Source: an uncultured Clostridia bacterium
GTDB taxonomy: Bacteria; Bacillota; Clostridia; TANB77; CAG-508
NCBI GenBank assembly: GCA_934167835.1
Contig: CAKPLZ010000003.1
Location: 11,426-75,425 of the forward strand
DNA length: 64,000 nt
Reading direction: 5' to 3'
In this document: one piece after another, positions 1 through 64,000 of the stretch
Numbering within the stretch: position 1 is the first letter of the stretch
How the letters are laid out: every line of letters starts with the position of its first letter
Program-made: the position numbers and the translations under genes
The notes under the pieces: model-generated
Seen by the model: only the letters and a program-made list of their open reading frames with translations
What the model was told of the DNA's origin: nothing
Databases searched by the model: none

Positions 1-115
1 GATAGTTTCCAGATTTATTGGAAATTATAATATTTATAGATTTTTTGGTGATGATATAAGATTTAAAAAATAAAACAAAAGAGGATTCCATTTCTGGTTT
101 CCTCTTATATTTTTA

Positions 116-331
116 TTAGCCACCTGTTGGTTGATTTGCTGATCTTTTTATTTGTAAGTTTAATGCTATATTTCCACCTGATGCATCATTTTCGCAATCA
201 TAATCTTGACCTTCTATCCAGCAATATACTCTTATTTTTGTTATACCAGGTTGTAATGTGAATATTTCAACTTTATCAGTGTCTGGATTTGCTCCAAATG
301 CTGATGTTGTTTTCCTGTAGTTTTCCTCCAT
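116..331 (-). CDS. hypothetical small protein (71 aa)
   Basis: Intact ORF with AAGGGAG-like RBS 8 nt upstream of ATG; no recognisable motif. Confidence 0.35.
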   Translation of the reverse strand: MEENYRKTTSAFGANPDTDKVEIFTLQPGITKIRVYCWIEGQDYDCENDASGGNIALNLQIKRSANQPTGG

Positions 332-487
332 AGAAATTTTCTCCCTTCTTAATGAAAGTGCTATTTCCCTAAGTGTAAACCATTTTCTTTGAAGTTATAT
401 CATACTAAATTTAATAATTCAACAAGTTTATCTATATTTTAAAAATAAAGGCAGTGACTTTGTTTCACTACCTTTATTTTTTGATTT

Positions 488-1033
488 TTAATAATTTTCA
501 GCTTTAATTTCAAAATATGCTTTAGGATGATTACATACTGGGCAAACTTCTGGTGCTGATTTTCCAATTACTATATGTCCACAATTTCTGCATTTCCAAA
601 TTCTGTCTCCATCTTTTGAAAATACTAATCCATTTTCTACATTTTCCAATAATTTTTTATATCTTTCTTCGTGTTCTTTTTCAATTTTAGCAACTGCACT
701 AAATAAGTATGCTATTCTGTCAAATCCCTCTTCTTTAGCTTCTTTTGCCATTCTTTCATACATGTCTGTCCATTCAAAGTTTTCTCCTTCAGCTGCTGCT
801 TTTAAATTTTCAACGGTTGATGGAACTTCTCCATCATGAAGTAATTTAAACCACATTTTAGCATGTTCTTTCTCATTATCTGCTGTTTCTTGGAATATTG
901 CTGCAATTTGCTCGTATCCTTCTTTTTTTGCTTTAGATGCAAAATATGTGTATTTGTTTCTTGCTTGTGATTCACCAGCAAATGCTTCCATTAAGTTTTT
1001 TTCTGTTTTTGATCCTTTTAATTCCATTTTCAA
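488..1033 (-). CDS. rbr: rubrerythrin (ferritin-like diiron domain plus C-terminal rubredoxin-like CxxC...CxxC)
   Basis: [13 protein letters not shown] and EKEHAKMW diiron motifs; C-terminal CRNCG...CPVC; terminator hairpin just downstream (about 440-480). Confidence 0.9.
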
Positions 1034-1054
1034 TCCTCCTATTTTTTCTTAACA

Positions 1055-1258
1055 TTATTTTATAACTTCAAATCCTAAATTGTCAAGACTATCTTCAACA
1101 TTTTTTTCATTAAGATTCTCTGCTTCAATTACTACCTTTCCAGTTATGTGGTCTGCTGTAACCTTTTTAATCTCTGGCATCTGGCTAAGTGCATTTATTA
1201 TTCTTCTTTCACATCCAGAACAAGCCATCCCCTTAACATTTATAATATAATCCTTCAT
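1055..1258 (-). CDS. copZ: heavy-metal-associated copper chaperone (CopZ-like)
   Basis: GMACSGC (MxCxxC) HMA motif; 67 aa from MKDYI with AAAGGAGG RBS. Confidence 0.75.
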   Translation of the reverse strand: MKDYIINVKGMACSGCERRIINALSQMPEIKKVTADHITGKVVIEAENLNEKNVEDSLDNLGFEVIK

Positions 1259-1326
1259 AAAACTTCCTCCTTTTGGCATATATTATATCATATTTTTTTG
1301 AAAAATATGTCAATAGCTTTTATAAC

Positions 1327-1362
1327 AAAAAGCAAAGTGTTTTTCACTTTGCTTTTTGTTTT
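1327..1362. terminator. bidirectional rho-independent terminator hairpin between copZ and ileS
   Basis: AAAGCAAAGTG-ttttt-CACTTTGCTTT flanked by T/A runs. Confidence 0.55.
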
Positions 1363-1364
1363 AT

Positions 1365-4300
1365 TTACATTCCTTTAATTTGTACTGTTACCTTTTCTCC
1401 ATTAATTTCAATTTCTTTTTCAATGTCATTTTCAATTGGTGTGTTTACAAATTTTTCTGTTAATGTATCCTGTGTAATTCTTTCTAAGTACTCTTCTAAT
1501 ACTTTTTGCATTAATTTTCCTTCTGTTTGTATGCTTAGTGTTATGCGTTGTTCTACTTTTAGTCCTGTATCTTTTCTTAGTACTTGAAGTGTTCTTACTA
1601 AATCTCTATACATTCCTTCTACGATTAAGTCTTCTGTTAGTATAGTATCTAGTGCTATTGTATAGTCGCCTTCTTTTATTACAACTATATGCGCTTTTGG
1701 TTTCATATTCTTTAAGAATACATCTTTTTCAAATGTTCCAAAACCAGGTACTTCTATTTCCTTTACTTCTTCATCATTGAATTTTGCGACTAAATCGTGC
1801 ATTTCTGTGTCTGTTAAGCCTTCTATTTTTGCTTTGAAGTCTTGAATTTTTTCTTTTAACATTCTTCCTGCAACTTTGAAGTTTACCATTAAGTACTCAT
1901 CATTTAATATTGATTCATCTTTTATTAAGTTTATTGTTTTTACATTTAATTCTTCTTTGATTATTGGTTCAAAGTCTCTTATTGATTTTTCAATATCTTT
2001 TTCACTTGAAATATACATTGTGTTTAATGGTTGTCTAACTTTTAATTGTTTTTCGTTTCTTAGCATTAATCCAAGTGCAATTACTTTTCTTATTTCTTCA
2101 ACTTCTTTTAAAATCTCTTCATTTTCAAATTCTGGTGTTGGAGCTGGATAATCGCTTAAATGTATTGATTTTACTTCATCTGGTTCAAAGCTTCTTACCA
2201 TGTTTTGCCAGATTTCTTCTGTCATAAATGGTATTATTGGTGCAATTGCTTGAGACATTTTCTTAATTGTTGTATATAATAAATAGTACACAAGTGTTTT
2301 ATCACTATCTTCACCAATTTTCCAGAATCTTTTTCTATTTACTCTAACATAGAAGTTTGATATATCATCAACAAATATTTCAAATTCTTTAACTAAGTTT
2401 TGAACCTGATAATTATCCATTGATTTTTTAGCAACTTCTAAGAATTTGTTTAATCTTGCAAGTAACCATTTATCTGTTTTTTCAAGTTTTGACATGTCTA
2501 ATTTATAGTCTTTTAAATTTGGCATATCAAGCACTGCATAAGTATTGAAGAATACATAAATATTCCAGAAGTTTAATAATTTTCTTCTTGATTCATCTCC
2601 TAAATTGAATCCGAATCTTACATCATTATTAACTTGTGCTCCTGCATACAAATATCTTATTGGGTCTGCTCCTATTTTTTCTGCTGCCTCATCAAATTTA
2701 ATCATATAGCCTGATTTAGAGAATTTTCCTCCATCTTCCTTGATAACTGCACTATATGTAAGTACAGATTCATAAGGTGCTCTTCCCTCTAGTACTACAG
2801 ACATGAATAGTAATGAATAGAACCATAATCTTATTTGTTCTTTCATTTCTGTTACCCATTCTGCTGGGAAATATTGTTTCCAGTATTCTTTATCTGTAAA
2901 GTATTTTAATGTTGAGAATGGTACAATACCAGCATCTAGCCAGCAATCTCCAACATCTTTTATTCTTTGAACATGTTTTCCACAATGTGGGCAAACTATT
3001 TCTATTCCATCTATCCAAGGTCTATGTAAGTCTGGTAATTCGTCTACTTTTTTAGGGTCAACGGCTAATGTTTTTAGTTCTTCTCTTGAACCTACAACTG
3101 TAACTTTTCCACACTCTTCGCAAGGATATATTGGAAGTGGTAAACCATAAAATCTCTTTCTTGAAATTGCCCAGTTGCCCATGTTATTTAGCCAATCTTC
3201 CATTCTCTTTCCTGCAAAGTCTGGTGTCCATTTAACTTGCCTTGCAGCTTCTATAAGTTTTGGTCTTATTTTATCACTATTAATATGCCATTCTTGAACT
3301 GCTTTAAATACTACTTCGCTCTTGCATCTCCAACATACTGGATAGCTGTGTTCGTGTTCTTCTACTTTATATAATTTATTTCTTTTCTTTAATTCCTCAA
3401 ATACAAGTTCTGCAACTTCTTTTGTATTGTGTCCTGTCATAAATCCAAATCCATCTAGTATTACACCTTCATCATCAATTGGAACTACAACATCTAAGCC
3501 TTCTCTTTTTCCAAGTTCAAAGTCTTCAGCACCACAACCTGGAGCAATGTGTACAACACCTGTACCATCTTCTGAAGAAACATCTTCCCATGCGACTACT
3601 CTATGGTCTATTTCTTTTTGTTTTTCCATTTCTGGGAAACAAGTTTCATATTTTAAGCCAACTAGTTTTTCACCTTTGAAGCTATCTACAACTTCAACTT
3701 TGTCGTCTCCTAAAATTCTTAAAGCATTTTTATCCATTATTAAGAATTTATCATCTGATTTTACTTTAACTTTAACATAATCAATCTCTGGATTAACTGC
3801 TAATGCCACGTTTGAAGATAGTGTCCATGGAGTTGTTGTCCAAACTACTATTTTGCTATCTGTTCCTATTAATGGTAGTTTGAAGAATACTGATTTATGT
3901 ACCATTTGCTTATATGAACCAGCCATTTCGTGTTCTGATAAAGATGTTCCACATCTTGGGCACCAAGGCATTGGTCTAAATGATCTTTCTATCATTCCTA
4001 ATTCATCACATTTCTTTAAGAAATGCCATATTGCAGTAATGTTTTCCTTTGTATTTGTGTAATATGAATTATCCCAGTCCATCCATTGCCCTAGTCTCTT
4101 AGATTGTTCTGTAATCGTCTTTGAAAAATGGTCAACACGGGCTAAACATTTTTTAGTAAAGTTCTCTAATCCATATTTTTCAATATCTTTTTTATCATTA
4201 AATCCTAACTCTTTTTCAACTTCAACTTCTATCCAAAGACCTTGTCCATCAAAACCATTTCTATAATGTGAAGTATAACCATTCATTCCCTTGTAACGTA

Positions 4301-4514
4301 TGTATATATCTTTTAAAGTTCTTCCCCAAGCATGGTGAATACCCATTGGATTATTAGCTGTAATTGGTCCATCCAAAAATCTAAACTTCTTGCCATCCTT
4401 GTTCTTCTCCAAAAGAGCCTTAAAACACTTCTCATCCTCCCAAAACTTCATAACATCATGTTCCATATCAATAAAATTAAAATTTGGTTCAACTTTTTTC
4501 ATAAATATATACAC
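1365..4514 (-). CDS. ileS: isoleucine--tRNA ligase, type 2 (eukaryote/archaeal-like) with non-canonical signature motifs
   Basis: 1049 aa; WTTTPWTLSSNVALAVNPE, PWCPRCGTSLSEHE, four Zn-ribbon CxxC pairs and anticodon-binding region align to type-2 IleRS; HIGH region reads GIHH, KMSKS reads KFSKS. Confidence 0.75.
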   Translation of the reverse strand: MYIFMKKVEPNFNFIDMEHDVMKFWEDEKCFKALLEKNKDGKKFRFLDGPITANNPMGIHHAWGRTLKDIYIRYKGMNGYTSHYRNGFDGQGLWIEVEVEKELGFNDKKDIEKYGLENFTKKCLARVDHFSKTITEQSKRLGQWMDWDNSYYTNTKENITAIWHFLKKCDELGMIERSFRPMPWCPRCGTSLSEHEMAGSYKQMVHKSVFFKLPLIGTDSKIVVWTTTPWTLSSNVALAVNPEIDYVKVKVKSDDKFLIMDKNALRILGDDKVEVVDSFKGEKLVGLKYETCFPEMEKQKEIDHRVVAWEDVSSEDGTGVVHIAPGCGAEDFELGKREGLDVVVPIDDEGVILDGFGFMTGHNTKEVAELVFEELKKRNKLYKVEEHEHSYPVCWRCKSEVVFKAVQEWHINSDKIRPKLIEAARQVKWTPDFAGKRMEDWLNNMGNWAISRKRFYGLPLPIYPCEECGKVTVVGSREELKTLAVDPKKVDELPDLHRPWIDGIEIVCPHCGKHVQRIKDVGDCWLDAGIVPFSTLKYFTDKEYWKQYFPAEWVTEMKEQIRLWFYSLLFMSVVLEGRAPYESVLTYSAVIKEDGGKFSKSGYMIKFDEAAEKIGADPIRYLYAGAQVNNDVRFGFNLGDESRRKLLNFWNIYVFFNTYAVLDMPNLKDYKLDMSKLEKTDKWLLARLNKFLEVAKKSMDNYQVQNLVKEFEIFVDDISNFYVRVNRKRFWKIGEDSDKTLVYYLLYTTIKKMSQAIAPIIPFMTEEIWQNMVRSFEPDEVKSIHLSDYPAPTPEFENEEILKEVEEIRKVIALGLMLRNEKQLKVRQPLNTMYISSEKDIEKSIRDFEPIIKEELNVKTINLIKDESILNDEYLMVNFKVAGRMLKEKIQDFKAKIEGLTDTEMHDLVAKFNDEEVKEIEVPGFGTFEKDVFLKNMKPKAHIVVIKEGDYTIALDTILTEDLIVEGMYRDLVRTLQVLRKDTGLKVEQRITLSIQTEGKLMQKVLEEYLERITQDTLTEKFVNTPIENDIEKEIEINGEKVTVQIKGM

Positions 4515-4611
4515 TCGCTTTCTTTAAACTAATACTAAATATATTATCACATTCTTTACATAATAGCAATATTTTTTTAAGATTTTTAAGATTTTTTTAA
4601 TAGTACGCGGT

Positions 4612-4675
4612 CAACAAAAAAACGCCTACTGGCGTTTAATCCAGCGAAAATTTCCCGAGAGGAAAATTTTCGCCC
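4612..4675 (-). terminator. tandem hairpins downstream of paralog A: 13-bp-stem hairpin GCGAAAATTTTCC..GGAAATTTTCGC, then AAACGCC-agta-GGCGTTT plus T-run
   Basis: Inverted repeats read directly; near-identical copy at 29936-29996 downstream of paralog C. Confidence 0.6.
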
Positions 4676-4741
4676 TATTATTCCTAATTTTATTACCCTA
4701 AAACTACTTCCTGCTATTTTTTTACTGTATCGCCTTCAAGC

Positions 4742-6138
4742 TTACAGATTTACATAAAGTGCGGAGCGACTACCGAAAGCCGGGGCTGCTGTTGGTCGGA
4801 ATGCGGTAGTAACGATAACTAGCTGAAAGGCTGTAGCGGTAATCGCCGACCCCTGTCAACTCGACTATCTGAAGAGTAGGACTCTGTAGTCCATTCCCAA
4901 ACATTGCCTTCTAAGTCATATACATTTTTTGAAACATCCTTATATGAACTCTTGTCTGCGTAATCTAAGCCTGCTGTCTGCCATGGTCCATCACTATAGC
5001 TTCTATTGTGTAAAGCATATCCTGTATTTTTTACATTATAACTTTCAGTATTTACAAACTCTAACACTTGGTCATGGCATGCTCCGAGTATCATACTACT
5101 TTTTACTCCACTTAAATTTTTATTTGCTGAATATGCTTTTTGTTGTCCATACATATAGTACCAATTTACATTGCTTATTCCTGTCTTTGTTCCAGCTATT
5201 ACTTTTACTGCTGTATTTGCATTTTGCGTCATATTGCTTGTTTCATATCTTCCTACCCAAAATCCTTCTGCATTATATATACTTTTTACGATTTCATTGT
5301 ACTCTGTTTGTAATGTTTTTTTGAATTCATTTGCATTTGCATAACTTGGACTATCTCCTGTTACTGTTGCTATGTTTTCTAAATAAGTAGAACTTGCATC
5401 ATAGCTTGTTCCAGTACTTCCTGTTACTACATCTGGCTCCCTTAAACCGCTGTTTGGTGTATATACTTCTGTATATGCTTTCTTATAGTAGTTTTCTCCT
5501 GTCCTTGTTGCATATAATCTTCCTGCCATTTGTTTTGAGTTATGGGTTGTACATGTTGCAGCTCCATTTTTTACAGTTATATTACATTTATCGTTTAGTT
5601 CCTCTTTTGCCTGGCAAATGAACATATCATTTATTTTTGTATGTGAAATTGGTATCCACACAAATTGGTCATATTTTGTTCTTAAGTCTGCTACTGTTTC
5701 TTCGTTACTCCAGTCTATTGCTTTTATTTCTTCTTCTGTCCATGATGTACCATCTTCTTTTTTATCTATTAAGTATATTACTAATCCACCATCTACTGTT
5801 TTTTCTGTTCCTGCACCTGATACTGTAAAGCCTGCTGGGATTACTGCTGTCTCGTATTTTGAAGTTTCAGTTGCTTTTTCTCCTGCTTTTATTTCTGGTA
5901 ATTTTACTTTACCTTCTAAATAGTCTTCTATGATTGAATAAGTTTTATCCCCTATTTTAATTTCAGACCCAGCATTTGCTTCTGCATCTTGAGCTGATTT
6001 CCAGTTTTTTGTGGCGTCTCCTGCTGACTTAAATAGTCCTGTGTTTAGTGCTACGCTTATGCTGACTGCTACTAGTATTAGCATTACAATTATTGTGATT
6101 ATTAACGCTATGAGCGTTATTCCTTTTGTGTTTTTCAT
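4742..6138 (-). pseudogene. prepilin-like N-terminus / FGE (SUMF1, DUF323)-like C-terminal domain protein, paralog A; frame interrupted twice at in-frame CGG (as assembled the ORF stops at 4819)
   Basis: N-terminus KGITLIALIITIIVMLILVAVSISVAL (class III signal / pseudopilin-like); C-terminus GNVWEWTTE...RVDRG then +1 frame GDYRYSLSASYRYYRIPTNSSPGF, +1 again GSRSALYVNL*, matching paralog B ...SFRAALYVSL*. Confidence 0.7.
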
Positions 6139-6455
6139 GAATTAAATCCTCCTTAAATTTTATTTTATATAACCTTTTGTTATATCTATATATTTTTAAA
6201 ATTAACCTAACTGTACTCATGGTGGACATGATTGTCTTACCATATATATTTTGTACATTAGATTAATTCTTAGTCTTTTATATTTTATATATAGTTTATT
6301 TTTTATAAAATTATCGATATATATATATATATATATAGGGCCCCAAGGCTTTCAGCGATTTTCATTGGTTAGTTTCTCCTTTTTTCGTTTCTTTTCGTGC
6401 TTTTGTTTTTTGCTTTTTGTAAAGCTAGTATATATTATTAATATTTTTCTGTCAA
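6139..6455 (-). promoter_or_regulatory. promoter (TTGACA-17-TATACT) plus about 290-nt leader of paralog A, containing a conserved small uORF (MKIAESLGALYIYIYID...) that harbours a (TA)10 tract
   Basis: -35/-10 hexamers read at about 6450-6455/6427-6432; leader blocks conserved with paralog C leader (31354-31652). Confidence 0.45.
6317..6337. repeat. (TA)10 dinucleotide microsatellite inside the leader uORF of paralog A
   Basis: atatatatatatatatatata read directly. Confidence 0.9.
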
Positions 6456-6480
6456 TACTTTTTACAAATTTTTTAATATA

Positions 6481-6505
6481 AAAGCTAGGATTGCTCCTAG
6501 CTTTT
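6481..6505 (-). terminator. ftsH terminator hairpin AAAGCTAGGA-ttgc-TCCTAGCTTTT
   Basis: Perfect 10-bp palindrome immediately after ftsH stop. Confidence 0.6.
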
Positions 6506-6506
6506 A

Positions 6507-8309
6507 TTAATCTGCAAATATTGCAGCAAATTCTTCTCCATCTACTTTTTCTTTTTCTAATAATAAGTTTGCTACTGTGTGAAGTTTATCGCTGTGCATT
6601 GTTAGTATTTCTTTTGCTCTGTTGTATCCGTTGTCTATTATTCTTTTTACTTCTTCATCTATTTTAGCTGAAGTTTCTTCACTGTAGTTTCTTGTTTGTG
6701 TCCAGTCTCTTCCTAGGAATACTTCTTCTTGGCCTGAGCCAAATGTTATTGTTCCTAGAGTATCGCTCATACCATATTTTGTTACCATGTCTCTTGCAAT
6801 TTTCGATGCTCTTTCTATATCGTTGCTTGCTCCTGTTGATATATCATCTAGTACTAAGCTTTCTGCAACTCTTCCCCCAAGTAATCCAACAATTGATTCT
6901 TCCATTTCTACTTTTGACATGAAATTCTTGTCTTCATCTGGTCTATACATTGTGTATCCACCAGCCATTCCACGAGGCACTATTGATATTTGATGAATTG
7001 TATCTTGTGTTGGTAAGTAATGGCTTACTACCGCATGACCTGCTTCATGGAACGCTACTAATTTATTTTCCTTTTCACTTCTTACTCTGCTTCTCTTTTC
7101 AGGTCCCATTGTAACTTTTATCATTGCATCTTCAACATCTTGCATGTTGATTTCTTGCTTGTTTCTTCTTGCAGCTAGCAGTGATGCTTCATTCATTACA
7201 TTTTCTAGGTCTGCTCCTGAAAATCCTGCTGTATTTTTTGCTATTACTTTTAAATCTACATCTTCACCTAATTTTTTCTTTCTACTATGAACCTCTAATA
7301 TCTCTTCTCTTGCTTTTACATCTGGTGCTGATACTACAATTTGTCTATCAAATCTTCCTGGTCTTAATAGTGCTTTATCTAGTACATCTGGTCTGTTTGT
7401 TGCTGCTAGAACTATTACTCCTTCATTTGCTGAGAATCCATCCATTTCAACTAATAATTGGTTTAATGTTTGCTCTCTCTCATCATGTCCTCCTCCTAAA
7501 CCTGCACCTCTTTGGCGACCTACTGCATCTATTTCATCAATGAAAACTATACATGGAGCATTTCTTTTTGCTTGTTCAAATAAGTCTCTAACTCTTGATG
7601 CACCTACACCAACAAACATTTCAACAAAGTCTGAACCACTTATTATGAAAAATGGAACTCCTGCTTCTCCTGCAACTGCCTTTGCTAAAAGTGTTTTACC
7701 TGTTCCTGGGTGACCCACAAGTAATACCCCTTTTGGAATTCTTGCACCCATATCTGTGAATTTCTTTGGTGATTTTAAAAATTCTACAATTTCTTGTAAT
7801 TCTTCTTTTTCTTCATCTACACCTGCCACATCTTTAAAAGTTACTTTTCCTTTTTCATTTGCATTTAATACTCTTGCTCTGCTCTTTCCAAATGTCATTG
7901 TTTTATTGCCTCCGCCTTGGGCACTACTGCTTATTAGGAACCAAAACACAAATAATGCTATTATTATTGCAAATGGTGATAAAAGTCCTAAAACTTTTAT
8001 CCATATTGATTCAGATTTTTCTTCAAATGTAAATCTTTGTGCTGCTATGTCATCATTAATTTCTGTCATGAAATTATCTATACTTGGAATGTTAACTTCC
8101 TTTTCAACTTTATCGTTTTTAATTTTTACATAAGCTCTATTTCCATCTGCCTCTAATTGAATTTTCTCTACTTTTGAATTGTTTATTGCATTTATCAATT
8201 CATCATAGGACATTTTTGTTTCTGAATTTTCTACTATTGCAGATAACAGAATAATGCTTGCAATTCCAATTATTAACCACATTATAATTGTTTTAATACT
8301 ATTTTTCAT
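6507..8309 (-). CDS. ftsH: ATP-dependent zinc metalloprotease FtsH
   Basis: N-terminal TM segments, Walker [12 protein letters not shown], zinc site HEAGHAVV. Confidence 0.95.
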
Positions 8310-8361
8310 TTTTTACTTACCATCCTTTTCTCTTGTTTGTCTTATTAATATATCATACCAC

Positions 8362-9354
8362 TTAATTATTTTCAAGGTTTTTGATAAAATATATTTTGCC
8401 TTTTTTTACATATATTTTGATTAGTTTTATTGGGCTTAAATACTTATTGCCTATATTATTTTGGCATAATTTTATAATATCATCAATATTAACCTTTTCT
8501 ATGCAATTTGTTGTATGAATTGCCTCATTTATAGTATATAGTATTAACCTTCTTTTTATTACTAATTCTAATTGATTGAATTTTTTTAAGTTTAATACTA
8601 TTGTTCCATTTTCAATGCTTGAGATTTCATTATATTTTTCTTTTGTTAGTTTTTGTAGATATTCATTTTCATCTGTTGCAACATCTGAGAGCCTATTTAT
8701 TGTTTGTATTATATTTTGATTAAACTCTTTTTTTATGTATGGAATAACAATATTTCGTACTTTATTTCTACTGTAAATACTCTCTAAGTTTGATTCATCA
8801 ATTCTTGGGTTCAAATTATTCTCTTCACAATATTTTTCTATTTTTTCCCTGTTTGTAAGAATTAAAGGTCTGATATATTTATTGTCACGCATTGCCTCAA
8901 TTCCCTTAAGCCCTGAAATTCCACTTCCCCTTAAGATATTTAATATTACAGTTTCTGCTCTATCATTTGCATTATGTGCTGTTGCGATTTTGTTTGCTTC
9001 CGTTTTTTGAGCAACCTCTTCAAAAAAATCATACCTAACTTGCCTTCCAACTTCTTCTGTCCCTTTTTTTTGTTTTTTGGCTAATTCTAGAATGTTTTCT
9101 TTTTTTACAAAACATTCTATTCCTATTTTTTCACAAAAATCTTTAACATACTCAGTTTCACTATCTGCAACTTCTCTTATTTGATGATTGATATGTGCAA
9201 CAACAATTTCAAATTTTAGCTTTTCTTGTAGGCTGTATAGTAGATGTAATAGGCATATCGAGTCTGGTCCGCCTGATACGCCTATTACAATTTTATCATT
9301 TTTTTCTATTAAATTATAGGTTTTTATTGTTTTTAAAACTTCTTCTTTTAACAT
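8362..9354 (-). CDS. tilS: tRNA(Ile)-lysidine synthetase
   Basis: PP-loop SGGPDS; placed upstream of ftsH as usual in Firmicutes. Confidence 0.9.
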   Translation of the reverse strand: MLKEEVLKTIKTYNLIEKNDKIVIGVSGGPDSICLLHLLYSLQEKLKFEIVVAHINHQIREVADSETEYVKDFCEKIGIECFVKKENILELAKKQKKGTEEVGRQVRYDFFEEVAQKTEANKIATAHNANDRAETVILNILRGSGISGLKGIEAMRDNKYIRPLILTNREKIEKYCEENNLNPRIDESNLESIYSRNKVRNIVIPYIKKEFNQNIIQTINRLSDVATDENEYLQKLTKEKYNEISSIENGTIVLNLKKFNQLELVIKRRLILYTINEAIHTTNCIEKVNIDDIIKLCQNNIGNKYLSPIKLIKIYVKKGKIYFIKNLENN

Positions 9355-9362
9355 TTATTCTC

Positions 9363-10694
9363 CTATTCTCTGTATTTTTCCCAATTTGCAAACTTTGTAT
9401 AATTTCCCATCCACAATAGTTCTACAGTTCCTGTTGAACCCGCTCTGTGTTTTGCAAGTATTACTTCTGCAATATTCTTCTTGTCCGTATCTGGATTATA
9501 ATAATCATCTCTGTAAAGGAACATTACGATATCTGCATCTTGCTCTATTGCTCCAGATTCACGAAGGTCTGATAGCATTGGTCTATGGTCTTGTCTTGCT
9601 TCTGCAGCTCTTGATAGCTGTGATAATGCAATTACTGGTACATCTAGTTCTTTTGCAAGAATTTTAAGTGATCTACTTATTTCAGAAATTTCCTGTTCAC
9701 GGCTAGCATTCTTTTTTCCACTACCTTGAATTAACTGTAAATAATCTATTACAATTAATCCAATATTTTTTTCAAGTTTTAGCCTTCTACATTTTGCCCT
9801 TATTTCTGTTATTGAAATTCCTGGAGTATCATCTATATATATCGGTGCTTCCGAAAGTGGTCCTAATGCTGTTGCAAGCTTTACCCAATCTTCCTCATCA
9901 ATTTTACCAGTTCTAACTTTATTGCTATCTACCATAGCTTCACTACATAAAATTCTGTTTACAAGCTGTGATTTTGACATTTCCAAGTTAAAAATAACAA
10001 CAGGTTTCTTTGCATTAACCGCAGCATTTGTTGCAATATTTAAAGCAAAAGCTGATTTTCCCATTGCAGGTCTTGCTGCAACTAAAATTAAATCTGAATT
10101 GTGAAGTCCTGCTGTTTTATAATCTAAGTCGGAAAATCCTGTAGGAATTCCAGTTATTGGTTCCTTTTGGTTATATAATTTTTCAAGCTCTGCGAACGTT
10201 TCTACTAATACATCTTTAATTGGTGTATATCCCTTTTGATTTTTTCCTTGCATGATATCAAAGATTTTCTTTTCAGCTTGGTCCATTATATTGTCTATTT
10301 CCTCATTTTGGCTATATCCCATGCCTTCAATTTCATCTGCTGATTTTATAAGTTTTCTTAAAATAGATTTTTCTTCTACTATTTTTATATATTTATCTGC
10401 ATTTGAAACAAGTGGAACTTTATCTGGAAGAGTTGCTAAATATTCAATTCCTCCTACTGCTTCAAACTTTTGCATTGAAGTAAGCTCTGACTTTACAGTA
10501 ATAATATCTATAGGTTCTCCTCTACTATATAAATTACTCATTGCTTCGTATATAAATCTATTATCTTCTCTATAAAAGTCTTCTGGTTTCAAAACCTCAA
10601 TACTATCCACAACAGCATCTTGATCTGTAAGCATGCACCCCAAAATTGCCTGTTCAGCCTCAATATCATGTGGTGGAATCTTGCCAACTTCCAT
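9363..10694 (-). CDS. dnaB: replicative DNA helicase (DnaB family)
   Basis: EAEQAILGCML N-terminus; Walker A ARPAMGKSAFAL; DnaB C-terminal RecA-like domain. Confidence 0.95.
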   Translation of the reverse strand: MEVGKIPPHDIEAEQAILGCMLTDQDAVVDSIEVLKPEDFYREDNRFIYEAMSNLYSRGEPIDIITVKSELTSMQKFEAVGGIEYLATLPDKVPLVSNADKYIKIVEEKSILRKLIKSADEIEGMGYSQNEEIDNIMDQAEKKIFDIMQGKNQKGYTPIKDVLVETFAELEKLYNQKEPITGIPTGFSDLDYKTAGLHNSDLILVAARPAMGKSAFALNIATNAAVNAKKPVVIFNLEMSKSQLVNRILCSEAMVDSNKVRTGKIDEEDWVKLATALGPLSEAPIYIDDTPGISITEIRAKCRRLKLEKNIGLIVIDYLQLIQGSGKKNASREQEISEISRSLKILAKELDVPVIALSQLSRAAEARQDHRPMLSDLRESGAIEQDADIVMFLYRDDYYNPDTDKKNIAEVILAKHRAGSTGTVELLWMGNYTKFANWEKYRE

Positions 10695-10814
10695 ATAAGT
10701 TTACACCTCTATTCCTTTTTTCCTAAATATAAGAATACCATAAAATTCATGATTTTACAATATTACTAAATAAAAATGTTGATTAAATTAATAATCAACA
10801 TTCTATACTTATTA

Positions 10815-11030
10815 TTATTTTTCTACTCCACTTGCTTGTTCATTTAGGCGATTGTTTCTTGCCACTCTTTCAGCAAAATCTTCATTTAATATTCCTAATC
10901 TGTAAGCACTCATAACTTGGCTGTAATCAATTTCTTCTGTTTGTTTCTTTTGATTTGTTGGTTTTATGCTTTCCAAAAAAGCTTTTCTTCTTTCTGACAT
11001 AAATAAACCTCCTAAAATTTTAAGATGCAA
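10815..11030 (-). CDS. hypothetical small protein
   Basis: ORF between dnaB and rplI; likely start at MSERRK; no motif recognised. Confidence 0.3.
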   Translation of the reverse strand: MHLKILGGLFMSERRKAFLESIKPTNQKKQTEEIDYSQVMSAYRLGILNEDFAERVARNNRLNEQASGVEK

Positions 11031-11070
11031 CCATTATACTATACTTTTCCCAAAAAGTAAAATTTATGAC

Positions 11071-11517
11071 TTATTCACCTGTTACATTTACTGAAAGTTC
11101 GGCATTTATGCCATCTCCAAATTTTATTTCTGCTGTATACCTTCCTAAATTTTTAATTGATTCTTTTAATGCAATTTTCTTTCTATCTATTTCAAATCCA
11201 AATTGCTTTTTAAGTTCTTCAGAAATTTCTTTTGAAGTAATGCCTCCAAATATTTTGCTGTTTTCTCCAACTTTTGCTTTTACTATAAGCTCAAGTTTCT
11301 CAATCTTTTTTGCAATTTCTTTATTTGCTTCTATTTCAGCTTTTTTCTTGTTTGCTTCAGATGTTTTTTTTGCTTGCAATTTTGCTAGGTTATCCTTTGT
11401 TGCTTCTATTGCCAATTTTTTAGGGAACAAATAATTTCTTGCATATCCATCATTTGCTTCTATTGTTTGTTCTTTTCTTCCTACGTTTTTAATATCTTGT
11501 AATAATATTACTTTCAT
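11071..11517 (-). CDS. rplI: 50S ribosomal protein L9
   Basis: MKVILLQDIKNVGRKEQTIEANDGYARNYLFPKKLA typical L9 N-terminus. Confidence 0.9.
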   Translation of the reverse strand: MKVILLQDIKNVGRKEQTIEANDGYARNYLFPKKLAIEATKDNLAKLQAKKTSEANKKKAEIEANKEIAKKIEKLELIVKAKVGENSKIFGGITSKEISEELKKQFGFEIDRKKIALKESIKNLGRYTAEIKFGDGINAELSVNVTGE

Positions 11518-11541
11518 TATTATGCCTCCTTGTTTTATGCT

Positions 11542-12354
11542 TTATAACTCCTGTATGTAATCTTTTATAATTTCCTTAAACGTCATCTTTACTCTATCTG
11601 CTGTTTCTTTAACCTCTTCATGTGATAATTTTTGGTCTAGAATTCCTGCTGCCATGTTTGTTACACATGATATTGCAGACACTTTTATTCCACAATGATT
11701 TGCCACAACTGCTTCTGGAACAGTTGACATTCCTACTGTATCTGCTCCTAGTGTCCTTAATGCTCTAATTTCTGCTGGTGTTTCATAAGTTGGTCCTTTC
11801 ATGTATGCATACACTCCAACATTTGCACGTCCTGTATGTTTTTCTATGATTTTTTCAAGTTTTGCGATTCTTTCTTTATTATAAACTTCACTCATGTCTG
11901 GGAATCTTGGTCCAAATTCATCATCATTTTTTCCTCTTAAAACTGATTCAGCAAAGAAGCTTAAATGATCTTTTATAATCATAAAATCTCCTGGTTTATA
12001 ATTTGTATTTATTCCTCCTGCTGCATTTGTTAAAATCAATTCTTCTATTCCTAATAGCTTAAATACTCTAATTGGTGTTGTAACCTCTTTTAAATCGTAT
12101 CCTTCATAATAATGGAATCTTCCATTCATAGCGATTATTGGTATTCCACTTAAAGTTCCTATTAGCAATTCTCCTGCATGTCCTGCAACAGTTGATACTG
12201 GAAAGTGTGGTATCTCTTGATACTTAATTGAAATCTTATTCTCAATCTCATCTGCAAGTACTCCAAGCCCTGAACCTAATACAATAGCAATTTTAGGTGC
12301 AATTCCACCCATTTTTCCTTTAATATAATCCGCAGCCTCTTTGTAATTAATCAT
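11542..12354 (-). CDS. punA: purine nucleoside phosphorylase (PNP family I, PunA-like)
   Basis: IAIVLGSGLG phosphate loop; 270 aa PNP/MTAP fold. Confidence 0.8.
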   Translation of the reverse strand: MINYKEAADYIKGKMGGIAPKIAIVLGSGLGVLADEIENKISIKYQEIPHFPVSTVAGHAGELLIGTLSGIPIIAMNGRFHYYEGYDLKEVTTPIRVFKLLGIEELILTNAAGGINTNYKPGDFMIIKDHLSFFAESVLRGKNDDEFGPRFPDMSEVYNKERIAKLEKIIEKHTGRANVGVYAYMKGPTYETPAEIRALRTLGADTVGMSTVPEAVVANHCGIKVSAISCVTNMAAGILDQKLSHEEVKETADRVKMTFKEIIKDYIQEL

Positions 12355-12424
12355 ATAAAACCTCCATCTAAAGCCTAAGCTTTAATTTATTTCTACATAT
12401 TAGAATATCATAAATTCCTTGAAA

Positions 12425-13246
12425 TTACAATATTTTTTTCACTAAAAATGGTAATGCTTCCTCAAAATTTACCCCATACTTATCTTTTTCTGGATCTTCA
12501 AATGTTAGTCTTACACATTCTGTTGTAAACTGGGTTGCAATTTTTATTGATTCTTCTATGCTTTTTCCTCTTACCAAGCTTCCTGCTAAGCAGCTTGTGA
12601 ATACATCTCCTGTGCCATGGTAACTTACATTATACTTGGTCTCAAAATTGCTATAGAAATTCTCCCCATCAAATCCTAGTGCTCCAATTTTATTATCTTT
12701 TTCAACACCTGTTATAATTACTTTTTTAGGTCCTAAGCTTCTTAATTTTTCAGCTGTTTTTTTATTGTCTTCAATATTTGAATTTTCTTTATACTGTTCT
12801 CCTGATAGAAGGCTACTTTCTGTTAAGTTAAGTCTTAAAATATCAGCCTTTTTACATACTTCTTTCATTTTTTGAATAATGCTATCATTAATTCCCGCAT
12901 ACATTTTTCCATTATCAGCCATTGCTGGGTCAAAAACTACTATATTTTTATCAGTTTTAAACTCATCTATAAAATCTAGTACTAAATCCAAAATTTCTTC
13001 TGTTCCAGTATATCCAATATATATTAAGTCAAATTCAAAATTCTCCTCTTTCCAGTGCTTCATGATTTTTCTACATTCATCAGCTAAATTTTTAAAAGTA
13101 AAATTTTTAAACGCTGTATGTGTTGAAAGAATTGCTGTTGGCAATATTGCTGTTTCAACCCCCATACTAGATATAATAGGCAAAGCCACCGTTTCAGAAC
13201 ATTTCCCTATACATGATATGTCTTGTATTGATACTATTCTTTTCAT
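12425..13246 (-). CDS. pdxK: pyridoxal/pyridoxamine kinase (PfkB-like PdxK/PdxY)
   Basis: 273 aa; ribokinase-like GTGDVFTS anion-hole motif near C-terminus. Confidence 0.75.
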   Translation of the reverse strand: MKRIVSIQDISCIGKCSETVALPIISSMGVETAILPTAILSTHTAFKNFTFKNLADECRKIMKHWKEENFEFDLIYIGYTGTEEILDLVLDFIDEFKTDKNIVVFDPAMADNGKMYAGINDSIIQKMKEVCKKADILRLNLTESSLLSGEQYKENSNIEDNKKTAEKLRSLGPKKVIITGVEKDNKIGALGFDGENFYSNFETKYNVSYHGTGDVFTSCLAGSLVRGKSIEESIKIATQFTTECVRLTFEDPEKDKYGVNFEEALPFLVKKIL

Positions 13247-13304
13247 AAATCCTCCATTTCTTTTTCACCTATTTATACCATAAATTCTAAAAAAACACAA
13301 CACT

Positions 13305-13986
13305 CTAATCGAGTGTTGTGCTAGTTCTTCCAGTACCTACTACATCTTCTTGAAGAGAACGCCAAGTATTGCATCCAATTACTCCGGTCTGAAGCTAATC
13401 CTCTTGACGTTTGATATCTACGAACAGCCTCTTCCGTTCTTCCTCCAAAAATTCCATCTAAACCACCAGTTTTATACCCCAAAGTGTTCAAATCATCCTG
13501 AGCAATTAAAACATAAGTGCTAATGCTACCTCTTCTAACAATTGGATATCCCCCTGTTGAACAAGCTGGCCTGCCAAAGCGTTTGTCAAAGTGAACCCAA
13601 GTTGGAGTAAGGTTTGCTGGTTCTACATAAGACCATACTCCTGATTCTTGCGCCAAATTTCTTAAAGCATTTCTCTCACTATTACTAAGCCTTTGACCAA
13701 CATCAAAAGCCACACCAGCATAATGTTGAGATAAATTACTATGCCCACCTTCCCATGGTCTTTTAAAAGCAAAACCCACCGGAATTGGTTGCCCATACAA
13801 ATACCTCGTTGCATTCCAACTCTGCATTGCCCTCTTTGTTGTCCACAAAGTATTGCTATTACTTGAACCCCTAAACTCTCGAACCAATAAGCTCCTATTT
13901 GTATTATAAGGCATTGGTTCGTTTTCATTTCTATAATAGGTCTCCATGCGGTTTGTGTCGTTATTAAAAACAATTATCTTCGCCAT
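13305..13986 (-). pseudogene. peptidase M15 (VanY / L-Ala-D-Glu peptidase-like) with C-terminal PG_binding_1 domain; GC-anomalous (about 40% GC); frame interrupted at in-frame CGG 13384-13386 (as assembled ORF ends at 13321)
   Basis: HYAGVAFDV...WVHFD zinc-peptidase motifs; after dropping the C of GACCGGAG the tail reads GLASDGVIGCNTWRSLQEDV, a canonical PG-binding domain. Confidence 0.65.
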
Positions 13987-14105
13987 AAAAATTCCTCCAT
14001 AAAAGTCTTAGTATATTTTATGACTTTTGTGGAGATTTGGTTATTATATAAATTGCCTTAAAGATTCATGATGCCAGTTTCTCGTGCTGTACTTTTAAAA
14101 CTCAC

Positions 14106-14801
14106 TTACAAATATTTTTTTAGTTCTTTTAATTCCTTTATTTGATATTCATAACTTGAATTTTCTTTTTCCCTATTAACCCAAATTCCTTGCATTCCCG
14201 CATTTAAGCTTCCTTCAATATCTACTTTATATTTGTCTCCAATCATTACACAATTTTTTGGTTCTGAATCAACCATTTGACATGCAATATCAAAAATTTC
14301 CTTTTCTGGTTTAGAACATCCTACTTCACTCGAAATAACTATATTTGAAAAATATTTATTGAGCCCTGTATGCTCAATTTTTCGTCTTTGTTGTTTTCCA
14401 TTTCCATTTGAAATTATAGCAAGCTTATATTTGCTTTTTAAATTTTTTAGTACTTCTTCGGTGTCATTAAATAGACTCCAATTTGTTTCATAGATTTTTT
14501 GATAGTCTCTAAATTTATTTTTAGCCTCAATTTCGGATATATTAATTAAATAGTTACTAAATAATCCCTGCATTCTTTTCATTCTCAATTCTTCAAATGA
14601 TATTTTCCCTTTATGATATTCCTCATATATTTCTAATGTAATATTATTCCATATTTGTGCAAACTCATCATTTTTCACTTTATCAAATTCACTATACATT
14701 TTTTTAAATTCACAAATTGCATCATATTCTGCTTTTTTGCTATTAACAAGTGTATCATCTAGGTCAAATAGAACTGCATTTATTTCTCCGTTACAATACA
14801 T
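14106..14801 (-). CDS. HAD-IA family hydrolase
   Basis: LFDLDDTLV motif I, ISNGNGKQQ, GDKYKVDIEG motif IV. Confidence 0.8.
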   Translation of the reverse strand: MYCNGEINAVLFDLDDTLVNSKKAEYDAICEFKKMYSEFDKVKNDEFAQIWNNITLEIYEEYHKGKISFEELRMKRMQGLFSNYLINISEIEAKNKFRDYQKIYETNWSLFNDTEEVLKNLKSKYKLAIISNGNGKQQRRKIEHTGLNKYFSNIVISSEVGCSKPEKEIFDIACQMVDSEPKNCVMIGDKYKVDIEGSLNAGMQGIWVNREKENSSYEYQIKELKELKKYL

Positions 14802-14814
14802 ATTTTTTTCTCTC

Positions 14815-15156
14815 CTATTCCCTATAATTATCTATATCCAACTCCCCCTCAAAATTCCTATCTGTAAGCTCTTCATCTATTTCATACTTTCCATCCTTAT
14901 ACCTTAATATGAACCCTTCACTTACCACCTGCCTTATATTCTCTGGCAAGTCTGTTGCTTCGAAGACTTTTTTGTCTCCGAATTTGGTTAGGTAAATTTG
15001 TTTTGGGTTCGCGTTTAGGACATAGTATAGGCCTTCTTGTCTTTCTATAGGTTTTTGATGTGCTTTTTTTATATAATTTGAAAGTTCTTGTAAAAAGCCT
15101 GTTATTTCTGTCTTTTGATTTTTGTTTTCTAGTTTTCTAAATGATTCTAATTTCAA
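14815..15156 (-). CDS. hypothetical protein (113 aa)
   Basis: ORF only; possibly co-transcribed with HAD hydrolase. Confidence 0.4.
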   Translation of the reverse strand: MKLESFRKLENKNQKTEITGFLQELSNYIKKAHQKPIERQEGLYYVLNANPKQIYLTKFGDKKVFEATDLPENIRQVVSEGFILRYKDGKYEIDEELTDRNFEGELDIDNYRE

Positions 15157-15169
15157 TGTGTCATCTCCT

Positions 15170-15922
15170 TTAATTTAGAGAACTGTCACCATTTTTATAG
15201 TTTATTGTGATTCCTGGTTGATTGTTGTATATATATACATTAAAGCATATTCCTTCTCCCATATCTTCTACTGATTTTGCTTCTATTTGCACTCCATTTG
15301 CAACTAGGTTTTCATTTTCAAATATTGGAGTTACTCTATAAAGAACATGATTGCCTGTTTTTTTTATGTATTCTGCAACTTTATTTTCGAATGGTAACAT
15401 TCCCTGAACATTCATATATCTGGTTCCTGTTATTAAATTTTCTTTATTTGCATTTTCTGCTGTTAGTTGGTAACCTATTAAGTGGCATCGGTTATATAGA
15501 TATCTTCCTTCAACTATATCATATTTTGTTGTTTGCCAGCCTGATGGTTTTACGCTATTTATCGCTCCTCTTTCTTCTGTTGGCATTGTTTCTGTTCCGA
15601 CATTTGCAATAGCTGGTCCGCATCTTCCTAAAGAATCTAATGGACTATATTTTTCAAAAGATTCTGTTACAAGTTCTTCATCTTTAAACTCTGGTATGTT
15701 GTTATTTATAATAACATACGGATTCCCTTCAAACGCAGGTATTGTATTTAGATCAAATGATGAAGTATATGATATTTCCTGATTTTTCTCTAAAGCACTT
15801 GTAGCCTCTGGAATTTCAATATTAAAATATCCAGTAATTCCTAGTATTATTGCCACTATAATGGTTATTAATGTTTTGTATATACTATTATCTTTTCTTT
15901 TGCTCATAGTTAACTCTCCCAA
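15170..15922 (-). CDS. membrane-anchored DNA/RNA non-specific endonuclease (EndA/NucA family)
   Basis: N-terminal TM anchor; active-site region NRCHLIGYQLTAENANKENLITGT resembling DRGH..N..N nuclease motif. Confidence 0.75.
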   Translation of the reverse strand: MGELTMSKRKDNSIYKTLITIIVAIILGITGYFNIEIPEATSALEKNQEISYTSSFDLNTIPAFEGNPYVIINNNIPEFKDEELVTESFEKYSPLDSLGRCGPAIANVGTETMPTEERGAINSVKPSGWQTTKYDIVEGRYLYNRCHLIGYQLTAENANKENLITGTRYMNVQGMLPFENKVAEYIKKTGNHVLYRVTPIFENENLVANGVQIEAKSVEDMGEGICFNVYIYNNQPGITINYKNGDSSLN

Positions 15923-15983
15923 ATTAATATGCCATATTATATCACAAATTTTATAATGAATTCTAGTATTTTTGTATTATTAA

Positions 15984-17006
15984 TTGTTTTTTGAACATTT
16001 TTGTGATACTATATTTACGGTGAAATTAATGAGAGATTTTATTCGCAAAAATAGTGGACTTCTAATTATTATATTGATTGTACTTATACAAATAGTTTTG
16101 AATGTGTCAATAGCAGTGTTTTCAGGCTGTCCCATAGATTGGTTTGGTCTTTTTTCTAATGTTGTTTTATTGATTTTTACTAATTATTTTATTTGTAAAA
16201 TTTCAAACAAGTTGTTTAGAAGTCAAATATATTCAATGTTTTTATGTATTATAAATGGATTTTCAGCAATATTTTTTGCTAGCAAGTCTTACTCTATAAC
16301 TTATGAATTATCTAATCTATTTATTTTGATGATTGCATACATCCATCTTGTTCTATGGAGAAAAAAGAAAATAAATATTTTATGGTTTTTAGCAATTATT
16401 CCAATAATATCAATTGGAAATTTAGTGCATTTTTCTTTTTTAATTTTTGCTTTTTGTTTATTTACATTATATATTTTAAAATGTGTTAAAAATAAGAACT
16501 ACAAGATTTTGGCAAAATATACTAGTACTGTTTTAATTGGATTTATTTTATCATTGATAATGGGTCACTTTCTATATAAAGCGGTGCCATTAGAAAGCAA
16601 TTTAATAAATTCATTTAGTATTTCTAATATTACTGTTCAAAAGTTGGAATACTTTCTTGTAGTAAATTACGGATTCTTTTATAATTTATTGTTACTATTT
16701 ATAATTTGCATAGGCCTTATTTGCTACAAAAAAAAGACTAGACATTTAAGGAAAAATTCACAGGTTTCTTTATTTTGTATTCCTGTACTTATCTATCTAA
16801 TCTTTGTAATTGTTTTTACACCTACAGTTTCAATCGAATTTTTAATTCCAGTTTGTTCTGTAGCTTTGATTATGATTTTTTATATTACTCAAAAATTTTT
16901 ATTTGAGCATTTAGAAAACGGTGAATCAATATTTTTGCTTATATTGCTTGCCACTATATATTTTTATAACTATATTACTGGCTGTTTAAATATTGTTATT
17001 ATGTAA
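15984..17006 (+). CDS. polytopic integral membrane protein, function unknown
   Basis: Roughly 10 predicted TM helices; very AT-rich with low complexity. Confidence 0.45.
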   Translation: MFFEHFCDTIFTVKLMRDFIRKNSGLLIIILIVLIQIVLNVSIAVFSGCPIDWFGLFSNVVLLIFTNYFICKISNKLFRSQIYSMFLCIINGFSAIFFASKSYSITYELSNLFILMIAYIHLVLWRKKKINILWFLAIIPIISIGNLVHFSFLIFAFCLFTLYILKCVKNKNYKILAKYTSTVLIGFILSLIMGHFLYKAVPLESNLINSFSISNITVQKLEYFLVVNYGFFYNLLLLFIICIGLICYKKKTRHLRKNSQVSLFCIPVLIYLIFVIVFTPTVSIEFLIPVCSVALIMIFYITQKFLFEHLENGESIFLLILLATIYFYNYITGCLNIVIM

Positions 17007-17024
17007 AAAGGCAAATATGCCTTT

Positions 17025-19133
17025 TTATTTTTTACTACATGATGCACAATACGGACATCTTGCGCAACTTCCCTCATTTTTCTTTAAATTTAAAATACCT
17101 AAAATTACAATTGCTATACATAGTGAAATTATTAAATCTGCTAGATTTATATTTTTTCTTTCTATATTTAAACCTATTTGGTACACTATTGTACTTAAAA
17201 GCCATGCTAAACCTATTTGAAAGCTGACTGCTTTAATAACATTTTTTGTTCCACCAAGCTCCTTTTTCATAGCTCCTATTGCTCCGAAACATGGTGCGCT
17301 AAATAGGTTAAACACTAAAAATGAATATGCTGATGCTGCAGTAAAAAATCCGAATACCCCTGTTGCTTCAAATATTTGGTTTCCTGTTCCAGTCTCCTTT
17401 GCAAGACCTGAAATTACTGCCATTGATGATATTACCTGCTCTTTTGCAACAAGCCCCTGTATAACAGAAACTGTTGCCTCCCAACTGTTTTTCCCGATTA
17501 CTGGGTAAAAAACAAATGATATTTTTTGACCAACTTTAGCTAAAATGCTTTGTTCTACATTTACTCCATATTCCAATTTTGTAGAAAATGATAACAAAAA
17601 CCAAATTATAATTGAACAGATTAAAATTGTGCTTCCCGCTCTTTTTATAAAAGCCAAAACTTTTTCTGCTACATCTTTTACTATATACTTTAAACTCGGA
17701 ATTTTATACTCTGGAAGTTCTGATATATATGTACTAGAAGTATTTTTAAATATAAATTTCTTCATTATAAAGCTACTTAAAATTATCACTCCTATTGCAA
17801 AAAAATATAATGAAGCTGATACAAGTCCTGCATTTTCTTTAAAGAAATATCCTGTAAATAATGCTATTATTGGTAACTTTGCACTACATGGAATGAATGG
17901 TGTTAAAATTGCTGTCATTTTTCTTTCATCTTCATTTTCTATTATTCTGCTTCCCATAATTCCTGGAACACTACAACCTGACCCAACAATGAATGGAATT
18001 AAGCTTTTTCCGCTAAGACCAATTTTTCTAAATAATTTATCTAGCAAAATTGCGATTCGTGCCATATAGCCTGTTGTTTCTAATATTGAAATGCATAAAA
18101 ATAGTATTGCAAGTTGTGGAATAAAACTCAAAACTGCCCCAACTCCAGCTATTATTCCATCTACTATTAAGCTATTTATCCAAGAAGAAACATTTGCTTT
18201 TTCCATAAAAGCCGACATTAATTTACCTAAGTTTTCAAAGCCATTTGAAATCCATTCAGCAGTATATTTACCAACCACTCCAACTGACAAATAGTATATT
18301 AGAAACATAATACCTATAAAAATTGGTATTGCAATCCATTTGTTTAAAAGAATTTTATCTAATTTATCTGAATTATGGGTTTCAATAACTATTCTTTGAG
18401 TGCATTCATTTTTTACATTTTCAATAAATCTATATCTCTCTGTTGCCACAACTTCTTCAATATCTATATCATATTTTTTTCTTAAGTTATGTTTTTGTTC
18501 TTCTATAAAAGCTGTGCAATAATGGCAAAATCTTGGGTCACTTTCTAATATTTTTACTGCAGTAAATCTTTTATTTGTTTTGTTGTTTAAAATGTTATTA
18601 TTAATGTTATTTATAGCAGTTTCCAGGTCTTTATCATATATTTTTATTTGATTTTTTGTTCTATAGTTTTTAATCTCTGAAAGTAACTCTGTTATCCCTG
18701 TTTGTTTTAAAGCAGATATTTTGACTACTTTTGTTCCAATTTTTTCTTCTAGTTTTTGAATATTAATTTTTATTCCCTTTTTCTCTAGCATATCTGCCAT
18801 GTTGAGTGCAACTATAACTTTGGAATCTAGTTCCAAAAGCTGTGTTGTAAGGTATAAACTTCTTTCAAGTGATGTGCTATCTATAATGTTTACTATTATT
18901 TCTGGATTTTCCTCGAAAATAAATTTTCTTGCAATTTCTTCTTCTGTGCTATATGGGCTAAGTGAGTAAATTCCTGGCAAGTCTGTTATCTCATAATTAG
19001 TGCCTTTTACTATTGCACTTTTTTTCTCAACTGTAACCCCTGGCCAATTGCCTATTTTAGCATTCATTCCAGTTATTGCATTAAACAATGTTGTTTTTCC
19101 ACTATTTTGATTTCCTACTAGTGCAATTTTCAC
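17025..19133 (-). CDS. feoB: ferrous iron transport protein B
   Basis: G-domain GNQNSGKTTLFNAITG, gate motifs, C-terminal Cys-rich tail. Confidence 0.95.
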   Translation of the reverse strand: MKIALVGNQNSGKTTLFNAITGMNAKIGNWPGVTVEKKSAIVKGTNYEITDLPGIYSLSPYSTEEEIARKFIFEENPEIIVNIIDSTSLERSLYLTTQLLELDSKVIVALNMADMLEKKGIKINIQKLEEKIGTKVVKISALKQTGITELLSEIKNYRTKNQIKIYDKDLETAINNINNNILNNKTNKRFTAVKILESDPRFCHYCTAFIEEQKHNLRKKYDIDIEEVVATERYRFIENVKNECTQRIVIETHNSDKLDKILLNKWIAIPIFIGIMFLIYYLSVGVVGKYTAEWISNGFENLGKLMSAFMEKANVSSWINSLIVDGIIAGVGAVLSFIPQLAILFLCISILETTGYMARIAILLDKLFRKIGLSGKSLIPFIVGSGCSVPGIMGSRIIENEDERKMTAILTPFIPCSAKLPIIALFTGYFFKENAGLVSASLYFFAIGVIILSSFIMKKFIFKNTSSTYISELPEYKIPSLKYIVKDVAEKVLAFIKRAGSTILICSIIIWFLLSFSTKLEYGVNVEQSILAKVGQKISFVFYPVIGKNSWEATVSVIQGLVAKEQVISSMAVISGLAKETGTGNQIFEATGVFGFFTAASAYSFLVFNLFSAPCFGAIGAMKKELGGTKNVIKAVSFQIGLAWLLSTIVYQIGLNIERKNINLADLIISLCIAIVILGILNLKKNEGSCARCPYCASCSKK

Positions 19134-19134
19134 T

Positions 19135-19374
19135 TTATACCACCTCGACTTCTATCTGTGTTAAATCCTCTTTTCTTATACATAACTCATAATCTCTAAG
19201 TTTAATATCTATTGGATCTCCCATTGGAGCAATTTTCTTTATTTCAATGGTTGTGCCTCTCGTAATTCCCATATCCAATAAGTGTCTGCGAATTTCTTGA
19301 TTTTGAATTTTAAGTGATTTTACAATCCCCTTTTCCCCTATATTTAATTCTGATAATTTACAAGTTTTTTTCAT
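19135..19374 (-). CDS. feoA: ferrous iron transport protein A
   Basis: 79-aa FeoA SH3-like domain directly upstream of feoB. Confidence 0.85.
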   Translation of the reverse strand: MKKTCKLSELNIGEKGIVKSLKIQNQEIRRHLLDMGITRGTTIEIKKIAPMGDPIDIKLRDYELCIRKEDLTQIEVEVV

Positions 19375-22010
19375 ATTCTTCCCATTACCTCTTTTTTAGG
19401 ATATACAACTTTTCCAAATCTTAAGTTGTTTATTGCTTTTTGAGCTTCCACTATTACTATTGGTAATATTGACATTATAATTACTGTAATCCATTGCATA
19501 GTGTTTAATGGAACACTATCAAATATTTGCGATATTTTAGGGCTTACAATAACTATTGCTTGCAAAATAAGACCAATTATAACTGCTCCTATCAAATATA
19601 AATTATCTAATATTCCTGTTTTGAAAATTGATTCATCACTCTTAATATTAAAACTATGTATTAATTCTAATGCACTTAGTGTGAAAAATGCCATTGTTCT
19701 TCCCTCTTGTATGCCATATATTTTTTTGCCAAGAGCAAATGTAAATAATGTTATCGCCCCAATCATTATTCCTTCTAATATGATTTTGCCCCATAGCCCG
19801 CCTGCAAATAGGCTTTCATTGATTTTCTTTGGTTTTTTATTCATTATATTTGGTTCCATTGGTTCTAATCCAAGTGCTATTCCTGGTAATGAATCTGTTA
19901 CAAAGTTTATCCATAGTAATTGAATTGCTACAAATGGAGCATCAAATCCGAGCAAAATTCCCATAAACATTGTTACTATTTCACCAACATTTGTTGATAT
20001 TGAAAAATGCACTGCTTTTTTTATATTATCATAAATATGTCTACCTTCTTTCACTGCTTCAATTATTGTTACGAAATTATCATCTGCTAAAATCATGTCT
20101 GCTGCATTTTTGGCAACATCTGTACCTGTTTGGCCCATGGCTATTCCTATGTCTGCATTTTTTAGGGCTGGCGCATCATTTACTCCGGTCTCCGGTCATT
20201 GCAACTACATTGCCTTTACTTCTAAATGCTTTTACTATTCTTACTTTATGTTCTGGTGAAACTCTTGCAAATACTGAATATTTCATTATGTTGTTTTCTA
20301 AGTCTTTGTCGCTTATTTTGTCTAATTCTTGTCCTGTTATTGCTATGTCTCCTGGTTTTAAAATTCCTAGTTCTTCTCCTATTGCTTTTGCTGTTAGTAT
20401 GTGGTCTCCTGTAATCATTACTGGTTTTATTCCTGCTTTTTTGCATTCTGCGATAGCGTGTTTTACGCCTTCTCTTGGTGGGTCTATCATTCCAATTAAG
20501 CCAGAAAATGTTAAATCCTCTTCTAGTTTTGTATCAATTTTATTGGGAAGACTTGATATGTCCTTATATGCTACAGCTATAACTCTTAGGGCTTTTTGCG
20601 CCATTTTTTCATTTTGTTTTTCAATATATTTTCTGTTTTCTGGGAGCATAGTTTTTTCTGAGTTTTCATCAATATATTTAGTGCATCTTTTTATTAATAC
20701 ATCAGGTGCACCTTTTGTTATAATTCTATATTTGTTTCCTATTTTATGTATTGTTGTCATCATCTTTCTTTCTGAATCAAATGGAATGTCATCTATTCTT
20801 TTCATTTCTTCATATAATGTGTTTTTATTTTCTCCATTTTTAAGTGCTTCCTCAACTATTGCTTTTTCTGTTGCTTCACCAGTTACAATGTTTTGCTCAT
20901 TTATTGAACAGTCTGTGCACATTGTTCCTAGTTTTAGAACTTCTGTTTTTTTGCTTCCACTAAAAGTCATTATCTCTACAACTTTCATCTTGTTTTGTGT
21001 AAGTGTTCCTGTTTTATCTGATGCAATTACTGTACTACTTCCTAGTGTCTCAACTGCTGGCAATCTACGAATTATACTGTTTTTTCGTGACATTCTTGTA
21101 ATTCCAATTGATAGCATTATTGTTACAACTGCTGGTAAGCCTTCTGGAATTGCTGCAACGGCAAGTCCTACTGATGACATGAATATTTCCATTGTTGGAA
21201 TTTTTTTCAAAATTCCAATTACAAATACAAAACTACATATTGCAAGTGCTGCTATTCCAAGCTTTTTTCCTACATCTCCGTAGTCTTTTTTGGAGTGGTG
21301 TTTCTGGGGCCTCATCTGTTATAATCATTTTCGCAATTTTTCCTACTTTTGTGCTCATTCCTATTTCTGTAACAATTCCTTCAGCATGGCCACTTACTGC
21401 TATTGTTGTTGCAAAAGCAAGGTTTTCCATATCTCCTAAACTTGCATTTTGGTCTACTATTGCATTTGCTTTCTTTTCTACTGGTATAGTTTCTCCTGTT
21501 AATGCAGATTCTTCAACTTTAAAATTATATGTTTCTGTTAGTCTAATATCTGCTGGAATGTAGCATCCTGCCTCAATTAGAGCAATATCTCCTACCACTA
21601 AATCTTCACTTGGGATTTGCTTTACTTGTCCGCCTCTTTTAACTTTTGCCTGTGGTGCAGCTAATTTTTGAAGGGCCTCTATAGACTTTTCAGCTTTGCT
21701 TTCTTGAACTACTCCCATAATTGCATTTAGAATTACAATTCCTATAATTATTATTGAGTCAATATAATCATTGCTGTGTTCAATATAAGATATCACAGCA
21801 GAAATTGCACTTGCACATATTAGAATAATAATCATAAAATCATTAAACTGGCTTAAAAAACGCACAAAAATGCTTGTCTTTTTTGCCTCATCTAATTTAT
21901 TTTTTCCAAACTCCTTCTGCCTTTTCTCGGCTTCAACATCACTTAGTCCCCACTCACAACTTGTCTTAAGCCTTTTCTCAACATCTCGTACACTTTGATT
22001 TCCGCCACAT
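19371..22010 (-). pseudogene. P-type cation ATPase (Ca2+/Mg2+ family), split into 3 ORFs plus an N-terminal stub by interruptions at in-frame CGG (22002-22004, 21278-21280, 20185-20187)
   Basis: TGES, DKTGTLT, MITGD motifs; dropping the C of the 3rd CGG gives the canonical [22 protein letters not shown]; N-terminus MW(G)NQSVRDVEKRLKTSCEWGLSDVEAEKRQKEFGKNKL. Confidence 0.85.
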
Positions 22011-22137
22011 ATACTTCACTCCTTTGTGTTTTTATATTAAATTGTATTCGTGGAAATCTATTTTTATGCAAAAAATATATTTAGTAATAAATTTATTTAA
22101 AAAAATTGGATTTTTATTAAAGATTTTTAATTCGAAA

Positions 22138-22437
22138 TTAAAAATTATTAGATGTTTTAAAACTTTGCTTTGAATTATGTATTCTTAAAATATGTATTTC
22201 ATCTTTATTTTCTATAATTTTATACATTATTCTATATGATTTATAAATAAGTTCCCTCATATCATTCATATTATATTCCGGAATTTTTCTACCAATATAT
22301 GGCATAAATTCTAGTATATTTATTTTTAAGTATATTTCTTTTATTGTTTTTTGAGCATAGTAGCTAGAGTTCCTTGATATATACTCAAATATTTCTTGCA
22401 TTTGCTTATGTGCTTGGTTTGTTATTATGATATTCAT
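22138..22437 (-). CDS. type II toxin-antitoxin system RelE/ParE family toxin
   Basis: 99 aa; RelE/ParE fold features; overlaps the upstream small ORF by 32 nt. Confidence 0.7.
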   Translation of the reverse strand: MNIIITNQAHKQMQEIFEYISRNSSYYAQKTIKEIYLKINILEFMPYIGRKIPEYNMNDMRELIYKSYRIMYKIIENKDEIHILRIHNSKQSFKTSNNF

Positions 22438-22750
22438 TTATCCACTGCTCCATTTCCTCTTGTGATTCTCTTAAAGTCATACATTCTCTGTTTTCAATAG
22501 AATTATTGTTTTCTTCAATACTATTAATTATCCAAACATGATATATAATTTCATATTTGTCATTCATTTTTTTGAAGTATTCTGGATTAATTCTTATTGC
22601 TTTTATTATATCCATTAATGTTATTTGTGCCAGCTGCTCTTTTTCGGAATTCGTAAAATATCCAAAATTTTCTTCAATTTCATCTTTAGTCATTACACAA
22701 ATTTTTTCCATAACCATATTAGCGATTTGCTCTTGACTCACATTCAACAC
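22406..22750 (-). CDS. putative cognate antitoxin
   Basis: Upstream of and overlapping the RelE/ParE toxin in operon arrangement; no family assigned. Confidence 0.45.
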   Translation of the reverse strand: MLNVSQEQIANMVMEKICVMTKDEIEENFGYFTNSEKEQLAQITLMDIIKAIRINPEYFKKMNDKYEIIYHVWIINSIEENNNSIENRECMTLRESQEEMEQWINEYHNNKPST

Positions 22751-22792
22751 CCCTTCTTTTTTAATATATGTACAATTCTAATACAATTGTGC

Positions 22793-23365
22793 TTAAAAGT
22801 CAATATTTTTTAACATATCATTTAATTTATGTATTGGCAAACCTACTACTGTAAAATAGTTTCCAATAATTTTATCAACATACACTCCAAATGCACTTTG
22901 CACTGCGTATGCCCCTGCTTTATCATAAGGTTTATCTTTCTCTATCCAACTTTCTATTTCTCTATCTGTCATTTTTTTGAAATACACTTCTGCTATATCA
23001 TAATCTACCTGTTCCTTATATTCTCCACTTTTTTCTGAAATTACACAAATGCTTGTAATTACCTTATGTTTATCATTATTTAAGTCTTTCAACATTTCAA
23101 AAGCTTGTTCCTTTGAATGTGGCTTTCCATATATTTTATCGCCTTTAAGCACCATTGTATCTGAACCAATAACAACCCTATCTCCACTTGTTTCATCAAA
23201 CACAGTCTTCGCCTTAATAAATGCTAATCTTTTTGATTGTTCCTCAATAGTAAGCCCCTCTTCAAAAGTTTCATCACACTTACTTGGCTTTATTTCAAAC
23301 TTCAAACCCATCATTTCCAAAAGTTCTCTCCTTCTTGGAGATTCAGATGCTAATATAACTCTCAT
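22793..23365 (-). CDS. maf: Maf-like nucleoside triphosphate pyrophosphatase
   Basis: MRVILASESPRRRELL N-terminus and GSDTMV motif. Confidence 0.9.
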   Translation of the reverse strand: MRVILASESPRRRELLEMMGLKFEIKPSKCDETFEEGLTIEEQSKRLAFIKAKTVFDETSGDRVVIGSDTMVLKGDKIYGKPHSKEQAFEMLKDLNNDKHKVITSICVISEKSGEYKEQVDYDIAEVYFKKMTDREIESWIEKDKPYDKAGAYAVQSAFGVYVDKIIGNYFTVVGLPIHKLNDMLKNIDF

Positions 23366-23472
23366 TTTACCACATTCCTTTCGTTTGGAATTATTATATC
23401 ACAAAAAAGCTTTCCATGAAATAAAAAAAACTTATTTTCATAAAAATGTCCCAGCTAAAAAATATTGTTCTC

Positions 23473-23664
23473 TTAAATAATATGTATATTTTTTATAATT
23501 ACTTCTGTTTCTTTTATTATTCCATATATAAATACAATGTCATTTTCCCTTATATTCTGTATTGTATAGTCTGCTTCTTCGTTATATGTTATAACTTTTA
23601 ATTGTGTTTTATCTAATAATTCTAGTTTTATTTCTGCCTTTGCATTCTTGCCTTTCTCTAGCAT
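23473..23664 (-). CDS. hypothetical small protein; possibly the 3' part of a longer cupin-like ORF starting at about 23720
   Basis: Upstream ATG with AAAGGAGAAG RBS encodes MRQDVLNEINVF..., joining this ORF only through a -1/+2 change in a T5 run; unlike every other interruption this is not at a CGG. Confidence 0.3.
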   Translation of the reverse strand: MLEKGKNAKAEIKLELLDKTQLKVITYNEEADYTIQNIRENDIVFIYGIIKETEVIIKNIHII

Positions 23665-23831
23665 AAACCTATATTCAATTTCTTTTATTACTTTTCCCTC
23701 AAAAATACATTAATTTCATTAAGTACATCTTGTCTCATAAATATCACTTCTCCTTTCTAGAGACAACCTACATTATGTCGGTTGATGTATTTTTATTTTA
23801 ATATTCTTTTACCTTTTTAGGCAAAAGAAAA

Positions 23832-23857
23832 AATGTAGGTTTTCCTACATTTTTAAG
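23832..23857. terminator. bidirectional terminator hairpin TGTAGG-tttt-CCTACA with flanking A/T runs
   Basis: Read directly between paralog B and the small ORF. Confidence 0.5.
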
Positions 23858-23980
23858 TTGGGAAAAAACTACATTTTTATTATCTCATAAACACGTATAA
23901 AATTCGCTAAGATTACTTAGCTTCAAAGTAGCTTTCCTAAAACTACTTCGAGATATTTAATTACTGTATCGCCTGCAAGC

Positions 23981-25468
23981 TTACAGCGATACATAAAGTG
24001 CAGCACGGAAAGAAACGTCGTAACGGCTTTCGTTTGCTGAATAGACGTTGTAGCGAGAGTATGCTGCATTGGCCAAGCCAACGTCGTCGTAATTACCGGC
24101 CCTGCAAACTCGAGAGCTTGAAGAACTAGACTCTGTTGTCCATTCCCAGCAATTGCCTGCGAGGTCATATATATTGTTTTTCTTTGTGTATTCTGTTACT
24201 CCTGTTCCTAATAAATAACTACTATTTTCTGGCTTTTCAGTTGATGCTGTTGCATCGGTGAAATTATCTCCATAGTCGGTTGAATATTTACCTGTAAAAT
24301 TAAATTTACTATTATTGTAATTTCCCCAGCTTGTACTATCAAATAATTCTGCTCTGGTTACTGCATTTGTTTCCTCTAACCAGTTTAATGTTCTATCCCA
24401 CACTGCTGAATTTATTAAACTTGCTGTTACATTTGTTTTTCCATTATTCATTGTAGCTGCTTTGGTTATACTATCTGTTTGGTTTATATAGTTATATGGA
24501 TATTTATTGGCTTGGCTTAAAACTGCATCACCAGTTCCTCTTGGATTTGCACTTCCAGCCTCGTATCTTGCTATATAAAATCCTCCATATTTATTTACAC
24601 TGCCCTCGTGTGTGGCAATATCTGAATCAGTATATTGTTGCATCATTTGTTTTGTTATGGTAATAAATTCTTCTACTGTGTTACATTGACCCTCTGTAAT
24701 GGCTTTAGCAGCTTCATCTTCAGTTATATTTTGTTCTTTTGCTTGTTTTTTTATTACTGCTAAATCTATATCTCTCATTGATGTTATATCCTGCGCATAT
24801 AAGCTTTTTACATATAGAGTTTTAGAAGCTTCATCACTAGCTGTTTTTACTGTTACTGTATATTCTCCATTTGTTGTTGGATTAATTATACTTGTATTTG
24901 TTTTTCCGCTTACTGTAATATCATTATTTTCTGAATTTTTTGTTATTAATGTGCCTAGTGGATCTTCAATTTTTATTTCTGTTATTTCTTTTTTTGCTTC
25001 GATTTCAATTTTTATTTTTTGATTTTGTAATACTGGTACCCATACGAATTGGTCACTTGTAGTGTCATCCTGAATTACTACTCCTGTGTTTTTTTCTCCT
25101 GTTACATAACTATATCCTACTGGAATTGGGGCTCCGTGTTCTATTGATTTTATGTTTGTTCCATCTGATGTTACTGCTGTATCTTGGTGGGTTACTTCCA
25201 TGTTGATTTTTATTGTTGACATTGGATTGTTATTATTGTTATTTAAGTAATCTTCTACGCTAGCATACGTTTTATCCCCTATTTTAATTTCAGACCCAAC
25301 ATTTGCTTCTGTTTCTTGAGCTGATTTCCAGTTTTTTGTGGCATCTCCTGCTGACTTAAATAGGCCTGTGTTTAGTGCTACGCTTATGCTGACTGCTACT
25401 AGGATTAACATTACAATTATCGTAATAATCAAGGCGATTAATGTTATTCCTTTGTTTCTATTTTGCAT
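23981..25468 (-). CDS. prepilin-like N-terminus / FGE (SUMF1, DUF323)-like C-terminal domain protein, paralog B (intact, 495 aa)
   Basis: N-terminal 60 aa near-identical to paralogs A and C; complete FGE-like C-terminus GNCWEWTTE..RVCRAGNYDD...SFRAALYVSL; K/E/I-rich variable middle. Confidence 0.8.
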   Translation of the reverse strand: MQNRNKGITLIALIITIIVMLILVAVSISVALNTGLFKSAGDATKNWKSAQETEANVGSEIKIGDKTYASVEDYLNNNNNNPMSTIKINMEVTHQDTAVTSDGTNIKSIEHGAPIPVGYSYVTGEKNTGVVIQDDTTSDQFVWVPVLQNQKIKIEIEAKKEITEIKIEDPLGTLITKNSENNDITVSGKTNTSIINPTTNGEYTVTVKTASDEASKTLYVKSLYAQDITSMRDIDLAVIKKQAKEQNITEDEAAKAITEGQCNTVEEFITITKQMMQQYTDSDIATHEGSVNKYGGFYIARYEAGSANPRGTGDAVLSQANKYPYNYINQTDSITKAATMNNGKTNVTASLINSAVWDRTLNWLEETNAVTRAELFDSTSWGNYNNSKFNFTGKYSTDYGDNFTDATASTEKPENSSYLLGTGVTEYTKKNNIYDLAGNCWEWTTESSSSSSRVCRAGNYDDVGLANAAYSRYNVYSANESRYDVSFRAALYVSL

Positions 25469-25880
25469 TTTAATTCCCCCTTTTGTATTTTTTTAAATTT
25501 TTCTTGTTGTTATTTTGTTTTATTTTCTTGCAAATTATTCTGTTTTTTTTGCACATTGGAATAACAGCTTTTGCAAACAGACTTTGCTTTTTACTTTTCT
25601 ATTTACTTTTCAATGTGCTTTATTATTAATTAGAATAATTTACACAAATAATATATATCATTTTGTATTTTCTTGTCAAGTGGTTTCTTAAAAAAACCGG
25701 CTATTTTTAGATATTAATCTTACAATAGACGTTAGTTTTACAAACTATATTTTACTTTTACAATTTACCAGAAGTATATTGTTATTTTGTACAAAAAACA
25801 AGAAATAATTCTTGTTTTCTCTTTATTTTTCCCGTTTTTTGTTATATAATATTATGTAATTATTTCAAAGAGGTGAATTT

Positions 25881-28289
25881 ATGGAATATAATCATAGTAA
25901 AATCGAGAAAAAATGGCAGAAATATTGGGATGATAATGAGAGTTTTAAGGCTATTACAGGTGATAAAAAACCACCTTATTATATTTTAGTTGAATTTCCT
26001 TACCCTTCTGGTGCTGGGCTTCACGTTGGGCATGTTAGAAGTTATACAGCTCAAGATGCTTTAGCTAGAATGAAGAGGCTTCAAGGATATAATGTTTTAT
26101 ACCCTATGGGTTGGGATGCTTTTGGTGCTCCTGCTGAGCAGTATGCTATTAAAAATCATATTCATCCAAAGGATGCTGTTAGGGAAAATATTCATACATT
26201 TAAGGGACAAATGAAAAATTTAGGTTTTTCTTTTGATTGGTCTCGTGAATTTTCAACAACAGACCCTGATTATTATAAATGGACACAATGGCAATTTTTA
26301 CAATTTTATAAACATGGCATGGCATATAAAGATACTATTCCTGTTAATTGGTGCCCAACTTGTAAAACTGTTTTATCTAATGAGGATGCAGCAGGTGGAG
26401 TTTGTGAAAGATGTGGCTCACAAGTTGTTCAAAAGGAAAAATCTCAATGGATGCTTAGAATGAGTGATTATGCAGAAGATTTGTTAAACGGATTAGATGA
26501 TACAAATTTTGCAGATAGAGTAAAACTTGGTCAAATTAATTGGATAGGTAAATCAACTGGTGTTGAGGTTGATGTAAAAATAGTTGGTGGTGGAAGTTTT
26601 TCAATTTTCACAACTTGTATTGAAACTATTTATGGTGTTACATTCTTTGTTATTGCACCTGATGGAAAATTAATTAAGGAATTAATGCCTCGTGTTCAAA
26701 ATAAAGAAGAAGTTCAAAATTATATTAATGAAACTGCAAAAAAATCTAGCATGGATAGAACTGACCTAAATAAAGGAAAAACAGGTTGTATTGTAAAGGG
26801 AGTTACTGCTATTAACCCAGTTAATGGTAAAGAAGTTCCAATTTTCCTTGGAGATTTTGTTTTAGGTGACTATGGAACAGGTGCAGTTATGGCAGTTCCT
26901 TCACATGATCAAAGAGATTTTGAATATGCAAAAGCACACAATTTGCAAATGATTCAAGTAATTGATGGAAAAGATACAACTGAGCATGCTTTTGAAAAAC
27001 AAGATTATTTAAATAAAGGTTGTAAATTAATAAATTCAGAAGAATTTACAGGCCTTACTGTTGAAGAAGCTAAAGAAAAAATTACAGATAAGCTTGTAAA
27101 TATGGGAATTGCAAAAAAGGTTAATAATTATAAAATGAGAGATTGGATTTTCTCTCGCCAAAGATTTTGGGGAGAACCAATCCCAATGATATATTGCGAA
27201 AAATGTGGTTGGCAACCAATGAAAGAAGAAGATTTGCCATTACTTCTTCCAGATGTTGCAGAATATGAACCAACTGAAAACGGCGAAAGTCCTCTTGCAA
27301 ATATCACATCTTGGATAAATACAACTTGTCCTCATTGTGGTGGAAAAGCTAAGAGAGAAACAGATACCATGCCAAACTGGGCAGGTTCTAGCTGGTATTT
27401 CCTAAGATTCATGGACCCTCATAATGATAAGGAATTTGCTTCAATGGATGCTATGAAATATTGGGATAAAGTTGACTGGTATAATGGTGGTATGGAACAT
27501 ACTGCAAGACACTTGTTATATGCAAGATTTTGGGTACAATTCTTATATAATATTGGCCTAGTTCCTAAAAAAGAAATGATTTGGACTCGTGTTAGCCATG
27601 GAATGGTTTTAGGTTCAAATAATGAAAAAATGAGCAAGTCAAAAGGAAATGTTATTAATCCAGATGATATAGTAAATGAGTATGGTGCAGATACTTTAAG
27701 GTTATATGAAATGTTTATGGGAGATTACACACAAGATGCACCTTGGAGTACAGATTCATTAAAAGGTTGCAAACGCTTTATTGATAAAGTTATTCGTTTA
27801 AAAGATAAAATTGTAGATGGAAATGGTTACTCTAAAAAATTAGAACCAATTATCCATAAAACAATTAAAAAAGTGCAAAATGATTTATCTACAATGGCCT
27901 ATAATACAGCTGTTTCAAGCCTTATGATTTTAGCAAATAGCCTAGATGAAATGTCTGGAATAACAAAAGATGATTATCATTTGCTATTAACACTTTTAAA
28001 CCCTATAGCACCACACATTACAGAAGAGTTAAATCAATCTTTAGGTTTTAACCCAATCTGCGAATCAAAATGGCCTGAATATGATGAAGCAAAAACAATT
28101 GATAGTGAGATTGAATTACCTATTCAAATTAATGGTAGAGTAAAAGGAACTGTGAAAGTTGCTTTAAATAGTGATGAAGAAACAGTAAAAAATGCTGCAC
28201 ATAAAGAAATTGCAGAGCTTCTTGAAGGTAAAAATATTGTGAAAGAGATTTATGTGAAAAATAAAATATTTAATATTGTTGTCAAATAG
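25881..28289 (+). CDS. leuS: leucine--tRNA ligase
   Basis: PYPSGAGLHVGHVRSY HIGH region, KMSKSKGN, editing CP1 domain; 802 aa. Confidence 0.95.
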   Translation: MEYNHSKIEKKWQKYWDDNESFKAITGDKKPPYYILVEFPYPSGAGLHVGHVRSYTAQDALARMKRLQGYNVLYPMGWDAFGAPAEQYAIKNHIHPKDAVRENIHTFKGQMKNLGFSFDWSREFSTTDPDYYKWTQWQFLQFYKHGMAYKDTIPVNWCPTCKTVLSNEDAAGGVCERCGSQVVQKEKSQWMLRMSDYAEDLLNGLDDTNFADRVKLGQINWIGKSTGVEVDVKIVGGGSFSIFTTCIETIYGVTFFVIAPDGKLIKELMPRVQNKEEVQNYINETAKKSSMDRTDLNKGKTGCIVKGVTAINPVNGKEVPIFLGDFVLGDYGTGAVMAVPSHDQRDFEYAKAHNLQMIQVIDGKDTTEHAFEKQDYLNKGCKLINSEEFTGLTVEEAKEKITDKLVNMGIAKKVNNYKMRDWIFSRQRFWGEPIPMIYCEKCGWQPMKEEDLPLLLPDVAEYEPTENGESPLANITSWINTTCPHCGGKAKRETDTMPNWAGSSWYFLRFMDPHNDKEFASMDAMKYWDKVDWYNGGMEHTARHLLYARFWVQFLYNIGLVPKKEMIWTRVSHGMVLGSNNEKMSKSKGNVINPDDIVNEYGADTLRLYEMFMGDYTQDAPWSTDSLKGCKRFIDKVIRLKDKIVDGNGYSKKLEPIIHKTIKKVQNDLSTMAYNTAVSSLMILANSLDEMSGITKDDYHLLLTLLNPIAPHITEELNQSLGFNPICESKWPEYDEAKTIDSEIELPIQINGRVKGTVKVALNSDEETVKNAAHKEIAELLEGKNIVKEIYVKNKIFNIVVK

Positions 28290-28444
28290 AAAAATATATG
28301 ATATAATATCGCCATCCTTTTCAAAGGAAATCTTTGTGAAAGGAGGCGATTTATTTGACAGCTTTCGACTTGATCTTTTTTCTGATTATTTTACTTTTAA
28401 GTAATTATTGGGGAAAAGATGATAACAACAGGTAGAAATGCCAA

Positions 28445-28474
28445 AGAGTAGTCTGGTCAACTACTCTTTTTTTG
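28445..28474 (+). terminator. rho-independent terminator AGAGTAGT-ctggtcaa-ACTACTCT plus T7, about 150 nt downstream of leuS
   Basis: Read directly. Confidence 0.6.
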
Positions 28475-28713
28475 ATAAAAAAAGAGATATGTGGTCAACA
28501 TATCTCACGCGATTTATTGTTGCTTTCGACTACAACTTCGCTAGCTATGATAATTATAGCATTATTTTTATTATATGTCAAATATATTTTAATTATTCCT
28601 TGTAACAATTTGACAATTTTTTAATGTTGTAGTATACTTTATTAAGCAATTGCAAAGGTCAACTCTAGACAAATGCTCAGGATATATGTATCGGTAGTGC
28701 ATATATCCATTTT

Positions 28714-29778
28714 TTAATTTTCTTCATTTCCTTTAAGTTTTTCTGCCCTATCTGCTGCAATTAGGTTGTCTATCATTTCATCTAAATCCCCATTTAAGAA
28801 ATTTTCCATTTGGAATATACTAAACCCAATTCTATGGTCTGTTATTCTTCCTTGTGGATAATTATAAGTTCTAATTTTCTCGCTTCTATCTCCTGTTCCA
28901 ACTTGACTTCTTCTTTCATTGTGAAGCTCTTCATCTTGTTTTTGTTTTTCTATTTCATATAATCTTGATTTCAACAATCTCATTGCATATTCTCTATTTT
29001 GTGTTTGAGAACGCTCTGTTTGACATTCTGCTACAATTCCTGTTGGTTCATGAATTAATCTTACTGCTGATGATGTTTTATTAACCTTTTGTCCACCTGC
29101 ACCTGATGCTCTAAAAACTTCCATTCTAACATCTGCTGGATTTATTTCTATTTCAACATCTTCTACAACTGGCAAAACTGCAACTGTTGCTGTTGATGTA
29201 TGTATTCTTCCACTGCTTTCTGTATCTGGAACTCTTTGAACTCTGTGAACTCCACTTTCAAATTTTAATCTACTATAAACACCTTTTCCTGATACCATGA
29301 ATGTAACTTCCTTGTATCCACCCATTTCAGTTTCATTTTCATTTAAAATCTCAATTTTCCAATGTTTTGCTTCTGCATACATTGTGTACATTCTAAATAA
29401 AGTTCCTGCAAATAAAGCTGCTTCTTCTCCTCCAGCTCCTGCTCTAATTTCACAAATTGTATTTTTATCATCATCTGGATCTTTTGGAATTAACAATACT
29501 TTTAATTCTTCTTCAAGCTGAGGAATTTTCTCTCTAAGCTCATCCATTTCAGCCTCTGCAAGCTCTCTTAACTCTTTATCACTTGCCATTATTTTAGCTT
29601 CCTCAAAATCAGCTTTAGCTTTTTTATATTCTCTATACTTAGAAACAACATCCTCAAGCCCAGCATGCTCCTTCATAAGCTTCTGCCATTCCTGAGTTCT
29701 AGCAATCACCTCAGGATCACTAATCTTTGTTGTTAACTCATCATACCTTTTTTCAACATCCTCTAATTTTTGAAACAT
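28714..29778 (-). CDS. prfA: peptide chain release factor 1
   Basis: GGQ motif [23 protein letters not shown]; RF1-type [17 protein letters not shown] and [16 protein letters not shown]. Confidence 0.9.
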
Positions 29779-29935
29779 AAACTCTCTCCTTAATTTAATT
29801 TATACTAAATAATTATATACCATTTTCCGTGAATTTACAAGGTTTTTGCTATAATTCTTGGCAAGGCTATGAATGAATGTTAAAGTCACAAACAAAAAAG
29901 TAAAAAAGCACCAAATCTTTATAACACTTCTATTA

Positions 29936-29996
29936 TTACATGCAACAAAAAACGCCTACTGGCGCCTTTGATTGGCGAAAATTTTCCTCTTGGAAA
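29936..29996 (-). terminator. tandem hairpins downstream of paralog C (GGCGAAAATTTTCC-aagag-GGAAAATTTTCGCC, then AGGCGCC-agta-GGCGTTTTTT), a copy of the element at 4612-4675
   Basis: Direct reading; about 90% identical to the paralog A 3' flank over about 150 nt. Confidence 0.6.
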
Positions 29997-30061
29997 ATTT
30001 TCGCCCTATTACTCCTAATTTTGCTGTCCTAAAACTACTTCCTGCTATTTTTTACTGTATC

Positions 30062-51176: not shown

Positions 51177-53042
51177 TTATAGCATTATATTATTAAATTG
51201 TATTCCATTTTTTTCCATTATTTCTTTTTCTCTATTTGAACATGTAAATATAATTATTTGATTTTCTTTAAATTCTTCGTTTATGTATTTCAATATATTT
51301 TCTAATCTTTTATTATCATAATAAGCAAAAGCCTCATCTAGGATTATTGGCATTTTTTCTTGTGTTACTTCTTGCAATGCAGATAATCTAAGAGATAAAT
51401 ATAATTGATCTATTGTGCCTATGCTTAATTTATTACTATTTATATAATCTCCATTTTCTAGTTCAACTACCAAACCTTCTCCATCTATAAATTTAACTCT
51501 ACTATATTTATTAGAAGAAACTTTTTTTGCGATTTCTGATAGATTATTTGTAAACTTAGGTGTTATTTCATTTTTCATTCTTTCATAGGCTCTCTCCATT
51601 GCTTCTTTTGCTATATTTATTGCCTTATCAATTCCTAAAATTTCCCTTTTTTCTTCTAAAGAATTTTGCAATTCTTCTTGAATTTTAGCCTTTTCTTCTG
51701 ATTTTTTTAGAATATTATTATAATCAATTTCATTTGTATGTAACTGTAGTTTTAAACTTGAAATTCCGTTCTCAAGTTCTTGTTCTATATTTAGCAATTT
51801 ACTATTTTCTTCATATAATAAATAATTAATTTCATCTTCATCTATTTTATTTTTAAATTCATTCTTTAAATCTAAATTTTCTGAATTTATTTTATTATTT
51901 TTTTCTGAATTTAATTCGTTTATATTTTTTTGTATTTTTTCTATATTTTCTTCTGCAGTTTTTATTTCTAATAAATATTTTTTTTCATTTTCTTTTTTTA
52001 TTTTATCTATTTTTTCATTTTTTATTTTTTTAGAGAAAAATATTCCAAAAATAATTATACTAATTAAACCAAAAATTATTTTAATTAAATTATCTGTTTT
52101 AAAAATAAATAAAAATAAATTAATTAAAATTAATATTATAAAAAATGCTAAAAAAATCCAATAATTATTTTTATTTTTTTCCATTTTTTCAGAATTAATT
52201 TTATTTTTTACATTATTTATTTTGATTTTTTCATTTTCTAACATTTCATTATTAATTTTTATTTTCTCATCTTGAACATTTAGATTTGTATTTCTTTGCA
52301 TAACCTTTTTGACTAGCTTAAGTTGTGTTTCTTTTTCATCTATCTGTCTATTGATGATTTGTTGTCTTTTTTCCAAAATGTTTTTTTGCTCATCACTATT
52401 ACCTATGTTTCTTTGTTTTTGTTCTAATTCTTCGATCTTGTCGTTAATAACGTTTAATGGTCTACCTACGGTTCTTAGGCTTCCTACCTCTTCTAGTTGC
52501 TTTTTGCTTAGGGTTTGAATTGTCTTTTTGTATGACACGTTTTCTTCTCCTGTTGATATCATATTGGCAATTTTTTGCACTAGAAAATTTTGGTCATTAT
52601 TATCTAATACAACTTCTTTTTGTTCTGCTACAGAAGTTGACAAAAAGGTTGGTTCATCAATTTCTGTTTGTTCATAAAAGAATTCACTGCCTTTTGTTTT
52701 ATCTATGTTAAAATCTTTAGAAATATCTTCTCCATTTTTGAATATTTTTGGATTTTTTTTATTAAAATCTCTAAACACTTCATAATTTTCATTATTATCT
52801 AAATTATAATTTATTTTTCCAGAAAATTCTTTTTCTTGCCATGGTTTATATCTTTCTAAATCAGAAAATTCTTTTTTATTTTTATTTTTTGAAACTCCAA
52901 AAAATATTCCTGAAATAAATTTTAGTAAAGTAGTTTTTCCTGCTTCATTTTCTCCATAAATTAAATTAATATTACTATTTAATTTTATTTCTTTATTTTC
53001 CAGTTTTCCAAATCCATTTATTTTTAAATTATTTATTTTCAA
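51177..53042 (-). CDS. SbcC/Rad50-like AAA ATPase with central TM segment (YhaN-like)
   Basis: N-terminal Walker A GENEAGKTT; C-terminal signature/Walker B LSIGTIDQLYLSLRL...PIILDEAF; extremely K/N/E-rich coiled-coil middle. Confidence 0.65.
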   Translation of the reverse strand: MKINNLKINGFGKLENKEIKLNSNINLIYGENEAGKTTLLKFISGIFFGVSKNKNKKEFSDLERYKPWQEKEFSGKINYNLDNNENYEVFRDFNKKNPKIFKNGEDISKDFNIDKTKGSEFFYEQTEIDEPTFLSTSVAEQKEVVLDNNDQNFLVQKIANMISTGEENVSYKKTIQTLSKKQLEEVGSLRTVGRPLNVINDKIEELEQKQRNIGNSDEQKNILEKRQQIINRQIDEKETQLKLVKKVMQRNTNLNVQDEKIKINNEMLENEKIKINNVKNKINSEKMEKNKNNYWIFLAFFIILILINLFLFIFKTDNLIKIIFGLISIIIFGIFFSKKIKNEKIDKIKKENEKKYLLEIKTAEENIEKIQKNINELNSEKNNKINSENLDLKNEFKNKIDEDEINYLLYEENSKLLNIEQELENGISSLKLQLHTNEIDYNNILKKSEEKAKIQEELQNSLEEKREILGIDKAINIAKEAMERAYERMKNEITPKFTNNLSEIAKKVSSNKYSRVKFIDGEGLVVELENGDYINSNKLSIGTIDQLYLSLRLSALQEVTQEKMPIILDEAFAYYDNKRLENILKYINEEFKENQIIIFTCSNREKEIMEKNGIQFNNIML

Positions 53043-53056
53043 ATTATCACCTCATT

Positions 53057-54118
53057 TTAAATTGATTGCAATCCTATTTCAATTGCCTTTTCAATTTCTT
53101 CCTCTGTATAATTATTTTCTTTTTTTATTTTTTCTATTTCTTGTAAGAAATAGCTTTTTAAATTATTTTCTTTTTTTATTTTTTCAAAATCAATTTTTAT
53201 TTTTGATGTGTCTTTTATTTTTAAAATATTTTTATTTAAAATATTTTTTAATAATTTATTTGTATTTATTTCAAAATTTTTATTTCCCTCTAATATTATT
53301 TTATAATATTTATTTTCATCTAAATTAATTAAATTTAATTTTTCAATTAATTCTTCTTCTGAAAATATTTCAGAAATATTTAGGTAATTTTCTGCAAATT
53401 CTTTTTCATCCATTTTTTCGAAATTAATTTCTAATTTATTTTTTTCTAATGTAACACAATACATTCCATGTTCACCTTGTTCATCAAAGCCAAATGAAAT
53501 TGTTGAACCTGGATATGCAATATTTCCAAATATTTCCTTTTTATGGATATGTCCAAGTGCCACATAGTCAAATCCAAGTGCATTTATTTGTTGTTCGTTT
53601 ATAGGGTTGTACTGTAATTCAGAATTGTTACTTGCATTTAAGTCCCCATGTGTTATTAATATATTTAATTTGTTTTTATTTTCTATTTTTATTTCATTTA
53701 TTTTTGAATTATTTAAATAAAAATCATCAAATCCATATCCATATATGTCTACTTCTTCAAATTCATATTTTGTTATCTCAGAATTAAATATATATACATT
53801 TTCGTTCCAATTAAAATTATTATAATAAGAATTTTTTAAAATTGGATCATGATTTCCTGGTGCTATAAATATTTTTGTTTCTGGTATTTCTTTAAATAAA
53901 TTGTTTATAAATTCTATTGTTGTTTGTCTTACATATTGGTGTTCATATAAATCTCCTGCTATAAATAAATATTCTATTTTTTCGTTTTTTATTTTTTCTA
54001 TTATTTTTTTAAATACTTTTCTTTGATCTAATCTTCTTTGTTCTCCAAAATTTTCTTGTGTACTTAATAATGAAAATGGACTATCAAAGTGCATGTCTGC
54101 AATATGTAAAAATCTCAT
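53057..54118 (-). CDS. metallophosphoesterase, SbcD/Mre11-like nuclease (YhaO-like)
   Basis: LHIADMHFD, AGDLYEH, GNHDP calcineurin-like motifs; paired with SbcC-like gene. Confidence 0.7.
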   Translation of the reverse strand: MRFLHIADMHFDSPFSLLSTQENFGEQRRLDQRKVFKKIIEKIKNEKIEYLFIAGDLYEHQYVRQTTIEFINNLFKEIPETKIFIAPGNHDPILKNSYYNNFNWNENVYIFNSEITKYEFEEVDIYGYGFDDFYLNNSKINEIKIENKNKLNILITHGDLNASNNSELQYNPINEQQINALGFDYVALGHIHKKEIFGNIAYPGSTISFGFDEQGEHGMYCVTLEKNKLEINFEKMDEKEFAENYLNISEIFSEEELIEKLNLINLDENKYYKIILEGNKNFEINTNKLLKNILNKNILKIKDTSKIKIDFEKIKKENNLKSYFLQEIEKIKKENNYTEEEIEKAIEIGLQSI

Positions 54119-54168
54119 TCTTTCTCCTCTTTTCTATTTTTTCCTATTTTTTGCTATTTTATTTGAAT

Positions 54169-54735
54169 TTATATATTTCCATTTTTTATTAGCCAATTTC
54201 TAGCTATAATACTATCTGGGTGCATACTTGCTTTTTTCTCAATCTGTAACATTATTTTTTTATCAATAATATATAATACTGCTTTATCTATATTATCATT
54301 CAATAATTGATTTAAATATTCTATGTCTGAAAACCCACGTTCTTTGCTTGTTCTATCTGCTATAAATAAAATTTTATCAAGCATACTCATGTTTTCTATT
54401 CCTGTTGTATGAGCTCTAATTGCTTGAGCCATTTCCTTTGTAAATCCTAATTCTTTTATTGCTATGTCTTGTCCAATTTTCGCATGCAATAATCCAGGAT
54501 TTTCTCTTTCGATTTCATCAATTTTTATATTATTCTCTTCAACATATTTTAGCTTTTCTTCATTTGGGATTTCTTTTGCAATATCATGAGCAATTCCAAC
54601 TTTGGCCGCAATTTGTTCATCATATCCCATTTTTTTTGCAATTTCTACTGCGCGTTCCATTACGCAGTAGCTGTGGTAAAATCTTTTTTCAGATAATCTT
54701 TTTTTTACATTTTCTATTAATTTTTCTAATTCCAT
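54169..54735 (-). CDS. yqeK: HD-domain bis(5'-nucleosyl)-tetraphosphatase YqeK
   Basis: HSYCVMERA...IAHDIAK HD motif; 188 aa. Confidence 0.75.
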   Translation of the reverse strand: MELEKLIENVKKRLSEKRFYHSYCVMERAVEIAKKMGYDEQIAAKVGIAHDIAKEIPNEEKLKYVEENNIKIDEIERENPGLLHAKIGQDIAIKELGFTKEMAQAIRAHTTGIENMSMLDKILFIADRTSKERGFSDIEYLNQLLNDNIDKAVLYIIDKKIMLQIEKKASMHPDSIIARNWLIKNGNI

Positions 54736-54748
54736 TTTATTTTCCTTT

Positions 54749-55795
54749 CTAATATGCTAAACTGATTAATTTATCCAATAATTCTGTATATTTCATTCCA
54801 GATTTTTCCCATAATTTAGGATACATACTTATTTGAGTAAATCCTGGCATGGTGTTTATTTCATTAATATATATTTTATTGTTTTTATCGTCCACAAAAA
54901 AATCCACTCTTGATAAGCCTTTGCAATCTGCTGCTTTATATGCTTTTTTAGCTAAGTTTCTAACTTCATTACTTAATTTTTCTGGTAAATCTGCTGGCAT
55001 TACTGTTTTTGATTCTTGATTTTGATATTTTGCACTAAATGTATAAAATTCCTCTGCTGCTAATATTTCTCCTAAGCAAGATGCTTCTACTTCCTCATTT
55101 CCTAGTACTGCACATTCAATTTCTCTTCCGTTTATTTTCTCTTCAATTAATATTTTATTATCATAATTGCTTGCATATTCTATTGCTTTTGCAAGTTCTA
55201 AAGCGTTATTTGCCCTATTTATACCTACTGATGAACCTGAATTTGATGGTTTTATAAACATTGGAAATTCTATTTTTTCTGTTATTTTTTGAATTAATTC
55301 ATAAATATCGCATTTTTCTTCTGTAAAATCTTTTTCTATAAAAATATAATCATCTTCATTTTTTCTTATATATACATACTCTGCTTGTGGGATTTCGGCT
55401 TTTTCAAAGATTAGCTTTGTATATGCTTTATCCATACAAATACTTGAGCCTAATACTCTTGTTCCAACATAAGGTATTTTTAATAATTCAAGTAATCCTT
55501 GAATTGTTCCATCTTCCCCTCCTAAGCCATGAAGAACTGGAAATACTTTATCTAATTTTTTTAGATATTCACAAATATTTTCTATTTTTTCTTTTCCTAT
55601 TATTTCATCTCCAACTTTGAATTCTTGGTTTTGATATGTATATTTAAACCATTCTCCATTTTTATTAATATAAATAGGATATATTTCATATTTTTCTTTA
55701 TTTAAATTTTTTATTACAGATGTACCTGATACTATAGATACTTCATGTTCTGTTGAAGTTCCACCAAAAATTACACCTAATTTTATTTTTTCCAT
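54749..55795 (-). CDS. ddl: D-alanine--D-alanine ligase
   Basis: KLGVIFGGTSTEHEVSIVSG N-terminus, ATP-grasp; adjacent murF. Confidence 0.9.
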   Translation of the reverse strand: MEKIKLGVIFGGTSTEHEVSIVSGTSVIKNLNKEKYEIYPIYINKNGEWFKYTYQNQEFKVGDEIIGKEKIENICEYLKKLDKVFPVLHGLGGEDGTIQGLLELLKIPYVGTRVLGSSICMDKAYTKLIFEKAEIPQAEYVYIRKNEDDYIFIEKDFTEEKCDIYELIQKITEKIEFPMFIKPSNSGSSVGINRANNALELAKAIEYASNYDNKILIEEKINGREIECAVLGNEEVEASCLGEILAAEEFYTFSAKYQNQESKTVMPADLPEKLSNEVRNLAKKAYKAADCKGLSRVDFFVDDKNNKIYINEINTMPGFTQISMYPKLWEKSGMKYTELLDKLISLAY

Positions 55796-57183
55796 AATTT
55801 CTCTCCTTCTAAAACTTTTGCAATTTCTGCAAAATTCATTCGGTTTGATGCTTTTAGCAAAATTGCATCTTCCTTTTTGACAATATTGGTAATTTCTCTA
55901 ATACACTCCTCATTTGTATCAAATTCATATACTTCTTTAGTCCCTAACGCTCTAGCTTCTTTAGCAATGTCTTTTGAAAGGGTTCCTACTGTAAGTAATG
56001 CATCTATTTTATTTTTTGCAACCTCTTCTCCAACTTTTCTGTGTAACATTTCTGAATATTCACCAAGTTCCAACATATCTCCCAATATTGCTATTTTTCT
56101 TTTGGCTTCAATGTGTGATAGAACTTCTAAGCTTGCTTTCATTGAATCATAACTTGCATTATAATAATCATTTATTATTTTTAAATTGTTTATTTCATTT
56201 ATTTTATTTCTATTTCCCGTGATTTCGAATTTTTTAATTCCTGCTAATATTTTTTCATTTTCAATATCTAGTATTTTTCCTATGGCAATACTGCACAAAC
56301 TGTTGTAAATAAAATGCTCTCCTGCAATTGGTACAAATACTGTATATTCTTTATTTTCTAATTTTATTTTAAATTCTGAATTTAATTCATTTTGGCTTAT
56401 ATTATAGGCCATAAAATCACTTTTATTTATTATTCCATAAGTTATTTTTTTATATTCTTCTAAATCACAATTGTGTAGTAAGTCATTATCATTATTGATA
56501 ACTACTATACCATTTTTACTTAATCCTTCTAAAATTTCTAGTTTTGCTTTTAATATATTTTCTCTTGAACCAAGTAATCCTATATGTGCTGTCCCTATAT
56601 TTGTAATTACTGCTATCGTTGGTTTTGCGATATTGGTTAAAATTTTCAATTCTCCAAAGTGATTCATTCCCATTTCCACTACTGCAGCTTCAGTGTTTTT
56701 ATCCCAGCTTAAAATTGTAAGGGGAACTCCTATATGGTTATTATAGTTTCCTTGTGTTTTTGAAACATTAAATTTTTGTTCTAAAACACTTGCAACCATT
56801 TCCTTCGTGCTTGTTTTTCCAACACTTCCTGTGATTGCTACAACAGGAATATCATATAAACTTCTCTTATATTCTGCAATTTTCTGTATTGTTTTTACTA
56901 CATCCTGAACTTTTATTAATAATTTTTCTGAATATTTTTTTACTATTTTTTCTGGGATTTCACAATCGGTAATTACGCCCATTGCGCCTTTTTCTAATGC
57001 TTCTTCTATGTATTGTATTTGATTATTATTTACTTCACTTTTAAAAGAAATAAATAAATCATCTTTTTTTATTTTTCTTGTATCACTACAAAATGTTTTT
57101 ACTGTGGATGCTGTACCCATTGATATTGCTGTATTTTCGCATATTTCCACTATTTTATCCACAGGTATATTTTTGTTTTTCAT
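55783..57183 (-). CDS. murF: UDP-N-acetylmuramoyl-tripeptide--D-alanyl-D-alanine ligase
   Basis: Mur ligase P-loop ITGSVGKTSTKE; 466 aa. Confidence 0.9.
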   Translation of the reverse strand: MKNKNIPVDKIVEICENTAISMGTASTVKTFCSDTRKIKKDDLFISFKSEVNNNQIQYIEEALEKGAMGVITDCEIPEKIVKKYSEKLLIKVQDVVKTIQKIAEYKRSLYDIPVVAITGSVGKTSTKEMVASVLEQKFNVSKTQGNYNNHIGVPLTILSWDKNTEAAVVEMGMNHFGELKILTNIAKPTIAVITNIGTAHIGLLGSRENILKAKLEILEGLSKNGIVVINNDNDLLHNCDLEEYKKITYGIINKSDFMAYNISQNELNSEFKIKLENKEYTVFVPIAGEHFIYNSLCSIAIGKILDIENEKILAGIKKFEITGNRNKINEINNLKIINDYYNASYDSMKASLEVLSHIEAKRKIAILGDMLELGEYSEMLHRKVGEEVAKNKIDALLTVGTLSKDIAKEARALGTKEVYEFDTNEECIREITNIVKKEDAILLKASNRMNFAEIAKVLEGEKLWKK

Positions 57184-57340
57184 AATATTTCTCCCTAAAT
57201 TAATATATTTATTTTATTTTTTTATGTTACTATTTTATACCATTTTTTATGATTTTTAAATAGTTTCTTGTTTTTTTTGAAAAAAAATTATTTACAAACA
57301 TTAAGAAAAGTTGTATATTAGAAGAGAAAGAGGGATTTTT

Positions 57341-58051
57341 ATGCAAAGAATGTTAAGCTATATTAGAAAAGCTGTTGATGATTATAATATGATAGAAGAT
57401 GGAGATAAAATTGCGGTAGGTTTATCTGGTGGCAAAGATTCAATTACTTTACTTATGGGACTTAAAGCTCTACAAAGATTTTACGAAAAAAAATTTGAGG
57501 TTATTGCTATTAGTATTAATCCTGGTTTTGATTTTTTTAACAGTGATTTTTTAAAAAATACTTGTGAAAAAATAGGTGTTCAATTTGTCGAGGAAAAAAC
57601 TCACATTAAAGAAATCGTTTTTGATATTAGAAACGAAAAAAATCCATGTTCATTATGTGCTAATTTAAGAAGGGGAATTTTAAATAGTGTAGCAATTCGT
57701 GAGGGTTGCAATAAAATTGCTTTAGGGCATAATGAAGATGATGTTTTAGAAACATTTTTTTTGAATTTATTATATGGTGGTTCAATTGGCACATTTGCTC
57801 CAAAAAGCTATATGGATAGGTCTGGTATTACACTAATTAGACCATTAATATATGCTCCTGAAAAATCTATTAAAACATTTGTAAAAAAACAAGGAATTGA
57901 AGTAATGCCTAAGTGTTGCCCTATGGATGGTGTTTCAAAAAGGGAAGATATAAAGAATTTAATTTATTCATTACAAAAAGATATTCCAAATGTAAAAACA
58001 AATATTTATGGTGCAATTAAGAGAAGTAATATTAAGGGATGGGAAAAATAA
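57341..58051 (+). CDS. ttcA: PP-loop ATPase of the TtcA family (tRNA 2-thiocytidine synthetase-like)
   Basis: SGGKDS PP-loop plus CxxC pairs NPCSLCAN and PKCCPMDG; start at MQRML with AGAGGGA RBS. Confidence 0.7.
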   Translation: MQRMLSYIRKAVDDYNMIEDGDKIAVGLSGGKDSITLLMGLKALQRFYEKKFEVIAISINPGFDFFNSDFLKNTCEKIGVQFVEEKTHIKEIVFDIRNEKNPCSLCANLRRGILNSVAIREGCNKIALGHNEDDVLETFFLNLLYGGSIGTFAPKSYMDRSGITLIRPLIYAPEKSIKTFVKKQGIEVMPKCCPMDGVSKREDIKNLIYSLQKDIPNVKTNIYGAIKRSNIKGWEK

Positions 58052-58087
58052 GAATAAGCCAAGAGCAATGTAGCTCTTGGCCATTTT

Positions 58088-59815
58088 TTATTTTGTATAT
58101 GCTTTCATTGCTTCAGTTAAATCCATTAAATCTTTTTCTGCATTTTCTAAACTATCACCACGAACTCCCATATAGAATTTAATTTTTGGTTCTGTTCCTG
58201 ATGGTCTTACTGCACACCAACAATCGTTTTCTAGGGTATATCTTAAAACATTTGATTTTGGTAAATCTAATTTTGTTTCTGTACCTGTTAGTAAATCTTT
58301 TTCTATTCCTGCATTGCAATCCATTATTTTAAGGACTTTATATTTACCTATATTTTCTGGTGGATTGTTTCTCATTGTTCTCATCATTTCTTGTATTTTC
58401 TCAGCACCTGCAGCTCCTTCTAATACAACTGGTATTTGTCCTTCTCTATAGTATCCATATTTTTCATACATTTTTTGAATTGCATCCCATAATGTCATTC
58501 CTCTATTTTTATAATATGCTGCTATTTCACAAAGAAGCATTACAGCTATAATACCATCTTTATCTCTTGCATGTGTTCCAATTAAACAACCATAGCTTTC
58601 TTCAAATCCCATTATACAGTTATGGCTATTATTTTGTTCAAATTGTCTTATTCTTGCTGCAATATTTTTAAATCCTGTTAAAGCTAGGAATAGCTCTACT
58701 CCGTAGTATTCACAGATTCTATCTGTCATATTTGATGATACTATTGTTTTAATTAATGCTGGATTTTTAGGTAATATTCCCTTTTCTTTCTTTTGTGAGA
58801 TTAGATATTCTGCAATTGTTAATCCTATCATATTTCCATTGAATAATATGTATTTTCCTGTTTTACTGTCTTTTATATGAAGTCCTATTCTATCTGCATC
58901 TGGGTCGTTTGCTAATACTATGTCAGCATCAACTTCTTTTGCCAAATTCAAAGCATATTCAAATGCTTTTGGATCTTCTGGGTTTGGATAACTTACAGTT
59001 GGGAAGTTTCCATCTGGCATTTCTTGTTCTTTTACTATGTGAACATTTTTATATCCTAATTCGTTAAATAGTTTTTTAACTAGTCTTCCACCAGTTCCAT
59101 GTAGTGGAGTATAAACAATTTTTAGGCTTTCAGCAGCTTTTTTGATGTCTTCCGGATTTAATGTATTTTTCTTTAACTCAGTTAGATATAATTCATCAAA
59201 ATCTGGGCTGATGACATTGTATAAACCTTTTGCTATTGCTTCTTCTTTTGATATTGTTTTTATTTTTGAAAAATCAGTAATTCCATTTACTTTTGCAATT
59301 ATTTCTGCATCTATTGGCTCTGTTATTTGTGCTCCATCTTCCCAATATACTTTATATCCATTATATTTGGGTGGATTATGGCTTGCTGTTACTACTATCC
59401 CTGATATACATCCTAATTTTCTTACGGCAAATGATAATTCAGGAGTTGGCCTTAATGATTCAAATATATAAGTTTTTACGCCATTTGCATTAAGTATTAA
59501 TGCGGCTAGTTCGCTAAATTCCGTAGATTTGTGGCGAGAGTCATAAGCTATGGCAACACCTTTATCTTGGCCACCCTTAGATACAATATATTCAGCTAAA
59601 CCTTGTGATGCCTTTCCAACTGTGTATTTATTCATTCTATTTGTTCCTGCTCCAACAATGCCTCTTAATCCAGCTGTTCCAAATTCTAAGTCTTTATAGA
59701 AACTATCTTTTTTTTCTATTTCATTATCCTTCATTTCTAATAATTCTTTTTTTGTTTCTTCATCAAACACTGGATTATTTACCCATTCTTCATATTTTTC
59801 TTGATATTTTTCCAT
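58088..59815 (-). CDS. pgcA: phosphoglucomutase / phosphomannomutase (alpha-D-phosphohexomutase family)
   Basis: Active-site GIVVTASHNPPKYNGYK; Mg loop DPDADR; 575 aa. Confidence 0.85.
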   Translation of the reverse strand: MEKYQEKYEEWVNNPVFDEETKKELLEMKDNEIEKKDSFYKDLEFGTAGLRGIVGAGTNRMNKYTVGKASQGLAEYIVSKGGQDKGVAIAYDSRHKSTEFSELAALILNANGVKTYIFESLRPTPELSFAVRKLGCISGIVVTASHNPPKYNGYKVYWEDGAQITEPIDAEIIAKVNGITDFSKIKTISKEEAIAKGLYNVISPDFDELYLTELKKNTLNPEDIKKAAESLKIVYTPLHGTGGRLVKKLFNELGYKNVHIVKEQEMPDGNFPTVSYPNPEDPKAFEYALNLAKEVDADIVLANDPDADRIGLHIKDSKTGKYILFNGNMIGLTIAEYLISQKKEKGILPKNPALIKTIVSSNMTDRICEYYGVELFLALTGFKNIAARIRQFEQNNSHNCIMGFEESYGCLIGTHARDKDGIIAVMLLCEIAAYYKNRGMTLWDAIQKMYEKYGYYREGQIPVVLEGAAGAEKIQEMMRTMRNNPPENIGKYKVLKIMDCNAGIEKDLLTGTETKLDLPKSNVLRYTLENDCWCAVRPSGTEPKIKFYMGVRGDSLENAEKDLMDLTEAMKAYTK

Positions 59816-59816
59816 T

Positions 59817-61061
59817 TTATCCTCCTATTTTTTTATTATATTCATTAAATAATTTTATTGCTGTTTCTGGACTATCTTCACCATTTTTATTTTTTACAGG
59901 TGCAAATTCATCTTCTCTTTTTCCTCTTAAAATTTCCATATTTTCTAGCTTTTCAAAACTATCAAAGATGAATGTTTCAAATTTATAACAATTTGGTTCT
60001 TTTCCTTCTATAATCTCACCCTTCTCATTCATGTATGTTGCTTTTTTAAATGCAGTATGATATGGTAACTCATCTGCTCCAATTTTTTCTATTGCTTTCA
60101 TGTTGAATAAATTACAATTAATATGTGATTCGCCAAAAACTAGCTCTCCATCTTTATTTCTTTCTTCTGACATTTCTTTGCTAATTTCAGTATATTCCAC
60201 AACACTTGGTCTTCCATTTCTTTTGCAGAATACTCCAACTTTTTCCTCTGGACTTGATTTGACAATTGATTTTCCAACTGCCAAAACATTTTTTGTTACT
60301 CCATACCCAATTGCAACTTCATCTACCATTTGAACTAATGGATTATCAACTGGACCTATAAATACCCACTCGACATTTCTTTTTTGCATGTCATCAACAA
60401 TGTTATTCTTAAACATTGCTTCAAAAATGCCTCCATGGCCATTTGCAGCTTGTTTAATAAGCCCTTTTTCAGTTCTTATAATTTTGCCTTGTTTATCTAT
60501 CATTGGTATTTGGCTTTGAATAAAGAATTTAATATCATTTTTTGGATAACCAAAATAGTTATTTTTTTCAAAAAACTCTTTTGTTTCTGAGTTGTTTTCT
60601 TTACTTGTCATTATATACCATGGAATAATTATATTATATTTTTCTTTTATTACTTTCAATTTATCACAGAATATCTCGAATAAGGATTTTGCTGGATTTA
60701 GGTTTAACACAAATGTTCCTTTAGGTCCATCATGACCTAACCTTGTTCCTTGTCCACCAGCCATTGTAACTACGGCAAATCCGTTTTTTCTAATAATACT
60801 CTCTCCAACACCTCTTAATGCTTCCAACTCTTCTTGTGTTAATTTTGATTTATCACAAAAATCAATAGGCGTAATTTCATCATGATTTTCTTGTGGTTTT
60901 TCAATATTTTTAAATAAATTACTTAATAAATCAAAGTTTGTTTCTAAAATTTGGTCTAATAACTCTTCTTTTTCCTGCTTATTTAGCTCTTCATAAGCTC
61001 CTAGCAAATGTTCTTGATGAACCCTTTTTAAAATTTCTTGTGCTTGACCTATTTTGTCCAA
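59817..61061 (-). CDS. UDPGP-family (eukaryotic-type UDP-sugar / UDP-N-acetylhexosamine) pyrophosphorylase
   Basis: MAGGQGTRLG signature; 414 aa. Confidence 0.75.
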   Translation of the reverse strand: MDKIGQAQEILKRVHQEHLLGAYEELNKQEKEELLDQILETNFDLLSNLFKNIEKPQENHDEITPIDFCDKSKLTQEELEALRGVGESIIRKNGFAVVTMAGGQGTRLGHDGPKGTFVLNLNPAKSLFEIFCDKLKVIKEKYNIIIPWYIMTSKENNSETKEFFEKNNYFGYPKNDIKFFIQSQIPMIDKQGKIIRTEKGLIKQAANGHGGIFEAMFKNNIVDDMQKRNVEWVFIGPVDNPLVQMVDEVAIGYGVTKNVLAVGKSIVKSSPEEKVGVFCKRNGRPSVVEYTEISKEMSEERNKDGELVFGESHINCNLFNMKAIEKIGADELPYHTAFKKATYMNEKGEIIEGKEPNCYKFETFIFDSFEKLENMEILRGKREDEFAPVKNKNGEDSPETAIKLFNEYNKKIGG

Positions 61062-61277
61062 AAAAAATCCCTCCTTTTTGATATATGATAATATATATCA
61101 AAATGAGGGATTAGTCAAGGGATATGGCTTAAAACTATTAGTTTTTCTGAAAAAACTGCATCATTTTATGCCTTTAAAATTTCACTATTCTTTTTATATC
61201 CCTCAAATACATCTTCTATTTTATGTTCTCCAGCAGTGTTAAAAATTGCCTGATGATTATCTAGAATCTCTTTGATA

Positions 61278-61715
61278 TTATCGTTGAAACTCCCGAACTT
61301 CATAAAAATTAATAATTTTTATACAATTTTTTTCAATCTTTTTATTAAATTTATCAGCAAATCTGTCTAGTTCTTCATTTATAATATTTATATAATTTGT
61401 ATTACCATTAACTATTATTAAATTTTTTCCTTTTTTATTTATTTGATTTTTTAATGATTTTTCTAAATTAATATATTTAGTTTGATTAATTGATTGTTTC
61501 CAATTTATATTTAAAAGTTCTTTTTTTCTTTCTTCTGATATTAATAATTTTGATAAAACTAGTTCTATGTTTGTAGTAAAATCTGTTTCAAAAAATGTTA
61601 TTATTGAAGTTTTTTCTTCCACTTGTTTATTTACAAATGGCAAAATCATTGTTGCAAAATGTATATTGCTTACATAAAAACTACACACCTTTTGTGTACT
61701 ACCTGTTTCTTTCAT
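61278..61715 (-). CDS. hypothetical protein (145 aa)
   Basis: ORF only. Confidence 0.4.
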   Translation of the reverse strand: MKETGSTQKVCSFYVSNIHFATMILPFVNKQVEEKTSIITFFETDFTTNIELVLSKLLISEERKKELLNINWKQSINQTKYINLEKSLKNQINKKGKNLIIVNGNTNYINIINEELDRFADKFNKKIEKNCIKIINFYEVREFQR

Positions 61716-61940
61716 ACTAGTTCCTCCTCAAGTTTTTCTACTGGTAAATTTTACCATTTATTTATATGAAAGTCAACAAAAATCGTACGCCTAAATTCGA
61801 CAAAGTCTACGTTTTTAGGCATTTTATTTATTAGTTTCACTCCTCCTTATATTCAGAATTGTGCTATTTTGAATATTTTTTAAAATTTGGTTAATAATTT
61901 ATTTAAAGAAAATTTTTGACATTTTTATTTAGGAGGTTTT

Positions 61941-62579
61941 ATGAAAATAAACTTAAAAAGATTTTTGTTGTTATTTTTATTATTATTTTTATATATTTTT
62001 ATTTCTGCAATATCTTATACTAATGCAGTCAGTCAAGACATTTCTAGTGCAGTTTTTCGTTTGCATGTTTTAGCTAATAGTGATAGTCAAGAAGATCAAA
62101 ATTTAAAATATCTTGTTCGCGATAATATTTTAAATTATATTCAGGAAATAAGTAACGGTATTACCTCTAAATCTGAAATCATTGAAATAATTAAGTCCCA
62201 TTCTTCTGAAATTCATGAAATTGCCACTAAAACAATAGAAGAAAATGGTTACAATTATCCAGTTAGTATAAGCATTGGTAATTTTGCATTTCCAACAAAA
62301 AAGTATGGTGATATTACACTTCCTGCTGGTCTTTATGATGCTGTAAGAGTAGAAATTGGTTCTGCAAAGGGGCAAAACTGGTGGTGTGTAATGTTCCCTC
62401 CTCTTTGTTTTGTCGATACTACTTCTGGAATAGTCCCTGAAAACTCAAAAAAGCTTATTCAGGATAATTTATCCCAAGAAGAATATAATTTAATTTCAAA
62501 GGATACATCAAGCGTAAAAGTTAAATTTAAAATCATAGAGCTATTGCAAAATTTCACTATAAGTGGTATATTTATGTAG
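61941..62579 (+). CDS. spoIIR: stage II sporulation protein R
   Basis: Signal peptide plus RLHVLANSDSQEDQ signature. Confidence 0.85.
   Translation: MKINLKRFLLLFLLLFLYIFISAISYTNAVSQDISSAVFRLHVLANSDSQEDQNLKYLVRDNILNYIQEISNGITSKSEIIEIIKSHSSEIHEIATKTIEENGYNYPVSISIGNFAFPTKKYGDITLPAGLYDAVRVEIGSAKGQNWWCVMFPPLCFVDTTSGIVPENSKKLIQDNLSQEEYNLISKDTSSVKVKFKIIELLQNFTISGIFM

Positions 62580-64000: not shown

What the first reader, a model, noticed from the sequence alone, without database searches (positions are those of the whole stretch)
6139..6455. Conserved long leaders with a small uORF and a (TA)10 tract upstream of paralogs A and C
Both leaders start about 45 nt after a near-consensus sigma-A promoter, with a strong SD (AAAGGAGAAACTAAC) and a short ORF. 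The ORFs are MKIAESLGALYIYIYIDNFIKNKLYIKYKRLRINLMYKIYMVRQSCPP in A and MKNAKNFGIRYLYIDYFIKNQLYIRGLKNKQMDKLYMVGFLGPPKIWMDYFLNRT in C. Blocks are conserved at nucleotide level: aaaacaaaagca..aaaaggagaaactaac.aatgaaaa.cgct.aaa, cgataatttta.aaaaa, aaatggacaaactatatatggta, gtccacc. In A, a (TA)10 microsatellite lies inside the uORF coding for YIYIYI. Gain or loss of TA units changes the uORF frame and could work as a slipped-strand phase-variation switch. Alternatively the leader is a structured cis-regulatory RNA or a peptide-attenuation device. Paralog B has a different leader, about 200 nt with its own inverted repeats, and shares its divergent region with leuS.
Basis: seen in the sequence. Interest (0 to 1): 0.55.

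Follow-up and report, generated by a model that had tools for sequence, protein, structure and literature searches.

The report
TA-repeat switch in a leader peptide
A hypermutable (TA)n tract inside a tiny upstream reading frame most likely decides, by gaining or losing repeat units, whether ribosomes run into a downstream terminator-like hairpin. That would switch a pilin-like surface-protein gene on or off in an uncultured gut Clostridia bacterium, by the same logic as the Streptococcus gallolyticus pil1 switch, here found as a whole family with interchangeable dinucleotide repeats.

Summary
All features are on the minus strand. The promoter, strong SD, conserved blocks, (TA)10 tract and the 55-aa uORF of leader C are real. 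The 48-aa uORF quoted for leader A is not in this sequence: (TA)10 gives a 20-aa ORF, and the 48-aa form needs (TA)9.

The slipped-strand idea holds up computationally.
- (TA)10 is the only microsatellite in the 64 kb.
- Near-clonal strains carry (TA)9 or (TA)10. Related leaders carry 8, 9, 10, 12 or 14 units.
- Homologous leaders in other Clostridia MAGs have (CA)13-17 or (GA)7-11 at the same codon position.
- In 12 leaders, two post-repeat frames stop within 6-53 nt. The third runs 40-99 codons and ends inside or just after a stable hairpin followed by a T-run. In one locus the third frame is the pilin-like gene itself.
- Peptide sequences differ between subfamilies, and there are no Rfam hits.

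This matches the experimentally shown S. gallolyticus pil1/pil3 mechanism, where an SSR in a leader peptide controls ribosome-mediated antitermination. Here it is non-homologous, dinucleotide-based and multi-paralog.

In this window, leader A is in a short frame (predicted low). Leader C has a decayed repeat locked in the long frame. The U-tract in A is weak, so Rho or mRNA stability remain alternatives. No expression data exist.

The parts
6427..6455 (-). Promoter of leader A: -35 TTGACA (6455-6450), 17-nt spacer, -10 TATACT (6432-6427)
   Evidence: 11 of 12 consensus positions. The -35/-10 are conserved in all relatives. A/C similarity starts here.
6376..6381 (-). Shine-Dalgarno AAGGAG of the leader ORF, 10 nt before the ATG at 6365
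   Evidence: Sequence. Invariant in 13 related leaders.
6303..6365 (-). Leader ORF as it stands with (TA)10: 20 aa, MKIAESLGALYIYIYISIIL*, a short frame. The stop lies 33 nt upstream of the base of hairpin P1.
6317..6337 (-). (TA)10T microsatellite inside the leader ORF: the proposed slipped-strand switch
   Evidence: unique in the window, 0 expected. Length varies between 8 and 14 units in relatives and between 9 and 10 in near-clonal strains.
6217..6316 (-). Continuation of the long reading frame, open only when the TA count is divisible by 3 (9, 12, ...): DNFIKNKLYIKYKRLRINLMYKIYMVRQSCPP, with stop TGA at 6219-6217 immediately before the 3' arm of P1
   Evidence: The (TA)9 allele was called as a 48-aa gene in L082. 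Open-frame length P = 0.049 alone; about 2e-7 combined over 11 leaders, which are not all independent.
6198..6270 (-). Hairpin P1, terminator-like. The 5' arm is AGAATTAATCTAATGTAC and the 3' arm is GTACAGTTAGGTTAATTTT, enclosing an inner hairpin at 6220-6242. It ends in TTTT followed by AAAAAT.
   Evidence: 97.6% of cells paired in 10 sequences, with 1 compensatory pair in this helix. Homologous to clear hairpin + T-run terminators in L016, L012 and others.
6167..6185 (-). Hairpin P2 (ATATAAC-AAAAG-GTTATAT) between P1 and the SD of paralog A; role unknown
   Evidence: conserved, 1 pair with changes on both sides.
6148..6154 (-). SD AAGGAGG of paralog A
   Evidence: Sequence.
4819..6138 (-). 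Paralog A, the gene presumed to be regulated. It has a prepilin-like N-terminus (sub-threshold PF07963) and an FGE-sulfatase/C-type-lectin-like C-terminus (sub-threshold PF03781). Frame 0 stops at 4819. Skipping one base at AGGGG (4850-4854) extends the frame to 4770.
31623..31651 (-). Promoter of leader C (TTGACA-17-TAGAAT)
31396..31563 (-). Leader ORF C, 55 aa, locked in the long frame. It reads through the whole P1-equivalent hairpin and T-run and stops in the 5' arm of P2.
31523..31534 (-). Decayed repeat ATATTTATATAT at the position of the SSR. Orthologous leaders in other genomes have (TA)8-14 here.
31410..31482 (-). P1-equivalent hairpin of leader C, followed by a TTTTTT run (31414-31409)
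   Evidence: The compensatory U-A to A-U change relative to the other nine sequences is at column 51/115.
30178..31353 (-). Paralog C, the presumed regulated gene. Frame 0 stops at 30178. Skipping one base at AGGGG (30188-30192) extends the frame to the canonical ...GFRPALYVNL* at 30072.

Best explanation
Leader A is a phase-variable transcription attenuator. A sigma-A-type promoter drives a roughly 280-nt leader that begins with a well-initiated mini-ORF (SD plus ATG, 10 codons) running straight into a (TA)n microsatellite.

Replication slippage changes n by whole units and so rotates the reading frame among three states. In two states the ribosome stops 6-14 nt after the repeat, more than 30 nt before hairpin P1. 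P1 then folds and most transcripts end or are inactivated, so the pilin-like gene is low or off. In the third state, when n is divisible by 3 (for example 9 or 12), the ribosome translates about 30 more codons and stops at the 3' arm of P1. It occupies the hairpin and lets RNA polymerase read on into the pilin-like gene, which is then on.

In this window, leader A with (TA)10 is in a short, predicted-off state. Leader C has lost the repeat and is fixed in the long, predicted-on frame.

Shown here: the repeat is real, unique and length-polymorphic; the frame geometry; the hairpins; and the family-wide recurrence with other repeat units. Inferred: that P1 terminates transcription and that translation of the long frame relieves it. 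That inference rests on analogy with the experimentally proven S. gallolyticus pil1/pil3 switch.
For: 1. (TA)10 is the only SSR in 64 kb.
2. Length is polymorphic at very short evolutionary distance. The window, L081 and L083 have (TA)10. L082 has (TA)9 with two SNPs in about 4.4 kb of upstream flank (three more lie at the SD/start of paralog A). L080 has a C>A change that lengthens the tract. L085, L088 and L087 have almost identical flanks with 10, 12 and 14 units. L084 and L090 have 8; L086 and L089 have 9.
3. Homologous leaders in other MAG species carry (CA)13-17 or (GA)7-11 at the same position, after a conserved ...(S/T)L(G/E)A(V/L) mini-ORF. The repeat unit is interchangeable, so what is kept is mutability, not sequence.
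4. In 12 of 12 leaders two frames stop within 6-53 nt and the third is long (40-99 aa). Combined P is about 2e-7 in this AT-rich DNA; the 11 leaders tested are not all independent.
5. In 11 leaders the long-frame stop lies inside or at the 3' edge of a hairpin far more stable than shuffles (z -2.2 to -10.2). In the subfamilies outside winA/L027 the hairpin ends in or is followed by a run of 4-8 T.
6. Long-frame peptides are unrelated between subfamilies, and dN/dS is not clearly below 1. This is as expected if only ribosome position matters.
7. In L010 the same module is fused in frame-dependent fashion to the pilin-like gene itself, a classical SSR on/off switch.
8. The alleles that lost the repeat (winC; L014/L091) are all fixed in the long frame.
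9. An experimentally proven precedent has the same geometry: short-frame stop at least 28 nt before the terminator gives low expression, and a stop within or after it gives high expression (Danne et al. 2014, PMC3894217).
10. No Rfam family matches.
Against: - There are no expression, TSS or 3'-end data.
- In the window's own subfamily, P1 is AT-rich, has a 36-nt interior and is followed by only four U then A's (six U in leader C). It is not a canonical intrinsic terminator and the simple terminator scan did not call it.
- Covariation within the subfamily is thin: 2 pairs with double changes among 10 close sequences.
- The whole-leader fold of C is no more stable than shuffles (z -0.65).
- From general knowledge, transcription and translation are reported to be loosely coupled in Bacillus subtilis, which would weaken ribosome-mediated antitermination in Firmicutes. 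The S. gallolyticus case shows it can nevertheless work.
- Paralog A's coding frame is itself interrupted near its 3' end, so this copy may be partly decayed.
- Assembled tract lengths are population consensus; within-population switching was not observed directly.
Confidence: 0.6

Rival explanations
1. The switch is the same but the effector step differs. The SSR sets the leader-ORF frame, and the downstream gene is affected through Rho-dependent polarity, RNase access or mRNA stability, or translational coupling, rather than through an intrinsic terminator.
For: The U-tract after P1 in leaders A and C-type is weak, with 4-6 U. The simple terminator scan did not call it. Short frames leave about 250 nt of untranslated AT-rich leader RNA. 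SSR effects acting through 5'-UTR structure and RNase III are documented in H. influenzae hmw (PMC12721329).
Against: Relatives in other subfamilies have strong hairpins with 5-8 T runs at the homologous position. The long-frame stop is positioned on the hairpin in every case, which a pure Rho or stability model does not require.
Confidence: 0.15
2. The long-frame product (about 40-100 aa) is itself a functional small protein whose synthesis is phase-variable. The hairpin is simply its terminator, and the pilin-like gene is expressed independently.
For: The long frame is kept open. Within the closest subfamily a motif, KLYIKYKR ... LYMVGFLCPP, is shared. A gene caller annotated the 48-aa form.
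Against: Long-frame peptides of the CA-type leaders (L015, L068, L008) and GA-type leaders share no sequence with the TA type. pN/pS ranges from 0.24 to 1.8 with no consistent constraint. No strong promoter lies between the hairpin and the pilin-like gene in leader A. In several loci only 20-57 nt separate the hairpin from the pilin-like start codon. In L010 the module is fused directly to the pilin-like gene.
Confidence: 0.1
3. The leader is a neutral relic. It was copied along with the gene during paralog duplication or gene conversion, and the TA tract is an ordinary unstable microsatellite with no regulatory role.
For: A, C and their N-terminal 67 codons look homogenised, at 80-84% nt identity against 36-48% aa identity for the rest of the protein. 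SNPs between near-clonal strains cluster in the leader and often match paralog variants, suggesting gene conversion. AT-rich genomes make TA runs easily.
Against: It is the only SSR in 64 kb. Dinucleotide SSRs with three different units sit at the same codon position in at least 12 leaders of several species. The one-long, two-short frame geometry and the stop-on-hairpin placement recur. Similarity ends at the -35.
Confidence: 0.08
4. The leader is a ligand- or protein-binding structured RNA (riboswitch-like or T-box-like), and the uORF and SSR are incidental.
For: The leader A fold is more stable than shuffles (z -3.0). Hairpins P1 and P2 are conserved.
Against: There are no Rfam hits at gathering or permissive thresholds in the window or in 10 related loci. 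Sequence and hairpin shape differ completely between subfamilies, while the SD-ATG-SSR and frame geometry are kept. The leader C fold is not significant.
Confidence: 0.03

Closest known systems
Streptococcus gallolyticus pil1/pil3 phase-variable attenuator (Danne et al. 2014, PLoS Pathog, PMC3894217)
   Same: Both have a promoter, then a leader-peptide ORF containing an SSR, then a stem-loop terminator, then a pilus or surface-protein gene. Repeat gain or loss changes where the leader ORF stops. A stop well upstream of the hairpin (at least 28 nt there, 33-41 nt here) is the low state, and a stop within or after the hairpin is the high state. The regulated genes encode surface appendage proteins of a host-associated Firmicute, and several loci per genome carry the device.
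   Different: There is no sequence homology. The repeat unit is 2 nt (TA, CA or GA, interchangeable between loci) rather than the pentamer GCAGA. Only one frame in three is long here. The regulated genes are prepilin-like (type IV-like N-terminus) proteins with an FGE/C-type-lectin-like variable C-terminus, not sortase pili. A conserved about 10-codon pre-repeat peptide is present. One relative (L010) has the module fused to the structural gene. The terminator in the window's subfamily is weak. Nothing has been tested experimentally here.
E. coli pyrE (rph-1) and pyrBI leader-ORF attenuators (own knowledge)
   Same: An upstream ORF that reads into an intrinsic terminator suppresses termination when a ribosome follows RNAP closely. 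The rph-1 frameshift in K-12 makes translation stop early and lowers pyrE expression, so a frameshift in the upstream ORF changes attenuation.
   Different: Those systems sense UTP through RNAP pausing. The rph-1 frameshift is a fixed laboratory mutation, not a reversible SSR switch.
Classical SSR-in-coding-region phase variation (e.g. Neisseria opa CTCTT repeats, pilC poly-G; own knowledge)
   Same: Slipped-strand mispairing in a repeat near the 5' end toggles the reading frame of surface-protein genes, and multigene families switch independently. Relative L010 ((AC)13 inside the pilin-like ORF) and L036 ((TA)8 in a prepilin-peptidase-like gene) are of this type.
   Different: In the window the repeat is in a separate leader ORF. 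The structural gene has its own SD and ATG about 180 nt downstream, so the effect must be indirect.
Haemophilus influenzae hmw1A 5'-UTR heptamer SSR / RNase III element (PMC12721329)
   Same: A transcribed SSR in the 5' leader of an adhesin gene controls expression post-initiation.
   Different: There the repeats form one arm of an RNA hairpin and expression scales with repeat number. No leader ORF or frame logic is involved. Here the CA and GA units cannot self-pair, and the three-state frame geometry is the conserved feature.
Clostridioides difficile cwpV invertible leader switch (own knowledge)
   Same: It gives phase variation of a Clostridia surface protein by making or breaking an intrinsic terminator in the 5' leader.
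   Different: It uses site-specific DNA inversion by a recombinase, not an SSR or a leader peptide.

Membership tests
SSR-in-leader-peptide transcription attenuator (S. gallolyticus pil1 type) | Promoter followed by a translatable leader ORF (SD + start codon) upstream of the regulated gene | tested here: met
   The promoter matches 11 of 12 positions. SD AAGGAG lies 10 nt before the ATG at 6365. Both are conserved in 13 relatives. Translation itself was not shown.
SSR-in-leader-peptide transcription attenuator (S. gallolyticus pil1 type) | Simple sequence repeat inside the leader ORF whose unit length is not a multiple of 3 | tested here: met
   (TA)10 at 6317-6337 starts at codon 11 of the leader ORF. 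Leader C has lost it.
SSR-in-leader-peptide transcription attenuator (S. gallolyticus pil1 type) | Repeat number varies between strains or cells | tested here: met
   Between strains and samples the counts are 8, 9, 10, 12 and 14 units, and 9 versus 10 in near-clonal strains. Within-population variation was not testable without reads. One sample's assembly breaks in the tract.
SSR-in-leader-peptide transcription attenuator (S. gallolyticus pil1 type) | Alternative frames end either well upstream of, or within or after, a leader hairpin | tested here: met
   In leader A the short stops lie 33-41 nt before the P1 base, and the long stop TGA (6219-6217) abuts the 3' arm. The same geometry holds in 11 related leaders.
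SSR-in-leader-peptide transcription attenuator (S. gallolyticus pil1 type) | The hairpin is a functional intrinsic terminator between the leader ORF and the gene | tested here: inconclusive
   Relatives have strong hairpins with 5-8 T (L016, L012, L015, L008, L068, L002). In leader A the hairpin is AT-rich with only TTTT, and in leader C it has TTTTTT. Neither was called by the simple scan.
SSR-in-leader-peptide transcription attenuator (S. gallolyticus pil1 type) | Downstream transcription depends on translation of the long leader peptide | not testable with these tools
   This needs reporter fusions with ATG, stop and hairpin mutants, as in PMC3894217.
Known cis-regulatory RNA families (Rfam 15: riboswitches, T-box, leaders) | Match to a covariance model at or near the gathering score | tested here: not met
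   There were no hits at gathering threshold in the window or in 10 related loci. Only chance-level hits appeared at E up to 10 in the two leaders.
Type IV pilin / pseudopilin (regulated genes) | Prepilin N-terminal cleavage/methylation motif (PF07963) | tested here: inconclusive
   The hits are sub-threshold at 14.4-17.5 bits against a cut-off of 21.2. The motif KGITLIALIITIIVMLIL lacks the usual Glu5. A prepilin-peptidase-like gene lies next to a paralog in L036.
Diversity-generating retroelement target (regulated genes) | A template repeat near-identical to the 3' variable region, with differences at adenines, plus a reverse transcriptase | tested here: not met
   Only the three gene-terminal copies exist in the window, and no extra copy exists in 94 loci. 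The three variable regions differ by indels and at all bases. No RT was found among the 20 window ORFs scanned; the remaining ORFs were not scanned.

The most novel reading that the evidence does not exclude
A portable, family-wide 'dinucleotide-repeat attenuator cassette' governs dozens of prepilin-like surface-protein paralogs in a clade of uncultured, AT-rich gut Clostridia. The cassette consists of a promoter, a conserved 10-codon mini-ORF, an interchangeable TA/CA/GA repeat and a terminator. It operates together with a second, conserved recoding layer: a +1 frameshift site, AGG-GGC-C, needed to read the variable lectin-like C-terminus. Leader gene conversion may also contribute. Together these would give combinatorial, Mycoplasma- or Neisseria-style surface variation in commensal Firmicutes, where SSR-based phase variation has barely been described.
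Probability: 0.3. Interest if true: 0.78.

Novelty: new variant of a known kind. Interest (0 to 1): 0.6.

Why it matters
SSR-driven phase variation is textbook for Neisseria, Haemophilus, Campylobacter and Mycoplasma. In Gram-positive gut commensals the literature searches here found only one worked example of the leader-peptide/terminator version: S. gallolyticus pil1/pil3.

This locus suggests the same logic evolved independently. It is used on a multigene scale by an uncultured Clostridia lineage from human and animal guts, with the repeat unit swapped freely between paralogs.

Three practical consequences follow:
- It gives a sequence-only rule for predicting on/off states of surface proteins from metagenomes: SD-ATG, a short ORF, a dinucleotide repeat, one long frame, and its stop on a hairpin.
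- It explains assembly breaks and 'hypervariable' intergenic regions at these loci.
- It flags these prepilin-like, lectin-like proteins as probable targets of host or phage selection.

Tried and rejected
- **Rfam.** Searches of the window, of both leaders at E up to 10, and of 10 related loci found nothing.
- **Whole-leader folding.** Leader A gave z -3.0, but leader C gave z -0.65, so global structure is not the conserved feature.
- **Simple terminator scan.** It does not call P1 in either leader.
- **dN/dS on the long frame.** Counts are too small and ratios range from 0.24 to 1.8, so the result is inconclusive.
- **Covariation within the close subfamily.** It is weak, with 2 compensatory pairs and 96.5% of cells paired. 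Cross-subfamily alignment was not attempted formally because the sequences are too divergent. Compensatory A-U to G-C changes between winA and L016 were seen only by eye.
- **DGR idea for the variable 3' ends of the paralogs.** No template repeat was found, and the differences are not adenine-specific.
- **Pfam/NCBIfam naming of the paralogs.** Only sub-threshold N_methyl and FGE-sulfatase hits were found.
- **Not done.** A protein-database search for the uORF peptides was judged unnecessary once the DNA-level polymorphism was clear.

Full report
**Orientation and anatomy.** Everything in the finding lies on the minus strand. Paralog A is 4819..6138, B is 23981..25468 and C is 30178..31353.
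- The three proteins share an almost invariant 67-residue prepilin-like N-terminus and are 36-48% identical overall.
- Pfam gives only sub-threshold N_methyl and FGE-sulfatase hits.
- Leader A runs from a TTGACA-17-TATACT promoter (6455..6427, 11/12) to the paralog A start.
- Leader C runs from TTGACA-17-TAGAAT (31651..31623) to the paralog C start.
- A/C similarity begins abruptly at the -35, continues through the leader at about 80% column identity, and runs into the first 237 nt of the CDS.

**Checking the observation.** The (TA)10 tract is real: 6317-6337, 10.5 perfect copies.
- It is the only period-2 array and the only SSR of at least 6 dinucleotide units or 9 mononucleotides in 64 kb. 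Shuffles give none.
- uORF C is exactly as quoted (55 aa, 31563..31396).
- uORF A is not as quoted. With ten TA units the ORF is 20 aa, MKIAESLGALYIYIYISIIL* (6365..6303). The quoted 48-aa peptide corresponds to (TA)9.
- That error turned out to be informative, because it shows the three frames differ sharply.
- Paralog B has an unrelated leader without a uORF or repeat.

**Related sequences.** A scan of species-representative genomes with the paralog alignment returned 79 loci, all from uncultured Clostridia MAGs of human, rabbit, goat and chicken gut. The window's own species is not among them.
- BLAST and nhmmer found orthologous leaders in 'Clostridium sp. UMGS1740': L027 for A, L014 for C and L007 for B.
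- They also found a more distant homologue in L016.
- L027 has (TA)8. L016 has (CA)17 at exactly the same place, before another prepilin-like paralog.

**SSRs across the related loci.** An SSR scan of all 534 kb of loci found dinucleotide arrays of 7-17 units of TA, CA or GA.
- Twelve of the fourteen arrays lie within an SD-ATG mini-ORF immediately upstream of a prepilin-like gene (L002, L005, L008, L010, L012, L015, L016, L027, L032, L043 twice, L068).
- The other two lie in the 5' end of a prepilin-peptidase-like gene (L036) and just upstream of a PilM-like gene's promoter (L039).
- The ten or so codons before the repeat are conserved, as ...(S/T)L(G/E)A(V/L) at the protein level and CCTTGNGGCTGTA at the nucleotide level. 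The repeat unit is not conserved.

**Frame geometry.** For 12 leaders I rebuilt the ORF with n-2 to n+2 units.
- In every case two of the three frames stop 6-53 nt after the repeat, and the third is long at 40-99 aa.
- In L010 the third frame is the prepilin-like gene itself: (AC)12 or (AC)15 is in frame, while the assembled (AC)13 is out of frame.
- In this AT-rich DNA such open frames are unlikely. Individual P values range from 0.0005 to 0.58, and the Fisher combined P is about 2e-7. The leaders are not all independent.
- The long peptides are unrelated between subfamilies, and pN/pS within the closest subfamily is uninformative at 0.24-1.8.

**Hairpins.** Downstream of the repeat each leader has a hairpin far more stable than shuffles (z -2.2 to -10.2).
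- In most leaders the hairpin ends in or is followed by a T-run. Examples are CAACTTTTTGC in L016, CAACTTTTTTGCG in L012 and GCTCTTTTTATGTTTTTTT in L068.
- The stop codon of the long frame falls at the end of the 5' arm, in the loop, or at or in the 3' arm.
- In leader A, P1 spans 6270..6198. The long-frame TGA (6219-6217) abuts the 3' arm, and the short-frame stops lie 33-41 nt upstream of the base.
- In C-type leaders of other genomes the long-frame TAA lies in the last bases of the 3' arm.
- In the window's leader C that TAA is mutated, and the ORF runs 15 nt past the TTTTTT run into hairpin P2.
- RNAalifold and pair counting on ten subfamily members keep P1, its inner hairpin and P2 paired in 96.5% of cells, with two pairs changed on both sides. 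This is consistent but thin, because the sequences are close.
- The P1 U-tract in leader A is only TTTT, and the simple terminator scan did not call it. Its terminator status rests on homology with the clearer relatives.

**Polymorphism.** Looking up the exact FtsH protein next to leader A retrieved four contigs of the same species from other samples.
- Over 6.8 kb, L080 and L081 differ from the window at two positions each, and all of these lie inside leader A. One (6338 C>A) lengthens the repeat.
- L083 is identical to the window.
- L082 has two SNPs in about 4.4 kb of upstream flank and three more at the SD/start of paralog A (6154, 6141, 6140). It has (TA)9, giving the 48-aa leader ORF, which a gene caller annotated.
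- In the L082 sample a second contig (L094) starts inside the TA tract and differs from L082 at about six leader positions, several of which match C-type paralog variants. This suggests within-sample heterogeneity and leader gene conversion.
- A metagenome scan with the pre-repeat sequence found eight more loci. TA counts were 8 (L084, L090), 9 (L086, L089), 10 (L085), 12 (L088) and 14 (L087), plus a decayed TATATATATCTCTC in L091, as in L014.
- L085, L088 and L087 have virtually identical flanks but 10, 12 and 14 units.
- Alleles that lost the repeat (winC; L014/L091) are all fixed in the long frame.
- Among repeat-bearing alleles, most assembled states are short.

**Interpretation.** The data fit a phase-variable attenuator. 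Slippage in the repeat rotates the leader-ORF frame. Only in the long frame does a ribosome reach and occupy the hairpin, which prevents termination and allows expression of the prepilin-like gene.
- The polymorphism, the geometry and the recurrence are shown here. The termination and antitermination steps are inferred.
- A literature search found that exactly this mechanism has been demonstrated genetically for S. gallolyticus pil1 and pil3. There, GCAGA repeats in a leader peptide and a downstream stem-loop terminator control expression: short peptides ending at least 28 nt before the hairpin give low expression, and long peptides ending within or after it give high expression (Danne et al. 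2014, PMC3894217).
- No paper describing the Clostridia family was found.
- The H. influenzae hmw 5'-UTR SSR/RNase III system (PMC12721329) is a different kind of leader SSR control. It is a reminder that RNA processing or Rho could be the effector here, especially given the weak U-tract.
- No Rfam family matches.

**State of this window.** Leader A with (TA)10 is in a short frame, so low expression of paralog A is predicted. Leader C is locked long, so read-through is predicted to be constitutive. Paralog B is not under this device.

**Verdict.**
- It works like the S. gallolyticus pil1 switch but is not homologous to it.
- It differs in repeat type, frame logic (one long frame in three), the class of regulated gene and its multigene deployment, so I class it as a new variant of a known kind.
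- Confidence in the full mechanism is about 0.6.
- Confidence that the TA tract is a hypermutable frame switch of the leader ORF is about 0.9.

Noticed in passing
window 4850-4854 (paralog A) and 30188-30192 (paralog C), minus strand; also L001, L007, L015, L085, L091: There is a conserved apparent +1 frameshift in the regulated genes. At AGG-GGC-CGG, frame 0 stops within 3-15 codons in six of the seven genes (it stays open for 46 codons in L007). Skipping one base gives an open frame that reaches the canonical C-terminus ...GFRxxLYVNL* in six of seven independent genes from several species. Paralog A also has a 2-nt gap and ends at ...GFR*. In-frame relatives (paralog B 'RAGNY', L084, L087, L049 'RGG(D/S/G)(F/Y)') lack the extra base. 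This suggests programmed +1 ribosomal frameshifting at a rare AGG codon, or a short G-tract switch. Independent assemblies agree, so it is not an assembly error.
   Followed up: partly
window 6338, 6298, 6211 (vs L080/L081); 6154, 6141, 6140 (vs L082); L094:1-235: Between near-clonal strains (2 mismatches in 6803 nt), every SNP falls inside leader A. In one sample two leader variants coexist and a contig starts inside the TA tract. Several variant bases match the C-type paralog leader, which suggests gene conversion between paralogous leaders.
   Followed up: partly
window 4640-4860, 23890-24110, 29970-30200 (3' ends and flanks of paralogs A, B, C): A roughly 100-nt hypervariable stretch encodes the last about 35 aa of the lectin-like domain. 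It is bracketed by conserved sequence and followed by a conserved 3' flank with two hairpins. It looks like a DGR variable region, but no template repeat was found and the differences include indels and are not adenine-specific.
   Followed up: partly
L010:3930-4020: The same SD-ATG-mini-ORF-(AC)13 module sits directly in the 5' coding region of a prepilin-like gene. (AC)12 or (AC)15 would be in frame; the assembled state is out of frame. This is a classical translational SSR switch and a likely evolutionary link to the leader version.
   Followed up: yes
L036:4366-4400; L039:932-943: A (TA)8 tract lies in the first codons of a prepilin-peptidase-like gene (in frame as assembled, out of frame at ±1 unit). 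An (AT)6 tract abuts the -35 of a PilM-like gene. SSRs may therefore also control the pilus machinery in this clade.
   Followed up: partly
L016:6848-6875 and 7056-7085; L008:3688-3760; L068:4950-4975; L005:3380-3410: GC-rich REP-like hairpins (GTAGGGGCGACCATTGGTCGYCC and variants) are inserted in several of the otherwise AT-rich leaders. Rfam has no match.
   Followed up: no
window 6338-6365 and equivalents in 12 loci: The about 10 codons before the repeat are conserved across subfamilies, as ...(S/T)L(G/E)A(V/L) and nt CCTTGNGGCTGTA. They often form a small GC hairpin right next to the repeat. It is unexplained why this part is kept when the repeat unit and everything downstream change.
   Followed up: no
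window 6167-6185 and 31379-31399: A conserved hairpin or palindrome, (T)ATAAC-N3-5-GTTAT(A), lies between P1 and the SD of the paralog. It could be an RNA hairpin or a protein operator. In leader C the leader ORF stops inside it.
   Followed up: no
window 38999-48316 (+): A non-ribosomal peptide synthetase-like cluster is present: a condensation-domain protein of 410 aa, followed by ORFs of 2103 aa and 597 aa. This is unusual for a small AT-rich gut Clostridia genome.
   Followed up: no
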